Virus record (IMG/VR): IMGVR_UViG_2537562001_000004
DNA length: 64,000 nucleotides
Origin: a virus
Reading direction: 5' to 3' (one strand)
The notes under the pieces were generated by a model. That model saw only the letters and a program-made list of their open reading frames with translations. It was not told where the DNA came from and did no database searches. The translations under genes were made by a program, and so were the position numbers. Shown here piece after piece: positions 1 through 64,000 of the stretch; positions within the stretch are counted from its first letter, which is position 1, and each line of letters starts with the position of its first letter.

Positions 1-399
1 TTTATTTTAGCTTAATGGATATTAAAGAAGTATAAAGTGCGAAAAAACGTTTATATCTTTGGTATAGGGTTTGCGGTATTTATATATAGATTATATTAAG
101 GAGGTACTTTTATTGAGCAAAAGCTTGATGAAACTGATCGCTGTGAAAGAGAGGTGTTACAAATAGGGACGGAAAGCCGAGTTCTTCCGGAATATTTGAA
201 AAATGTTATGGAATTAGAACAAGAGCATAGGGGATGTATCACAACCGACAGCTTTTATATAAACAAATGCAACAAGAAAATCGAAATGGTAACAGGAACG
301 CTTATATTGAATTGCAGGCTTTATATTAAAAATAAATCAAAAGGGATTTAGAAATATCGAAAGAGTTATTAGCCATATACTTTAAGAAAATAAAAAGAG

Positions 400-745
400 A
401 TTCCTCTAAGGAAAGTAAAGATGTTTTAGGTGTAGCAAGTAGATCGCCTGGAAGTTGTAGGAGGAAGAAAAGAAGTTGTTGAATGGAATGCACAAGAAGA
501 GAACCCGCTGCAGCGGGTTCTAAATTAAAAACAAAAATATATATTATATCAATTTATGGATTTTTTGCGAATGGGAGAGGAAGGGAATATGAGAATTGTA
601 ATAGTAGAAAAGAAACTGTTCCAGATTGGTTACGTGAAGATGTTGAACCAACTAAAAAAGAAATAGAAAAACAAGAATCTACCGATGAAGAGCGTGAAAG
701 ATAGCAAGAAGCGATAAACAAATATAAATCATAGGAGTGATTCAC
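400..745 (+). pseudogene. Remnant of a phage DnaD-like replication initiator (C-terminal tail only). It contains a 20-bp perfect palindrome at 497-516.
   Basis: The ORF 483..704 tail ETVPDWLREDVEPTKKEIEKQ matches the C-terminus of ORF 34959..35309. The N-terminal two thirds is missing. The palindrome gaacccgctgcagcgggttc is also found at 35877-35896. Confidence 0.45.
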
Positions 746-1959
746 ATGCTAGATATCTTTGTTAATGTAGGAAAATAGTTTGATATTTACGGTAATTCTA
801 TTTCTCCTACCGATACAAGAAATATGTACTTGATGACTTAGAGAAAGCATAGTATAAAAGCTGTAGTGGACAAATAGAACGAAAGTTAAGAATATTAGAT
901 TTTCTCTTGATTTGCTAAGGAAATTAATAAGAGGGTTTGGTTTTGGGAATGTTCGTCAATTTAATTTAGTAACTGCAGAAAGATACATTATTGAAAACGA
1001 AGTGGCAGATTCAATCAAGAGACTTTAGGTCAATTTGTTTCATTATCTACACAAGAGTTAATCACAGTCATTAAATTTTTAAAGGAAAAAATCAATCCTA
1101 ATTTATAGATGAATGCTAGGATAAGGAATGTTTTGGAGTGGCGAATGATTATTACATTTGGACAAACAGAATGGAGCAAGAATAAATGAATTTACAAATA
1201 GAAAATCCTAAAGAAATAATAGGAAAATGGGTTGTTTGTGAACTGGAAGATGGTCCGAAAATTACAAAGGTTGAAAAAGCTGTTAGCAAAAACGTTCATA
1301 ACAAATTGGCACTATAGGGGAACTAATAAGTTTGTTGGATGAACAAAATAGAAACTCTAATAGATTTTGAATTTTGTTAAGAAATTAGGAGAGAAGAATG
1401 AAATTATTAGGTGAAAATTGTTTAGGAGTCATAGATACGGCTTTGAGTTTTGGTTTTGTAACCCATGAATACCCTTACAATGTTGTGATGCAAATCAAAG
1501 AGTATGATAAACCACAAGTCGTTGATAAAGAGAAAATTGTTAAAACGCAAAATGAAAGTGAAGTTAAAAAATTAGAGAAGCATTTATAACAAAAGATTTT
1601 TAAAATATCAAAACTCCTAGTTTCCCAGGGGTAATGATATAATAGTTCAATATTTTTTTGAGTGAAATATAATTATTGAATATTAGGCTATCCAAAACAA
1701 ATGAACGTTATGTAAATGCCATCTAATTTTTAATAAAAGAGTGAGTGATGAATAATGTGTGCTTATTTGGGAAATGCAGTTAAAGAATTCCTTAAGAAGC
1801 AAGAGCAGGAACGAAATAAAAGAGCAGTTAGCAAAACCTAACCCCTCATCTCCAGGGAGATTTGGAGAAAAATCAAATTCATGGAAGTAGGTCAAGCTGA
1901 TAATAATAATATGAGCTGAATTTAGGAGTTTATGCAGGAGGGAAAGAGTGGAATGAGAG

Positions 1960-2100
1960 AAATTAAGTTTCTCGCGTAGGATAAAGTATACAAGTATTTT
2001 CATGAGGGAGATATCATAAGGGACTATAATATTGGTGAATTTATTGATAACCCAGAATACGAAGTAACGCAATACAAAGGATTAAAAGACAAAAAAGGTA
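1960..2100 (+). pseudogene. YopX-family phage protein remnant
   Basis: The translation GLKDKKGKEII resembles the intact paralog 57470..57760 (GLKDKNGKRIYEGYII). It is short, with stops on either side. Confidence 0.35.
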
Positions 2101-2139
2101 AGGAGATTATTCTTTAGTTTATAGGGGTTGGGTAATATG

Positions 2140-2575
2140 GCAACATGTCTAGAGGTATTTAAAAATGAAGAGTTTGATTTTAGTAATTAGCTTGTTGTGA
2201 ATCAGAAAAAGACAATGGGGAAAGTATTAAAGGTTTTGGCTGAATATTGAAAATGTAAAAGAGAATTATCAGAATTAGATAAACGGCGTATTGAAAAAGC
2301 GATTCAAAATGATGTTTATGACGATTTAGTGGGAACGAAATTATATAAGCAATACAAAAAACATCTGTAAGTTAGAGTATGCATTAAAAAAAGCTTTGAA
2401 TGAGTTTGAAAGGGGATCATTGAAGAAGGCTATTTAACTAGAGAGAAGCACAACTGGGTACGGATGACAATGAAATTAAAAGTATCTAAAACAACGTACC
2501 ACAAAGGAAGGCGAGGAGCATTCAGTAGACTGGCTCATGCCCTGGAAATTGTGGTATATGATTGAGTTCGTGGGA
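2140..2575 (+). pseudogene. ArpU/RinA-like phage late transcriptional regulator, inactivated by at least three in-frame stops
   Basis: The translation MATCLEVFKNEEFDFSN*LVVNQKK..VLAEY*KCKREL...EEGYLTREKHNWVRMTMKL matches ORF 57248..57436 and the C-terminus of ORF 48232..48600. There is a TAG where a paralog has E and a TGA where a paralog has R. Confidence 0.6.
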
Positions 2576-2609
2576 AAAATATAGGATAAACAGTTGTACG
2601 ATTAAGGTA

Positions 2610-3600
2610 CCAAGGAATTGGTTCTTATTTTAATTACTAAATATGCCTCGGGTGAAGCGATTAATTTGTAATAACTCACAATGATAATAAATTAGTTAAC
2701 AACTAACGAGGATGAGAGGGGTTTCCTCTCTTTAAGGGTAATAAGAAGAACGGTGGGCAACTCGAGTCCCCTTAGTAGGTTCCTGCCTTTAAAGATGGGA
2801 AAACATTGGAAATATCGTTCACCTAAGGAACGTACATATACAATTGAGATACGAAAGAGGAGGAAATGCACATTTCCGATCTCTTTGAGTCTACAAAGGT
2901 TCTAGTCACTCATTCAATCCCCCCTTTTTTTCTTTGCAGGCTGAAAAAGGTAAGTTTGTAGGGGATGAAAGTCTAAAATATATTTTAACTCGTCAGTAAT
3001 ACGTGAAATATCAGACCTCGAAATACTACTGTTAGTTGATCTGGAAGTTCTCCTTGCAGAGAGAAGCACGAATAAGCGTTATTTTTATCTGGTTAATAAT
3101 TATTCTTTGAAAAGAGAATACGTTTTATGGGAATTGGTGACAAATTCATCATAGCGTGCTCATTATAATAAACTTTACTCGGTGACGCGGAGGTTAGAGG
3201 GGATAGGAATTCCGCGAAAAGAAATGTGTTTTTTGTCAATAGATGAAAATTTAGAAGAGTTTTTAAAATAGATATAGGTGATTATACATCTTCATTATTC
3301 TAAAAAACAGATTTCGTTTCTTACAACGCTGCTGTACGTTGAAAGGTGTGGAAACACCAAATTCAAGTGAAGATTTATTTACCAACAATTTAATATTTTA
3401 TGCTGACTTGGAAGGAGTTTCCTTCCTTTGAGCGTATGGCAAGGTGATATTGAAAATCCTAATTCAAATTCATGTACCTATTCTTTTGCTGTACGTTGAA
3501 AGGGATGGAAAACACCCAATTTTCTTTTCCTGTTTATTTCTGAAAGACCTTATTTTGTTAATCAAGATAGGGTCTTTCCCCTGTTTTAAGAATAGTCATT
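2610..3600 (+). ncRNA. Copy A of a large modular structured non-coding element. Modules are M1 (about 2676-3090), M2 (about 3090-3300), a half M3 (3328-3359), a full M3 hairpin module (3410-3516) and a terminator-like hairpin (3548-3590).
   Basis: It is conserved with copies at 12792-14295, 19215-20340, 47222-48100 (-) and 56070-56950 (-). It contains many short perfect hairpins (ggaaatgcacatttcc; agtctacaaa paired with tttgtaggct; ggaaggagtttccttcc; ggtgtggaaacacc). There is no conserved ORF: a 31-aa ORF with a ribosome-binding site exists only in this copy. Confidence 0.6.
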
Positions 3601-3639
3601 ATGAAATGGCTGTTTTTTGTGTGTAAAAAGAGAGTGTTG

Positions 3640-4660
3640 GAATGCATACAGAATGAAACTCGTTGTAGTTGAAGTTATTCAATGGTTCAAGGGAATGGAT
3701 GTTTGATGGTGTTATTTGCATGAAAATGCTGACAGATGATTCTGAAGCCGGTGGATTGTATAAAAGCATTGAATGTAACTATTCTTCCTTTGAGATATGA
3801 AGATGATAACCGTAAATTGATTGTTCAACATCCTTGCTGGGGGTGGATTGAAACACTTCGAAAAGACCTATGAACTTACAGATGAGATAGCGCAGATGGT
3901 TGAGCAGGAAATGGAGCAGTCGAAGAAAATGGGAGAAGATACGGAGTGAGGAAGGTGGAAACTCAATTAGTGAAACTCGTTCGTGATGAAAAAGGAGATG
4001 TGCTTGAAATTTAGGTGGGAGAAACAGTTTTTTCGAAAGATGGAGTTATAAAAGAAGGGGAGCGAGAAATGATGAATGGACTTGAAATGTATGTACACCA
4101 AATGAACGCATGAATTAAAGAACAAGAAGCAGGAAGAGAACAGATTGTAGCTACGATTGAAACGAGTTCAGAACTTGTTGAGAAAAATAAGAAACAGTTA
4201 TAGTTATAATGGCTAGATAAAAGATTTGAAGCTGCAAAGCTAGAGTTTGAAGAATGGGTAAAGGAACATATTCATATTTTAGATAAGATGCATGAGTGAG
4301 AGAAAAAGAAACTAGATAATAAACGAACAATTGCTATAACTTTTGATTGATTATTTAAGGTTGTTAATGGTATTGTAAATTTTCTAGGGCAAGAATCTAT
4401 TAATGAAGAGCTGACAAACGCTACGTTACGATGGACTATTTAACAGCGGATATAATTGAACGTGAGCTGAATTGGAATACGGCAGTAATTATGTTACTAC
4501 CAGTAAAACAAAAAAGTATTATGGATGCTAAAACAGATGTCTTTTGTGGTGTGTTACTTCAATTAGCAAAAGAATATGGTATTCCATGTTTAGATTTAGG
4601 AGAAGATTTGTTAAATATCCCTGCTGATTTTAATCTGATAAAATTCATTTAAATGGCGAA
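3640..4660 (+). pseudogene. Decayed phage genes. This includes a homolog of the 185-aa zinc-ribbon protein (44460..45017) with in-frame TGA and TAG stops.
   Basis: The 4070-4200 translation MMNGLEMYVHQMNA*IKEQE.. and ORF 4431..4652 (MDYLTADIIERELNWN..) align to the MMNKHEIYVRQMNAWIKEQE and KEYLTADAIQQGSLKSG segments of ORF 44460..45017. Confidence 0.5.
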
Positions 4661-5289
4661 GGATATAAGTTTTTAGCTTCTAAAATTGTGAGCTTTGTCA
4701 TGAATGGCGCTTGTCTATACCTAACAAAAGTATCTAATAGTTCATTATAAATTATAGAACAGATGGATGGCAACTTTTATCCGAATTCTTCGCAAACAAG
4801 TGGAGATACAATTACTGCCAATATAAGTGAGATTCGCTTTTTAGAGGAAAAATGTTACTTATTCCAAAAAGCGGTTAGCATACCATCTTATTCGATAATA
4901 CATCTCAAGTAGATTGTATATTTTATGGATTGGATTTTAAACCATATGGAGAGATTATGATCAAATGTATGCTCATTAGATACGATGAAATGAAAGTTAT
5001 CTGTAAAAGAAACTTAATTGAAGTGGAATGTAAGAAACTCACGAAAGTGAGCTTTTTCTATTGGATGAAAGTGAAAAAATAATTAATATTAATAGGATAT
5101 GGTTAATTATTACAAAATACATCGTAGATTTATCAAAATGGAATGACAATATTTATTGGGATGTGGTTAAACCCCATAGCTATCAAGCTAAGCTTATGCA
5201 AAGTCAATTTTAGGCGAGATTGTTTCTTTTTTCTAAAGAGCAAGTGTAGGTGTTTGAAAGATTTGCATACGAAATAAACCCTAACGGGT

Positions 5290-6765
5290 TTCACTTTTTT
5301 GAATTAAGCGGCTTGATTATCAGACATGGTACAATTGTAAACGACACCTAATATATCAAAGATCGTTTTTTTATCATATCGATGAGATTTCCACCCATTT
5401 TGCTGTAGGAGATTGAACAGGCGAAGTAACACCTTTGATAGCTCTTGGGTGTTTTGTATAGTTTGGAATAGAAGAAGAAAATAGTCTTTAATCATATATA
5501 TGGCTTTATACTCACTAAGCTCTCGTTTTTTCTTCATGAGGAGCAATTGGCGCATTTGAAACATGATAGAAGAACAGAGTAGAATGGCAATCAATTGACC
5601 ATATAAATGGCACTCCAATCGTTCTGGTTTTATCTTTTTACAATGATGGATTTGAAAGAATGACTTCCACGTTTTAAATAAAATTTCGATTTGCCAACGC
5701 AAAGAATACCAGTCATGTACCTGTCCCATCGGGACAATATCTGTAGGGGTGTTTGTCATATATACATTGATACCACTGAGCCGTTTACTACGAGGAGAAT
5801 ACTTCATTCCTTTCTTTTTTTCTCTTACAGCTTGATCTTGTAATCGTTTTTGTTGCTGTTGTTTTGTTAATCGGTGAATAATTACACGAGCTGGCACTTT
5901 ATCAATCATTCCTACTAAGCATCAGCTATTTCACATGTTTGTCCTGGTTGAAGGGAGCTCATTAACGTCTCCATATCTATCTGTATATACTCTGTACCTT
6001 TCGTAATTCTTCCGTTTTGAAAATAATTAGGGTTAGGATTTTTTTGATACATACGTGTATTCGACTTGATACGAGAGATATAGTAGGCCTCTTTATCTTG
6101 TATATATTGAAGGTCTTTTAAATGAAAATAACCTAAATCTCGGATGCATAAATCATTCGCTGTCACAGTTGGGGCACACAGAGAGCCGTAAGTGCGATCA
6201 TGTTGTTTACCTGGGCCTGTATGAATATGTAGGAACTGTCCACTTAACAAATCATACTCAAGTTGAATTTTTATCCCAGCTGTATGGCTGCACCCTCCTG
6301 CACCTGGATAAACCGATGAAAATACATCTGGGAGTTGAAATGCAGTTGAATCTAAAATACGAATACGCTTGAAAACAGAAGTGTATGGAGAAGAAATCGG
6401 CATAGATGTGGCCAATTTTTTGCTTAGTAGTTCGGCTAGTAGGCGTTGTAAAAGTTGGACGGCTGCCTTATTAAATCGTTGATTCAGTCCCTCAGGACTG
6501 ATAAGTACTTCTGTTGATGCTTCTAAACAGCTAGATAACTGAGTTAAAGAAGTCATAGCTACATTTTGGCTCACCCATACACATAAAGCTACTAAATCTT
6601 TTGCTTGGTACTTACTGGTTCGTTGTACAAAACCAACATCTCTAGCAAGATCCCGTAAGGTATTTGGAGATAAAAAACTTTGAATCTCTTGAGCAAATAG
6701 TTGTAATTCGTCAGACACAGAAACAGACATAAAAAACGCCATCCTTTCCTATGATTCTACAAAAA
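5290..6765 (-). mobile_element. IS4-family (IS231-like) insertion sequence. Its transposase is split by a stop or frameshift near 5910.
   Basis: ORFs 5915..6742 (275 aa) and 5304..5909 (201 aa) together make about 477 aa. The C-terminal [12 protein letters not shown] motif is typical of IS4-family DDE transposases. The element ends were not mapped. Confidence 0.6.
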
Positions 6766-6857
6766 GAATAGCGTATTTTGTGAATTATGAGTATAAATTC
6801 ATCTAAATTTTAACTTTCTAGCTTACTGAAAAAATAATCATAGACTGGAAAAGCTTT

Positions 6858-7697
6858 TTAATTATAAATACGAACATTTTTTATAGATAAATTTACACAT
6901 TCTACAGAAATTTGATACCCTAGCCAACATTGAGCGATATATTCAAATGATGAAACAGAACCTGTTGTAAAAAAGCGATGCTTAGAATTAAGATGCTCAG
7001 ATAAAATACCTTGATGTTGTAAAATAGTACTTAACTCTATTGCTGTTTCTTCTGCTGAACTAATAATAGAAACATCTTTCCCTAGTTCTTTTATTATATA
7101 TGATTCTAAAAGTGGATAATGGGTACAACCAAGAATTAAGGTATCTATGTCTTCTTTATTTAATGAAGATAAAGCTTGTTTAACTTGCTGTTCTACATAT
7201 ACTGTATCATCTAATCGATTTTCTACTACTGTAGCTAAAGTTGGACAGGCAAGACTATGTACTTCTAAATTTGTATGAAGTTCCTGTAAAGCTTTTGCAT
7301 ACATATTAGAATTTATGGTACCTATAGTCCCAATTACTCCAATCTTGCCTTTCTTTGTTACTTTAATTGCCGCTCTTGCTCCTGGATGTATAACTCCAAT
7401 AACCGGAATAGGAAGTGATTCTTTCAGTGAGAACAATGCAGCAGCCGCACCAGTATTACAAGCCACAACAAGAGCTTTTAATGGGAATTGTTTGAGGAAT
7501 TCAACCATTTCAAATGTAAAAGATTTAACTTCTTCTACACTTCTTGGCCCATAAGGACAACGCTTATTATCACCAATATAGTAAATACTCTCTTTTGGCA
7601 ATTGTCGCATAATTTCTTCGACAACTGTTAATCCTCCAACTCCTGAGTCAAGTACACCTATTACGGAATTTTCATTAGCTAAATTCATATATTTCAT
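6858..7697 (-). CDS. murI: glutamate racemase
   Basis: A 279-aa intact ORF with the DSGVGGLTV, ACNTGAA and LGCTHYP motifs of MurI/RacE. Confidence 0.9.
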   Translation of the reverse strand: MKYMNLANENSVIGVLDSGVGGLTVVEEIMRQLPKESIYYIGDNKRCPYGPRSVEEVKSFTFEMVEFLKQFPLKALVVACNTGAAAALFSLKESLPIPVIGVIHPGARAAIKVTKKGKIGVIGTIGTINSNMYAKALQELHTNLEVHSLACPTLATVVENRLDDTVYVEQQVKQALSSLNKEDIDTLILGCTHYPLLESYIIKELGKDVSIISSAEETAIELSTILQHQGILSEHLNSKHRFFTTGSVSSFEYIAQCWLGYQISVECVNLSIKNVRIYN

Positions 7698-7899
7698 CCC
7701 TTTCTTAATCTTTTGTCTTATGTTGATAAAGATATTATATTATGGAATTTTAAAAATTTCATAATATAATATCCTTATTTGGAGTATTTCATCTGAACTT
7801 CCTAATAAATAAAAATATTATTACCTATGTATATGGCTATGTAATAAATTCTTTTTTCGTTTTTGAGAGGAATGTGTTTCTTAACTTGATAGAGATGTG

Positions 7900-8555
7900 G
7901 TTAAACCCCCAACTGGATTTAGTGATTAGTCGTGTACAATATGGTTCCAGATTAGTAGATCATCTATATACAAAATTAGAGCAATAAGGAATTCCTCATG
8001 CTGTATATGCCTATGAATGCTATGTATTTGTAGATGATGCGATTGTAGAAGCAAAAGACTTTTTAGAGAGAGTAAATCCAAATGCGAAGTTTCTTATTTT
8101 AGATGTGGAAGATGATACTTTGGATAAGAGTAAATTTGCAGAAGCATCACAAGCATTTATTGATACATGTCGTGCTTCAGGATGAAAAGTGGTTTATATA
8201 TATGTAGCACAACATATGTACGGTGATTATAAACTACAAAGTGTACAATCTGTACAAGCTGATTCATTTGGTTACCACGTTATGGGACAATCACAAATTA
8301 AGCCAGCGTATCCATGTGACATGTGGCAATATACAGATAATGGTTATATTGAAGGGGTTGGAAAAGTGAATATTAACTTACTACAAGGGGATAAAACATT
8401 AAGGTGGGATTTTGGAAAGTAGGCTAGTTTAATTACTCCAGAAGTAGGGAAACGGGTTGTTTCTAAGGTCGATCAATTACGATTCTATCCAAAACCTTCT
8501 TGGGTAAATGAAGATGATGCAGGTATTGTGACTAAAGGGTTAGGATTCACACCTA
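7900..8555 (+). pseudogene. GH25 muramidase plus SH3b endolysin, heavily decayed and truncated at its 3' end by an IS3-family insertion
   Basis: The translated fragments resemble the 32532..33258 endolysin (..DLWQYT../..[31 protein letters not shown]). ORF 8189..8422 is an internal piece. The reading frame runs straight into the IS copy at about 8556. Confidence 0.6.
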
Positions 8556-9711
8556 TGGAAAAAGTAGATGAGATGTACGAAGTTCACCACAATATAAAGT
8601 GGAAAGTGATTGAGATGAAAAAGGATGGTTATTCAAATCGTATCATTATGGAAACACTCGGAATTAAAAATGTTTCCCAAATTAAGACATGGATGAAATG
8701 GTATCGTACAGATCAAACATATCGTTTTCAACAACCTGTAGGAAAACAATATTCTTATGGAAAAGGGGCAAAAGAGTTAAGTGAATTGGAACAGCTACGA
8801 TTAGAAAATAAACATTTAAAAACAAAATTACTTGTATGGGGAAAGTATATGGAAATCGAAAGGAGCTGAAACCACATACCGTTATCACTCTATGGAATGA
8901 ATTAAAAACAAAAGTAACCGTACAAGAACTGTGTAACATATTAGAATTACCACGTTCCACATTTTATCGTTGGTTACAGACAACAGAACGCCCTAAAGAC
9001 GACATAGAAGAGAAAGTAAAGACGGTCTGTTTTAAGCATAAATTACGATATGGGTATCGAAGAGTGACCGCCACTCTTCAAAAAATGGGGCTATGTGTCA
9101 ATCATAAAAAAGTATTACGAATCATGAACAAATACCACATACTCTCGAAAGTACGTCGTAAGAAAAAGAAATATATCAATGGTGCAGAACCAGTTGTAGC
9201 TCCTCATCGATTAGAACGTCAATTTGAAGCGTCAGCCCCAAATGAAAAGTGGTTTACGGATGTAACGTATTTATTATTTGGAGAGCGTACTTTGTATTTA
9301 TCAACGATTATGGATGCCTTTAATCGCGAAATTATAAGTTATGTCGTCAGTGAATCACAAACGCTGGGATTAGCGATGAAGACGTTAAAACAAGCAATGA
9401 GAGGAAGAAAAATAAAAGATGTCCTCTTTCATTCAGATCAAGGAAGTACTTATACTGCGAAGGAATTTCAAGCGTATGCCAAAGAAAAAGGCATTATCAC
9501 CAGCATGCCCCGGAGAGGAAATTACCATGATAATGCCGTCATGGTAAGCTTCTTTTGTCATTTAAAAAGTGAAGCTTTCTATTCACAAAAGATAACAAAA
9601 GTATCCAACACAACTGTGCGAATTCAAGAAAAATTAAACCACCTATCCCCTAAAGAATTTAGGGAACAGATGGTTTAGGTGTTTTAATAGGTGTCCCTTT
9701 TTCAGGGTTCA
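8556..9711 (+). mobile_element. IS3-family insertion sequence, copy 1 (orfA about 8555-8869, orfB 8836..9678). OrfB carries an internal deletion relative to copy 2.
   Basis: OrfA is a helix-turn-helix protein (KWKVIEMKKDGYSNRIIMETLGIKNVSQIKTWMKWYR). OrfB is an rve-type DDE transposase (HSDQGSTYTAKEF..NYHDNAVMVSFF). The right end ..cagggttca matches copy 2 at 41401. About 12 codons (IVLEYIHYYNRV) present in copy 2 are missing here. Confidence 0.75.
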
Positions 9712-9739
9712 CTTCAGTGTGAGTGTCGGTTTTTTTTAT

Positions 9740-9960
9740 GAATAGATTTGTTTGATAAGTACATTATATATATGAAATGAAAGATTATGTGATAGATTTT
9801 TTCTGTATTAGATGAAGTAGTATATCAATTTTTATTTATATAAATGTGATATCATTCGCATAAGGAAGGTATGGTCATGTTACTTTCCTACCCTAAGTAG
9901 TACCCCCTTTTGTGAGAGCCCCCATCAGTTCTGGTGGGGGCTTTTTATATTTAATTGCAA
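9740..9960 (+). repeat. Intergenic repeat family R2 (about 190 nt, ending in a terminator-like hairpin)
   Basis: Alignable with 18060-18230 (+), and in reverse orientation with 32160-32340 and 51290-51470. Shared string: ttagatgaa.tagta.a.c.attt...tatgttactttcc....cctaagtagtacccc. Confidence 0.5.
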
Positions 9961-10348
9961 TATAAAAAGAATCTATGCTATACATCGGAATAGATTCTTT
10001 TTCCGTGTTACGATACCCTTCTGTACCCCCTGTACCCCCTCAATGCACGAATTGAGGGGGATTTAAAATTTCAATAAAAAACATCTTCAACTGTGGAAGA
10101 TGTTTTTTATTGTTTGTCTAGATGTCAGTTAGGGTAATGCAGTTTACATAAATTATTTACTATACAGAGCCCAATCTCTCTGATGTTGGTATCCTTGATA
10201 AACACAATTAAGAAAGTCATGAAAGTTGTTGGTGTTAACCCGATCTTTCGCAACGGGATGGATTGTATAAACCAAGTTTTAATATGGATAGTTATTTCAC
10301 TTCATAGTATATATCTCGTCAAGTTGCTTTGAAACTGAAAAGATACTA

Positions 10349-10397
10349 ATGAACCTTGTAGTACTAGAACCTACGACGGAACGGTTATGAGCTGTTT
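10349..10397 (-). pseudogene. tRNA(CAT) pseudogene, deleted at its 5' end. Its upstream R4 region is retained at 10420-10620.
   Basis: About 49 nt match the anticodon arm through the 3' acceptor of the intact copies, with about 6 mismatches. The 5' arms are missing. Confidence 0.6.
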
Positions 10398-10642
10398 GGA
10401 TTTAATAAGATGTACTGTTTTCAAATCCGATGACATACTGACAACATTTAAGGTAAGTGTATCACGCTAAAAAGTGGTATTAGTATGATTTTCTTCTTCA
10501 TTAGATGAAAATTTTATGTAGTTTTAATAATGCGTTTCATGAGAAAATAACATGATTAAATGAGTTCTTCAAGACTCCCATACAGAAGCCCTCTAGTAAA
10601 TTGAGGGCTTTTTATTAAGGGTAGCTGTTTCAATTCTATTAA

Positions 10643-11494
10643 GTGGTATTTTTGAGAGATAATCTTTATAAAATCTTTTCGAGGGAGGGTTCTATGAATT
10701 TACATAAAGCTAGAAGTGGAATAGCTCTATCCGCTGCATTGTTTACATTATTAGCGAACCAAGGTGAGGTTGCAGCAGCAACTGTTCATCCTGTTAAAAA
10801 AGGGGACACACTTTGGGATATTAGTAAGTGATATGGGGTTTCAATGCAAGCCATTAAACAGGCGAATAATAAAGTAAAAGATCAAACTTTTATTGGGGAA
10901 CAATTAAATATTCCAGGATCCATGAAATCAAATGAGGGTACTGTTTATCAATACGAAAAACCTAGGAACATTTCAGGACAAATTATTTATCAAGTACAAC
11001 CTAGAGACTCATTAGAAACTATAGCAAAGCGTTACAATGTAACAGCTCAATCTATAAAACAACTCAATAATAAAACAATTGGAAATAAGCTTTATGTAGG
11101 ACAACATTTGAAAATTAATTCAAGTATTTCAGAAAAAGAAAAAGACCTAATGGCACGCCTGGTCAATGCTGAAGCAGGTGGCGAATCATATAAAGGAAAA
11201 GTTGCAGTGGCGAAAGTTGTCTTGAATCGAGTAAATGCAAAAGGATTTCCAAATACAATTACAGGGGTTATTTATGAACCGATTAAATATGGATATGCAT
11301 TTACGCCTATTACAGATGGAAGAATTAATCAGCCTGCAAGTTCAGAAGTGAAAATGGCTGTAGAAGAAGCTATCTCTACAAATGGAATCCATTCCGATTG
11401 GCTTTATTTTTACAATCCCCAAACATCTACAGACAAGTGGATTACTTCACGGCAAACCGTAGCAGTAATTGGAAATCACGTATTTGCTAAGTGA
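10643..11494 (+). pseudogene. SleB/CwlJ-type cell-wall hydrolase with two LysM domains, interrupted by an in-frame TGA at about 10832
   Basis: ORFs 10643..10831 and 10844..11494 are in the same frame. The stop falls in the LysM motif TLWDISK*YGVS. The C-terminus is a Hydrolase_2 (SleB) domain (LMARLVNAEAGGESYKGKVAVAKVVLNRV). Confidence 0.7.
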
Positions 11495-11524
11495 ATATAT
11501 TTATATAATTTGTGAGAATGATAA

Positions 11525-11597
11525 GGTGCTTGTTTTTATGATCGAATTGTTATGAATCATTTGTTCTAACCAGCTGAGCTAAAGGTCCGGTATAAAG
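11525..11597 (-). pseudogene. tRNA(CAT) pseudogene. The 5' half is conserved, the 3' half is mutated with many G-to-A changes.
   Basis: ggacctttagctcagctggttagaacaaatgattcataacaattcgatcataaaaac compared with the intact ggacctttagctcagctggttagagcaaacggctcataaccgttcggtcgtaggttc. The upstream hairpin aaaagcaccctttcgag is retained. Confidence 0.55.
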
Positions 11598-11849
11598 GAA
11601 AAGCACCCTTTCGAGTAATTTTTCTGTTTGGATCCAGTAAGTGTACTGTTATTCTTTAGTGAGTTCTAAATCATCCTGTTTTGAGAGGTTTGCGTACTTG
11701 ATCAAAAGTGTTCGTCCACAATTTGTCCACGTGACTTCAAGAATTCATCGTATTGATTTACTGTGGTTTCTTCTATGAATTTTGTTACATGTAGATGAAC
11801 GTCTGCTGTCATGTTATATGTTTAAAATTTACTTATTTACAATTTTTTT

Positions 11850-12300
11850 CGAGGGATATAAGGCTGAAGTTGACAATGTGCATAAATTATTCTCATTAGT
11901 AAATATAAAGTTACAATCGCAATGATATTTGCCGTGTATTAGGGGGATGGCTTGCTTTATCCTGATTTTTTTTGTAGATTACATGTAGAATCGTCTAAAG
12001 AGATGCTTCTAATATTACTTACATTTTTAGGCGGACCAAATTGTATAGAATAGTTTCTCTTAGAAGCAAGTAATATTTTATTAATGTGGAGTACCTTTTT
12101 GTCAAAGTCTATATTATCCCATTGTAATGCTAAACACTCCCCGATCCGTAGACCGGTACGTGTTAAAAATATAAATAACGGATAGTACTTAAATTTGCTT
12201 TCTTGCTATGATACATAGTCTAAGAACGCGTTAAGTTCATTGATATCATAACATTTGATTTTTTTTGTATCTGAAATTTGTTGTTTTTTCATTTTTGTTT
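11850..12300 (-). pseudogene. Phage tyrosine integrase remnant
   Basis: The reverse-strand translation RTGLRIGECLALQWDNIDFDKKVLHINKILLASKRNYSIQFGPPKNVSNIRSISLDD contains integrase box I. No long ORF remains. Confidence 0.55.
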
Positions 12301-12791
12301 GTAGGATTTTTACTTATTATTTTTAACTCGTTAACCGCTGCTTCTAAAGCGTTATGCATAGTGCCATTAATAACGGATACAGTTTTGTTATTTTATTTTT
12401 TTAATAACGCGAATAAAATTTTGGTATTTTATTCGAGTTAGATCTTTTAATTTTATGTTTCTGAATTCTGGTCAGATATAGAGTTTTGTGTTTTTTTATA
12501 AGTTTTATATGTACGAGGAGAAATAGTATCTTTTTTATAAGTCTCAAGCCACTCATACATATACTCATTAAATATTACTTGACTAGCATGAATGTTTATT
12601 CTATGTTTCAGTGATTCTTCCACCTTAGCAGCTGTTAGCTGTGCTTCTTTTTTAGTTTTGAATCCATCTTTCTCATTAAGTTAGAATTGAAATTCACGCG
12701 AATTTTATAATGAAAATAGACAAATAGTTTGTGTTTTTTCATTATTAATTATCTTAAGATTAAAGAGTCGATAGGTCATATTCTGACTATT

Positions 12792-14295
12792 GGCTCTTTA
12801 ATTTTGTTTAAATGACTAAGAACAACTAATTTGTAACTACTCACGATAATTAATAATTTGTTAACAACTAACGAGGAGGAAATGACGGCGGGTGTCGCTT
12901 TAAAGGTTGTGTATAAATTCCCGGGCTTGTAGCGGGATCTCTACACATTTCCTATCTCTTTGAGTCTACAAAGGTTTCAATCTTCTTTTCCCTTGTAGGC
13001 TGAAAGGGGTGAAAGGTCAGTAGCGTGTGAAATTCTAAAATATAGTTAATTTGTTAATAATACGTGAAACCTGAAACCCAAAACTCAAAATTCCTACTGT
13101 TAATTGTTCGGGAGTTTCTCCTAGCAAAGAGTAACGCGGATAAGCGTTATTTATTGTCTCATTAATTAAACGATGGTCAATATAAGTTCTTTGAAAAGAA
13201 AATCTGGGGATAGCGTGCTCATTAAAACAACGTTACTCTGTGACGCGGAGGTTAGAGGGGATAAGAGTTTCCCGGAAAGAAAGTGTGTATTTTTCGGTGT
13301 TAAACGAAAAATTAGAAGTGTTTTCGAAATTGATGTATGTAAAAATATAGGGCTGGATAACAACTCCACAAGACATATTACTTATCGAACGATATCAGGG
13401 GAAGGGTTTCCCTTCCTTTGAGCGTACAGCAAAATGAAATAATACACGATGATTGAAGGCAACTTGCTGTGCGTTGAAAGGTGTGGAAACACCATCCCTT
13501 TTTTGCAAAACAAACTGTATTTATAATTACATTTTTCTGATAGAAAGCTTTGTTTCCCTAAGACAGAGGTTTTTATCATTTGAGAGTAACTAATTAGTTG
13601 CTCATTTTTTTATGTTTTTTTCATCAATAGATGAAGAAATAGCAGCGTTTTCCAGCTGGATATATGTGATTATATAAGCGTGAATAACAATCTATACATT
13701 CACTTTAAAATTCATGTTGTTGGGAGGGTTTTCCCTTCCTTTGAGCGTACAGAAAAGGTTAAGATTCTTATGTATCCGTCTATCAATCATCTTACCGTTC
13801 GTCCTGCTGTACGTTGAAAGGTGCGGAAAACACCATAAAGAAGGTTTGTTACATTGTACTCCTGATAAAGTTTATGCTTGATAAAAAGTCCTGTTTCTAG
13901 ATTGGAGAACAGGACTTTTTGTTTTATTACAATCCTTTATATAACAAGGTGTATAGTGAGTTCCTCTGATTGTTACAGTGGTTGGTACTAAGTAAGAGTG
14001 ATCAATTGGTTTCTACTTTTTCGTTAATAGATGAAAAAATAGAAACGTTTTCGAAATAGGCTTACGTAATAATATAGGTGTGGATGCGCTTCCACATTTT
14101 GTTTGAATCACATATTGTTGGGAAGGGTTTCCCTTCCTTTGAGCGTACAGCAAAATTAAACGGTTCCCTTCAGTTCCTTCACTGATTCTGCTGTACGTTG
14201 AAAGGTGTGGAAACACCATCCCTATTGTGCACATTGTAATATAATCTGATAGAAAGCTCTGTTTGTATAACAGGGCTTTCTATCGTTTAAGAGCA
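12792..14295 (+). ncRNA. Copy B of the large structured element. It has M1 (12792-13130), M2 (13130-13370) and three M3 hairpin modules (13398-13494, 13722-13836, 14120-14219). Each M3 is followed by a terminator-like hairpin (13538-13575, 13873-13915, 14252-14285). The third is also followed by a box motif at 13945-13990.
   Basis: Same module order and sequence as copy A. The M3 units repeat at about 330-400 bp spacing with partial M2-tail repeats (cgttaatagatgaaaaaatagaaacgttttcgaaa) between them. The loops differ between units. Confidence 0.6.
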
Positions 14296-14365
14296 ACTAA
14301 ATGGTTGTTCTTTTTGTTGGATAAAGCAGAAATTTAAAAGTTAAAAGATTATAAGGAGGAAAAAT

Positions 14366-16060
14366 GTGATTACTGAACTATATGTAAATGTTATTGATTT
14401 TGGTGCGAAAGGTGATGGAGTTACAGATGATACAGTAGCTATTCAAAAAGCCTTAGATAACGGTGGCGAGATATTTTTTCCTGCCGGAACATATGTAGTA
14501 AAAAATACGCTGAAATTGAAACAATCTAATACTAGATTATTTGGTGATAAAGGAAAAACAATATTAGATTGGTCTAAAGCATCTTCTGTTTTTAATACCA
14601 TCGGAGCGGAATTATTCCAAGTGTATGGAACTAAATCATCTGCTATTAAATTAACTACAGATGTATTAAAGGGAAAAGGACTGGGAAATGTTACAAACGA
14701 TTATCCAGGGCATCTTGTTGTTAAAAGGTTTGACTATGAAATCGAAGTAGCTTCTACAGAATCTGTTAATGACAATGATTTGATTTTAATTACCTCAGAT
14801 TTTATGTGGATAGATGATGCTGTTGAACATCAGCATGGTGAATTAGCTATTGTTTCAAATACTGTTGATTCTACAATATTGAGATTATCAAACCAATTAC
14901 ATGAAGATTATTTAACAACTAAAGCAGCGAGATACCATAAAATAACACCTATTGAAAATGTTGTAATAGAAGGATTAACATTTAGGGGGCATGATTACAA
15001 AGATAAAGTAAGGGGAGATTATGGCTTAATAGTTAAATATGGTCGAAATATTACTGTACGTGATTGTAGCTTTAAATCTGTCGACCAATGTTCTGTTGAT
15101 TTTATTAGTGTATATAATGGGTGTATTGAGAATTGTGATTTTTATCATATGTATACTAAGCCTAAATATTATATTCAATATGCATCTAAAGTTTCAAATG
15201 CATCTATGTTTATTAGAGTTTTAAATAATAACTATATAAATGGTAGACACGCTGTTGTAACTGGACATACATTGTATGAAGATTTGACGAAACCCGCAGA
15301 ATTAAGAGAACGTTGCCCAGGTATTCAGCGACATATTTTAGTTGAGGGTAATACAGCATCAGGATATTGGCACGCTGCATATAGTACACATAATTCCTCA
15401 GAATACGTTACATTTAAAGATAACTGCGCATTGCACTGTGATAAAGGATTTGAGTTGCGATGTAGATTAGTGGATGCTGTAGGGAACCATATACAGCATT
15501 GTCGAGTAGGATTCAATTTAACTGTACGTCCTGAGTATTTACAAATATCGAAGAATACACTTGTTGATACGGATTTATCTATTTATGCGAAAACATATAA
15601 AGAAGGATTCAATCCTAAATCTATTATGATTAGTGATAATTATCTTCTAAATACTACGGGAACAGGTATTGCTTTAAACTTTACTGATTGTCCTGGTATT
15701 GTAAAAGATATTGTAATTACACAGAATCGCATTGTAGATTGTGTAGCAAACACATATGCACTTCAGGTATCGGGAAAAGCTGAATGTGTAATTACAGGTA
15801 ATATAATTAGAAATATTTCGAATTTTGTTATTTCTCTAAGAGGTGTTATTAATAGCTGTGTTTCACAGAACATTGCTTATGATGCAGATACAAAGGGCAT
15901 GTTTTATTTAGTAAATGGTACCGCTTATGCTGCTGCGGGCAATGTTATCCGTGATAATTTTGCCTATAATTGTTACAAAGGTTTAATAGAAATGAATGCT
16001 TGGGGAGGTACAACAAACACAATTTCTCAGAACTACAATAATGGTGTGTTAGTTCCTTAA
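14366..16060 (+). CDS. Right-handed beta-helix (pectate-lyase fold) protein, likely a phage tailspike, depolymerase or pre-neck-appendage-like protein
   Basis: An intact 564-aa ORF. The N-terminus (VIDFGAKGDGVTDDTVAIQKALDNGGEIFFPAGTYVV) is typical of pectate_lyase_3 and tailspike beta-helix proteins. There is a ribosome-binding site (aggagg) upstream. Confidence 0.6.
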   Translation: MITELYVNVIDFGAKGDGVTDDTVAIQKALDNGGEIFFPAGTYVVKNTLKLKQSNTRLFGDKGKTILDWSKASSVFNTIGAELFQVYGTKSSAIKLTTDVLKGKGLGNVTNDYPGHLVVKRFDYEIEVASTESVNDNDLILITSDFMWIDDAVEHQHGELAIVSNTVDSTILRLSNQLHEDYLTTKAARYHKITPIENVVIEGLTFRGHDYKDKVRGDYGLIVKYGRNITVRDCSFKSVDQCSVDFISVYNGCIENCDFYHMYTKPKYYIQYASKVSNASMFIRVLNNNYINGRHAVVTGHTLYEDLTKPAELRERCPGIQRHILVEGNTASGYWHAAYSTHNSSEYVTFKDNCALHCDKGFELRCRLVDAVGNHIQHCRVGFNLTVRPEYLQISKNTLVDTDLSIYAKTYKEGFNPKSIMISDNYLLNTTGTGIALNFTDCPGIVKDIVITQNRIVDCVANTYALQVSGKAECVITGNIIRNISNFVISLRGVINSCVSQNIAYDADTKGMFYLVNGTAYAAAGNVIRDNFAYNCYKGLIEMNAWGGTTNTISQNYNNGVLVP

Positions 16061-16746
16061 GTATTTAATGGATAATAGTAGGATACCTTAAGGTTTTAAA
16101 TTAAGGTTAAATATATCAAAAAGACGTTATCATATTCAAAAAAGAAAGCGTCTTTTTAATTTTAGGAATAATTATATATTTTGGAACGATAATAATATAG
16201 TCGTCTTAAAAAGCATGTTTTGTTTCACTGCTAATACCAGTAAAAGATGTATTATGAGGTAGTTGATATAAGTATTAGTTTAAAGGTGAATATGAACTTG
16301 TAAACGGTTATCTTTTGTAGTTATTCCAATAAAAAAATTACTATGTATTGGTATTCTATTTAAGGGATTTCTTATAGCAGCCATGTCGTATATTTTGCTT
16401 AGATTGTTTATTTTTCATTCGTTCCACCTACATATCAATATGATTTATATAGCTTTAGCCTCAATAATAACGTGGAGCTTTCACATAGCGGATGCTTTTT
16501 ATTATGCGAAAATTACATAGGTGGTGTAAAGGGAATTGAATACATTCTTAGACAATGTAATTGGTGTGCATGAAGAGGCAACTATCCTTAATGTCTCATC
16601 TGGTCATATTAAGAACTTTTGTGCTCAAGGAAGAATTGTAGTAAAGGAGATTGGTAAGACATGGGTAATGATAAATCAAGATTAAGAGGATTGAGATAAT
16701 AATGATTATTGAAATTAGAAAAATAGTAACTGGTACAGAGTATTAA

Positions 16747-17103
16747 TTGGGGGTCTTAAATGATACTGATTTAACAAATGAAATCACAACAGTTTCTAAA
16801 CGAACAGGTCCTGATGTGGCGGAAAATACAAATCCTGCTCAAAAATTGATAATGAAGTTTGGTTTAACGGGCGAAGAAGTGATGAATCTAATTGCTTATG
16901 GCTATCAAAATAATTTAAATAAAACAGGTGACTATCTTAACAGTTTGAATGAATATGCGCCGTTATACGCGGACGCTCAATTTTCTGGAGGGCAGATGCT
17001 AGATTCGTTAATAAAAGATATGGAAGGCGGTGCCATGAATACCGACAAGGTTTCCGATGTAGTTAAGGAACTTCAACTTAAATTTGGTGATGGAACTTTT
17101 TAG
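16747..17103 (+). CDS. Hypothetical phage structural-protein fragment
   Basis: A 118-aa ORF inside a prophage remnant with no recognisable motif. Possibly a fragment of a larger tail gene. Confidence 0.25.
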   Translation: MGVLNDTDLTNEITTVSKRTGPDVAENTNPAQKLIMKFGLTGEEVMNLIAYGYQNNLNKTGDYLNSLNEYAPLYADAQFSGGQMLDSLIKDMEGGAMNTDKVSDVVKELQLKFGDGTF

Positions 17104-17229
17104 GGGATATTGGTACATTTTTTGAAGATATTGCTGATCTGTTCAAGAAATGGCAAGATGGAAAAGCTAGCATGTCTTATGTCATGAATAGTAACTAAAA
17201 AGATATTATAATGGTTTACTGGTAATCAG

Positions 17230-17470
17230 AATAGGGCATTCATTCCACCTGTAAGTAGTATAGTCGGTAAGCGTGTTGTTTCTAAGGTAGAGAAATTACG
17301 ATTCTATTCTAAACCGTCCTGGGCCGATGCGGATGTTGCTGGAGTTGTAACTAAAGTTTTATTGAAATTATCGATAAAATAACAGCGAATGGATCTCCGC
17401 AGTACAAAGTGAAAAATAGTAGGGGAAATGTTTATTACATTACGGCGGAAGCGTATGTTTCTGTAAAGTA
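17230..17470 (+). pseudogene. SH3b cell-wall-binding domain fragment of an endolysin
   Basis: The translation [31 protein letters not shown] matches the C-terminus of ORF 32532..32909. Confidence 0.5.
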
Positions 17471-17533
17471 AAACGAAAAGAGCCAGAACTCACATTTGAG
17501 TCTTGGCTCTTTTCGTTTTGTGTCTCGATTATG

Positions 17534-17818
17534 CTATTTACTACTATTAGGATTCAATTCATAACGAGTATGATTTTTTATTTTTTCATGTAATTCTACC
17601 GCCTGGCTATAAATTTCATTTAATTCTTTTAAAGAAACTTTGGATGGATTATGGCTTTTAATATTAAAAAATAAGCACTGGAGCTCATGGATTTTAATAA
17701 CAATGTGTCCCATATTAATCTGATCCTTATGTTTGGATAATAATTTATTTGTACTTGTAATAACGTTACGGATTTTTAGGAGTAAAATTTTCTTTGTGGC
17801 TAACAAAGTGGTCGTCAT
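17534..17818 (-). CDS. Hypothetical 94-aa protein, possibly a Spo0E-like regulator
   Basis: The ORF ends beside a terminator hairpin at 17480-17520. Only a weak resemblance (KELNEIYSQAVELHEKI). Confidence 0.25.
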   Translation of the reverse strand: MTTTLLATKKILLLKIRNVITSTNKLLSKHKDQINMGHIVIKIHELQCLFFNIKSHNPSKVSLKELNEIYSQAVELHEKIKNHTRYELNPNSSK

Positions 17819-18723
17819 AAGTTTTCTCCTCTATAATTAATGATTTTTTAAATATTTCAGGGGGAATATACCATAATTTAAGCGGGACAAAGAGTTGGAT
17901 GGGTGCGAAGGGGGATGAAATGAGAGAATCTGAGTAATAGATAATAAAAAATATTCAGGACTTAAAGGGAAAAGTTCTGAATATTTTTTGTGAATATCCG
18001 TAAACATCAATTTCAATGAATGCGATTGTCAAAGAAATAATATCATAATGGCTCAGTGTGTAGTGGAGTGTTTTTTTTGTTAGATGAAATAGTACATCAA
18101 TTTATGATTTTACATTTGTGATACTCTTCCCGTATGGAATATAGTTATGTTAATTTCTTACCCTAAGTAGTATCCCTTTTGTGAGGTTTCTCAATGTATG
18201 GAGAGCTTTTTATTATGTAAGTGAATAATATAAAAAGAGCTGACTCTCCATATGAGAATCAGCTCTTTCTTTGTGTCTCGGTACCCTATGTCATTTCCTA
18301 TCTTACAACTTATGATAAACCATAATTGTACTAGTAGGTTCGAAGAATATAATAACATTATATTTCGATTGGAAAAGGGTTTTATTTTCTTTGTTAAATG
18401 AAATTTTATATAGTTTTATAATGCGTTTCATGAGATTATAATATTGATTAAAGGATTTCCTAAAGAGTCATAGAAATATGATGCTTTTGTATGTTGGGGT
18501 ATTAGTTGTTTACAAATCATTCTGTTAGGGTAATATAAGTATACAATTAAATCATTCGACAATGTTTGTATAATTTCTTTATTAAATGAAATTATAAATG
18601 GTTTTGTATGCTGTTTTTATGAGATTATAATAAGGTCATTGAATATATGTTATGTGCCTGTTTTTCCGTATACCCTAATTAGATGGCCCCCAACAGTAAT
18701 GTTGAGGGCTCTTTTTTGTTATA

Positions 18724-18797
18724 TGGACCTTGTAGGACTCGAACCTACGGCCGAACGGTTATGAGCCGTTTGCTCTAACCAGCTGAGCTAAAGGTCC
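18724..18797 (-). tRNA. tRNA with anticodon CAT (Met or lysidine-Ile2 type)
   Basis: The reverse complement ggacctttagctcagctggttagagcaaacggctcataaccgttcggccgtaggttcgagtcctacaaggtcca folds as a cloverleaf with a 7-bp acceptor stem and a CTCATAA anticodon loop. A terminator hairpin lies downstream and a conserved R4 promoter-like region lies upstream at 18798-18990. Confidence 0.85.
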
Positions 18798-19214
18798 GAT
18801 ATTTAGAGAGTAAAAGCACTCTTTCGAGTGCTTTTACTCTTGTTTGGATCCGATAACCTGTAATGTTTTCCAATACGATGACATAATGCATAAAACATAG
18901 CAACAGCTTCAAAATTAATATACCAGATCATAAAGAGGATAGTTTTTTTATTTTTGCCTCATTAGATAAATTTTTAAATAGTTTTAATAATGATTTTCTC
19001 AAGAATCATAGAAAAACCTTCGATACTTTGTGTGTGTCGGTTTTTTCCTGTGCAAGTACAAATAAAAAAAGAACCAAATGTCAATGTGAGAATCAGCTCT
19101 CTTTTCGTGTCTTGACACTGTACTTATCATTATAGATTGATTAAAGAATGCATATATTTTCTTTATTTAAGAAAATCGTAGTATTGAATTTATAAATTCT
19201 TTTAATTGTATTTA

Positions 19215-20340
19215 TATAACGTAAGCTACAGGAACTTACATATACAATCGAGACACAAACAAGAAAGGGATAGGAAATATACATTTCCTATCCCTTTGAG
19301 TCTACAAAGGTTTCACTCATTCAATCACTCCTATTATCTTTTTGTAGGTTGAAAAAGATAATAGGTCAGTGGCGTATGAAAGTCTAATAAAAATATCAAA
19401 CCGTCAATAATACGTGAAATATCAGACCTCGAAATACCACTGTTAATTGATTTGGGAGTTCTATTTGCAAAAAAATAGCGTAAATAGGCATTATTTTTTG
19501 TTGAATTAATTAGTCGACAGTCAATTAGTGTTCATTGAAAAGAAAATATGTTTCATGAGATATTGTGTTCATTATAATAACGTTGCTAGGTGATTCGGAG
19601 GCCAGATGGCATAAGAGTTTCTCGAAAAGAAGATGTGTTTTTTCGTCAATAGATGAAAATTAGAAATATTTTCGAAAGGTGTATTTGTGTTATGTTTTAG
19701 GTGAGAATAGTCATGTGAAAGATGTCTATTCTAATTCAAGAATGTTTAAGGGCCACACAGAGGTTATCTTAAGTGTTTTTGACGACAATTTAATATTTAT
19801 GCTGACTTGGAAGGGTTTTCTCTTCCTTTGAGTGCACAGCAAAACGAATGTATCCGTTTTGCTGTGCGTTGAAAGGTGCGGAAACAACATAAACATTATT
19901 CACTACATTATGGTTTCTGATTTGATAAGAAGTCCTATTTTCTAAATTGGAGAGCGGGGCTTTTTATCGTGTATACAATATCTCATATACAGAGGCGAAT
20001 AGTGAGTTTCTTGAACAAAAAAACGCTTCTATTTTTTCGTTAATAAACGAAAAAATAGAAGCGTTTTCGAAAAACATTTCTGTAATAATATAGATGTAGA
20101 AGAAAAATTTACAATAACATCCTAAATTTCTTTGTTTTCGTAGGGAAGGTTTTCCTTCCTTTGAGCGTACAAAAAGCCAAGGAAAAAAGGCGATTTTGCT
20201 TTGCTGTACGTTGAAAGGTGCGGAAAACACCAAACTAGGGCAGCTTACTGTTTATGATACTTTATCAATGTAATAAATTTATTAAAAAGCCCTATCATTC
20301 ATAAAGATTAGAATGATAGGGCTTTTGGTCACTTAAGAGT
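19215..20340 (+). ncRNA. Copy C of the large structured element. M1 is truncated at its 5' end. There are two M3 modules (19809-19888 and 20143-20231) and terminator-like hairpins (19920-19965, 20285-20328).
   Basis: Same module order. The first M3 has a short loop of about 20 nt. A box motif is present at 19975-20010. Confidence 0.55.
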
Positions 20341-20377
20341 AGCTGAAAGGTTGCTCTATTTTTATGAGAAAAGGAGA

Positions 20378-20523
20378 ATGATGGGCTGAAGGAAATACTG
20401 TCTATTATACTCCTTTTCATTCTGGTAGTAGGTTGTACAACTTTGATTATTGACACATTCAAAGTAATTCGTGAAAAACGTGTTGCTGATAGGGTGGTTG
20501 AGAGGGAAATGGAGCAATTGTAA
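20378..20523 (+). pseudogene. Small single-transmembrane phage protein, paralog of 45014..45178, with a stop at its third codon
   Basis: atgatgggctga..., then EILSIILLFILVVGCTTLIIDTFKVIREKRVADRVVEREMEQL. It sits after an M3-terminator unit, as do the intact paralogs. Confidence 0.5.
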
Positions 20524-20869
20524 TTACAATCAAAACCAGTTCTGAACTTGTAGAACAAAATAAAATATGATATCTTTACCCATCCCCTCGAAATGGGGGA
20601 ATAGCACTCAAAGTATTAAAAAATACACATATCAAAACTTATAAAGTTTAATTGACACATCTCAAATAAATATAAGTTTTATTTTTGAAACGAAAAAATT
20701 CTATATTTCTAGCTATGCCATAAAGTGTACTTTTTGACATAGCTAGAAAGTTTAAATGAATTAGGTTAATTCCCTTATTCCAACTATATTTAGGTGAAAA
20801 TATAGTTGGAATGACTGGATATGGTTCAATTTGAGGAATGAAACAAAGAAAATAACCGCTATATTACGT

Positions 20870-21060
20870 AGGATTATGCAACAGCAGATGTGATTCCACA
20901 GGGTTTGTTAAAGAGTGGTTATGCACATTATAAGTGTTTATGTTGTGAACACGCGGAGAAATTAGAAGTAACGAAAGATGAACATTTGGATGATGATCTT
21001 AGCATGGGTTATCACATTAGATTGGATAATAGGGAGTAGGGCAGCCAAGCTGGATGGAAT
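20870..21060 (+). pseudogene. C-terminal fragment of a homolog of the zinc-ribbon phage protein 44460..45017
   Basis: The translation ATADVIPQGLLKSGYAHYKCLCCEHAEKLEVTKDEHLDDD compares with TADAIQQGSLKSGNARYKCGCCGYADKVEVMKDEHFDGK. Confidence 0.45.
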
Positions 21061-21269
21061 ATATTCATCACACTATGGAATTGAAGGTATCGCACAAACG
21101 ATGGTGCCTTTTTATCGCCTTTGTTAGCTTATTTGTTTGATATGGAGCATGTAAAATTATTATCTCAAGATGGATTCTTAGATCCATTAACCACGGCTTA
21201 TGTAAGAGGGTTTGCGAAGGTTTTTGGATTTGAATTAAACGGAAAATAAAGGTGGTAATATTCAGTTAA

Positions 21270-21625
21270 CACCAGCCCCTGCTCCACCATTAACAAATGA
21301 AACTAGGGTTGCGTATATCAAAGGGATAAATGTCAATCTTCGAAAAGGGGCGTAGTTAAACTTAGGTAAAGATCAGTGTATTTATAATGATCCATCCTAT
21401 ATTCGATATGATAAAGAGGAGAGCAATAGCGACAATGTAACTGGAAAACGTGCCAAGTCGAAAGTGGACAACCTTCATTTTATTTCCAAACCACCTTGGG
21501 TGGATAAAAATGTTGCCGGAACTGTAAATAAAGGTTTAGGGTCTACTATTGATGAAAAAGTCATGGTAAATGGTTCGCTACAGTATAAAATACACAATTT
21601 AAAAGGTGCAATATATAACGGATAG
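21270..21625 (+). pseudogene. Endolysin or amidase C-terminal remnant (SH3b-like)
   Basis: The translation VDNLHFISKPPWVDKNVAGTVNKGLGSTIDEKVMVNGSLQYKIHNLKGAIYNG has stops upstream. Confidence 0.4.
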
Positions 21626-22149
21626 TCCTATATATAGGTGAAATGACAAAAAATCCCCAATACTATTATTTATATTGGAGATTTTTTGTCATCGCAGGGG
21701 TGTGTGATAAATAGGTAAGTACATATTTGTTTGGTTCATTAAATTTTAATATTAACATTTAAAATGAGGGATAAATTGGTTGCTTTGCGAATTAGTTATG
21801 GAATCGACATATACTATATTATGCGATTTTGTAAATGGAGAAAAGAGATTGAACGCAAGGGGATGAGTTCTATCTCTTTTCTCCATTATACATATGTTTT
21901 TGTGCGACTCAATATCACATGGAAAAATATAACATGACATGAAGACAAGAAGGTAGTTATTTTTTCTTTAAAGACGAAAAATAATATCGTTTTGAATCGT
22001 GATATATGAAATAATATAAATGTGTGTTATTTCTTTTAATTCATTTGCGTGCTCCTGTTATGGAGTCTTTTTTATGAAAAAGGTTTTGTAGGGGAAATAA
22101 AAAGTGCTGCCTCTTATGAACTGTACCCTATAAAATGGACAGTTTAATA

Positions 22150-23620
22150 AAAAAGCCCTGAAAAATCAAGCACTTAAAAGGTGGTTCCGATATTCGATCG
22201 GAGCCATCTTTTTTAATGTCCACTGATAACGATTATAATTATACTCCTCCATATAATCCTTTATGTTGAGCTCAAGGGATTCAAAGGTTTGACAATCTTT
22301 ATAATCTAATTCATCTTTCATATGACCAAAAAAGGATTCCATTGGTGCATTGTCTAAACAATTGCCCCTACGGGACATAGATTGTCTGATCCCCATTTCT
22401 CTTACACGTTTCTGAAATTCAGGGTGTGTATAATGAATACCTTGGTCTGAATGTAGAAGCGCTTCAGGATGAATGACTGCTCCTAATCTATCTTTCAAGT
22501 TATCTAATGTTTGATAGACGATATCCATTCGTAAAGAAGAGGAGACATGATAGGCTAAAATCTCTCGTGTTGTGCTGTCTTTTACACATGATAAATAAGC
22601 CTTCTTTCCTTTTCCATAAAATAAATAGGTAATATCCGTTAATATATTTTTTCAGGCTCTTCTTGATTGAATTGGCGTTTTAAAAGGTTCGGACATGTTT
22701 TATGTTCTTGTGTCGCTTTTGCGATGTGTTTATAAGGATTCGCTCGGCGAATCTTTGTCACAAGATTATATTTACGCATAATACGGTAAATACGTTTGAG
22801 ATTCATACAAATTCCTTTTGTCTTTTCCGACACCATTTTGATAGAACGACCACCACATGTTTTCCCTTTTCGATTAAAAATTTCTTGGATCCATTCATAA
22901 TCTGTTTCATCATTGCGTTCTTTTTCCAGGTGTTTATCTGTCTGATGAAGCCACGCATAGTATCCGCTCCGACTTACCCCAGCCAGTGTGCAAAGATAAC
23001 GCACCATACGTGGGAATTGGAATCGACGTATGGTTTGTTCAATTAGTGTGTATGTTTCTCGTGGTGTTAACGCTTCTTCTGTAACGCCTGCCTTTCGAGT
23101 TCGTCTAACTTTTTTAGGAATGTCAATTCCGCTTCTAAAAACGCAATACGTGCTTCCGCTTTCTTTAATTTTTCAGCAGAAGAGAGAGGTTTTTCCGAAG
23201 GGCGTCCCGTGCTTCCTTTCCCGCGGCGTTCTGTATAAAAGCCTTCCTCACCAAATCGTTCAAAGGTTCTTCGCCAACGTTTCAAGCATTGTTTTGGTTT
23301 CTTCTCACCAATCACAGCTAAGTCGAACCCATTCTCTAAAAAGATTTGGCTAGGACCTTTTCCTTGTTGATTTTCTTTTACCGCTCTTACTTTGAAATCT
23401 GAACAATAGCTAATCGAACGTTCCGATGCTTTTAATACATTTTTATTTTTTTCTAGCTGTTTCATTTGAATTTCGTTAAAAATAATTTTACTCATTCTCC
23501 GTACCTCATTTCTATCGTTGGTTCCATTATAACGAGGTTTTTTTGATAAAAATACACAAAAACCCCGAATCATGGGGCTTTTTTTAGTGTCCATGATTCG
23601 GGGTACAGTTCACTGCAAGG
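22150..23620 (-). mobile_element. IS3-family insertion sequence of a different subgroup. OrfA (23067..23594) is intact. OrfB is broken into 22639..23007 and 22166..22528.
   Basis: OrfA has a helix-turn-helix plus leucine zipper (AEARIAFLEAELTFLKKLDELE). The orfB pieces carry DDE transposase motifs (HSDQGIHYTHPEF, RGNCLDNAPMESFFGHMK). A gap of about 110 bp and a frame change separate the two pieces. The element ends are approximate. Confidence 0.65.
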
Positions 23621-24329
23621 TACCTTTTCTAAGGGATATAACTCATTGTTTGAGCAATCGTTGATCAAATAACGCTTAGACTCTTACATGAATTATAATT
23701 TTATTATACATTAATCATACCAAAATTATTATCAATGGTGAAATTTACTTTAATTATTTATTGTTTCTCTATACTTTTAGTCGCAGCAATACATTTTGTA
23801 TCTCTTATGCTTTAACATTGATATTTTTTCTGCTAGTATCTGTAATTTATTTGATATATTTCCGACACATTTAATAGTATTAAGCCTATTATATTATTTC
23901 ATATAACAGCTAAGACTCGCCTGCAGTACGGTATAGTTCTCTGATCACTTCAATTTTAACTATTGATTCCTAATTTTTTACCATGAACTAAAAAGCTCCA
24001 TTTAAAAGAAAGTTAGTTCATATACAGCAAAAGAAGAACAAACATTCCTGAAAGAGGGATTAGATCTTTGATATAGAAAATTCGTTGTAGTGGGGGATGT
24101 TAATCGTAGTGGTTCAATTGTACTTGCGGCAACCGAATTATTAAAGAACTCTTGGGTAAAAAAGCTGGTAAGATTTTATATTGCTGATTTTATTAGAGTT
24201 AAATTAATTTTAATAACTATATTACAAGTTAAATTAATTTTTCTCAAAGTAGAAAAATTTTTGAGGCGAAACCATTGGCAACCGCTTGTTCTAATGCCAA
24301 GTAGCTCTAATTCCTGATTGGGTCCTAAA

Positions 24330-24620
24330 GAAAGACCTTCTATTGAAAATTTACTGGCATAGTATTAGGAGAATCCCTGGAATGTAATAATACCCTGCAG
24401 CAGAGGACATATTAATGATATGATCCAATTTTTTCTGTAAAAAAACCGGTAGTACCACTCGTGTAACGTGTATTAAACAAAATACATTGGTTTCGAATTG
24501 ATTAAGAATCTGTTCGTCAGTAACATCTTCGAAAGGACGAAACAGACCATAACCAGCGTTATTAACAAGTACATCAATAGAACAAAATACTTTATTGTTT
24601 TTTAACTACTTTTCCATTAG
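24330..24620 (-). pseudogene. Short-chain dehydrogenase/reductase (SDR) fragment
   Basis: The reverse translation contains IDVLVNNAGYGLF, the SDR NNAG motif. No ORF of normal length. Confidence 0.4.
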
Positions 24621-25211
24621 TAGCGACTAAGGACTGAATGTAAAAAGTAGATGAGTCATATCGATAATATAAATATAGTCGCATTAGAAATACATCTAAT
24701 AAAGCGCACCAAATGAAAATTTTTTGGAGTGCTAAATAAAATACCGTAAATTATAAATTACATGTAAAAGCCCTTTAATTCCTGTATAACAAAGAGGAAT
24801 AAGACGCTCACTATGCACAGTATATGTTCTTATACGAGAAAGTCATGATAACCTATATCACATTTTAGGGGATAAGAATCCACATTAAGACGAAATGAAC
24901 AATGAATGTATAACAGTGATATATCCCAAGTTTAAGATAGGGATATATACTTGTATTCGTAACACTGTTTCAATTATATTTCTCAATAAGTTCCAAAAAT
25001 CGGAAATAAAGTGATGATTCATGATGGGATGAACACCGTATTTTTGATGCAAAGTCGTATCGTGATTTCTATAGAAAATAATGTAAATATATAATCGATT
25101 GATAATATCTAAATGTTTTTTAATATAGTATCATTAAAAAATGTGAATAATAAACAAATTAATGAATATGTGAAAAGTCCTGATTTTTCCTGGATATAAA
25201 ACAAAAAAATA

Positions 25212-25814
25212 ATGGAATTAAAGGATCCATATACAAAAGGACATAGTGTGCGCGTTGCAAATTATGCGACTATCCTTGCTAAGGTAACAAATAAATTTAA
25301 TAATATTTCTTTAAAAAGATTTCATTTTACTTGTTTGTTGCATGATATAGGGAAAATAGGTATTCCTGACGAAATTTTAACTAAGGCATCTTCTCTAACA
25401 GAAGATGAATATAACATTATAAAAAAACATCCACAATTAGGATTAGAGGTTTTCAAAAATGTATCTTTACCAAAAGATAATGAAGCCATCATTCTTTCTC
25501 ATCATGAAAGATGGGATGGAAATGGTTATCCTCAAAAATTAAAAGGAAATCAAATACCGTTATGTGCACGAATTGTTGCGATAGCAGATGCGTTCGATGC
25601 AATGACTTCCTCGAGAGTATATCGTTCGGCTTTATCTCCTGACGAAGCTTATAAACGTATCATTGAAGGCTCCGGAGCTCAGTTTGATCCATCACTAGTA
25701 GTGCTTTTCAAAAATGTATTCCCTTTATGGAAAAAAGTGGTTGTTTCACCTCTTAATAAAAATTCATGCCTCGGGTTAATTTTTATTAGAGGGAGACTCA
25801 TCGCTGTAAAGTAG
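25212..25814 (+). CDS. HD-GYP domain protein (c-di-GMP phosphodiesterase type), probably truncated at its N-terminus
   Basis: HDIGKIGIPDEIL and HHERWDGNGYP motifs. The ORF begins at the start of the HD domain with no upstream sensor or receiver domain and no clear ribosome-binding site. Confidence 0.6.
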   Translation: MELKDPYTKGHSVRVANYATILAKVTNKFNNISLKRFHFTCLLHDIGKIGIPDEILTKASSLTEDEYNIIKKHPQLGLEVFKNVSLPKDNEAIILSHHERWDGNGYPQKLKGNQIPLCARIVAIADAFDAMTSSRVYRSALSPDEAYKRIIEGSGAQFDPSLVVLFKNVFPLWKKVVVSPLNKNSCLGLIFIRGRLIAVK

Positions 25815-26085
25815 ATACTTTGCAAGAAGCTGTAGATGATTTATATTATGAGGGCTAATTAACATAAACAATGATTGTGGGAATCTATAATTTTTTAAGT
25901 ATATCTACTATCTAATCAAGGGAATGTTTTTATATCTCAATTAATGTAGAATCTAAATTATGTATTTTTCACATAATAAAATTAAAATTCAATTGAAATA
26001 TATATAACGGTTTAATTTAACGGGAAACAGTGGTGTTTTGTAAGAATAAGAGTTCAGCAAGGCAACATTACTAAACTCTTATTCT

Positions 26086-27201
26086 TTATTTTTTTCCTAT
26101 TCTCCCCAAACTATCTTTAATAGTGGTTTCCCCCAGTTGAGTGTATAATAAAGCTGTATCTTGACTAGTATGCCCAAGTTGCTGCATTACTTGTAACGAG
26201 TCTTTTTCTTCCATATATAATTTATTTGCTAATGTATGTCTTAATTTATGAGGAGACATTCTTTTTCCGAATGATTTAGTATATTTTTCTACTATATCCT
26301 GGATAGCCCTAACCGAAAGAGGTTGTGCAGTATGTTTATATTTCGATAAAAATACATTTTTTAATTCTTTTCTTGGAGCATATTTGCTATCTCTAATTTC
26401 CATATATTTTTCAAGATCATTCAATGCAATTGGGGTAATCCATACTGAATCTTCTTTATTTCCTTTGCGGATTACATCAATTAGTCTTTCTTTTAGGTTT
26501 ATATCCTCCATACGAAGATCGGCTAATTCACTTACACGAATACCACTACCAAGAAAGAGGGAGAGGATAGCTACATCACGATCTTTATCTCTTAGGAAAT
26601 AGAACAACTGATGTTTTGTTAAAGATTTTTCATGTTCGTACTTAACGTAATTCAAAAATTCTTGATCGTCATCATTATGGAATATTTTAGATCTCATACG
26701 TTTCGCACGAGCATTTAATGTTTCTTTATCTTTATGTATTTCTATTTTAGCCATGACATTTCTATAAAAATAACATTCTCCATCATCATTTTCTGATAGG
26801 GAGGTAAGGTACTTAAATAAAGACTTTAAGGCCGAAATTTTTCTGTTAACAGAGGAATTCTGCATGTTTTGTTGTAGTTTTAGAAACCTTATAAAGTTCT
26901 CAACATCTTTTTTCTTTAAATTCTCCAAATCAGAGAAGGATATGTCTTTTATGGGTTTCAATTCAATAATTTGTTCAGATAATAACCAATTAAAGAAGAC
27001 TCTGAAATCATATACATAATTCAGTAGGGTGGAGGGAGAGGCATCATGCAATTCTTTGTACTCCACAAATTCTTCTATGTAAAAGGGCATTTCATTTAGA
27101 TTTTCGTATAATTTCTTACGATGTACGGATTTTTGACGTTGCTTGCTGTAATCCATAAAAATCACCTCATCTATACTATAACAGAAAAAACACACGAACA
27201 C
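26086..27201 (-). CDS. Tyrosine site-specific recombinase (integrase), intact
   Basis: A 371-aa ORF. The C-terminus has a catalytic R..HxxR..Y arrangement (KLRHTLANKLY...LGHTSQDTALLYTQ). It lies in an AT-rich island (23600-29500). Confidence 0.7.
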   Translation of the reverse strand: MFVCFFCYSIDEVIFMDYSKQRQKSVHRKKLYENLNEMPFYIEEFVEYKELHDASPSTLLNYVYDFRVFFNWLLSEQIIELKPIKDISFSDLENLKKKDVENFIRFLKLQQNMQNSSVNRKISALKSLFKYLTSLSENDDGECYFYRNVMAKIEIHKDKETLNARAKRMRSKIFHNDDDQEFLNYVKYEHEKSLTKHQLFYFLRDKDRDVAILSLFLGSGIRVSELADLRMEDINLKERLIDVIRKGNKEDSVWITPIALNDLEKYMEIRDSKYAPRKELKNVFLSKYKHTAQPLSVRAIQDIVEKYTKSFGKRMSPHKLRHTLANKLYMEEKDSLQVMQQLGHTSQDTALLYTQLGETTIKDSLGRIGKK

Positions 27202-28981
27202 AAGTTCGCATAAAATTCAATTTTTACACAGACTTATTTACATAATTAAATTATGGGTGCCAGAATATACCCGAAATTGAATAATCATTGTATTAAAAAT
27301 TATAGATAACCATTTCATAAATTAAAATTACATTATAAAACTAGTAGAAAAATCACATGTGAATGTAGATAAAATAAAGGATTCTTCATACAAAAATCAA
27401 TATGTGGAAACAGTTTAAAAGTTGTTATCAAATATGAATTGATTATTTTAATCATGATTATGAGGAGTTAATTAGATCAACATAAGAAAAAATCTTATAA
27501 ATTAAAATGTAATTTACTATAAAAATTATTAATGAGTAACTCAGCATTTAATAATTTCTATATAAAGTATGAATTATATGGGCACATATCAATACACTAA
27601 GATTAATGCAATTGAGCTCAAAACCCCTAAATACTGTATTAGAGTTGTATATCACCGTATTATTGTTCGTAAAATTGGTATTTCGTGCGGATTTTATATA
27701 AAAACAACCAGCCCTCTTTGTATCCTACTTATTTGGCGATGCGCGAAATAAGTACAGCTTTGCTAATCTGAATTTCATGCTATTTCTTTAAAACTACGGT
27801 TTATGGTGTTATAAATTAAGGTTAATTTTATAGATTCTTCGGCAATAGTAAAATGAATATCCAATATATATACATATAACTTCATTTGCATTTAAATGAA
27901 TTGCCTAAACTAAAGGGACAAGATGTACTGTTTTTATTCCATTATATAGTAAAAAGCTCCCAATCGTACATTTGGGAGCTCCTCAGGCAGAAAAGTAGAT
28001 AAAGTATATCTCATACTCTACTCATATATGTTCGCATAAAAACCCCACTTATTATGATTGAAAATTTCTTTTAATAAAGAAAAATAAAAACATCTCGAAT
28101 TAATATTTTATGCCGCTTATTTACTGAATCTGTTAATTATCATAAGTTGTAAAGCGGGAAATGACCTTTCCGAGATACAAAAGAAAGGCAAGCCCTTTAT
28201 TTTTGAGTATGTTATTGCTAGTAGCTCTTATATATCGATACGTTGTTAATATCTCTGTTCGGAGAACTTTTTCCTTCTCGAAAGGATAGCGAAGCCCTTT
28301 GATCCCATGTAAATCCCAAAAGAAGATCCCGTTATTAGTATTTCTATTACTATTACTTCAATTTCAACATAACAGAGACACAAAGTATTTACCGCTTGGA
28401 TTTAGTCTGATGAATGAATTCAGAATCTTTCCCGTTCCCTCGTGCTCTTTGCCAATTTCACAAGTTCGATTTATCTTATTTTACGCTTTTACATGAAAAA
28501 AAACATGCTTTTCACCTCTCTTTTGATGTAATAATAGTATTGTACAACTTTTCGTTTTATCTAACCTCTCTTGATTTTTAGTTAGAATGATACTTATGTA
28601 TGACCCCCAATTTAAATTGGGGGATTTTTTCTTTGAAATGGATCTCCAGTTTTGGTGCGAAATGTAGCTTTAAAATAAAGTTTGATAAAATTAATGATAA
28701 TGCCGTTGATAATAGACAAATAGAAAGAGCATGTTTTGAAAAAAGATTAATCAAAACATGCTCTTATTTCATCTAATTGCTCAAATATTTTATAGGAAAG
28801 TTTGAGCGTTTCAATGAACCTTCCACAATTAAAGCACCCATTAATTCAATAAAAAGACTTACCAAATCAATATTCCTTCTGTAACCTCTCAATCTAGGTG
28901 TTGAAGGGGTAATTATATGTATCCATATGAATTAAAAAAGCCAAATCTCAATCTGAGATTTGGCTTTTTTAATTTTTCAGT

Positions 28982-29278
28982 TTATTTTAACTCAATATAT
29001 TTTTCACTATCCTCTTCTTTAATTGACTCTTTTGGAGGTACAGTTTGCGTTTCAATTTTTTTCTTACAAAAAATCTCTATAGTTTCCTTTAAATCTTCAA
29101 TAACAGCTTGCATGTTTTCTTTTATTTCGGTACTTTCACTGATTTCATTCATTTTTGATTTTGTTGTTGCTGCTGCATTTTTAACTTTCTCACGGTTTTC
29201 TTTTTTAAACATGGAAATAGCTACACCGACCGCTACAAAAATCACAATATTTCGAGTTATATTATTTTTATCTGTCAT
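28982..29278 (-). CDS. Small membrane-anchored coiled-coil protein (YtxH-like or general-stress-like), hypothetical
   Basis: A 98-aa ORF with an N-terminal transmembrane segment (IVIFVAVGVAISMF) and a charged helical remainder. A terminator hairpin lies at 28925-28965. Confidence 0.35.
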   Translation of the reverse strand: MTDKNNITRNIVIFVAVGVAISMFKKENREKVKNAAATTKSKMNEISESTEIKENMQAVIEDLKETIEIFCKKKIETQTVPPKESIKEEDSEKYIELK

Positions 29279-29849
29279 ATTCTCTCATCCTTCTCCTATA
29301 TATATAATAAATTTTTTTGTCTAAAAGGTAGTTTAAAAATCTCATCTATTTAAAGAAAACATACACGCTATTTTTGAGATTGCTACCTTACTCTTATTTG
29401 TATAATCTCATGATATTCATATTTAAAACGATGAGAATTTTCTTTAAATAAGGAAAAATTAATATCTTTTTTGAAGTACATAGAGATTTGAAATACTTTA
29501 TTCCTTATATAAACAAAAACGGAATTTGCAACCAAACTGCGTTTTTTCAACATACAATGAATTACAAAAATTATTCATTGTTGATCAAATCATTGGCATT
29601 ACAATAATACCTGGTTCTATAAAATTCACTCGGATTTTATCTCTACCAACCTCTACAGCCGCTGATTTAGATAAAACACGAAGTGCACCTCTATTAGATG
29701 TATATGTTGCACATGACATCTTCAAATTGTGTTTCTAAGTAAGGTCTTCATTTTGGCAGGCATATTTGAAATGGTAGAAAGGCTGAAGGCTCGAAATTTC
29801 CTTTTAGTAATCACATAATCACGTTATTTCTCATGCCAAAATGTATAAA

Positions 29850-30570
29850 AATAGCATCAGCGATACAATGACTGATTTACCTTGCATCTTTTTCTTTGTA
29901 TTAAGAACAACTCCAAAATCATGAGAATTGTATATCTTAACAGTCTTGCCATTGTATGGTTGATTAAGTACATCATTTTCTCTCGGATCACCTGCTGAAT
30001 TTGTTCACGAACAAATTCAGCAGTATACGGTTTGTATTGAAAGGCTGATTGGAACTTAGCCGCTCCCTTCATTTTCCACTTCTTCTCTACTGCAATCAAT
30101 CCTAGATTTGGGAATCTTGATAAACACAAGTCCAAAATCCGCTTCTTCTAGGTCGATGACCATATCGAAATAATTGGCTACAACGGTTAACTCAACAGGA
30201 TGATATAACTTTTCATGGATTGCTGAACCCCAGCTGCTTTCGATTCAGGTAGGTATTATTTAATAATATATATTTTTTTACACCCCTTTATAGGTAGTGT
30301 CTATCCTTTATTTTTCAACAGAACGATTGATTTTTGTTGTGCTTCATAACCTGCTTTTGAAAACCCTGGACACTTTACAATTTTCCCACTTTTTTCGGGC
30401 TGCAAGTATGGCTTTTCGAATAAGTCGAGATGAAATATGTTTAGTAGCAAACTTACTGCCGATTTTTCAAAACGTGATCTAATAAATTCTTCTCCGTGTT
30501 CTTTGGCACCCATTTGATAAGCTGCTAGTACAGGAGACACTTCATTATTTCCACCGGATTGATCCATTAA
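29850..30570 (-). pseudogene. GH3 (beta-glucosidase or beta-hexosaminidase) fragments
   Basis: ORF 30301..30567 ends in ..KSIVLLKNKG, typical of GH3 N-terminal domains. ORF 29857..30135 is another fragment. Multiple frame breaks. Confidence 0.4.
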
Positions 30571-30716
30571 ACAAAATTATTTACAGTTTATCAATACACC
30601 AAACCCTGTAATATCAAGGTTTTTCTTGCTCTTATTTTTACTGAAATAAGTGTACTATTCTAAACATATGTTACCGAAATCATTACCACTACCCCCTAAT
30701 TTAATTGCTAGGAGTT

Positions 30717-30941
30717 TTATTTTTTTGCATATTGGTATCTCACTCTTACTTTATCAACTGATAGTATATTAGCTAATTTCAGCATTCTAACTTGTTGTTT
30801 CTTCATGCATAACACTAATACACGATCTTCATATATTTTTCTAACAATCACTGTCCTTTGAGAGAAATCTCCTGAACTTTTTAAATACATTAATTCGATT
30901 GGTATTTTTTGATTCAGTGAATATTTGAGTAGATGATTCAT
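30717..30941 (-). CDS. Hypothetical 74-aa protein, paralog of 38283..38498
   Basis: About 75% identical to ORF 38283..38498 (MNHLLK.SL.QKIPI.L.YLK..GDFSQRTVIVRKIYEDRVLV.CM.KQQVR.LK.ANILSVDKVR). Confidence 0.5.
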   Translation of the reverse strand: MNHLLKYSLNQKIPIELMYLKSSGDFSQRTVIVRKIYEDRVLVLCMKKQQVRMLKLANILSVDKVRVRYQYAKK

Positions 30942-31138
30942 GCGACAATCTCAACCAGAACGTTTGTCCGTTCATAATCATAGCACGCACGTTCTGTTTT
31001 TGGAGCTTCTATAAGGAGAATTCGTACAATTCAAGTATATATATTTTCAGTTATTAAAGAAAAACATACAACTATATCCCTTTCAACTATGATAAAATCC
31101 AACGTGAATCTTGTATCTTCAGAATTGGAGGTTACTCA

Positions 31139-31630
31139 ATGAAAAAAGTATTACTATCATTAGCTTGTAGCGTTTTATTAACAGGCTTAGCGGCATGTGG
31201 ATCTAATGAAAAAGCGGACAGTGATGTTCAAGTAAACGAAAACATTCAACAAGAACAACAAAAACCAGAAGAAAATGAACCACCACAAAAAGAATTGAAC
31301 GATACAATGAAAAGAGAAGCTGTACGAGGTGAATTCGTAGAATTCAATAATGATACTCCCTCGAAAAAGAAGGAAGTATTCTTCGAAGGAAAGATTGATA
31401 AGTTAATATCTTCAACTGGTGAGAAAGAATTACGACTGAATGATTACTTCATGTTAAAAACACAAGAAAATGATGGCATTGGATTGTTTAAAATTTTTAA
31501 TGGCGATATAGATAATACAAAGAGAGAACATTTCAAGGAGGGTGATACAGTTCGTGTATATGGAATCTTTCTGGGGAAAGATGAACTTGGGTTTCCTACC
31601 ATTGGAACAACTCTCATAGAAAGGATGTAA
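31139..31630 (+). CDS. Lipoprotein
   Basis: A signal peptide with lipobox LTGLAAC. A 163-aa ORF with a ribosome-binding site (ggaggt). A terminator-like sequence follows. Confidence 0.7.
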   Translation: MKKVLLSLACSVLLTGLAACGSNEKADSDVQVNENIQQEQQKPEENEPPQKELNDTMKREAVRGEFVEFNNDTPSKKKEVFFEGKIDKLISSTGEKELRLNDYFMLKTQENDGIGLFKIFNGDIDNTKREHFKEGDTVRVYGIFLGKDELGFPTIGTTLIERM

Positions 31631-31736
31631 CAATTATGGAGTTTGAATTTCAAAAAAATTATAGAATTAGTTCCTACGTTAAGGGGAATTTAAGCAAAAA
31701 AGGAACTCAATAGATTGTTTTTTTCATTAACGGACC

Positions 31737-31810
31737 TTTAGCTCAGCTGGTCAAAGCAAACGGCTCACAACCGTTCGGTCATAGGTCGAATCCTACAAAA
31801 TCCATATAAC
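31737..31810 (+). pseudogene. Degenerate tRNA(CAT)-derived pseudogene
   Basis: ggacctttagctcagctggtcaaagcaaacggctcacaaccgttcggtcataggtcgaatcctacaaaatcca. The acceptor and T stems are broken and the anticodon has mutated to CAC. Confidence 0.55.
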
Positions 31811-32531
31811 AAAAAAGAGCCCTCGACATTACTATCATCCTAACAACAAAAAGAGCTGAAACTCCTATTTGAGTCCTAGCTCTTTTTGTTAATTATTTTA
31901 CATAAAAAAAGCTCCCAACGGTACATTTGGGAGCTTCCAAGATAAAATATATTGTCAATTCTAATAATGGGTTCACAAATATGATCTCACAAAATTATTA
32001 TCTAAGGTGATAGAAATTTTCCTTCAATCAAGAAAATAAAGTTATCTAAACATAGAGATTCAATGATAGAATTTACATTGCAAAGACGGGAAATGACATC
32101 TATTACCGTGACACGAAGAAAGAGCCTATTCTCATATAGAGATTAGGCTCTTCTATTTTACTATCACATATAAAAAGCCCTAAATGGAACCAATGATAGC
32201 CCTTACAAAAGGGGTACTACTTAGGTAGAAAAGGAAAGTAACATAACAATACTTCCCTTTTGTAAAAAATATCAAATATATACATAAAAAATCGCTGTAC
32301 TATTTCATCTAATAAAGAAAAAATCCATCGCATAACTTTTCGTTTCATTTCATATATATAATATATTTATTAAGCTAATCCTTTCAATAAAAAAAGCCAG
32401 AACTCTTTCCTTTTGAGTCCTGGCTTTTTTATCTATTTCACAATTACATAGGATTTACTAGCTGTAATGTAATACACATTTCATTTCGAATTATGAACTT
32501 TATACTGTGGCGCACCATCTACCATGACTTT

Positions 32532-33258
32532 CTAATCAATAGTAAACTCTAAACCTTTAGTTACAATTCCAGCAATGTCTTCATCCGCCCAAGAAGGTTT
32601 TGAATAGAATCGTAATTTCTCCACCTTAAAAACAACACGTTTACCTGCTACACTACTTGAAGGTGGAACTGATGACCCACTATGATTACCAGTAAACCAC
32701 TCTAAAGGCTTATCACCATTTAATAGATTCATATCAACATCTCCTAGTATACCTGCCATTTTCCCTTTATTTGTATACTGCCAAAGATCACATGAGAAGT
32801 CTGGCTTCACTTGTGGTGTTCCGTTATTTGTTCCATAGCGCGGAATCCAAATAAAGTCAGCTTGGTACACTCTGTAAATTATATTTGTTGTATAAATGAT
32901 GTGAGACATAAAAGTCCACTTTATACCCAGTTGCTCTGCATGTGTTAATAAAAAACTGCGAAGCCTTTACTGTATGATCTTCCACATCTAAGACTAAAAA
33001 CTTCACAGCAGGATCTATTCTCGATAAGAAGTCTTTCGCTTCTACAATTGCGTCACTCACACTTACAAAACATCCATAAGCATAATGTCCAAACGGAATG
33101 CCGTAGGCTTTACATCCCGTAATGTTTCGTTGATATTTACGGTCTATCAGATTACTTCCATATTGCACAAGAATAATAGTCATTTTGATGTATTGATGTG
33201 CAACACTCCAATCAATGTCTTCATTATGATGTGATAAATCTACGATTGTTTTTTTCAT
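32532..33258 (-). pseudogene. Phage endolysin, GH25 muramidase plus SH3b, frameshifted (ORFs 32857..33258 and 32532..32909 overlap)
   Basis: DLSHHNEDIDW and GIPFGHYAYG (GH25). The C-terminus is SH3b ([28 protein letters not shown]). The two ORFs sit in different frames. Confidence 0.75.
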
Positions 33259-33298
33259 TATTTAACATCCCCTTCAAAAATTATTTATTTAATTTCTG

Positions 33299-33825
33299 TT
33301 ACATCCTTAGACAATGAACCAAAAGCCTTAGCTTGTTCTTCAATGACACCTTGGTTTTTTCGATAACTTTTTGATATTGTAATTCCTGCTGTTCATTTTT
33401 TTGCGAAGTAATAAGCATCCTCAAGAATAAAACTGCAAATGATCCTTGTTGAATGAGGGGATCTAAAAATTGTTCATTCACCGTTTTCATCTCCTTTCAA
33501 ACAAAAAAGCCTGCTTCTGCACGCCTGATTTCATAAATTATGCTAACTGAACCGTTAAAACAGATGTTGTATCAATTGCATCTTTCCAAAAGATTTTTAA
33601 ATTACTTGTATCGATTGTAAAGTCCTCAATTAATCTTTGTTTATCTTTTGATACCGAATATATCAACTTCGCTGCTGTATGGTTCGATCCTCCAGCCATA
33701 AGACTCTTTACCGCAATTGGATACTTTATAATACCCTTATTGATGTTATGGACAGTAAGTAATAACGCTGGGTTATCTAGTGCGTTTTGATCCGATAAGT
33801 TCAATCGTAAGCGCTCAAAAATCAA
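33299..33825 (-). CDS. Two small ORFs upstream of the endolysin, possibly a holin-like lysis cassette
   Basis: The only support is their position directly upstream of the endolysin. ORF 33299..33490 has a hydrophobic stretch. Confidence 0.25.
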
Positions 33826-33929
33826 GTGTTATATTATCCCACCTGTCTTAATACCTAACCATCAATAATATCATTACAAGCAGGGTGTGATGATATTATT
33901 GATGGTTAATAGAATCATTATGTAAACTA

Positions 33930-34090
33930 GATTTTGAGTTTGCTTTGTTATTTTTCATCGTCTTCAATTGCTCCATTTCCTTCTCAATCATCCTGTCAAT
34001 CTCTCGTTTTTTATGAATCATTTCGTTAAATGCATTTATAGTAAATGAACCCCCATACTAACAATTACAATGAATAGTATTTCTTTTATC
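33930..34090 (-). pseudogene. Degenerate copy of the small transmembrane protein gene. A box motif lies at 34141-34200 and an M3 module at 34276-34385 upstream.
   Basis: The reverse strand carries ...gagaaggaaatggagcaattgaag.. (EKEMEQLK) with multiple stops. Confidence 0.4.
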
Positions 34091-34728
34091 CCATCACTCT
34101 CCTTTTCACAAAAAATAGAGAAATCATTTGATAACTCTTACTTAGCGCCAGCCACCGTAACGATTAGAGGCACTCACTATACGTCTTGGTATATGAGATA
34201 TTACATAAAATAAAAAGCCCTGTTCTTCAATTAAAAAAACATGGCTTCTTATCGGAATTGCTTATATTATTTTATGGTGTTTCCACACCTTTCAACGTAC
34301 AGCAGATTGTGAGTCAATTCCAAATAGTGAGCGCCGGTTTTTTGATACTATCTCGCTATACGCTCAAAGGAAGAGAAATCCTTCCCCGTATATGAAGTTG
34401 CTAGTGAAGGCGCAAATTCATTTCCAACACTTGCATTATCACATAAAGCTATTCCCAAAAATGTTTCTATTTTTTATTTATTGGCGAAAAAACAGGTCTT
34501 CTTCCAGACCCCTTAATCATCTGATTACTTTTGATATAGAAAAACCCCCAATCATTTTGAGTCTTTAGAATGATTGGGGGGGTGAAAAAAACAGAGAGTT
34601 TATATAAAATGGGAACGTTATGAATGTTATATCCACTTATTCACTCTCAAACTTCTTCCAATCGCTAAATACCATATATTTAAACATTAGTAATTAATCG
34701 GAAGAATACTCGGGTAACTGTGAACCCG

Positions 34729-34833
34729 TGGTGTTTTCCGCACCTTTCAACGTACAGCACGAGAGAGGAAAATATTTCTTGAAAGGTGCATCTATTAACC
34801 TTGCTGTACGCTCAAAGGAAGGGAAAGCCTTCC
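34729..34833 (-). ncRNA. Isolated M3 hairpin module, reverse orientation. A partial M2 lies at 34900-35040.
   Basis: ggtgttttccgcacctttcaacgtacagca-[loop]-tgctgtacgctcaaaggaagggaaagccttcc. Confidence 0.5.
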
Positions 34834-34958
34834 TATTCAGCGTAAAATATTAAATTTTCAACAAGAATACTTAAAATAACCTCCGTGTCATCCTCAATTA
34901 TTCTCACTTAAAAAATATCACAAACACAGCTTTAAAAATACTTCTGTTTTTTCGTATA

Positions 34959-35832
34959 TCAGAGAAAAAATACACCTTCTCCTCGAGGGACTTTTATCCC
35001 CTCTAGCCTCCGCGCCACTGTGTAAGTAGATTGAGTGTGTTGTCTTTTGATCTCTTTTTGAGTTGGTTCTGTATCTTCATGTAACCAATCAGGGACAATT
35101 TCTATTCGTTTTCCATTGTTTCCCCTCGAGTATTCTTTTCTTTGTTTTTCCCTTTGGAATCGGGCATCTATTGCTGCAACATCATCTAGCATTTTTACTG
35201 TCTCTCTTTCCCAATTTTTCAAAATAACATGTACGTATCCCCATTTCAGCGCATTTTCATCCACCGCTTTATTAACTGCATGCTCAATTAACTGACTGCC
35301 AAACAGCATACAAAATCTTTGTAACTTTTCTTCAGCCTTTTTACTTAGAGCGATTTTTTCCCTTTAAAATAGTCACGGGCTATTTTATATTCTTGTTCAA
35401 TTGATTTTTGAGATAATGGATTATCGTCATCATGATAATGATTAGTATTTAGTAGTATGGGACTTTCCTGTCACTAGATTTTCCACTGGTGGAGAATGCA
35501 CCCAGTGGCTCCACTTGCGGAACTTCATGAATTACTGTTTCCCCACTAATAATTTTGTTGTTATCATTTCTGATTGGAATGCGTCGTAAATATCTATATT
35601 CTTTTAACTCCTTCATGCCACTTCTCAAACTATCAACACCATCTTTCGCATGGGTAGCTAGCTCATCTCGATAAAACATCCAATCATCTGGAGGAGTAAG
35701 GATATATGCTAAAATCCCTTTTGCCTTCCATGAAAGTCTTTCATCTCTTAAACCGGTATTATTTACGACAGAATAATTTTTGTTCTTTTCCACTCTTACA
35801 ATTCCCATATTCCCTACCTCTCCTGTTTGCAC
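34959..35832 (-). pseudogene. Phage replication initiator (winged-helix N-terminus plus DnaD-like C-terminus), frameshifted. The palindrome gaacccgctgcagcgggttc lies upstream at 35877-35896.
   Basis: ORF 35449..35832 (LSWKAKGILAYILTPPDDW) and ORF 34959..35309 (NALKWGYVHVILKNWERE) are in different frames and are separated by about 140 bp. Confidence 0.55.
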
Positions 35833-36307
35833 AAAATCATTTAATCTCTATAATACATATTATTATTTTTACTTTAGGACCCGTTGCAGCGGGTTCTTTT
35901 CTTATGCATTCCTTCGAATCGCTTCAACAACTTCTTTTTTTCCTCCTACAGCTTCCAGGCGATCCGCTACATCTAAAACATCTTTAATTTCCTTAGAGGA
36001 ATTACTTTATATTTTCCTAAAGTACATGGCCGATAACTCTTTCGATATTTCTAAATCCCTTTGGATTTGTTTTTGATATAAAGCGTGCAATTCAATATAA
36101 GCGTTCTTAATTCCATAGCCTTCGCTCGATAAAAGTACCGACTTTATACAATCCGTACATAAATACCGCAAACCCTAAACAAAAGATACAAACGTTTTTC
36201 ACACTTTCAACTTCTGTAATATCCATTAGGTTATAATAAATACCTTTTTAGATTTAATTTCTTCCGCTAATTCAGCAGTTAAATACTTTTAATATTTTTT
36301 ATTACTT

Positions 36308-37110
36308 CTAATTCCAAGCACTACCATCAGCTTCATGAAGAGAGCATTTTGGAACATCTTTCATACAGAAAATAAAGTTACTTTCTGGTTGTGTTATCTT
36401 AATAAACGCTCTATATGGTTGTAACGCTACAGGATTCGGAACCGCTACTTCATCCACCGTAGCAATATCAGTTTTTGCTACAACACTTTGAAAAAACCCA
36501 TTATCACCGTATGTCTTCACATTTTCCTCTGTTATATTTACGACTACTTTAAGCATTACATCTCAATCATCATTTTTTACAAAAGCGGATTAAAGATTAA
36601 TAATGCAATTTTCAACATCAAAACTAGAATTGCCCTTGCTGTTGGCTCTTCCACTACATGTAATGGTTGCGTTGATAATGTTTGTCCATCAATTACCTTT
36701 GTTTCTGCGTTACCTAATCTCACTAGATACTCAAGAACTGCGTTAATCATTTTTCATTTCCCCTTTACGATTTATTAGTTGATTTGTTGTTTGCGAAAAT
36801 CTACTACAGATTTTTCAGCTGGAACTGTATTTTCTCTTGATTCCCTTTCTTCAGAAACTTTTTCACCTACATTAATTGCTACATCTCCATCTCTATCAAT
36901 TTACATTTGACCTGGTACACCAGAAGATAATTCATGAACAATAACTTCTCCATCTTCAGTACGTCCAACAATAAATGTTGATTCAACTTCTTTTGCAGGA
37001 ATTAATTTAGATGTCACTGTTGCAGTACTTTCCCATAGTTCACGTTTCTTGTTACCTTTAAAAAAAGAGTAATCGTGATAGACCTTGCTTTTGTTGGATC
37101 TGTGTTTGGG
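36308..37110 (-). pseudogene. Decayed phage tail-region genes (one 82-aa ORF plus fragments)
   Basis: ORF 36308..36556 is intact but unassigned. The reverse translation of 36780-37110 carries internal stops. Confidence 0.3.
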
Positions 37111-37114
37111 TCCT

Positions 37115-37315
37115 TCATATTTTTAGAACTCTTTCAAACTCTGCATCTACTTTTTCAGCAAGAGCTCCATCAGTAAATCCATCCCCGTAACCTTTAGCTA
37201 TTAAGAAATCATCGAATTCATTTAGGAATATTTCAATCTTCTCTGTTATGTTTTTATCACTGTTAAAAGTCAGTTTAAGATTAAGTTGTCCCTCATTTGA
37301 ATTTAGTGAAGCCAC
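37115..37315 (-). CDS. Hypothetical 66-aa protein, paralog of 60541..60753. It is the divergent partner of the head-module gene at 37437..37757.
   Basis: SLNSNEG.LNLKLTFNSDKNITEK.E.FLNEFDDFLI..GYG.G is shared with ORF 60541..60753. Confidence 0.5.
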   Translation of the reverse strand: MASLNSNEGQLNLKLTFNSDKNITEKIEIFLNEFDDFLIAKGYGDGFTDGALAEKVDAEFERVLKI

Positions 37316-37436
37316 GCTGATTGAACAGTGTTTTATCTTGATTTTCGTTTCATTATTTTACACATTTTTCCTCATTGACGGAAATTATGTTACCTTTTCT
37401 ATCTTCTTATTTGTCGTATGATGGCGACGATAGGAG

Positions 37437-37757
37437 GTGAATATAATGAATAAACTAGAAAAAGTTATTGCAGTTCTTAAAGAACTTAGAATTTCTGCTG
37501 CATCCATTGATTCTGAAATCGCTTTAAGGAACACTATGAAAAGGTACAATATGCTATTTATTGGTAGTGAATTCAAAATCATACTTTCTTCAGACTTACA
37601 TCACTGTTTAATAGATAAATTCGAATGCAGAATCTCAGAAGAAGACTTTTTAAGTGTTATTCCGATTGCTTGTGAATCACTAGAAATGAAAACTGAAGCC
37701 ATGTATCTCCTGGAAGACTGTAGCAAAATAGTAGGATACTCTATCCAACTATTTTAA
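37437..37757 (+). CDS. Hypothetical 106-aa protein behind the conserved head module
   Basis: A strong ribosome-binding site (aggagg) lies 7 nt before the ATG at about 37446. The track start at 37437 is an upstream GTG. Upstream sequence is shared with 60836 and 61523. Confidence 0.5.
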   Translation: MNIMNKLEKVIAVLKELRISAASIDSEIALRNTMKRYNMLFIGSEFKIILSSDLHHCLIDKFECRISEEDFLSVIPIACESLEMKTEAMYLLEDCSKIVGYSIQLF

Positions 37758-38282
37758 AAGATTCATCATATAGAAGATTTTCACTCAATAATAGACCACT
37801 TAAAATCCTAGCTTTATTCGGTGTAATTCTACCTTCTTTTAGTAGGTCGCTAAGGTAACTTTCCTTTTCGTGCCTCACAATCCATATTGAATGGTTGTGG
37901 GGTTTTTGGTTCGTATATTTCATTTCTTTCATCTCCTAATTTGATAGTTTGATTGATTCTAAATTCACCCAACCGAAATAGAAACATTCTCAACGTTCAT
38001 AGTTGTCGGAACTTCCTTACAGCTTTTGATATTTCATCACATTCAATCGCATATAAAAGCGCGTTTTCTCGTAAGTCCTTTACCTCAGACTAAATCTCTT
38101 TCATTTCCTTTGCTTTAAATAACGAACGATTATATCTTATGCTAAGATATAAAACGAAAAACATATACAAATGCCCATAGAACAACACTTATTCGCATTC
38201 TAAATTTTTATACGATCGATAAAAACGATACAAAAAGAAGAGTATGTGGGCAACTTGTGGGCAAAAAAAGACACTTAGCAAA

Positions 38283-38498
38283 TTACGCTAGGTGTCTTTT
38301 TCTTACTTTATCAACTGATAGTATATTAGCTATTTTCAATGTTCTAACCTGTTGCTTTTGCATGCAATACACTAATACACGATCTTCATATATCTTTCTA
38401 ACAATCACTGTCCTTTGAGAGAAATCCCCTAAACCTTTTAAGTAAATTAAGTCGATTGGTATTTTTTGATCGAGCGAACATTTAAGTAGATGATTCAT
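38283..38498 (-). CDS. Hypothetical 71-aa protein, paralog of 30717..30941
   Basis: See 30717..30941. A terminator-like hairpin follows. Confidence 0.5.
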   Translation of the reverse strand: MNHLLKCSLDQKIPIDLIYLKGLGDFSQRTVIVRKIYEDRVLVYCMQKQQVRTLKIANILSVDKVRKRHLA

Positions 38499-39679
38499 GT
38501 GAGAACCTCAAAAAGAACACTCGTTTGTGCACACCACAGAACTAATGTTCTGTTTTTTTAACAATGAATTGCTAGTTTCACTTTTGTGAGGAATTTATGA
38601 AGGCATAAAAAGCCCCCGAATACTAAACATCGGGGGACTCTAAAGGTAAATAGGAGAAAAGACCGTAGAGGGGAACCTCTACAATTAAAATACTACATAA
38701 TAATATATCGTAAGCACATATTATCATAATTTTCTTATTCCGAAACATTAAAATTTTCATTGAAGAACGAAAAAATACTACTTTTCATTCACTCAACTTA
38801 TGTTACAGTTCCCTATGTTAGCAAATAATAATATTTTCAAAAAGAGGTTATTACATGAGTTATGATACTGTGCATCGCTACAACGTATGCAACAATTAGA
38901 ACAAGAACAAGCAGCAACTGGGAAACCTTTAGTATTAAAAAGGAGAACTCCTAAATTGAATATTATTATTGTAATAACTTTTTTATTAGCTGTTCCAATC
39001 CTTACACTTTCTATATTGATATGGGCCACTTATTTTTCAATCAAAGAATTTATGACTAAAACATATTTATTAAAAACGTAGCTACAGGTGAACAATTCCA
39101 TGTAGAAAAACAGGACTTCAAACAATATAAGAGGAACTTTAAGAAGAAAGAAAAACAAGTGAGAAAGATATCTGACTTGTAATAAAAGGAGAAAATTCGA
39201 TGGATGCAAAAAAACAAGAAAACAAATTGCAAGATAGACAACTGAAATATGTACTCAAAAAATATATTATTTCTGGTAAAGATTTTGATCCAAATAACAT
39301 TAGAACACAAGAAGAAATTACTGATATTCAAGAAGGGTTTGATAAATTTCATAAGCTTTCTGAGGAAGAATTAAATGAACTATTTCTTTCTATTAGAAAC
39401 GGCACTTACAAACTATAAGGTAAAAACCCTCAATTTACTTGAGGGCTTCTCATGGGAGTCTTGAAGAATTCATTTAACCATTATCATATTCCCATATAAT
39501 ACATCGTTAAAACAATAAAAAATTTCCCTTAATGACGAAAAATTACATAATCCAATTTATCAACCGCATGATAAATTATCCATGCGCTGTTGTTTTATAT
39601 GCATTATGTCATCGGATAAGAAAACAAATTACTTAAGTCACTCAAGAAAAAGCACTCGAAAGAATGCTTTTTCTCTGAA

Positions 39680-39753
39680 CGGACCTTTAGCTCAGCTGGT
39701 TAGAGCAAACGGCTCATAACCGTTCGGTCGTAGGTTCGAGTCCTACAAGGTCC
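39680..39753 (+). tRNA. tRNA with anticodon CAT (Met or lysidine-Ile2 type), intact
   Basis: ggacctttagctcagctggttagagcaaacggctcataaccgttcggtcgtaggttcgagtcctacaaggtcca. The acceptor GGACCTT pairs with AAGGTCC. The anticodon CAT is at 39714-39716. No CCA is encoded. A conserved upstream R4 region lies at 39452-39679. Confidence 0.9.
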
Positions 39754-41400
39754 ATAAATACCTTGTCATTCACATCAACTTGACAAGGTATATACTAAGA
39801 AGTAAAATAACTATCCGTGTAAAAACTTGGTTTATACACTCCATTGTGAAAGATCGGGTTAACACCAACAACTTTCATGACATTCTTAATTGTGTTTATC
39901 AAGGATGTACATCAGAGCGGTTTAACAAGTGGTAATAACGAAAGAGATAGGGCTCTAATATAGTTAACAATTTGCGTGAACTGCATTACTCAAAATGACA
40001 TCTAAACAAACAACAAAAAGACATCTTCAACTGGGGAAGATGTCTTTTTTATCAAAACTAAAAACCAACATTTTTTCCTTTGAAAAAGAAAAAATATATC
40101 ATTTGAATTTTCATTTCACACATATAATATACTTAGACGTTCCGAACTTCTAAGTCAAAAATCACCTTATCGCAATGGGATTTTTTTAAAAAAGCGTTTT
40201 ACAGCGGACCATAAAATAAAAAAGAAGCCTCCACCATCATATTCTAATGACAGTGGAGGCTTCTTTTTTGTGTGTAAATCTCAACAGTCTAGAATCATAC
40301 ACTTTAGGACATAACGGAAGAACAAAAACTGGGAGAATTCATTCTAAATACATCGACTTGTAACTATAATCTCATAAATCCAACACGAAAAGCGATTTAT
40401 TATTTCCTTTAATAAAAGAAATAATAAATCTCCGTAATTCCGAATGTAGTTATATACTAACATTATAAATTTATTTTGACCTACTTTTGTTTTTGTAATG
40501 TCATGACATACATTGTTTGATTAGGATTCGCGCCTTTTCAAACAACAAAAAATCCCCGAAACTCACACAGAGCATCGGGGATTTTTCTATGATTCTTGAG
40601 GAAATCATTTAATCACCATTATAATCTCATAAAATACATCGTTAAAACTATATGAAATTTCCTTTAATACAGAAAAACAAAGTATGGTTTGGCCATTATG
40701 CTGTGATAAGCTTTAAGTGCATACATAAAAAGTTGGAATAAGCAATTAAGATGTCTGATTGGGAAACGAACATCTTAAAGAACCTCAGCAACAGAAAAAG
40801 CCAGAACTCAAATTGAGTCCTGGCTTTTTTACATTTATACAATCACATAGAAAAGGCTCCCAACCGTACAATTGGGAACCTTCCGAGGGAGAAAAATAAT
40901 ATAGATAAAAATAAAGTATATGTCAATTCCAATAATGGATTCATAAATATCATCTCACAAAAGTATCATCTAAGATGATTGAAATTTGCCTTTATATGAG
41001 AAAATAAAGATTTCTAATTCTAAAGATTCTATGATGTATTTTGTATTGCAAAGACGGGAATTGACATCTAGTACCGTGACACGAAGAAAGAGCTTATTCT
41101 CATGTGGAGATTGGGCTCTTTTTTATTTCGTAAGGTTATATAACAAAAAGAGCCCTCAACAGTTTTGTTGAGGGCTCTCTAATTAGGGTATACAGAAAAA
41201 AGAAACACATGACATACATTCAATCGCATCATCTCACAAAAACAACATTCAAAATGATTGAAAATTTCCGTTAGCCCAGAAAAAAATAGTACCCCTATAC
41301 ACTAATGCATTATGATAATATTTATTTGACAATCGCAGTCACAGAAAATGTATGTTTACGGATATTTATAAAAAAAGAACCAGAACTCTTCCCCTTGAAG

Positions 41401-42472
41401 TGAACCCCGAAAACGGGGCACCTATCAAAACACCTAAACCATCTGTTCCCTATATTCTTTAGGGGATAGGTGGTTTAATTTTTCTTGAATTCGCACACGA
41501 TTGTAGTAATGAATGTATTCTAGCACAATCTTTCGCACAGTTGTGTTGGATACTTTTGTTTATCTTTTGTGAGTAGAAAGCTTCGCTTTTTAAATGACCA
41601 AAGAAGCTTTCCATGACGGCATTATCATGGCAATTTCCTCTCCGGGATATGCTTGAAATTCCTTCGCAGTATACATACTTCCTTGATCCGAGTGAAGGAT
41701 GACATCTTTTACTTTTCTCCCTCGCATTGCTTGTTTTAATGTTTTCATCGCTAATGTTAAAGTTTGTGATTCACTGATGACATAACAAATAATTTCACGA
41801 TTAAAGGCATCTATAATCGTTGATAAATACAATGTGCGCCCTCCAAATAATAGGTAAGTCACATCCGTAAACCGCTTTTCATTTTGGGTTGATGATTCGA
41901 ATTGACGTTCCAATCGATGAGGGTCTACGACTGGTTCAGCACCATTGATATATTTCTTTTTCTTACGATGCACTTTTGAGAGTATATGATATTGTTTCAT
42001 AATCCGTAATACTATTTTATGATTGACACATAGCCCCGTTTTTCGAAGAGTGGCGGTCACTCTTCGATATCCATACCGTAATTTATGCCTAAGGCAGACC
42101 TTCTTTGCTTTCTCTTCTATCTCGTCTTTAGGGCGCTCGGCTTTCTGTAACCAATGATAAAATGAGGAACGTGGTAATTCTAATACTTTACACAGTTCTT
42201 TTATGGTTACTTTTGTTTTTAAATGCTTATTTTCTAATCGTAGCCGTTCCAATTCACTTAGCTCTTTTGATCCTTTTCATAAGAATATTGTTTTCCTACA
42301 GGTTGTTGAAAACGGTACGTTTGACCGGTGCGATACCATTTCATCCATGTCTTAATTTGGGAAATATTTTTAATTCCAAGCTTCTCCATAATGGTCCGAT
42401 TGGAATACCCATCCTTTTTCATTTCAATCACTTTCCACTTTACTTCTTCTGGGTAATGAACTCTTGTTTTCA
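41401..42472 (-). mobile_element. IS3-family insertion sequence, copy 2 of the 8556..9711 element. OrfB is frameshifted by a deletion of about 27 bp.
   Basis: ORFs 42258..42533 (orfA) and 41590..42252 (orfB) are 85-90% identical to copy 1. The deletion removes AKEKGIITS and shifts the frame at ..AKEFQAYPGEEIAMIM. Confidence 0.7.
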
Positions 42473-42507
42473 AAACAAAAACACCTCCATTGAATTTGCA
42501 TACTAAT

Positions 42508-43796
42508 TGAAGTGACCCAATGAAATAAGACAAGGAAAAAACACCTATGCTACCTGTTTCTTATATTCTATAGGAGACAGGTAGTTTAACTTTTCTTGAA
42601 TACGTTCCGTATTATAATACTCAATGTAATCGTGAATGAGTTGTTTGAGAGTAGAAGTTGAATGTATTTGTTTTTCTTGGGAGTAAAACAATTCAGATTT
42701 CAATGAGGAATGAAAAGATTCTATTACGGCATTATCATGACAATTTCCTTTACGGGACATACTTGTGGTAATGCCATTCTCTTTAGATAACGTTTGGAAA
42801 GCGTAGGAGGTATACACGGCCCCTTGATCACTATGTAGTATAATTTGAGTCTTTTGTTTTAGTTTGATCGCCTTCTCAACTGTGTTTAAGACAAGTGTTA
42901 CGTCTTGTCTGTTACTTATTTCATACGCAATGATTTCATTGTTATATAAATCCATAATACTTGATAAATACAACATCTCTGTACCAAATGGCAAATATGT
43001 AATGTCTGTAACCCATTTTTCATTTGGCTTGTTAGCTTGAAAGTTTCTATTTAAGAGATTCTCTACAACAATTCTACTTTCTCCATTGATCCAGGTTCTT
43101 CTCTTTCTTTTAACCCTACATTGTAAACTTTTCTTTTGCATTATTTTTTGTACAGTTTTTCGATTTAGGTGATAATTATATTTTCGTTTCAATAAAGCAG
43201 TAACTTTTCGATGGCCATATCGAAAGTGATTTGTCATACAAATTGTCAAAATAGCCTGTTCTAATTTTGCTTCCTTTACATCTTTTGCTTTATTTTTCCA
43301 TCGATAATAAGTAGAACGAGGTATACCAATTAATATACATATCTCTTTAATGGAGTACTCATCTTTCATCAACTCCACTACTTCTACAACTACTTCTTTA
43401 ACCAACTCCTCTCGATTTCGTGGTACTTTTTTAAAATATCTAGTTGCATTTTTAATTTCCGATTCTCTATTTGAAGTTTCTCGATTTCAGTTATGCCTTC
43501 TTCACTAGCCTTTTGTAGCGCACTTTGTTTTCCTACAGGGCGATTAAAACGATACGTTTCACCTTCACGATGCCACTTCATCCAAGTTTTAATCTGTGCT
43601 TTATTTTTAATTCCTAATTGTTCCATAATTTCTTTGTTTGTGTATCCTTGTTTTTTCAGTTCGATTGTTTTCCATTTAATTTCTTCTGAATAAGATTTTC
43701 TCGTTCCCATAAAAGAAACACCTCCGTATATTCGTATTTAAATTAAATACGGTATAAGAGGTGTTTTTTCCTTGTCTTATTTCATTAGGTCACTTC
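42508..43796 (-). mobile_element. IS3-family insertion sequence (second type), apparently intact (orfA 43390..43710, orfB 42545..43405). It abuts IS copy 2.
   Basis: Terminal inverted repeats of about 38 bp (tgaagtgaccYaatgaaataagacaaggaaaaaacacc). OrfA has a helix-turn-helix and leucine zipper. OrfB has an rve DDE domain (HSDQGAVYTSYAF..GNCHDNAVIESF). The orfA/orfB overlap is typical of a -1 frameshift. A possible 3-bp target duplication is att. Confidence 0.75.
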
Positions 43797-43831
43797 ATTC
43801 ACTTCATTTTGACCGGGGGTGTTTTATACAA

Positions 43832-44140
43832 TCAAATCGAAGTATCTCTCGATAAAATCCAAAATAAAAAGACTTCTTCTTTAGAAACCTTTAGTAGATT
43901 GATTGTATAATTCAATTCATTTTCATCTTGTAACTTTTCTTTCACTTTATCTAATGACATCCTCTTACACTTCCTAGTGTTCACGCAGTTCCTAACTTGG
44001 CAGTAACGCCAATAAGAATACTTTCTAAACTGATTCAACATATCTCTTTCATAAGAAGTTCGTTCTTTCTTCTCAGCATATTGAATCATTAAGTCCGTAT
44101 CGAATGTCCAACTACTATCAGTAATAATCATATCTACCAC
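43832..44140 (-). CDS. Hypothetical phage protein downstream of HNH, possibly the 5' part of a packaging gene cut off by the IS at 43796
   Basis: A 102-aa ORF that ends about 35 bp before the IS boundary. Confidence 0.3.
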   Translation of the reverse strand: MVDMIITDSSWTFDTDLMIQYAEKKERTSYERDMLNQFRKYSYWRYCQVRNCVNTRKCKRMSLDKVKEKLQDENELNYTINLLKVSKEEVFLFWILSRDTSI

Positions 44141-44448
44141 CGCTCTTCATTCATGAACTTAGGTTTCTTCTTCTCAACCTTATCTAACCGATCATGCACT
44201 TCGTTATGACAACGGATGCACAGACATTGTAAGTTATCCAAGTCTAATACTAACTCTGGATGTGTCTTCACTTCCTTCATATGATGCACATTCTCAACAG
44301 GTCTGTACTTTCCTTTTGACTTACACATCTGACATTCATAGTTGTCACGCTTCATTGCTTCTTGTCTTAGTGCTTTCCATTCTTTTGATTTATAAAACTT
44401 CTGGAGTTTGTTCTCTTTAATGAGTTGAATCAGTTCATGGATTTCCAT
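44134..44448 (-). CDS. HNH endonuclease, phage packaging-associated
   Basis: CQMCKSKGKY..VHHMKEV...NLQCLCIRCHNEVH, the zinc-finger HNH motif. It sits in the usual position before terminase genes. Confidence 0.75.
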   Translation of the reverse strand: MEIHELIQLIKENKLQKFYKSKEWKALRQEAMKRDNYECQMCKSKGKYRPVENVHHMKEVKTHPELVLDLDNLQCLCIRCHNEVHDRLDKVEKKKPKFMNEERW

Positions 44449-44459
44449 ATTTCAAATAC

Positions 44460-45017
44460 CTATTTGTATAACCTATAAACAAAACAATCTACAAAAGCAC
44501 CTTTGCACTTTGGGCAAATCTTCCCATCGAAATGTTCGTCTTTCATTACTTCTACTTTATCTGCATATCCACAGCATCCACACTTATAACGTGCATTGCC
44601 GCTCTTTAATGAACCCTGTTGAATTGCATCTGCTGTTAGATATTCCTTCGTAACATAGCGTTTATTTGCCCGTTCTTCATTAACAAACCCTTGCCCAATA
44701 ACCTCCAAGATACCATTAAATGCTTTATTCAATTCTGTAGCTATGGTTCGCAAAACTTTAATTGCTTTTTTGATATCTTCTTTCTTTTCTTCTTGTTCAG
44801 GTGTCATATCTAAAATATGACCATATTCCTTTTTCAATTCTTCAAATTCTTTCTTTGATTGATTCGATCTTTCGTTTAACAATTGCAATTGTATCCCGTT
44901 TTGTCTTGCAATTTCAGAACTTGTTTCAATATTCATTCGAATCTGTTTCCTCAAAACTTCTTGCTCTTTAATCCAAGCGTTCATTTGACGTACATATATT
45001 TCATGTTTATTCATCAT
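44460..45017 (-). CDS. Phage protein with an N-terminal coiled coil and a C-terminal C4 zinc ribbon (hypothetical)
   Basis: A 185-aa ORF with YKCGCCGY...CPKCKG. Pseudogene copies exist at 4070-4650 and 20870-21060. Confidence 0.5.
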   Translation of the reverse strand: MMNKHEIYVRQMNAWIKEQEVLRKQIRMNIETSSEIARQNGIQLQLLNERSNQSKKEFEELKKEYGHILDMTPEQEEKKEDIKKAIKVLRTIATELNKAFNGILEVIGQGFVNEERANKRYVTKEYLTADAIQQGSLKSGNARYKCGCCGYADKVEVMKDEHFDGKICPKCKGAFVDCFVYRLYK

Positions 45018-45238
45018 TTATCGCTCCTTTGTTTTATAGCCTTCAATTGCTCCATTTCCTTCTCGACCATCCTTTTAACATCACGTTTTTCACGAATCAC
45101 TTTGATAATGTCAACCATCCAATTTGTACAACTTGATACCAGAATGACAAGGAATATAATGGACAATATTTCTCCCATCCCACCACTCTCCTTTTCACAC
45201 AAAAATAGAGCAACCAAACGGTTACTCTTGTATAGCAA
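45014..45238 (-). CDS. Small single-transmembrane protein, probably 54 aa starting at the ATG near 45178. Resembles a type I toxin or holin.
   Basis: The ribosome-binding site aaaggag lies 8 nt before ATG GGA GAA ATA. MGEILSIIFLVILVSSCTNWMVDIIKVIREKRDVKRMVEKEMEQLKAIK. Paralogs lie at 45981..46202 and 47001..47198. Confidence 0.55.
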   Translation of the reverse strand: MLYKSNRLVALFLCEKESGGMGEILSIIFLVILVSSCTNWMVDIIKVIREKRDVKRMVEKEMEQLKAIKQRSDK

Positions 45239-45299
45239 AAAGCGTGATTTATTCTGATCCTTGAGAATAAATCATGCTTTAAGAAAAACATATATTCAA

Positions 45300-45610
45300 T
45301 AGATGTTTGCGCCCTAGTCTGGTGTTTTCCACACCTTTCAACGTACAGCAGAATCAGTGCAGGAACTGAAGGGAACCGGTTAATTCCGCTGTACGCTCAA
45401 AGGAAGGGAAACCCTTCCCATGTCTTGGGTAAATTAATTTTGTGAAGTTGCGATCCACACCTATATTATTCCATAATCACCTTTTTGAAAACGCTTTTAT
45501 TTTTCATCTATTAACGAAAAAACACGTTTTCTTTTCAAAGAACTCTTATCCCCTCTAGCCTCCGCTTCACCGAGTAACGTTTATTATAATGGGCACGCTA
45601 TGTTCCTTCT
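45300..45610 (-). ncRNA. M2 partial (45480-45600), M3 hairpin module (45321-45419) and a terminator (45239-45285) leading the small transmembrane-protein gene at 45178
   Basis: ggtgttttccacacctttcaacgtacagcag-[loop]-gctgtacgctcaaaggaagggaaacccttcc. Confidence 0.55.
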
Positions 45611-45719
45611 CCAATAAGGATGTTTATAGAATTTAATAATATTATCTTGTTCATATAGTTTTATGATTTCTTGTATTGTTAGAGGTTGCATGAACTATCT
45701 TCACCCCTTTTTAACAACG

Positions 45720-45854
45720 CTTTGATTCATCATTGATCCATTGCATTTAGGACAGTTCCACCCATCACGTATCTTATGAGAAGTCTCTTCAAATCCACAA
45801 TTTTTATTTAGACACCAATGTTTTGTTAATGGCATTTTCAAAGTTCTTCCTCCT
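45720..45854 (-). CDS. Small zinc-ribbon protein (about 44 aa), related to the N-terminus of 55446..55748
   Basis: MPLTKHWCLNKNCGFEETSHKIRDGWNCPKCNGSMMNQ compared with THYCLNKECEWTETSHKMCDGMKCPKCKGHFMS. Not in the ORF track because it is under 60 aa. Confidence 0.45.
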
Positions 45855-45980
45855 CCAAAATAAAAAGAGCAGCAAAAAAGCTACTCGTTTTCAACTGGTT
45901 TTAATTTAAGTGCATTATCATTAATATCTTCTACAATACGCTCAACATCTACATCAAACATTTCATCCTCAACTCTAATC

Positions 45981-46202
45981 TTATCGCCTTTTCGAATGTT
46001 CGATAAAGTATCCTTCACCCTTTATCGCTTTCAATTGTTCCATTTCCTTCTCGACCATCCTGCTAACAGCACGCTTTTCACGAATCACCTTGATTACATC
46101 AATAATCCAACTTGTACAACTTGATGCCAAAATACTAACGGATATAATAGACAGTATTTCTCCCATCCCACCACGCTCCTTTTCGCATAAAAAATAGAGC
46201 AA
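45981..46202 (-). CDS. Small single-transmembrane protein paralog (true start probably near 46166)
   Basis: MGEILSIISVSILASSCTSWIIDVIKVIREKRAVSRMVEKEMEQLKAIK. A box motif lies at 46212-46290 and a terminator at 46291-46337 upstream. Confidence 0.55.
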   Translation of the reverse strand: MLYFLCEKERGGMGEILSIISVSILASSCTSWIIDVIKVIREKRAVSRMVEKEMEQLKAIKGEGYFIEHSKRR

Positions 46203-46377
46203 CCCAATAGTTGCTCTTAATTAACACCAACCGCCGTAACGATTAGAGGAACTTACTATACGTCTCGGTATATGAGATAGTTCGTATACAAAAAAGCTCT
46301 ATTGTTCTGACCCTTAAGAACAAACAGAGCTTTTTTGCAATTGTGCAATATATAAGAAATGACACCGATATTTCCCT

Positions 46378-46905
46378 GGTGTTTCCGCACCTTTCAACGT
46401 ACAGTAAAGTATGGGAGAAGGCATGTTAGGATACCTTTTAACTTTACTGTACGCTCAAAGGAAGGGAAACCCTCCCAAATCAGCATATGACATATTTAGT
46501 TGTTATTAAGAACATTTAAATCAGCTTGCACCATCAATAAATGCTCTTACTCCAAGGTCGATGTGGTAAATCGACTATCTACCTCCCTATAATCACATAT
46601 ATTCACTTTGAAAACACATCTGTTTTTTCATCTATTAACGAAAAAACAAACTTTCCTTTCAAGGGAACTCTCTATACGTCTTGGCATGTGAGCGCGACAA
46701 AAAGTCCTGTTCCCTAATCCAGAAACAGAACTCCCTATCAAATTAAGAATAGATGACAGCAATATGCGTTCGAAAACCCAATAAGCCTTTGGTGTTTTCC
46801 ACACCTTTCAACGTACAGCAGATTAAGTGAGGGAACGGATTTAGGGTACCTGTTAATTCTGCTGTACGCTCAAAGGAAGGGAAACCCTTCCCCGTATATG
46901 AAGTT
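46378..46905 (-). ncRNA. Two M3 hairpin modules (46378-46475, 46791-46890) with an M2-tail and box (46580-46700) between them
   Basis: Module 46378-46475 carries the compensatory pair caacgtacagTAaagt paired with actttActgtacg, where other copies have cagCag paired with ctGctg. Confidence 0.55.
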
Positions 46906-47000
46906 ACTAGATTGCGGAATGAGCATCCACCAACTTATTTTAACAGAATTTCATCACTTGGATATCTATATTTTTTCCTCATAAAATGAAAATTCTTTTA

Positions 47001-47198
47001 TTAAAAGAGCAACCATGCATCAGTTGCCCTTTCGTCGATTTCCTTCTTCAACGACTTATTCATATCACGTTTTTCACGGATCACTTTGATTATGTCAATA
47101 ATCCAACTTGTACAACTTGATACCAGAACGACAAGAAATATAACAGACAGTATTTCCCCCATCCCATCACACTCCTTTTCGCATAAAAAATAGAGCAA
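47001..47198 (-). CDS. Small single-transmembrane protein paralog (true start probably near 47162)
   Basis: MGEILSVIFLVVLVSSCTSWIIDIIKVIREKRDMNKSLKKEIDE. An M3 module (47294-47408) and terminator (47222-47256) lie upstream. Confidence 0.5.
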   Translation of the reverse strand: MLYFLCEKECDGMGEILSVIFLVVLVSSCTSWIIDIIKVIREKRDMNKSLKKEIDERATDAWLLF

Positions 47199-47221
47199 CC
47201 AAATGGTTACTCTTCAACGAC

Positions 47222-48100
47222 AAAAAGCCCTGTCTTGGGTAAACAGAGCTTTCTATCAGAAAAAAGTTATTACATATACTACACAATAGGGACGGTGTTT
47301 TTCTACACCTTTCAACGTACAGCAATTTTTTTAATGTGAGCACTACGATTGATTTTTCAATGTCAGTTTTGTTTTGCTGTACGCTCAAAGGAAGGGAAAA
47401 CCCTTCCCCATAATATGATTTTAAAGGTAAGAACAACACGTAAGTTGGCTACTTACACTTATATTTTTACACATATTCATTTCAAAAACGCTTCTGATTT
47501 TTCATCTATTAACGAAAAAACACGTTTTCTTTTTGAGGAACTCTTATCCCCTCTAGCCTCCGCGTCACCGAGTAACGTTATTATAATGAGCACGCTATCC
47601 CACGAAACGTATTCTCTTTTCAAAGAACACACTTATTGAACACTGGTTAATACGTACTAACAAAAAACAACGTAACAAAACGTTGCCTCTTGCATAGATA
47701 ACACCCGATCAATTAACAGTAGTAATTGAGGTTTCAGCTTTCGCGCATTACTGACGAGTTAAAATGTTTTAGACTTTCATACGCTACTCACCTATTACCT
47801 CTTTCAGCCTACAAATGGAATGGATAACGATTGAATGAGTGATTGGAACCTTTGTAGACTCAAAGAGATAGGAAATGTGTATTTCCCACTCTTTCGTGTT
47901 CAGTCCAGTATATGGATGGTTTCCCATCTTTAAAGGTATTCACCTTAAGTTGCAGTGCGAAATTCCAACTTAAAACAATCCCCTTAAAGAGAGGAAATCC
48001 TCTCCTCCTCGTTGGTCGATAACTAATTTGTTATCATTGTGAGTAATTACAAATTAACTGCTCGGCTTGAGATGTTTAAACAAAATAAAAGAGCCAACAG
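47222..48100 (-). ncRNA. Copy E of the large structured element, reverse orientation. M1 is at 47690-48100, M2 at 47450-47640 and M3 at 47294-47408. It lies directly downstream of the intact ArpU gene.
   Basis: The reverse complement aligns along its full length with copies A and B. Confidence 0.6.
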
Positions 48101-48231
48101 ATACCAGCAGGTTTGCTAGGATGCCTTATCGACTCTTTAATCATAAAATACTTATTATCAGTGTGATTCCTTTGTTTTTCCCTTCTTTTTTCGCATTTTT
48201 TCCGTCATTTCGCTCTTTTCCACCTCTATTC

Positions 48232-48600
48232 CTAGTGCATATGCCAATCTTCTAAACGCTCTAGCTCGTTTGTTATAGTATGGTGTTTTTCCAGCCCTAA
48301 CTTTTGGGACATCACAATCCAGTTATGCTCTTTTGATTCCACATAACCTTCACGTATAATTCTTTGCTCTTGTACGTTCAATGCATTCTCTATCGCATCT
48401 TCAAAATCTTTGATGTATTCGTATCGTTTTCTCTTTTTTTCTGATACCTCAAGACCATTTTGGATATCTTCCCGATCTCCCTTTGTAACGCTTAGCAAAT
48501 ACAGCCGATACTTTTCTAATGCTTGATGTACATTAGCCTTTGTAGCTTCCATATCTAACTCAGGAATTTTAATATCAAGCATTTCAATCCACTCCTGCAT
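48232..48600 (-). CDS. ArpU/RinA-like phage late transcriptional regulator, intact
   Basis: A 122-aa ORF whose C-terminus (QRIIREGYVESKEHNWIVMSQKLGL) resembles a sigma-70 region-4-like helix-turn-helix. Pseudogene paralogs lie at 2140-2575 and 56990-57436, each followed by the large element. Confidence 0.5.
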   Translation of the reverse strand: MQEWIEMLDIKIPELDMEATKANVHQALEKYRLYLLSVTKGDREDIQNGLEVSEKKRKRYEYIKDFEDAIENALNVQEQRIIREGYVESKEHNWIVMSQKLGLEKHHTITNELERLEDWHMH

Positions 48601-49343
48601 AAAATTCCAAATCTAGCACATACTATAGTTACCAGCTAGACCTACTTCCATGAATTTGATTTTTCTCCCACTCTCCCTGGAGATGAGCAGTTAGTTTTTG
48701 CTAGCTGCTCTTTTATTTCGTTCCTGCACTTGTTTCTTGAAGAACTCCTTAACCGCATTTTCCCAATACGTACACATACCCATTCTCCTTTTTCTACAAA
48801 GTGAAATTTTCATAATCATAATTAGATAAAATCAACATAGACTTTAATGAGATTGGGTATTTATTAGCGATTGGGAGCATTCTAGTTGGACGCTCCTTTT
48901 TTTCTGCTGACAAAATAGCCTTTTCGTTCAAATCACATATTTCTTATTTCTTTTAACTCCTACATCCACTTCCCAATACTCAATCCCGTCATTCGTAATA
49001 CCAAACGAAACGATCTTACCTACAATTTCAGAAACTTTATTCTCGATAGTTCTACACCTAAATACTAATGTTTCACCAATTGCAGCTTTATCTTTCCCCA
49101 TATAAGGTTAATATCTTTTCATTTTTGTCTCCCTTTCTCTCAAATAACAATTCCGTTTGCTGCTCAAGGTTCACACGAATTACATTGTTTTACATAAATG
49201 AATATTATATCTTTATAATGCAACTCAAATAAAATTTGAGCTGTTATACCACGACTCCTGGGAAACCAGGAGTTTTGATATGTACTAAAGGTTTTGCATT
49301 ACTATCCGGACTCCTATATTTCAAGAAGCCCAGATTGCATTAT

Positions 49344-50140
49344 TTACTTAACTTGAACTAACGGATTAGCTTCTCCATTTACTTGTGGTAACTTACCATC
49401 CCATTTCTCGATTTTCTTCATTTCTACAATTTCAGGAGTTAAAGATTCCTTAAGGATTTTGTTTGCTTCCGCTTTACCTCGCGCTTCTTCAATAGCTTTC
49501 TCCGCATGAATTGTAGCTTGTTTCTTCTCAACCTCCGCTTTCTCTAAGTTTTGTTGAGCATCTACTACACCTTGAATTGCTTTTGCTGTATTTGCATCTG
49601 GTTTTGGGGCTTCTAACGTAACGGAATCTACTAAGAACCCAGTACTGTCTACCGTTTTTCTAAACTCCTTTTGTATTGATCCATTAATTTCTCCTTGATG
49701 TTGAAATACTTCTAAAACGGAATAATTCGAGAAAACGTTTAATGTGGCCTTTTTAAGTGGAGTCTGTAACCACCCATTTTCAATTACATCTGGAGCCTGT
49801 CCTTTAAACTTGTTATAAATATTAGGAAGTTTCTCAGCATCATTCATATAGTCATAAGATAGGCTAACCGTTAGCGGCTTACCATCCTTAGTTTGTACAC
49901 TAAATTTGTCCACCTTAACTGTTTCTGTTGAAATAGGATAAGCTGTTACACGCTTAAATGGAGATACTAAATGCCATCCTTGACCTAACGTTTATTTTTC
50001 AATACCAGTACTTCTGTTATAAACAACACCTGCATGCCCTTGATCAATTACCTTCACACTCATTGCTGTTAAAATTCCACCTGTTAAAAGACTAACTCCT
50101 AATACTACCTACGATTTTCTTTGTATTCATTTCCAATTTA
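49344..50140 (-). pseudogene. SPFH/band-7 (prohibitin-like) domain protein, interrupted
   Basis: ORF 49344..49913 forms the C-terminus. Upstream, in another frame, lies MSVKVIDQGHAGVVYNRSTGIEK*TLGQGWHLVSPFKRV, a typical SPFH N-terminus. Confidence 0.55.
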
Positions 50141-50384
50141 TTTTTCCTCCTTTTTACCAAATATATTATTCATATTTCACACCCCCACCTTATAGATAAT
50201 AAGCTGATTTTTCAGCTTTCCATTGCCTCGTTCTATCCAATAATTTACACGTTAGGGAACGTGATTTATCGGCTTTTCTTTATAGTGCTACGAAAGCTAA
50301 ATAAGTAGCTTACAAACACAAAACACTATCCTAAAAGTAAGGATCCAACGAAAATAAGATAGATGTGTTTCAGCTTAATAACAG

Positions 50385-50815
50385 GTGATACTTATGACCA
50401 TATTCGATAGAGTAAAGGATTTAGCTAACAATCAAGGACTATCAATGGCTGAACTGGAAAGGAGATTAGATTTCAGTCCTAATACTTTATATAAGTTAAA
50501 AACTCAAAAACCATCGATAGATAGGATTGAAGCAATTGCTCAATTCTTTAATGTCTCTACAGACTATCTATTAGGAAGAACAGAAAAAAATACTGGGAAC
50601 TAAATGAAAAAGACGAAAAAGATATTCAAAAGAAATTAGAAGAGATCATTGAAGATATGAGTAACGCTGACGCTCTTGCATTCTCTAAAGGCTCTGAACC
50701 TATGTTAGAGGAAACAAAACAACTCATTCTTATATCATTAGAAAACTCACTTAGAGTAGGAAAAGAAATGGCTAAAAAGAAATTTACACCTAAGAAATAT
50801 AGAAACGAGGATTGA
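50385..50815 (+). pseudogene. XRE-family helix-turn-helix phage repressor whose C-terminal extension is frameshifted
   Basis: ORF 50385..50603 has the helix-turn-helix (LSMAELERRLDFSPNTLYKL). The continuation LNEKDEKDIQKKLEEIIEDMSNADALAF.. is in the +1 frame. Confidence 0.55.
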
Positions 50816-50974
50816 TCGGAGTGGATCTAGTTGATTTCGAAACAGCAAATCAATTTAAAAATAGACGAACTACTTAGACGATTTAACACCAGAGATCCTT
50901 TCCTCATCGCTGAAGAAAAAGGAATTGTTGCTATCAACGAAGATTTTGGAATACTACCACAAAAGTATCTCGTA

Positions 50975-51008
50975 TCCCCTTCATATTGGCCGTAGTTTCG
51001 ATTCCTAC
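50975..51008 (+). other. tRNA(CAT) 3'-end fragment (att-site-like remnant) at the edge of a prophage repressor region
   Basis: ggccgtagtttcgattcctacaaggttca compared with the tRNA 3' sequence cgtaggttcgagtcctacaaggtcca. Confidence 0.45.
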
Positions 51009-51749
51009 AAGGTTCATATATTAAAAAAGGAACCTCGACATTACTGTTGAAGGCTTTTTAATCAAAATATACGGAAAAATAAACACATAACATAATTTTT
51101 AATGGATTCATTATAATCTCATAGATTCATTTTACAAAATGATTGTTAATTTCATATAAAGAAGAAAAAATACTAATCCATTTTTCTTCTTTATAATATA
51201 CAATGAATCTACCATCAACAAACCGTCTAGTTGCTTCAAGCTTCTTAGCTCCTAATCCCATTGTTTCATCATTGCAATGGGATTTTTTATGTCTACAATG
51301 AACAAAAAGCCCTCAATACAATAAATTGAGAGCTCTCACTAAGGGATACTACTTAGGGGAGGAAAGTAACATGACAATACCTTCCACATGGGAATAATAA
51401 CACATACATAAAAAATCGCTGTACTATTTTCATCTAAAAAAATACCTCATATAACTTTTCGTTTCATATATATAATATACTTATCAAACAAATCTATTCA
51501 AACAAAAAATCCTGAACTCACCCCCTTTTGAGCCCTAGCTTTTTTGCTATCCTACTTTACTCTAACTGTCTCTTCAAACAAAATATATACAATATATATC
51601 CTTTACTTTTAAACTTATCCATGTTCCCCTCGATCCTCACTTAATTATTTTTTCGTTTAATAAGGAATTAATAGTTATCATTACATTATATGTTCTATGA
51701 TAAAATTTAAACTGTCCTATTTGATTTGCAATAAAAAAGAGGAGGATAT

Positions 51750-52235
51750 GTATGTTAAAAAAATCTCTACTATCGCCTTAAGCGGAACTATAGCGTTCAG
51801 TTTCACCACAAGCAGGATCCCCATAACCAAGAGGAAACGAAAAAGGATAAGGTTGCCGACAAAGTAGGCGATTCTGTTGAAGTTAAGAATCTACAAATCA
51901 CTTTAAATTCTACTAAATTTGCAGAACCATCTGAATACTTCGCGGCAGAAAAGGGGAAAGTGCTAGAAATTACTTTTCCAGCTAAAAATCATGGTAAAAA
52001 AGAAGCTTATTTCGGATCTGAAGAACTGAAAATTGCTGACGCTAATGGTAATCAATTCAAAGAATATTTCGGTGCTGATGATGCATTTATGAATGAAAAC
52101 ATCTCACCAGGAAATCAAATTACAGGAAAAATGTATTATGATGTAGCAGAATCTGAAAAATACATTGATACATATAAACCTAACTTTACATTTGATGAAA
52201 AATCAGTGAAATTTGAATTTACAGCTGCACAGTAA
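51750..52235 (+). pseudogene. DUF4352-like secreted or lipoprotein-like protein. The N-terminus has decayed. ORF 51960..52235 remains.
   Basis: The upstream frame-broken sequence starts with MLKKSLLSP and has stops. Confidence 0.3.
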
Positions 52236-52254
52236 AGGAGCATTTATTTTAATG

Positions 52255-52600
52255 AAGCGAACAACTGAATTTGTACTAGGTCTTATTGGTGGTATTTTCG
52301 GTATTATTTTTTCATTTATCGCTTTAATGATCGGTGGCATGGGTGCTGCATTTGAAGCTGATGGAGCTAATACTATAATCGGATTAGGTTGAGCAGCTAT
52401 CGCTTTATCTATCTTAGGAATTTTTGGTTCTGTAATGATAAAAGGGAAAGCAAAGGCGACGGTATCAAGATGACCATTGCTGCAATTGGTGGATTCATTT
52501 GTATCTTCATGTTCTATATCCTACCTGGAGTATTATTATTAATCGGTGGGTTAATGGGGATATTCCGTAAAGATAACCCTACTATAAATACATAAATTAA
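52255..52600 (+). pseudogene. Small polytopic membrane protein with internal stops
   Basis: MKRTTEFVLGLIGGIFGIIFSFIALMIGGMGAAFEADGANTIIGLG*AAIALSILGIFGS... ORF 52389..52595 is the residue. Confidence 0.35.
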
Positions 52601-52904
52601 CTTTTTATTTTATAAAATCACAAAAAGAAAAAGCCCCCAATATAATTGAGGACTTTTTTATGGGAGTCTTGAAGAACTCATTTAATCAACATCATTTTCT
52701 CATGAAACACATTATTAAAACTATATAAAATTGCATCTAACAAAGAAAAAATATCTCGCATAATTTTCCGTCTCATATATATAATATAATTATCAAACAA
52801 ATTCATTCATACAAAAAAATCGACACTCACACTGAGTATCGATTTTTTTGTCATTTAACTTCTACATATTTCGGGTTAGTTGTAATATAATACACATTTC
52901 CTTT

Positions 52905-53171
52905 TCAATTATGAACTTTATACTGTGTGTGGTGCACCATTGCGTAAATTAAAGAACGCATCAATTTAACTTCATGTTCTCCTAAGTATAAATCACTTTT
53001 CTTTAACATTTGATTCATTCCTTTTTCAAATTCATGATATGGTTTCCCATAAGATTTCTCCACATATCGGAATGATTCAAACGTAAAAATAACAGGAATT
53101 TCAACGCCCTGTATCTTGTTCATGTTTATATTAATGTTAACTAAATCACTTAAACGTGCCATATTTATCAC
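52905..53171 (-). CDS. Hypothetical phage protein
   Basis: An 88-aa ORF downstream of the terminase remnants. Confidence 0.3.
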   Translation of the reverse strand: MINMARLSDLVNININMNKIQGVEIPVIFTFESFRYVEKSYGKPYHEFEKGMNQMLKKSDLYLGEHEVKLMRSLIYAMVHHTQYKVHN

Positions 53172-53179
53172 TCCCCTTG

Positions 53180-54760
53180 CTTTTTAAGCTTCGCCCCTGG
53201 TTTTGCACCAATTGAAGCTATTTGAGATTCATCACAAATTACTTACTTCATAAAATCTTCCACTGTGACGCCTTTCGCTTCTGCATCACCTGTATCCAAT
53301 TTCACTAAAGTAACGTCATTAAATAACAATGGATTAGCTGTAATTGTGTATGCAACATCATCCATAACCATCATTGTTTCTTTATGGGCAACTAAAAAAG
53401 CCACAAATCCATCAATCTTCTTTTTGGACTGTCGGTAATTAAACGCTTTTCATAAATTAGTATTTCTGAATCATCAAGCATTGCATTCATAACGTTTGGA
53501 TACTGATTTACGGCAATACATTCTAAACCGAGATTTTCAAGCTTCTCTATTAACTTTTGAGACATCGCTGGGTCATAGTTTATTTGTTGCACATCGTATA
53601 AACCCATGCATTCAACGATATATTCCATAACTTGATCATGCTCAATCATCTTTCCATCACAAAACGTAGCAAAACCACGTTCAACTATATCGGTATATGG
53701 GACATTGTCCTCTTTTTCTTTAAAATCAATGTTCTCATTAGGAAGGAAATACATCTGTTTAACTTTTATAATCGGCCTTTCTTCGTCATCATGTGAAAGG
53801 GAGTTTAAACTTACACAGGTTAATCTGTTGTTTTAGATAAATCCAATCCTAAATAGCAACCTTCACCTGTAAGGTCACCCAAATCTTCTGCAAGAACATG
53901 TTGTACTTGATCATGCTCAAAATAATTATCAGCACCATTTACGAAAACATTTAAGTGTTTGGAAAGAAACTCAGCTTTTGAATGTGCGGACTGCTTCGCT
54001 TTTTTGAATTCAATCTCAAGTGGCTCCATCGCAACGGAAACACCAATATTCGGGTTAACCATTTCCAAAACTTTACGATCTTCCCAATCATAATTTTTAT
54101 TAGGTTCCCAGATTGCTACAAATAAGGAATCATCATCATTTTCAAGAACAAGTTTCGCATATTTATAAACACGCATACCGACAGATGACGTAACCTTACC
54201 AGCCGTTGAAATATTAAGCATCATTGGTTATTCACGTGAAATCTGAGCTGACTTCAAGTTATCGTACATCTCCATATTTTCTTGCGCATGGGGTTCATCG
54301 TTCAAGACAAAATAAGGGTTCTTTCCTTCAAGCCCCTTAGGGTTTTTCGTTAATACTTTGAATTTATTTTGATATACAATTCCATTGATGCTATATCGAT
54401 ACATAATTAACACCTTTATAAATTTGAGTAGGTTGTGCCAGAGGTTCAGGGTCTTCTATTGCTTGTGCAATTGGTTCAGCTGCGTTTTGCGCTTATTCAT
54501 AGTCTGATGCTGCACAATAACAATCCGCTCCAAGTTCTAGTTCACCATACATAGCATAGAGCAATGCACTTGCTGCAATAATTGTTTTTCCATTCTTCTT
54601 TGGTACTTGAACATATGATTCACGAATAACACGAACGTTTTTTCCTTTTTCGTTTTTATGATACCAACCATACATATTCGCAAAAACAAACATTTCCCAA
54701 AGTTCTAATTCCATCAATTGACCTGCAAGTGGCCCTTTAACATGAAGAATGAACAAAATC
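53180..54760 (-). pseudogene. Phage terminase large subunit, fragmented into at least four ORFs
   Basis: 54493..54756 has Walker A (VPKKNGKT). 53820..54224 and 53392..53754 carry nuclease-domain-like segments (GLDLSKTTD). Frames alternate and stops intervene. Confidence 0.6.
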
Positions 54761-54920
54761 CAACATTCATTTGCCCGATCTACATTAAACTAAATATCTT
54801 TACGCTTTTTCCACTTCTTATAATGTTCTACAGCAAGAATGATCGATTTCGGGTATTTCTTTTTATTACGCATGACATTATTCGCATACTTATCAGTGTA
54901 GTTAACACCGGGCGTAATAA

Positions 54921-55352
54921 TCAATTAGATTTCCGCCATTTATTCCGATGAGCCGCCAGTTCATCTTTAGGATCGTTAGATTGAATATTCTCTACATTTC
55001 CTAGTGTTTTTTTTACACTTTTACCCTTACTTGTCATTCTAAGAGCTTCTAACATTTTATTCTTCTTATCGTTCCAAGTTTCCACTTGTTGAGCAAGTGG
55101 GGGCTTTATTACATTTACTACTCCAGTCTTGTTTTTATGCATTTTTGTAGGCGCAAACCCATCGGCTTTCCATTCATCAAACATAGTTTTATAAATGATA
55201 AAAGCATCTAAATAATTTTCAATTAGTGGTTCTAATGGAGGGGTGAAATTATCATCATCAGTCAATAATTTTATGATTCTATTTCGTTCTTCATCCCTTG
55301 CAACATCTAGCATTTCCGATTTTCCCATCTTTGACATTCGATCCATTTTCAC
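54921..55352 (-). CDS. Phage terminase small subunit (P27-like)
   Basis: A 143-aa ORF immediately upstream of the terminase large subunit, with an LIENYLDAF-type helix. The family assignment is from memory. Confidence 0.45.
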   Translation of the reverse strand: MKMDRMSKMGKSEMLDVARDEERNRIIKLLTDDDNFTPPLEPLIENYLDAFIIYKTMFDEWKADGFAPTKMHKNKTGVVNVIKPPLAQQVETWNDKKNKMLEALRMTSKGKSVKKTLGNVENIQSNDPKDELAAHRNKWRKSN

Positions 55353-55445
55353 CCCCTCTTCATTTAAAAAAATGGTACAACTATTGGTATGCGCCCCCTA
55401 CGCTACCTATCCCCCAAAGGACAAATTTTATTTTTTGACAGGAGG

Positions 55446-55748
55446 CTATTGTATTTTTCCTGACATTCTATTATTTTTTCGAATTACAATTCCCGTTGAT
55501 TTATTAAATTCTTTCATCCATTCTTCCCTATCTACTTCATGTAAACACCCATATGATTGTATTGTCATTGTTATAGGTGGAGTAGAACCAACAACGATTG
55601 CATCAATCAAAGGTTTACTCATGAAATGTCCTTTGCATTTCGGACATTTCATTCCATCACACATTTTATGTGATGTTTCTGTCCATTCACATTCTTTATT
55701 CAAACAATAATGTGTCGTTCGCTTTTGCTTCATCAACAAGCACCTCAC
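55446..55748 (-). CDS. Small zinc-ribbon phage protein
   Basis: A 100-aa ORF with CLNKECEW..CDGMKCPKCKG. A paralog lies at 45720..45854. Confidence 0.4.
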   Translation of the reverse strand: MRCLLMKQKRTTHYCLNKECEWTETSHKMCDGMKCPKCKGHFMSKPLIDAIVVGSTPPITMTIQSYGCLHEVDREEWMKEFNKSTGIVIRKNNRMSGKIQ

Positions 55749-55990
55749 TTATCCGAAATAACTCGGAAAAACTTTTTTGTTTATCTTCATTTTCTTCGAT
55801 TGTATGATAAACTGGACAAAGTAGTCGTAAATTGTTCTCTTCTAATTTAAGTGTTTCATCTTCTTTGATTGATATTATGTGATGAACATGAGCACACCTA
55901 CCAAAGACGAACCCTCCACATCGTTGACAGCAGCCACTCTCTCTTTCGTATACCTGTGACCTAACATACTTCCATGCATCAGTTGCCCTT
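55742..55990 (-). pseudogene. HNH endonuclease remnant (no ATG start, N-terminus missing)
   Basis: The reverse translation ..ESGCCQRCGGFVFGRCAHVHHIISIKEDETLKLEENNLRLLCPVYHTIEE is a zinc-finger HNH. Confidence 0.55.
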
Positions 55991-56069
55991 CCATAAGCAC
56001 TAACCCCTTAACGATCAGAGAAACTCACTATACGTCTTGGTATATGAGATAGTGTATATACGACAAAAA

Positions 56070-56950
56070 GCCCTATTCTTCAATTAAGAAAACAGGGCTT
56101 TTCGCCGGTTTAAGAGAATGTGTTCTACAAAAAAGTTAGCACATTTTCTCGTCTGGTGCTTTCACACCTTTTAAATATTAAATTGTTATAGTGCGAAATT
56201 ATTTTCCGCACCTTTCAACGTACAGCAGATTATAGATGTGAGTGCAAATAATGGTTTTTGATGTCATGTTTATTCCGCTGTACGCTCAAAGGAAGGGAAA
56301 TCCTTCCCTAGAAAAATAAAAAAATCAAGAATATAGGTGCGAAGTTGTCATCCACACCTATATAATCACACATATTCATTTCGAAAGCACTTCTAGTTTT
56401 TCATCTATTAACGAAAAAACACGTATTCTTATCGAGGAACTCTTATCCCCTCTAGCCTCCGCACCACCGAGTAACGTTTTTTAATGAGCACGCTATCCCA
56501 TAAAACGTATTATCTTCTCTAAGAACATTTATTGACCGTTGGTTAATTAATCGAACAAAAAATAACGCTTATTTACGTTACTCTTTGAAAGGAAAAATCT
56601 AAATCAATTTAAATCAATCAAAAACAATTATTAAGGCTTCGGCCTTCACGTATTACTGACGGTATAAAATTTGTTGTAGACTTTCATACACTACTAACCT
56701 ATTACCTTTGTAGGCTGAAAGAGATAGGAAATGTGTATTTCCCCCTCTTGTGTATCGGCACTTCAGTATATGGATAGTTTCTCATTTTTAAAGGTACTCA
56801 CCTTAAGCCATAGTACGAAATTCCAACTTAAAACAATACCCTTATCTTCTTCCTCGTTGGTCGGACCCTTGCTTACGTTTATTCGTGAGTAAACTATAAT
56901 TAATTGCCCTTGCCGAGTGTTTAAATAGAATTGAAAAAAGACATCAATTT
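56070..56950 (-). ncRNA. Copy F of the large structured element, reverse orientation, with an M3 at 56190-56308 and an extra half-unit at 56153-56180. The central M1 stem-loop is collapsed by an internal deletion at about 56700-56730.
   Basis: The reverse complement aligns with the other copies. Where they have ctctttgagtctacaaaggtt[35 nt]tttgtaggctgaaagaggtaat, this copy has only ctctttcagcctacaaaggtaat. Confidence 0.55.
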
Positions 56951-56989
56951 CTTGATGCCTTCATGGTATAACTATTTCTCCTATATTTT

Positions 56990-57436
56990 TTCCACGAAAT
57001 CAATCATACACAACAATTTTTAATGTATGACTAACTTACTAAATGTCTCACGTCTTTCGTTGTAATACGTGGAACTAGACACATTGAATACCATCGTCAT
57101 TCTCACCCAATTATGTTTCTCTTCTTTTAAATATCCTTTTTCTATAATTGCTCTTTGGCGAACATTCAAAACATGTTCTAGTGCATGTTCGAACTTCCAA
57201 ATGTTTTTATACTGCTTGTACCCCTTTGTTTCCTTTAACTTTTCGTATTAATCACTTTGAATTGCTTTTTCAATTCGTAGTTTATCTTTTATCGGTAACT
57301 CTCTTTTATCTTTCCTATATTCAGCTAGAGCCTGCAATACTTTCTTTGTTGTCTTTTTCCAATTCACAACAGGTTCATCACTAAAATCAAACTCTTCATT
57401 CTGAAATACCTCTGAACATGTTGCCATATTATCCAA
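56990..57436 (-). pseudogene. ArpU/RinA-like late regulator with an in-frame TAA (ORF 57248..57436 is the N-terminal part)
   Basis: ..IEKAIQSD*YEKLKETKGYKQYKNIWKFEHALEHVLNVRQRAIIEKGYL continues the ORF after the stop and aligns with ORF 48232..48600. Confidence 0.55.
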
Positions 57437-57469
57437 CTCTTATAAACTAAAAAATACTTGTACTACTCA

Positions 57470-57760
57470 TCATTCATATTCCTCTAACAGTTCAGGATTC
57501 CCATAGATATTCTCGATGACTTCGCACTCTCCTATATCCCGTAACCACCAATCGTCTGTACCAAAGCCACCGTCAACAAACGTTATTTCACCACATTTTT
57601 CTATATCTAGATTTTTGTCCTTAAAGCGAATAATATATCCTTCATAGATTCTCTTGCCATTCTTATCTTTTAAACCTGTATACTCACCAACTCTTTTTTT
57701 ATTTACTATCCAACTTTTTATATCATCTGCTATTCCATTTTGAAGAATTATATAATGCAT
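57470..57760 (-). CDS. YopX-family phage protein
   Basis: A 96-aa ORF ending ..IENIYGNPELLEEYE, with GLKDKNGKRIYEGYII. The family assignment is from memory. Confidence 0.5.
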   Translation of the reverse strand: MHYIILQNGIADDIKSWIVNKKRVGEYTGLKDKNGKRIYEGYIIRFKDKNLDIEKCGEITFVDGGFGTDDWWLRDIGECEVIENIYGNPELLEEYE

Positions 57761-57896
57761 ATTAACTCCTGTCTGAACATGACTCTCATATACCCAATTA
57801 CCATCACAAAATTTACCTCTAAACTAAATATCTCTCATTTTCATCTTCCTCCTTATTTTCCCTCTTAAATTCACCCTTCACATCATCCATCAACTC

Positions 57897-60400
57897 TTAT
57901 AACTTTTCTATAAATATTTTCGAATACATAATATGCTTATCTGGATTTTTCTTGTAAATTTGATACTTATAACCTGAATATCCCTTTTCAGCACTTTCGA
58001 TTATTGCAGCTTCCATTATTTCTACAAATTCAACTACCTTTTCATCGATAGCTTTGTCTCGCATCTCTTTCAGATTTTCAACTAATGACATATCCATCCC
58101 TCACTTCTATACAAAATTCAAATTTTAGAATAATGCTAGTTGTCCATTGAGTCTTTCCAGCAAAGCAACACATTCCTGCTCTGGTGTTTCTTTAATTTCT
58201 TCTTGTACCTCTGATAATTCCTTAAAATCAGCAAACTAATGTACTGGGAAACATCCAACGGGTTTCTTCCGTTCCTCATCATGCCAAAACATGCAATGTA
58301 TATTTTTCGGCTGAACAACATACCTTTTGAGTGACTTATTCTTGTATCCTTGTTATCTCCAGATTAATTCCGCACGATAGAAAATATCTGGATCAAGCAG
58401 TGGGATAACCTTATTTGGTTCTTGTGATTACTCTTCTTTCTCAATAACTTGGAATTTATCAACCTGATAACATCCGAAATTAGCACCTTTATTATCGAAT
58501 TAGCTTATATAAAAATGATTCGGTTTCGCTAGAAACAAGTAGTATTCTTGATCTAATTTTAGTTCTGTAGAGGTATCGGCATTTATAACTATGCCTGTCA
58601 TCCAAACCAACACATCATGACAATCCAAAATATCCAGATCATCAAAATCCATTTTGCATCAGTCATGCTGACGCGTCCTATTTCTCACTAGTAAAACGAG
58701 AGTTTCAATCCTTGCATTATCAATTAATAGCATCGGTTACATTTCGCCATCAATCTGAATGAAAAGTTGTTTAGTACCTAATTTTTGATGTGCCTCAATA
58801 GCATCTCGCGTATATTCAATTTGGTAGCAAACTTTTTCTACACTACTAGATTTATTCCGCTCATAAGGCGCCGTCATTTTTACATCTGTACCATCTAACA
58901 CAAACTCAAACCCTGATTTATTCATGTGTATGTTTACTGTTTCATAAGTCAATTTCACAACTTTGGCTATTTGTAAAATTGACTTATGAATTTGCAACCA
59001 TAATTTAATATGCTCTTCATTTAAAACAATTGTAGCTTCCTTGAATTCAGTAATCACTTTACCTAAATCCGGATATGTTCCAGTTGCAATTTCAAATGTA
59101 TATGGATTTATTAAGTAATTTCTATCAAACCCATGAATGTTTTAATTCGTATAGCTCGACGGCTATCCGTCGCTGCAATCGCTTCTTTATTCTCATGATA
59201 AACAAACATCAAAGCCATACGAATTGGTGACTTACCTGCGATTTTTTTGCACTTGTAAAGCTACTCCGTATTTTCATTGTGTAACATTTCCATTGTTATT
59301 CACTCTCTAAAATTTGTTTTAGTTTTTCTACCATCTGCTCACCAAAAAGACTCTTTGTCCATTATGGAACCCGTAGGTTTCATAATCATCTACACCCAAA
59401 TCTCTAAGAATCTCATTAGATTTTTTTAGCTATAAATCTTCAATCAACTTTTCGAATTGGTTTCTCGTATCCGATTCACTCATATTAATTCGTATATAAT
59501 AATTAAACATTTTATTTAATTCGTTCTAAAGCTTAAACCTTTCACTTGATACAGATAATCTTTACTCATTCCAAACAACTGATCGGCGGCTGCGAATCCG
59601 ATTTTATCCTCCAATGTATCTAAACCCTCATTATTCGTATACCAGATTGGAAGATTACGAGAATATCTATCATTAATAATCTTGTAATACATATTCTCTT
59701 TGAACTCGCTATACTTAGATTTTACGATATCGTCCATATGAGAATGTCACATGTGCATAAATCATGAAGTATTTCATTCAAACGCCTCTTATTGTCATTT
59801 AAGAACGAGACATCTCGAATTTCAGCCATGATATTTACATCTTGGACACATACGGACACCACGCAAACGCCCTGTATGCTTGTCTAAGACCTTAAAACGA
59901 TTCAATGCATATATTTACTGCCGCTGAGTTTTCCCTAAACCATACGAGTTATTAGCCTGTCTCATTTTGTTACGCCCACCTAAAGGCAAAGACTTTAATT
60001 TCGTTTCGCCTACCTCTGCAATGAAACCGATACTATTTATCTTTAAATCTCGTATCTCATTAAAATTTTTGAGATATTCAATCATCGTACATAGTTTGTT
60101 GAACTGATGAATGCCCAGTGATTCCTTAACCGTTGCTTTCGCTTCTTCAAATTCTATATTATAAATTTACGCTAATTCCCTGATTTGAGTGTACCCAATG
60201 ATGCCAAATTTTACACGCGGCCTCCTACTGTAACAGGAGGCTTTTCCTTAGTCTTCCGTTTTCTCCAACTTCTTAGTCAGATATAGATGCTCTTTAGCAA
60301 AGTATTTGAATCCTTGTTCATCATTCTTTAACATCGCTTTCCATTGATTTTTTACCGCCTGGTTCATTTGCTCAACGAGTAACATTTCTTCTGTCTTAGC
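57897..60400 (-). pseudogene. Block of decayed phage early and replication-region genes. Intact small ORFs at 57897..58097, 58136..58321, 58737..59057 and 59516..59737 sit among fragments with stops.
   Basis: Every reading frame is broken every 60-110 codons. No domain confidently recognised. Confidence 0.3.
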
Positions 60401-60540
60401 CAATATTCTCACCCTTTTTAATCAGCTTATCTAAAATATACATGCACACTTTGATACAACAATTTCCCTCCGGACTTGCGAAACGATACATGCATAGCAA
60501 TCTAAAGTAATCAGCCGATTTGGATTTCTCATAGTTAATG

Positions 60541-60753
60541 TTAAGATACATCATTTTTATCAGCAACCCCCTCCCCATATCCTTCGGTTATTAAGAAATC
60601 ATCGAATTCATTCAGGAATGTTTCACCCTTCTCTGTTATGTTTTTATCACTATTAAAAGTCAATTTAAGATTAAGTTTTCCTTCATTTGAATTTAGTGAA
60701 GCCTCGCTGATTGTACAATGTTTTATCTTGATTTTCTTCTCATTATTAGACAT
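60541..60753 (-). CDS. Hypothetical 70-aa protein, paralog of 37115..37315, divergent from 60836..61048
   Basis: See 37115..37315. Confidence 0.5.
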   Translation of the reverse strand: MSNNEKKIKIKHCTISEASLNSNEGKLNLKLTFNSDKNITEKGETFLNEFDDFLITEGYGEGVADKNDVS

Positions 60754-60835
60754 ATTTTTTCCTTCTTAACGGAATTTTACTCACTCTTTTACAACCATAG
60801 TTGTCTTATGATGGCAACAAGAGGAGGTGTGAATT

Positions 60836-61048
60836 ATGAAACTTTATTACTTTAACAAAAATACGGATGGTAAGGGTAATCATGAAGTACATACTAGTGA
60901 TTGTGATCGCTTACCAAATTTAGAGAATAGTATTTTAATTGGGTATTTTTATAATTGTCAAGACGCTATCACTAGCGCCAAAAATGCGTACCCGTATAAA
61001 TCTTTTGATGGTTGTTTTTACTGTTGTAACTCATGTCACAAAAATTAA
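60836..61048 (+). CDS. Cysteine-rich 70-aa hypothetical protein behind the conserved head module
   Basis: HEVHTSDCDRLP...DGCFYCCNSCH. The ribosome-binding site is aggagg. The ATG may be 1 nt to the right of the track coordinate. Confidence 0.5.
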   Translation: MKLYYFNKNTDGKGNHEVHTSDCDRLPNLENSILIGYFYNCQDAITSAKNAYPYKSFDGCFYCCNSCHKN

Positions 61049-61522
61049 TTGCCCCAAAACGCTAGGTACAGCCCCCTAGCGCTTTTTTCAAAGATAAATT
61101 GTTCTCTCCCTTAAGATTGGACTACTAAACCTCTTATCCCCTCAATATCAGTAGTACCTGTTTTTAATAAACACGTCCACTCTGTTCTTCCTTCTTTCCA
61201 CATAAAGGCATGTATCTCTATAACCTCATACCCAAGCTCACTCGCTAATCCAATACTTTTTTGATAAATGCATGAGACCTCATAACATAATAAAAAAGTC
61301 CCCATGTAGCTATACTGCTGGACAATTGGTATTCAATTTCTTCATCTATGCATTTATCACAACAAATATCTTTTATATAAAAATTTCTATATAGAGATTA
61401 TATACCCTTGACCTTTCCCATAAGTTGTTCCTTTGCACATATTTTTCCTCCTAAGATGAAATTTTGTTAGCGTTCCTAACTCCTTATTTGTCGTATGATG
61501 GCGACAAGAGGAGGTGTGAATT

Positions 61523-61798
61523 ATGGCCGTGTATTTAATCACATATGATTTACATAAATTTGGTCAAGATTATAAAGGACTTCATCAAAAAATCAAAAGT
61601 TTAGGCGAAAACATCCACCCTTTAGAATCTACTTGGATTGTTTCTAGTAATCACGATAGCAAAGAAATATATAATACTCTCAAACCCTCATTAGATTCTA
61701 ATGATTGTATTCTCATTGTCAAAATTCAAAGTACATCAGATTACTACGGTTTACTTAATAAAGCTTACTGGTCTTGGTTAAAAACACATATCGATTAA
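61523..61798 (+). CDS. 91-aa hypothetical protein with a predicted beta-alpha-beta-beta-alpha-beta (ferredoxin-like, Cas2/VapD-like) pattern, behind the conserved head module
   Basis: MAVYLITYDL...TWIVSS...CILIVKI matches the alternation seen in Cas2-like small proteins. This rests on pattern only. Confidence 0.35.
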   Translation: MAVYLITYDLHKFGQDYKGLHQKIKSLGENIHPLESTWIVSSNHDSKEIYNTLKPSLDSNDCILIVKIQSTSDYYGLLNKAYWSWLKTHID

Positions 61799-62099
61799 TC
61801 CTCATTGAATGATATGCACTCTTCTTCTCTGACAGCCTCTGTAGTAACAGAGGTTTGATTCATTTTCTTTCCTCCTAAACCATGAATTTACGATAACTCT
61901 TGTAACATATGTAAAACGATGCACTAATTGTAATTCGTTTGTTACTTTCTTGTAGATCAACCAATTGTCAGGGTTCAATCCATTAGACTTGATGGGAATC
62001 CTCTTCCACTTGTGGACTTAAGACCGAATCTTTAAGATTTTGTTGCATTCGAATCCCCCCTACTTAATGTATGTTCATTTACGAATTCACAAAATCATT

Positions 62100-62863
62100 T
62101 TCTTTACTTAATACAATTGGTAATTCATAATTAACTACTATATTTTTGGCTATCTCTAAATGACGACGTCTAATAGCCTTATGATTTTTTACATCAAATT
62201 GGTGACGTATATCCTGATAAACTTTACCTCTCACACTTATATCTTGATAAGCATTTGATTTTTCACTGCCGAGTAACGCTACTCCACAACGTTTAACTTC
62301 ATTAAAAATTTCATCTCACTTAATCGCGAATAATGGTGCATTTTCTCGCAAATCTTTTACATCTGTTTTAATAGCTGAATTTCTTGCTTATTTCCTTCTA
62401 ATGCCCGGAATGTAAGTTTTAGGATGCTCATCGGATCGTTAGGGATTTGTTGTTGTTTCCTTATATTGAACTAACTATCTATGAATTGATCGTATACTTC
62501 CCATGCTGTCTCGTCTTCGAGGATTCTTAGTAGTTTTGCGTACCCTTGTTCTGATAGAATGTAAATGTTATTTGCTTTTGCTATCTGCATTTTAGTGAAT
62601 CCTAAATTTAATAATTGCGGTTCGTTTAAAGCACCACTTTTTAAATCTACAATATCGATCACGTTTTTAAATCTAACAAAATTCCCATTAATGCGATGGT
62701 TGATTTGTTTTAAGGATGCATTATGAAATTCAGCAATTTCTTTCACTAACATTGCTTTCTTACCCTCACTGAATCCCCCCTCGATTCCAGTGAGTTCATA
62801 ACCTGCGATGTTTTGTGTGCCTAAAATATGTAGCTCGTTTGCTGCAGTGAATTGATCGTACAT
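62100..62863 (-). pseudogene. Phage regulatory protein Rha/ORF6N-like (62471..62863, intact N-terminal domain) followed by a frame-broken C-terminal domain (62100-62460)
   Basis: AMLVKEIAEFHNASLKQINHRIN is Rha-like. The downstream reverse translation ..YQDISVRGKVYQDIRHQFDVKNHKAIRRRHLEIAKNIV has stops. Confidence 0.4.
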
Positions 62864-63329
62864 TTTGAGTCTTCCTTTTTAGTTAGTGACATTATCTGAA
62901 AAAAATCATCTAATATACATTCGAATAATTTTACTAACATTTGCGCTACCTTCAACTTGAAATCAACTTTTTCTCATTCTTTTTCATGATACGTTTAAAG
63001 ATGTACACCTATTTTCTAGCTACCTCTCTTTGGTGGAGTCCTCGCTCACGTCTAGCCACATAAAGTGAATGATGCATTATGAATTCTTCTCAATCACTAA
63101 TATTTTTTCACCGTTTCTTTTAACTAACAAAATGTCTGATAGATAAGGACCTGAAATGTTTAGCGTTTTTGCTAAATCGCCTTACCTCATATCATTGATA
63201 AAAATCCATGTTTTTACTCTTTTTCTGAATTTCAATACATATCTTCACCTCCTTTGCATTTTTAGCTTTTCGTTGAATTTAACTAATCTATAGAATATTT
63301 TTGTGATTGCTTTGAAAGGTTGATTTGTA

Positions 63330-63700
63330 TGGTTATTACCGAAGTAATAAAAAAACTGTGTCAAAAAAGTGGGATATCTGTTTCTGATTTAGAAGAAAAA
63401 TTGGGATTCGGCCAAAATACTACTTATCAATGGAAGAGAAAACCCCTGTCGTTGAACGAGTTCAAAAAGTCGCAGATTACTTTGATGTTTCTATGAACTA
63501 TTTGTTAGGAAGAGAAACAATCCCTGAAGAAGATTTATATGACGAAGATCTCTTCGCAATCGAAAGAGCGACAACACCTATATTATTCTTTATAACAAAA
63601 AAATTGATTCCTTCCAAAGGGTTTCATGGACAATTGCTCATGAACTTGGTCATTTTATACTTAAACATAACTTACGTTCAAATAAGAGAGTGATGTCTAG
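63330..63700 (+). pseudogene. XRE helix-turn-helix plus ImmA/IrrE metallopeptidase-type phage repressor or anti-repressor, frameshifted
   Basis: The helix-turn-helix (SGISVSDLEEKLGFGQNTTYQW) is in one frame, ORF 63430..63693 in another, and the HEXXH motif TIAHELGHFILKHNLRS (63640-63690) in a third. Confidence 0.5.
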
Positions 63701-63814
63701 GGGGCCACTAACCAATAAGGAATATGAAATTTTGAATAAGAAGCAAATTACTTTGCTAAAAACTTTCTGGTTCCGCTTCCTATTATCTCTAAGTTATTAA
63801 CTGACGTTTCAACA

Positions 63815-64000
63815 ATGAATATGTTTAACATAGCAGAAATCTTTGATATTTCATACGAAGCTGCGGAAAATATCATCAAGTATCTAAACCGAATTCAAAA
63901 TAAAGGTGTTTCTATACAATCTATATATCCTCAACTCACTGAATCTTTCGATCATTATATTGAAAATCTAGTTTTAGAATTAAAAAGCTATTCCCGTTAA
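63815..64000 (+). CDS. Hypothetical ORF running off the window end
   Basis: A 61-aa partial ORF. Confidence 0.2.
   Translation: MNMFNIAEIFDISYEAAENIIKYLNRIQNKGVSIQSIYPQLTESFDHYIENLVLELKSYSR

What the first reader, a model, noticed from the sequence alone, without database searches (positions are those of the whole stretch)
46378..46475. Compensatory double substitution keeps the long stem of one module copy intact
In copy 46378-46475 the 5' arm reads caacgtacagTAaagt and the 3' arm reads actttActgtacg. Other copies have cagCag and ctGctg. The C-to-T and G-to-A changes sit at paired positions and restore a base pair. This is direct, within-window evidence that the stem is under selection as a structure rather than being a coincidental inverted repeat. 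The sequence alone cannot tell whether the structure is RNA or single-stranded DNA.
Basis: seen in the sequence. Interest (0 to 1): 0.7.

Follow-up and report, generated by a model that had tools for sequence, protein, structure and literature searches.

The report
Compensated stem in prophage small RNA
The paired C-to-T and G-to-A changes are real, and they are one of several compensated base pairs in a roughly 100-base structured RNA not found in Rfam 15, which has its own promoter-like motif and terminator, is repeated 13 times in this Bacillus cereus-group window, and has no known function.

Summary
In copy 46378-46476, window bases 46405 (T) and 46446 (A) replace the C/G found in other copies and keep the stem closed. 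Two more pairs just above are also compensated.

I collected 35 distinct copies: 13 full copies and one half copy in the window, the rest from prophages, plasmids and metagenomes. Four core-stem pairs show double changes, each with a G·U intermediate seen elsewhere. Single changes give 15 G·U against 2 A·C.

It is the gene-sense strand, which is more stable as RNA in 31 of 34 copies.

- 33 of 34 copies have an extended -10 promoter motif upstream.
- At least 27 have an intrinsic terminator within 130 nt downstream.
- No Rfam family matches, and the distribution of copies rules out bcr1-bcr18.
- There are no target-site duplications and no integron integrase.

The module sits in optional cassettes between the late-activator gene and the HNH/terminase genes of B. 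cereus-group prophages. It is absent from 77 of 80 prophages that carry the same regulator.

Best reading: a small structured non-coding RNA gene of unknown function. Tests for antisense pairing and for terminator-switch pairing were negative.

The parts
46378..46476 (-). The module copy in the finding. Read on the - strand it is hairpin A (46476-46460), the long stem's 5' arm (46461-46441), a variable apex, the 3' arm (46410-46390) and hairpin C (46391-46378).
   Evidence: nhmmer 46477-46377, E 2.6e-24; RNA MFE -44.1, z -6.5
46405..46405 (-). A on the - strand.
46446..46446 (-). U on the - strand.
46290..46339 (-). Intrinsic terminator T1 downstream of this copy: AAAAAAGCUCUGUUUGUUCU...AGAACAAUAGAGCUUUUUU.
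   Evidence: -16.6 kcal/mol hairpin followed by a U run
46566..46664 (-). Repeated promoter-like element (repeat family D7). It carries the extended -10 TGTGATTAT at 46597-46589 and the palindrome TTTTTCGTTAATAGATGAAAAA.
46186..46217 (-). Second terminator-like hairpin (t_L type, AGAGCAAC..GUUGCUCU followed by U's) just before the ribosome-binding site of the small gene.
45981..46166 (-). Small membrane-protein gene (61 aa, MGEILSIISV...). It has paralogues at 47001-47159 and 45014-45178.
46789..46893 (-). Module copy with C-G at pair 16.
47293..47408 (-). Module copy.
45319..45420 (-). Module copy.
56203..56309 (-). Module copy upstream of terminase small-subunit and fragmented large-subunit genes.
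34729..34835 (-). Module copy.
34274..34387 (-). Module copy.
20143..20233 (+). Module copy in which pairs 15-16 are broken.
19808..19890 (+). Module copy with compensated pair 11 (U-A to C-G) and a short apex.
14119..14219 (+). Module copy upstream of a 564-aa pectate-lyase-like gene.
13721..13837 (+). Module copy in which pair 16 is broken.
13398..13496 (+). Module copy with a U·G intermediate at pair 11.
3409..3518 (+). Module copy with wobbles at pairs 13 and 14 and a compensated pair 7 in hairpin A.
3316..3360 (+). Half copy, holding only the 3' arm and hairpin C.
48232..48600 (-). ArpU/RinA-like late transcriptional activator gene that heads this cassette region.
   Evidence: phrog_248; TIGR01637, below its cut-off
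44134..44448 (-). HNH endonuclease gene, marking the start of the packaging module downstream of the cassettes.

Best explanation
I infer that each copy is its own short transcription unit: an extended -10 sigma-A-type promoter 50-120 nt upstream, then the fold, then an intrinsic terminator 40-130 nt downstream.

The fold has a sequence-conserved 16-bp lower stem with an invariant G·G mismatch and a G·U pair, a variable apex of 20-55 nt, and two small flanking hairpins. The flanking hairpins can alternatively pair with each other to extend the stem.

These units are accessory cassettes ('morons') placed between the late-activator gene and the HNH/terminase genes of B. cereus-group prophages and their remnants on plasmids. 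Selection keeps the RNA helix: transitions that leave G·U are tolerated and are later completed to Watson-Crick pairs. The U-A pair at 46446/46405 is one completed case.

Shown: the structure, the covariation, the strand, the promoter and terminator motifs, and the optional cassette context. Inferred: that the RNA is made and is the functional product. My guess is that the conserved lower stem is a platform for a protein or for RNase III and that the apex is lineage-specific. The biological role is unknown.
For: - 35 distinct copies were collected.
- The count of structure pairs gives 86.7% of cells paired against 34-50% when slid. Six pairs have double changes (reached by 3 of 500 shuffles), and extra pair types reach the observed count in 1 of 500 shuffles.
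- RNAalifold independently recovers the stem, with 4 compensated pairs.
- Core stem cells are 388 Watson-Crick, 15 G·U, 2 A·C and 3 other. Hairpin A is 193/8/2 and hairpin C is 117/11/2 (Watson-Crick/G·U/A·C).
- Gene-sense RNA is more stable in 31 of 34 copies, by a mean of 5.6 kcal/mol, Wilcoxon p = 1e-6.
- An extended -10 motif lies upstream on the sense strand in 33 of 34 copies. The same segments read antisense give 11 of 34, the downstream stretch gives 4 of 34, and the window background is 23%. The motif occurs in at least three unrelated upstream sequence classes.
- A terminator hairpin plus U run lies within 130 nt downstream in at least 27 copies, against 3 in the upstream control. 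All 11 terminator-like sites in 44.9-48.3 kb are on the - strand, against 1.8 expected.
- Some cassettes hold nothing except the upstream stretch, the module and the terminator, between two copies of the t_L hairpin (L010-type).
- The module is optional: it is absent from 77 of 80 prophages with the same regulator.
Against: - There are no expression data, and the promoters and terminators are consensus matches only.
- Copies within a class are related, so the counts overstate the number of independent events. About 12 wobble events and 7-8 compensated pairs look independent.
- One position (hairpin C pair 5) shows C·A in 17 copies on the proposed strand.
- G·T wobbles also form in single-stranded DNA. 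In this window the gene-sense strand is also the lagging-strand template.
- No target, partner or phenotype was found. Apex, leader and tail show no significant complementarity to their neighbours.
Confidence: 0.6

Rival explanations
1. The module is a cis-acting leader element for processive antitermination, working like the put RNA of phage HK022 (described from my own knowledge). The nascent RNA would modify RNA polymerase so that it reads through T1 and the t_L hairpin into the downstream small-protein or late genes.
For: - The module always lies between a promoter motif and one or two intrinsic terminators.
- Downstream genes start 12-25 nt after t_L, which leaves no room for a promoter of their own.
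- The lower stem is conserved in sequence, as expected for a polymerase- or factor-binding site.
Against: - 77 of 80 related prophages express the same late genes through the same t_L hairpin without the module, so it is not needed for read-through there.
- In L010-type cassettes the module and T1 are the only cargo.
- There is no similarity to any Rfam family.
Confidence: 0.17
2. The module is an RNase III processing or stability signal inside longer phage transcripts, like the R sites between phage T7 early genes (from my own knowledge). The long duplex would be cut or would protect flanking mRNA.
For: - It is a near-perfect duplex of 20-30 bp with a conserved internal mismatch near the base.
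- Several copies lie between cassettes in one transcription direction.
Against: - Each copy already has a terminator of its own just downstream and a promoter motif upstream, so processing is not needed to make transcript ends.
- Sequence conservation of the lower stem goes beyond what RNase III is known to need (my own knowledge).
Confidence: 0.1
3. The module is a DNA-level element: a palindromic recombination or insertion site (like an integron attC site, IS200/IS605 ends, or a MITE) that folds as single-stranded DNA. Alternatively, the arms are kept complementary by template-switch 'quasi-palindrome correction' without any selection.
For: - Left and right flanks assort independently between copies, so junctions fall at or inside the module.
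- The cassettes form arrays.
- The sense strand is also the lagging-strand template in this window.
- TnpB genes lie within a few kb in two plasmids.
Against: - There are no target-site duplications (1 of 33 copies against 2 in the control).
- There is no integron integrase. The only recombinase is XerS, and it scores 53.9 on the integron integrase model against a cut-off of 265.
- No recombinase or transposase is consistently nearby.
- The G·G mismatch is never corrected in 34 copies, and G·U outnumbers A·C.
- The promoter and terminator association is unexplained by this reading.
- Whole cassettes, not the module alone, are present or absent.
Confidence: 0.08
4. The module is the antitoxin RNA of a type I-like toxin-antitoxin pair with the adjacent small hydrophobic protein (the MGEILS... 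family, or DUF3956 in L003 and L006).
For: Small membrane-protein genes lie next to many copies, either downstream on the same strand in the window or convergent in L003 and L006.
Against: - Leader, apex and tail show no significant complementarity to the translation-start regions (all shuffle fractions at or above 0.095), nor to 1.5 kb on either side.
- Many copies have no small gene nearby (L010, L019, L022, L025).
Confidence: 0.05

Closest known systems
Orphan structured RNA motifs found by comparative genomics in phage and plasmid DNA (the kind curated in Rfam)
   Same: It is a compact fold with conserved stems, covariation and a variable apex. It is restricted to mobile DNA of one bacterial group and has no known function.
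   Different: No Rfam 15 model matches at gathering score, or even at E up to 10. It is therefore not a member of any curated family.
bcr1-bcr18 repeats of the Bacillus cereus group (bcr10 and bcr18 are predicted RNA elements transcribed in 5' UTRs; PMC3446304)
   Same: Both are intergenic repeats of the same bacterial group of about 100 nt and upward, with conserved secondary structure and compensatory changes.
   Different: - Strain FM1 has no bcr4-7 or bcr18 (PMC6542083, supplementary Table S2), yet its plasmid CP009368.1 carries the module.
- bcr1-3 and bcr8-17 occur in essentially every strain, whereas the module's 20-mer is in only 2 GTDB representative genomes.
- bcr5 is 310 bp long and has no inverted repeat (PMC3184786).
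- The consensus sequences could not be read directly.
HK022 put RNA and the lambda pR'-tR' leader (processive antitermination; from my own knowledge)
   Same: A structured RNA lies just downstream of a promoter and upstream of terminators, at the head of phage late or packaging genes.
   Different: - The fold and size differ.
- The module is optional among phages that share the same late region.
- No function has been tested.
Phage 'morons' (autonomous promoter-gene-terminator insertions between phage genes; from my own knowledge)
   Same: The module is an optional insertion with a promoter motif and terminator of its own, between conserved phage genes.
   Different: In some copies the cargo is only a non-coding RNA rather than a protein gene.
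Integron attC sites
   Same: Both are imperfect palindromes with conserved base-proximal arms, conserved mismatches and a variable terminal structure, lying between small cassettes in a single orientation.
   Different: - There is no integron integrase.
- The arms are conserved in sequence rather than only in structure.
- Promoter and terminator motifs flank each copy.
- The hosts are Bacillota.

Membership tests
Any Rfam 15 family | Covariance-model score at or above the family's gathering threshold | tested here: not met
   Only tRNAs are found in the window. The best hit over a module is 21.8 bits to a plant miRNA model whose gathering score is 80. Ten related loci give only a group II intron elsewhere.
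bcr1-bcr18 B. cereus repeats | A distribution that matches a bcr family: bcr1-3 and bcr8-17 in nearly all strains; bcr4-7 and bcr18 present wherever the element is present | tested here: not met
   FM1 has zero bcr4-7 and bcr18 but carries the module on CP009368.1. The module's 20-mer is in 2 GTDB representatives only.
Integron attC / integron cassette array | An adjacent integron integrase (IntI) | tested here: not met
   The only tyrosine recombinase in the window is XerS (451 bits, cut-off 267). It scores 53.9 on the integron integrase model, cut-off 265.
Integron attC / integron cassette array | Structure conserved while sequence is free, apart from the R''/R' core sites | tested here: not met
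   In 34 copies, 16 bp of both arms are nearly invariant in sequence.
MITE / transposable palindrome | Target-site duplications, and empty sites that differ by the element alone | tested here: not met
   Flanking direct repeats occur in 1 of 33 copies against 2 in the control. Presence or absence involves whole cassettes of 0.3-1.3 kb.
Riboswitch / terminator-antiterminator attenuator | Mutually exclusive pairing between the sensor and the terminator arm | tested here: not met
   Apex against the copy's own terminator arms gives -4.6 kcal/mol, and against other copies' arms also -4.6. T1 is separated from the module by 30-60 nt of non-conserved sequence.
Type I toxin-antitoxin antitoxin RNA | Base-pairing potential with the toxin mRNA | tested here: not met
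   no value beyond the shuffled controls.
Processive antitermination RNA (put-like) | Promoter-proximal position upstream of terminators | tested here: met
Processive antitermination RNA (put-like) | Terminator read-through that depends on the RNA in cis | not testable with these tools
   This needs reporter or in-vitro transcription assays. The absence of the module from 77 of 80 related phages argues that it is not required.
Independent small RNA gene | Own promoter and own terminator around a conserved structure | tested here: met
   33 of 34 copies have an extended -10 motif and at least 27 have terminators. These are motif-level results only.
Independent small RNA gene | A detectable discrete transcript | not testable with these tools
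   No transcriptome data are available here.

The most novel reading that the evidence does not exclude
The module may be a new functional class of phage- and plasmid-borne RNA: a conserved double-stranded scaffold carrying a hypervariable apex, made from its own promoter. On this reading it would act either as a decoy or as a programmable RNA (for example against a host defence or an RNA-binding protein). Alternatively it could be the first protein-independent processive antiterminator RNA in phages of Gram-positive bacteria.
Probability: 0.12. Interest if true: 0.8.

Novelty: new member of a known kind. Interest (0 to 1): 0.5.

Why it matters
If the RNA is real, this is a structured RNA family I could not find described. 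It is specific to B. cereus-group prophages and large plasmids, and it sits at the switch between regulation and packaging. It has unusually clean evolutionary evidence for its fold, and 13 copies lie in one 64-kb region.

It gives a defined object of about 100 nt for testing what accessory RNA cargo does for temperate phages in a group that includes B. anthracis and B. thuringiensis. It also flags that the late operons of these phages start behind an intrinsic terminator.

The present finding is mainly a solid structural annotation, not a mechanism.

Tried and rejected
1. Rfam at gathering and at permissive thresholds found nothing.
2. The GenBank phage collection gave no match to the module, even at E = 1.
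3. The variable apex as an antisense guide: the longest complementary runs to 1.5 kb on either side were no better than shuffles.
4. Leader, apex or tail pairing with the start region of the adjacent small membrane-protein gene was not significant.
5. Apex pairing with the copy's own terminator arms (riboswitch logic): own equals others at -4.6 kcal/mol.
6. MITE reading: no target-site duplications.
7. Integron reading: the recombinase is XerS.
8. bcr1-18 identity is excluded only through distribution. The original papers could not be read.
9. The cos-site idea was dropped, because covariation and strand asymmetry are not expected of a DNA cleavage site.
10. Which of two base conformations forms (three hairpins, or one extended hairpin) could not be settled. 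They are within about 2-4 kcal/mol in most copies. RNAalifold prefers the extended form, while compensated pairs in hairpin A favour the three-hairpin form.
11. Two viral-collection scans were wasted on over-specified patterns.
12. The first genome-collection scan, with a gapped pattern, found nothing.
13. A first duplex-energy scan timed out.
14. No sigma-A -35 element could be defined by eye or by the consensus scan.

Full report
**The observation.** The + strand at 46396-46411 reads caacgtacagtaaagt and at 46441-46453 reads actttactgtacg. The copy 400 nt away reads cagcag...ctgctg. The two changed bases, 46405 and 46446, face each other as the 16th pair of the long stem, counted from its base. 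The arm motif occurs 25 times in the window against 1.65 expected. nhmmer finds 13 full copies, one half copy and two decayed relics. Among the full window copies pair 16 is C-G in ten, U-A in this one, and broken in two. In this copy pairs 18 and 20 also differ from the neighbouring copy in a complementary way.

**Anatomy and strand.** Genes run the other way in each half, and GC skew flips near 25 kb. Read on the gene-sense strand, the module has these parts:
- hairpin A: GGAAGGG-UUU-CCCUUCC;
- a long stem: 5'-CCUUUGAGCGUACAGC paired with GCUGUACGUUGAAAGG-3';
- a variable apex of 20-55 nt;
- hairpin C: GGUG-YGGAAA-CACC.

There are no linkers between these parts. On this strand the two conserved irregularities are a G·G mismatch (pair 6, invariant in 34 of 34 copies) and a G·U pair (pair 8).

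**More copies.** The window comes from NCBI assembly GCA_000291355.1, contig JH791986.1, a B. cereus-group genome. Pattern scans and BLAST gave 22 further distinct copies:
- seven IMG/VR prophage contigs;
- two GTDB genomes;
- five metagenome contigs;
- six large Bacillus plasmids.

No deposited phage genome carries it.

**Covariation.** On the 34-sequence alignment 86.7% of cells pair, against 34-50% when the partners are slid. Six pairs have changes on both sides, a count reached by 3 of 500 shuffles, and extra pair types reach the observed count in 1 of 500. RNAalifold recovers the same stem with four compensated pairs. Each double change has a wobble intermediate in another copy:

| Pair | Double change (copy) | Wobble intermediate (copies) |
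|---|---|---|
| Stem 9 | C-G to U-A (L029) | U·G in two copies |
| Stem 10 | G-C to A-U (L024, L112) | G·U (L010, L011) |
| Stem 11 | U-A to C-G (window 19808-19890) | U·G (window 13398-13496) |
| Stem 16 | C-G to U-A (this copy) | U·G (L004, L029) |

The flanking hairpins also show compensated pairs:
- hairpin A pair 6, G-C to A-U (L006);
- hairpin A pair 7, G-C to A-U (window 3409-3518);
- hairpin C pair 4, G-C to U-A (L019);
- hairpin C pair 5, U-A to C-G (three copies).

**RNA or DNA, and which strand.** In the core stem, single departures are 15 G·U against 2 A·C. Hairpin A has 8 against 2 and hairpin C has 11 against 2. The exception is hairpin C pair 5, which is C·A in 17 copies and probably belongs to the loop. 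Gene-sense RNA is more stable than its complement in 31 of 34 copies, by a mean of 5.6 kcal/mol, p = 1e-6. For this copy the values are -44.1 against -37.5 kcal/mol. With DNA parameters the difference almost disappears, -20.7 against -19.1. A template-switch 'correction' of one arm against the other could produce a single double change. It would not preserve the G·G mismatch in every copy, and it would not bias single changes toward G·U.

**Transcription signals.** An extended -10 motif (TGn plus a -10-like hexamer) lies 25-130 nt upstream on the sense strand in 33 of 34 copies. The same segments read antisense give 11 of 34, the downstream stretch gives 4 of 34, and the window background is 23%. 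The motif occurs in at least three unrelated upstream sequence classes. A stable hairpin followed by a U run lies within 130 nt downstream in at least 27 copies, against 3 in the upstream control. All 11 terminator-like sites in 44.9-48.3 kb are on the - strand. For this copy the terminator is at 46339-46290.

**Genomic context.** In intact-sized prophages there is one copy. It lies between a late transcriptional activator gene and a 93-aa gene, HNH endonuclease, and the small and large terminase genes. The activators belong to the sigma-70 region 4/DUF1492 type or the ArpU type, part of the superfamily that activates late operons in phages of Gram-positive bacteria (PMC3753634). Of 80 IMG/VR loci with the same regulator, only the three already known carry the module.

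Comparison of filled and empty loci shows a conserved stretch after the regulator gene that ends in a terminator-like hairpin (t_L, GGGCAAC..GUUGCUCUUUU). The ribosome-binding site of the first late gene follows it directly. Variable cassettes of 0.1-1.7 kb are inserted there, each ending in another t_L-like hairpin. In one cassette type the only content is about 130 nt, the module and its terminator. In the window the unit [promoter-like repeat D7 - module - terminator - t_L - small membrane-protein gene] is repeated three times between the ArpU-like gene (48232-48600) and HNH (44134-44448). Elsewhere in the window modules precede a pectate-lyase-like gene and terminase fragments. The window as a whole is a patchwork of decayed prophage pieces and insertion sequences.

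**Mechanism tests.** Three pairing-based mechanisms failed:
- The apex has no better-than-chance complementarity to 1.5 kb on either side.
- Leader, apex and tail do not pair with the start region of the small gene.
- The apex does not pair specifically with its own terminator.

DNA-element readings also failed: there are no target-site duplications, and the only recombinase is XerS rather than an integron integrase. The base of the fold has two nearly isoenergetic forms, three hairpins or one extended hairpin, and these could not be resolved.

**Comparison with known elements.** No Rfam 15 family matches. The B. cereus repeats bcr1-bcr18 include predicted RNA elements (PMC3446304), but their distribution excludes identity. 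Strain FM1 lacks bcr4-7 and bcr18 (PMC6542083 supplement) while its plasmid carries the module. The remaining bcr families occur in essentially all strains, whereas the module's 20-mer is in only two GTDB representatives. bcr5 is 310 bp long and has no inverted repeat (PMC3184786). This exclusion is indirect, because the consensus sequences could not be read.

**Verdict.** The finding is real and its reading is right in substance. The stem is maintained as an RNA helix, on the strand opposite to the one written. The element is best described as a small structured non-coding RNA gene carried as an optional cassette in B. cereus-group prophages and plasmids. I could not find it described in the libraries available here. 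Its function is unknown. The alternatives still open are a cis-acting leader for read-through, an RNase III signal, and, less likely, a DNA-level element.

Noticed in passing
window 26086-27201 (-), with the GC-skew turn at about 24-28 kb: A tyrosine recombinase scores as XerS (451 bits, cut-off 267) exactly where cumulative GC skew peaks and gene orientation flips. The window probably spans the replication terminus (dif region) of its replicon.
   Followed up: partly
L030-L109 about 3440-3535; window 46186-46217, 45197-45228, 47182-47213: A terminator-like hairpin (GGGCAAC..GUUGCUCUUUU) lies 12-25 nt before the ribosome-binding site of the first late gene in nearly all 80 related prophages. 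Late transcription must therefore read through it, which implies an antitermination step that I have not seen described for these phages.
   Followed up: partly
L003 about 5370-5440; L005, L020, L024, L026, L112, L002 upstream of the module: A second hairpin (UAUCAAnAGUAUAUA...UAUAUAYUnUUGAUA) lies just after a TGnTATAGT promoter motif. It shows compensated and wobble changes between loci, so it may be a 5'-terminal stem of the same RNA in this class.
   Followed up: partly
window 45014-45178, 45981-46166, 47001-47159 (-); also about 20.3 kb (+): Tandem paralogues encode a 53-61 aa protein (MGEILSII...) with one hydrophobic helix and a charged tail. It has no Pfam or NCBIfam family. It looks like a type I toxin or a holin, but no antisense partner was found.
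   Followed up: partly
L006 7860-7997 (+); L003 downstream of the module: A 45-aa hydrophobic DUF3956 gene is convergent with the module unit and shares a bidirectional terminator with it.
   Followed up: no
window 45442-45584, 46566-46664, 47440-47582, 56339-56481, 13284-13357, 13611-13684, 14011-14084, 20027-20100, 3223-3296: A repeated 100-130 nt promoter-like block contains the near-palindrome TTTTTCGTTAATAGATGAAAAA and TTTCGAAA. It may be an operator for an unknown regulator. Its 5' part (GCGGAGGCTAGAGGGGATAAGAG) is also conserved.
   Followed up: no
window 18724-18797 (-), 39681-39754 (+), 31732-31804 (+): Two near-identical tRNA-Met genes lie on opposite strands, together with a degraded tRNA-like copy called Val (45.9 bits). 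They are set among repeated segments.
   Followed up: no
window 28028-51171 (repeat family D4, seven copies of 59 nt) and families D11 and D16: Further intergenic repeat families were seen, for example ATCATCTCACAAAA..ATCATCTAAGATGATTGAAA, which has an internal palindrome. They are unrelated to the module and remain unexplained.
   Followed up: no
window 53392-54224 (-), 34959-35309 (-), 32857-33258 (-): The large terminase gene is split into two ORFs, and there are truncated DnaB/D-like and GH25 lysin ORFs. The prophage pieces here are decayed, yet the modules within them remain intact.
   Followed up: no
L003 1435-1531: A group II intron domain (Rfam RF00029, 58.5 bits) is present in a module-bearing prophage contig.
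   Followed up: no

What the first reader, a model, noticed from the sequence alone, without database searches (positions are those of the whole stretch)
55990..56060. Conserved roughly 50-nt box between the terminator and the downstream gene
The motif tctcatatacc(a/g)agacgtatagt(g/a)agt.cctct(a/g)atcgttacgg occurs at 13945-13990 and 19975-20010 on the + strand, and at 34141-34200, 46212-46290, 46655-46700 and 55990-56055 on the - strand. It always lies after the module's terminator and 30-80 nt before the next gene start (small transmembrane protein, HNH, or the next module). It weakly resembles the arms of the module itself (gacgtatagtgag against gagcgtacagcaa). It could be the late promoter or operator recognised by the ArpU-like activator, or an RNA processing or antiterminator element.
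Basis: seen in the sequence. Interest (0 to 1): 0.55.

Follow-up and report, generated by a model that had tools for sequence, protein, structure and literature searches.

The report
Conserved promoter-like box after a terminator
A real, well-conserved 35-45 base sequence sits directly after a transcription terminator in decayed Bacillus cereus prophage DNA and most likely restarts transcription of a small downstream gene; it is a fairly ordinary, lineage-restricted regulatory element whose controlling factor is unknown.

Summary
A profile of the box finds exactly six copies in the window (E 2e-14 to 4e-11) at about the stated coordinates. Each one abuts the T-run of the intrinsic terminator (T1) that ends a repeated hairpin 'module'. 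The source is Bacillus cereus BAG6X1-2.

Nine more copies occur in six other sources, five Bacillus cereus-group assemblies or read sets and one JGI metagenome contig, and all nine also follow a terminator. An ENA contig that begins inside a box adds a partial tenth. None were found in phage, plasmid, IMG/VR, GTDB-representative or other JGI metagenome sequence.

Across the 15 copies the near-invariant core is TATAGTGAGTT, a good -10 hexamer plus five bases. A second block, TATCTnATA, lies 19 nt upstream. There is no -35 hexamer.

The core is better conserved than the flanking terminator, leader and coding sequence. It keeps its identity while both flanks are swapped. Relatives that lack it carry TTGATA-18-AATAAT in the same slot.

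Best reading (about 0.45): a factor-dependent, -10-only promoter and 5' control unit for the downstream small-gene cassette.

The ArpU link is not supported. The box lies 1-2 kb from the arpU-like genes, and many copies have no such gene nearby. No covariation supports an RNA element. Interest is low to moderate.

The parts
56012..56057 (-). Box copy named in the finding. The core ATCTCATATACCAAGACGTATAGTGAGTTTCTCT lies at 56050-56017.
   Evidence: nhmmer E 1.8e-14; sequence read; alignment A7.
56027..56032 (-). TATAGT, the -10-like hexamer. It is followed by the conserved GAGTT at 56026-56022.
   Evidence: Four of the six bases (ATAG) are invariant and the two outer T are present in at least 90% of the 15 aligned copies. 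No -35 partner was found by the consensus scan.
56065..56103 (-). Intrinsic terminator T1 of the upstream module, abutting the box.
   Evidence: Hairpin plus T-run read. The equivalent T1 at 46 kb folds strongly. The region gives terminator-like weak Rfam matches.
55971..55990 (-). 5' half of hairpin H2 (GGGCAACTGATGCATGG), fused to the inside of an HNH gene. This is a deletion joint.
   Evidence: Compared with the intact H2-like hairpin at about 47030 (GGGCAACTGATGCATGGTTGCTC) and with L036:10533. The HNH reading frame lacks its N-terminal part.
46240..46285 (-). Box copy upstream of an intact small membrane-protein ORF.
   Evidence: nhmmer E 5e-13; sequence.
46189..46218 (-). Hairpin H2 (AAGAGCAACTATTGGGTTGCTCTATTTTTT). 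It is terminator-like and lies between the box and the ribosome-binding site.
   Evidence: Terminator scan; folds.
45981..46166 (-). Small membrane-protein ORF (61 aa, P0001, IEQ_05014). The ATG is 84 nt downstream of the 14-nt core motif GACGTATAGTAAGT (46264-46251), 88 nt after the TATAGT hexamer.
   Evidence: pN/pS is 0.3-0.6 among in-register homologues.
46656..46701 (-). Box copy joined to the operator and promoter of the next module. This copy is diverged (TATAGA).
   Evidence: nhmmer E 2.6e-11; context.
34161..34206 (-). Box copy upstream of a pseudogenised small membrane-protein ORF.
   Evidence: nhmmer E 1e-13.
13928..13971 (+). Box copy (diverged) between the terminator of module 13806 and the operator of module 14190.
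   Evidence: nhmmer E 4e-11.
19973..20016 (+). Box copy (diverged, AATAGT) between the terminator of module 19861 and the operator of module 20203.
   Evidence: nhmmer E 2.4e-11.

Best explanation
The box is a self-contained transcription-start and control unit.

**Proposed mechanism.** It is a promoter with a good -10 element (TATAGT) and no -35 hexamer, so it probably needs an activator or a non-housekeeping sigma factor. It restarts transcription just downstream of the intrinsic terminator T1 that ends the upstream module RNA. The transcript would begin in or just after the conserved GAGTTCC. It would carry a leader of about 60-85 nt and then one of two small genes. In the membrane-protein version the leader contains a second terminator-like hairpin, H2. 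The genes are a 61-aa membrane protein or a 62-aa lysine-rich protein.

**Shown:**
- the sequence, its copies and their invariant position
- its orientation
- its conservation pattern
- its mosaic independence from both flanks

**Inferred:**
- that RNA polymerase starts there
- that a factor recognises the upstream block TATCTnATA and/or the GAGTT extension

Boxes that sit in front of the next module's operator are explained as products of unequal recombination within the shared 9-mer GAGTTCCTC. They are not separately needed promoters.
For: 1. **Position.** All 15 full copies, in 7 sources, directly follow an intrinsic terminator and point the same way as the downstream gene.
2. **Core.** The near-invariant core is TATAGTGAGTT. 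Its first six bases match TATAAT at 5 of 6 positions; the A at -11 is invariant and the T at -7 is present in at least 90% of copies. A second conserved block, TATCTnATA, lies 19 nt upstream.
3. **Selection on the core.** In four box-to-membrane-protein loci the 39-nt core is 87-95% identical. The leader is 71-96%, the first 120 nt of coding sequence 59-86%, and T1 58-68%.
4. **Mosaic behaviour.** L037 shares the box and everything downstream with window 46264 but has a different T1. RP43 9224 shares T1 and the box with 46264 but has a different downstream gene. The box is therefore a unit of its own.
5. **Functional analogy.** In relatives L031 and L033, the same slot contains TTGATA-18-AATAAT, a 10/12 match to the consensus, followed in L033 by a terminator-like leader hairpin. 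The slot is after T1 and before the same lysine-rich ORF.
6. **Co-absence.** In L043 the lysine-rich ORF lacks both T1 and the box and simply continues from the module. That fits a terminator-plus-promoter pair.
7. **Spacing.** The distance from TATAGT to the start codon is about 57-64 nt in five lysine-rich-ORF loci and about 81-88 nt in the membrane-protein loci.
Against: - No -35 hexamer and no TG extension. The consensus scanner does not call the box.
- The positions 6-8 nt after TATAGT are pyrimidines, which is unusual for Bacillus transcription starts (established knowledge).
- The spacer and the five bases after the hexamer are as conserved as the hexamer. That is not the pattern of a plain sigma-A promoter.
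- Several membrane-protein ORF copies have T1 and H2 but no box (modules 47323, 45349 and 20203, and L036:5900). A promoter is therefore not obligatory in that slot.
- In the membrane-protein version a terminator-like hairpin (H2) lies only about 45 nt downstream.
- There are no transcript data at all.
Confidence: 0.45

Rival explanations
1. The box is the late promoter or operator recognised by the ArpU-like (Ltr-family) activator.
For: - A -10-only promoter with a conserved upstream block is the usual design of activator-dependent late promoters.
- Two window loci place boxes between an arpU-like gene and packaging genes. The arpU-like genes are at 48232-48600 (TIGR01637, E 2.7e-7) and the remnant at 57095-57373. 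The packaging genes are HNH, terS and terL.
- The box contains TATnnnn three times (TATCTCA, TATACCA, TATAGTG).
Against: [quoted passage not shown] Here the boxes lie 1.04, 1.53 and 1.95 kb from the arpU-like stop codons, beyond a 700-nt non-coding region, a module promoter and a terminator.
- Boxes at 13.9, 20.0 and 34.2 kb, the three boxes in RP43 and the one in L044 have no arpU-like gene within several kb.
- The genes served are small accessory ORFs, not terS. The HNH adjacency at 56 kb is a deletion artefact.
- A better candidate site lies right after the arpU-like stop: four GGAAAA(A/G) direct repeats at about 11-nt phase.
- The arpU-like match is below the family's curated cut-off (30.9 against 43.1 bits).
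Confidence: 0.12
2. The box acts as RNA within a read-through or leader transcript. One version is a hairpin (CUCAUAUAC...GUAUAGUGAG) plus an anti-Shine-Dalgarno stretch (UUCCUCU) that controls translation. Another is an attenuator working with hairpin H2, or an RNase processing site.
For: - The canonical copies can form a 9-bp hairpin with one bulge.
- In the minimum-free-energy fold of the 46-kb leader, UUCCUC pairs with the ribosome-binding site.
- The leader folds into a G·U-containing hairpin plus H2, z = -4.4 in the best copy.
- A terminator-like H2 downstream invites an attenuation model.
Against: - No pair shows compensatory change.
- In diverged copies (L042, L044, L045, L043) one arm of the palindrome changes without compensation, while TATAGTGAGTT stays invariant.
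- The leader hairpin is weak or absent in other copies, with z from -0.7 to +1.4.
- The lysine-rich-ORF version has a different leader and no H2.
- The box lies after the terminator T1, not before it, so it cannot act as T1's antiterminator.
Confidence: 0.15
3. The box has no function of its own. It is a hitch-hiking piece of a young, recombining repeat unit, kept similar by recent duplication or gene conversion. It serves at most as a patch of homology where cassettes recombine.
For: - Distribution is narrow: found in seven sources, plus one contig that begins inside a box; none in phages, plasmids, IMG/VR, GTDB representatives or other JGI metagenomes.
- Copies occur in tandemly duplicated units of about 1 kb (family D1).
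- Junctions with the next module fall exactly in the 9-mer GAGTTCCTC, which also ends the canonical pre-operator flank.
- The three window copies in front of operators are the most decayed.
Against: - The core is more conserved than the adjacent coding sequence, leader and terminator in all six pairwise comparisons of four loci from three sources.
- TATAGTGAGTT persists unchanged in copies whose remaining sequence has diverged to about 60-70%.
- It keeps a fixed position and orientation relative to the terminator and the gene, with two unrelated downstream genes.
Confidence: 0.15
4. The box is a promoter on the opposite strand for a phage-type single-subunit RNA polymerase. It would make RNA antisense to the terminator and module.
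For: The reverse complement of the invariant core is AACTCACTATA. This equals positions -10 to -1 of the T7 class III promoter (TAATACGACTCACTATAG; consensus from established knowledge; sequence).
Against: - The base at +1 is variable (C, C, A, C, T) rather than G.
- Positions -17 to -13 are not AT-rich.
- The window has no ORF longer than 564 aa and no polymerase-like gene.
- Seven of the ten matching bases follow automatically from a -10-like TATAGTG on the other strand.
- Such a transcript would run straight into T1.
Confidence: 0.02

Closest known systems
Activator-dependent late promoters of temperate phages of Gram-positive bacteria (RinA/ArpU/LtrC-controlled terS promoters; PMC3753634)
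   Same: - Located in the region between a late-activator gene and the packaging genes in two window loci.
- Has a -10 element without a usable -35 hexamer.
- Has conserved sequence upstream of the -10.
   Different: - Not immediately distal to the activator gene.
- No clear set of 7-nt direct repeats.
- Serves small accessory ORFs rather than terS.
- Present in loci with no activator gene nearby.
- Occurs several times per locus.
Terminator-promoter pairs that bracket 'moron'-type accessory genes in phage genomes (established knowledge: Hendrix and colleagues)
   Same: A small accessory gene is preceded by its own start signal directly after a terminator. The unit moves between different genomic neighbours as a cassette.
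   Different: The promoter here is not a recognisable sigma-A promoter. In one version a second terminator-like hairpin lies between it and the gene.
Lambdoid late promoter PR' with its nearby terminator tR' (Q antitermination; established knowledge)
   Same: The architecture matches: a promoter with conserved spacer and initial transcribed sequence, a terminator a few tens of bases downstream, then the downstream genes.
   Different: - No Q-like gene was identified.
- No second -10-like pause element is seen in the initial transcribed region.
- The organism and phage type are different.
- The resemblance is one of layout only.
-10-only late promoters such as T4 TATAAATA (gp55/gp33; established knowledge)
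   Same: A conserved extended -10-like block (TATAGTGAGTT) appears to carry most of the information, with no -35.
   Different: No gp55-like sigma factor or clamp-loader system is present. The resemblance is by analogy only.

Membership tests
Sigma-A (sigma-70 housekeeping) promoter | -10 hexamer close to TATAAT, with A at position 2 and T at position 6 | tested here: met
   TATAGT matches at 5 of 6 positions. ATAG is invariant and both outer T are present in at least 90% of 15 copies.
Sigma-A (sigma-70 housekeeping) promoter | -35 hexamer close to TTGACA, 16-18 nt upstream, or a TG extension | tested here: not met
   The consensus scans do not call the box. Positions -35 to -30 read ACAATA, GAACTA, GTAATA, ACACTA or GCATTA in different copies, and positions -15/-14 are not TG.
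Sigma-A (sigma-70 housekeeping) promoter | Orientation and position upstream of a gene, downstream of the preceding unit's terminator | tested here: met
   True of 15 of 15 copies.
Sigma-A (sigma-70 housekeeping) promoter | A mapped transcription start | not testable with these tools
   No transcript data are available. The bases 6-8 nt after the hexamer are pyrimidines.
Ltr (RinA/ArpU/LtrC)-dependent late promoter | Binding repeats immediately distal to the activator gene | tested here: not met
   The boxes lie 1.04-1.95 kb from the arpU-like stop codons. The paradigm is taken from PMC3753634.
Ltr (RinA/ArpU/LtrC)-dependent late promoter | Two to four short (7-nt) direct repeats required for activation | tested here: inconclusive
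   Only a loose TATnnnn pattern occurs three times. The second and third units differ in sequence and spacing among copies.
Ltr (RinA/ArpU/LtrC)-dependent late promoter | Drives terS and the late operon | tested here: not met
   The downstream genes are a 61-aa membrane protein or a 62-aa lysine-rich protein. The HNH adjacency at 56 kb is a deletion joint.
Ltr (RinA/ArpU/LtrC)-dependent late promoter | Co-occurrence with an Ltr-family gene in the same element | tested here: not met
   No arpU-like gene lies near the boxes at 13.9, 20.0 or 34.2 kb, in the RP43 locus or in L044. Action in trans cannot be excluded.
ECF sigma (sigma-W-type) promoter, AAC-N16/17-CGT | Conserved CGT in the -10 region and AAC in the -35 region | tested here: not met
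   CGTATA is present in the canonical copies but becomes AGTATA, TTTATA or ATATA in L042, L044, L045 and L043. GAAC lies at the right distance in 5 of 15 copies.
Structured cis-regulatory RNA (antiterminator or processing hairpin) | Base pairs maintained by compensatory change | tested here: not met
   No pair in the box hairpin shows changes on both sides. The arms change on one side only in diverged copies. There is no Rfam match.
Miniature transposable element (MITE, or the bcr repeats of the B. cereus group) | Terminal inverted repeats and a target-site duplication at filled versus empty sites | tested here: not met
   Filled and empty sites were compared. The 69-nt insert has no inverted ends and no duplication. 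The bcr consensus sequences themselves could not be obtained.
Site-specific recombination core site | Exchange point inside the central spacer of an inverted-repeat site | tested here: not met
   Mosaic breakpoints fall at the two edges of the box, never within it.

The most novel reading that the evidence does not exclude
TATAGTGAGTT with its upstream TATCTnATA block could be the recognition sequence of a so far unrecognised transcription factor or sigma-like protein of B. cereus-group mobile elements.

Together with the upstream hairpin 'module' RNA and the two terminators, it would form a new kind of portable cassette with three steps:
1. Terminate the module RNA.
2. Restart transcription at the box.
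3. Attenuate at H2.

The cassette would govern small membrane-active or nucleic-acid-binding proteins, for example a toxin-like or superinfection-exclusion gene. It spreads among prophage remnants and chromosomal islands next to Mga-family regulators.
Probability: 0.1. Interest if true: 0.5.

Novelty: new member of a known kind. Interest (0 to 1): 0.25.

Why it matters
If it is a promoter, the box marks where an independent transcription unit begins inside a dense array of repeated hairpin-RNA modules. It also gives a short, testable sequence (TATAGTGAGTT) with which to look for the factor that controls small accessory genes in B. cereus-group prophage remnants.

It helps in reading the more unusual neighbouring feature, the module RNA, because it shows that the module is a separately terminated unit.

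On its own it is a lineage-restricted regulatory element of a familiar general type.

Tried and rejected
- **Rfam.** No family matched the box or the module, at gathering thresholds over the whole window or permissively over 55800-56600.
- **Similarity searches.** The module-plus-box region gave no box match in phage records or plasmids.
- **Exact-pattern scans.**
  - The 15-mer and 18-mer hits in IMG/VR were all chance matches in unrelated contexts.
  - Longer patterns found nothing in IMG/VR.
  - They found nothing in the GTDB representatives.
  - In the JGI metagenomes they found only one contig.
- **Protein-guided scan.** The scan of GTDB representatives with the small membrane protein failed: 45 pattern hits, none confirmed.
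- **Sigma-W-type (ECF) promoter.** Rejected, because CGT and AAC are not conserved.
- **Other Bacillus sigma consensus sequences** (sigma-B, D, E, F, G, H, K). Checked by eye against the core, with no fit. This rests on my own knowledge of the consensus sequences.
- **Known operator boxes.** LexA (Cheo), Spo0A, CodY and PlcR boxes do not fit, again judged by eye.
- **Small ORF through the box.** An apparent frame (IPRRIVSSS...) runs through T1 and has no start signal. Rejected.
- **MITE.** No inverted ends and no target duplication.
- **Site-specific recombination site.** Breakpoints lie at the edges of the box, not in its centre.
- **cos or pac site.** There are several copies per locus and copies in non-phage loci. 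Rejected.
- **Homology between the box and the pre-operator flank.** Beyond the shared 9-mer it is not significant: 158 of 2000 shuffles scored as well.
- **Antisense targets of the module's variable loops.** Only chance-level 11-14-mers were found within the window, apart from paralogous modules.
- **T7-like antisense promoter.** Noted and judged coincidental.
- **bcr1-18 repeats.** The repeat paper (Kristoffersen 2011) is not held, so identity with a bcr element could not be checked.

Full report
**Context**

The window has 33% G+C and is rich in pseudogenes. It matches Bacillus cereus-group phages over terminase and portal genes. An exact protein look-up places it in Bacillus cereus BAG6X1-2, on contig JH791986.1.

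It holds fragments of several related prophages and IS3-type insertion sequences. The prophage genes include:
- an arpU-like activator at 48232-48600
- a remnant of another arpU-like gene at 57095-57373
- HNH, terS and terL pieces
- a tail spike

**The module**

Fourteen copies of a 'module' are scattered through the window. Seven are on the + strand below 21 kb and seven on the - strand above 34 kb. Each module has:
- an operator-like inverted repeat (TTTTTCGTTAATAGATGAAAAA) and an extended -10-type promoter
- a long imperfect hairpin with strictly conserved base sequence (…CCTTCCTTTGAGCGTACAGC … GCTGTACGTTGAAAGG…), an invariant G·U pair and a hypervariable apex
- an intrinsic terminator, here called T1

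Yes.
- The 14-nt core occurs 7 times at up to 2 mismatches, against 0.42 expected.
- A profile of the 47-nt box finds exactly six copies, with E from 2e-14 to 4e-11, within about 20 nt of the stated coordinates. The next hit has E above 1.
- The extra hit at 57034 is not a copy.
- Each copy begins right after the T-run of a T1.
- Only 6 of the 14 modules carry a box.

**What follows each box**

Two continuations exist after the core (ATCTCATATACCAAGACGTATAGTGAGTTCCTC).

1. *Leader, hairpin H2 and the small ORF.* The core is followed by:
   - a 30-nt stretch
   - a second terminator-like hairpin, H2 (AAGAGCAAC…GGTTGCTCTATTTTTT)
   - a ribosome-binding site
   - a 61-aa ORF with a hydrophobic N-terminus

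   This arrangement is intact at 46 kb and pseudogenised at 34 kb.

2. *The next module.* The core is followed by the pre-operator flank and operator of the next module (13948, 19994, 46680). The join lies exactly in the 9-mer GAGTTCCTC, which also ends the canonical pre-operator flank. The RP43 locus shows this most clearly. Sequences downstream of the 9-mer at 8796 and 9729 are nearly identical, while the upstream sides differ. These copies are best explained by unequal recombination in the 9-mer.

The copy named in the finding (56036) is followed by the 5' half of an H2-like hairpin fused to the inside of an HNH gene. Its position 'before HNH' therefore results from a deletion.

**Copies elsewhere**

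The box is absent from:
- phage records and plasmids
- IMG/VR
- GTDB species representatives
- JGI metagenomes, apart from one contig

Homologues of the two downstream proteins led to nine further full copies:
- three in Bacillus cereus group sp. RP43 (L036)
- one on the JGI contig (L037)
- one in B. cereus GCA_002562505.1 (L042)
- one on a second contig of BAG6X1-2 (L044)
- one in read set SRR4142418 (L045)
- one in B. mycoides GCA_050628015.1 (L046)
- one in B. cereus Schrouff (L043)

An ENA contig (L038) starts inside a box. All nine full copies follow an intrinsic terminator and point towards the downstream gene. In five of them that gene is an unrelated 62-aa lysine-rich ORF, whose family is widespread in the group.

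**What is conserved**

- In the 15-copy alignment the invariant or near-invariant block is TATAGTGAGTT. A second block, TATCTnATA, starts 19 nt upstream (17 nt in L043). Little else is conserved.
- The palindrome TATAC-N6-GTATA and the CGTATA of the canonical copies are not kept in the diverged copies, and no change is compensated.
- In four box-to-membrane-protein loci from three sources the 39-nt core is 87-95% identical. The leader is 71-96%, the first 120 coding bases 59-86% and T1 58-68%.
- The ORF itself looks like a real gene, with pN/pS of 0.3-0.6.
- The box keeps its identity while either flank is exchanged. It therefore behaves as a selected, self-contained unit of about 35-45 bp.

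**Most likely function**

TATAGT is a 5-of-6 match to the -10 consensus, with the critical A and T in place. Several further observations fit a restart promoter for the downstream cassette:
- the fixed orientation
- the position straight after a terminator
- a constant distance to the start codon of about 57-64 nt or about 81-88 nt
- a slot that, in box-less relatives L031 and L033, holds TTGATA-18-AATAAT (followed in L033 by a terminator-like leader hairpin) in front of the same lysine-rich ORF
- a copy of that ORF in L043 lacking both T1 and the box

There is no -35 hexamer and no TG extension. The flanking bases are as conserved as the hexamer. The promoter would therefore depend on a factor that reads TATCTnATA and/or GAGTT. 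This step is inference; no transcript data exist.

Points against:
- The predicted start bases are pyrimidines.
- Several membrane-protein ORF copies manage without a box.
- H2 lies close downstream.

I put this reading at about 0.45.

**The ArpU idea**

The arpU-like protein is a weak, sub-threshold member of TIGR01637, with E 2.7e-7 and 30.9 against 43.1 bits. It also matches PHROG 248, 'transcriptional activator'.

In the characterised Ltr systems the recognition repeats lie immediately distal to the activator gene and drive terS (PMC3753634). Here:
- The boxes are 1.0-1.9 kb away, beyond a 700-nt non-coding region, a module promoter and a terminator.
- Half the window copies, the RP43 locus and the L044 locus have no arpU-like gene nearby.
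- Four GGAAAA(A/G) direct repeats directly after the arpU-like stop fit the paradigm better.

Action in trans cannot be excluded, so I leave this at about 0.12.

**Other readings**

- *RNA element (about 0.15).* There is no covariation, and the conserved part is not the paired part.
- *Functionless hitch-hiker or recombination patch (about 0.15).* It explains the narrow distribution and the 9-mer junctions, but not the excess conservation of the core.
- *T7-like antisense promoter (about 0.02).* The reverse complement of the core equals T7 promoter positions -10 to -1. Most of that match follows from the -10-like hexamer. The +1 base varies, and no polymerase gene is present.
- *Rejected outright.* ECF-type promoter, MITE, recombination core site and cos site are rejected on tested features (see the membership table).

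**Verdict**

The box is real and under constraint. It is most simply a factor-dependent promoter and 5' control unit that belongs to the downstream small-gene cassette rather than to the module or its terminator. It is a new, lineage-restricted member of a familiar kind of element, and its interest is low to moderate. The neighbouring module RNA is the more unusual object.

Noticed in passing
window, module right-arm (GCTGTACGTTGAAAGG) positions: + strand 3331, 3488, 13466, 13806, 14190, 19861, 20203; - strand 34303, 34758, 45349, 46405, 46819, 47323, 56226: Fourteen copies of a roughly 100-nt 'module'. It is a long imperfect hairpin with strictly conserved base sequence (CCTTCCTTTGAGCGTACAGC … GCTGTACGTTGAAAGG), an invariant G·U pair and a hypervariable 20-52-nt apex. 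Each has its own promoter and terminator. There is no Rfam match. It also occurs in IMG/VR Bacillus prophages and in plasmids. Its function is unknown and it is more unusual than the box.
   Followed up: partly
window 56397-56418 (-), 47498-47519 (-), 46624-46645 (-), 45500-45521 (-), 14017-14038 (+), 20033-20054 (+) and others: An operator-like inverted repeat, TTTTTCGTTAATAGATGAAAAA, lies about 45-65 nt upstream of each module's extended -10 (TGTGATTATA). It is followed by the palindromic GTTTTCGAAA. The shared 7-mer YGAAAAA suggests a common binding protein.
   Followed up: no
window 47520-48230 (-); related stretches near 2500-3230 (+), 13064-13290 (+), 19407-19640 (+); L037 1-480: A conserved, apparently non-coding region of about 700 nt lies between the arpU-like gene and the first module (repeat family D20 and neighbours). 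It contains module-like motifs (GGAGAGGATTTCCTCTCTTTAAGGGG, TCTCTTTGAGTCTACAAAGG). It may be a large structured RNA or a packaging region. There is no Rfam match.
   Followed up: no
window 48175-48230 (-): Four direct repeats, GGAAAA(A/G), lie at about 11-nt phase immediately after the stop codon of the arpU-like gene. They are followed by TGATAATAA. This is the position and form expected for an Ltr/ArpU binding site according to PMC3753634.
   Followed up: no
window 45014-45202, 45981-46166, 47001-47162 (-); pseudogenes near 34090 (-) and 20310-20520 (+): Three tandem paralogues, at about 1-kb spacing, of a 53-62-aa protein with a hydrophobic N-terminus and a charged tail, plus decayed copies. 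Homologues are very rare (six clusters in 5.8 billion proteins). pN/pS is 0.3-0.6. The size and layout resemble type I toxins or holin-like proteins, and each is preceded by the terminator-like hairpin H2.
   Followed up: partly
window 56022-56032 (-) and all box copies: The reverse complement of the invariant core (AACTCACTATA) is identical to positions -10 to -1 of the T7 class III promoter. This is judged coincidental: the +1 base is variable and no single-subunit polymerase is present.
   Followed up: partly
window 1-21000 versus 34000-57500; GC-skew turn at about 22-26 kb: The window is roughly mirror-symmetric.
- Modules, arpU-like genes and IS3 copies (8528-9678 + against 41590-42252 -) occur in inverted orientation on either side of the skew switch.
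- So do two tRNA-Met genes scoring the same 72.5 bits (18724 - and 39681 +).
- The central part holds an integrase gene (26086-27201) and more IS3-family remnants (about 22166-23594).
   Followed up: no
L036 1875-3365 and 8700-10700; L044 1373-2800, 3500-4186 and 5646-7106: In strain RP43 and on a second contig of BAG6X1-2, the module, box and small-ORF cassettes sit in non-phage surroundings next to Mga/AtxA-family regulator genes (PF05043). No arpU-like or structural phage genes lie within several kb.
   Followed up: no
L036 9297-9485; L031 1034-1225; L042-L046: A 62-aa lysine-rich ORF (MR.KKELLKQWKADLQA…) is widespread in the B. cereus group, with 70 clusters. It commonly follows the module in prophages, ahead of the HNH and terS genes. 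It has no family assignment.
   Followed up: partly
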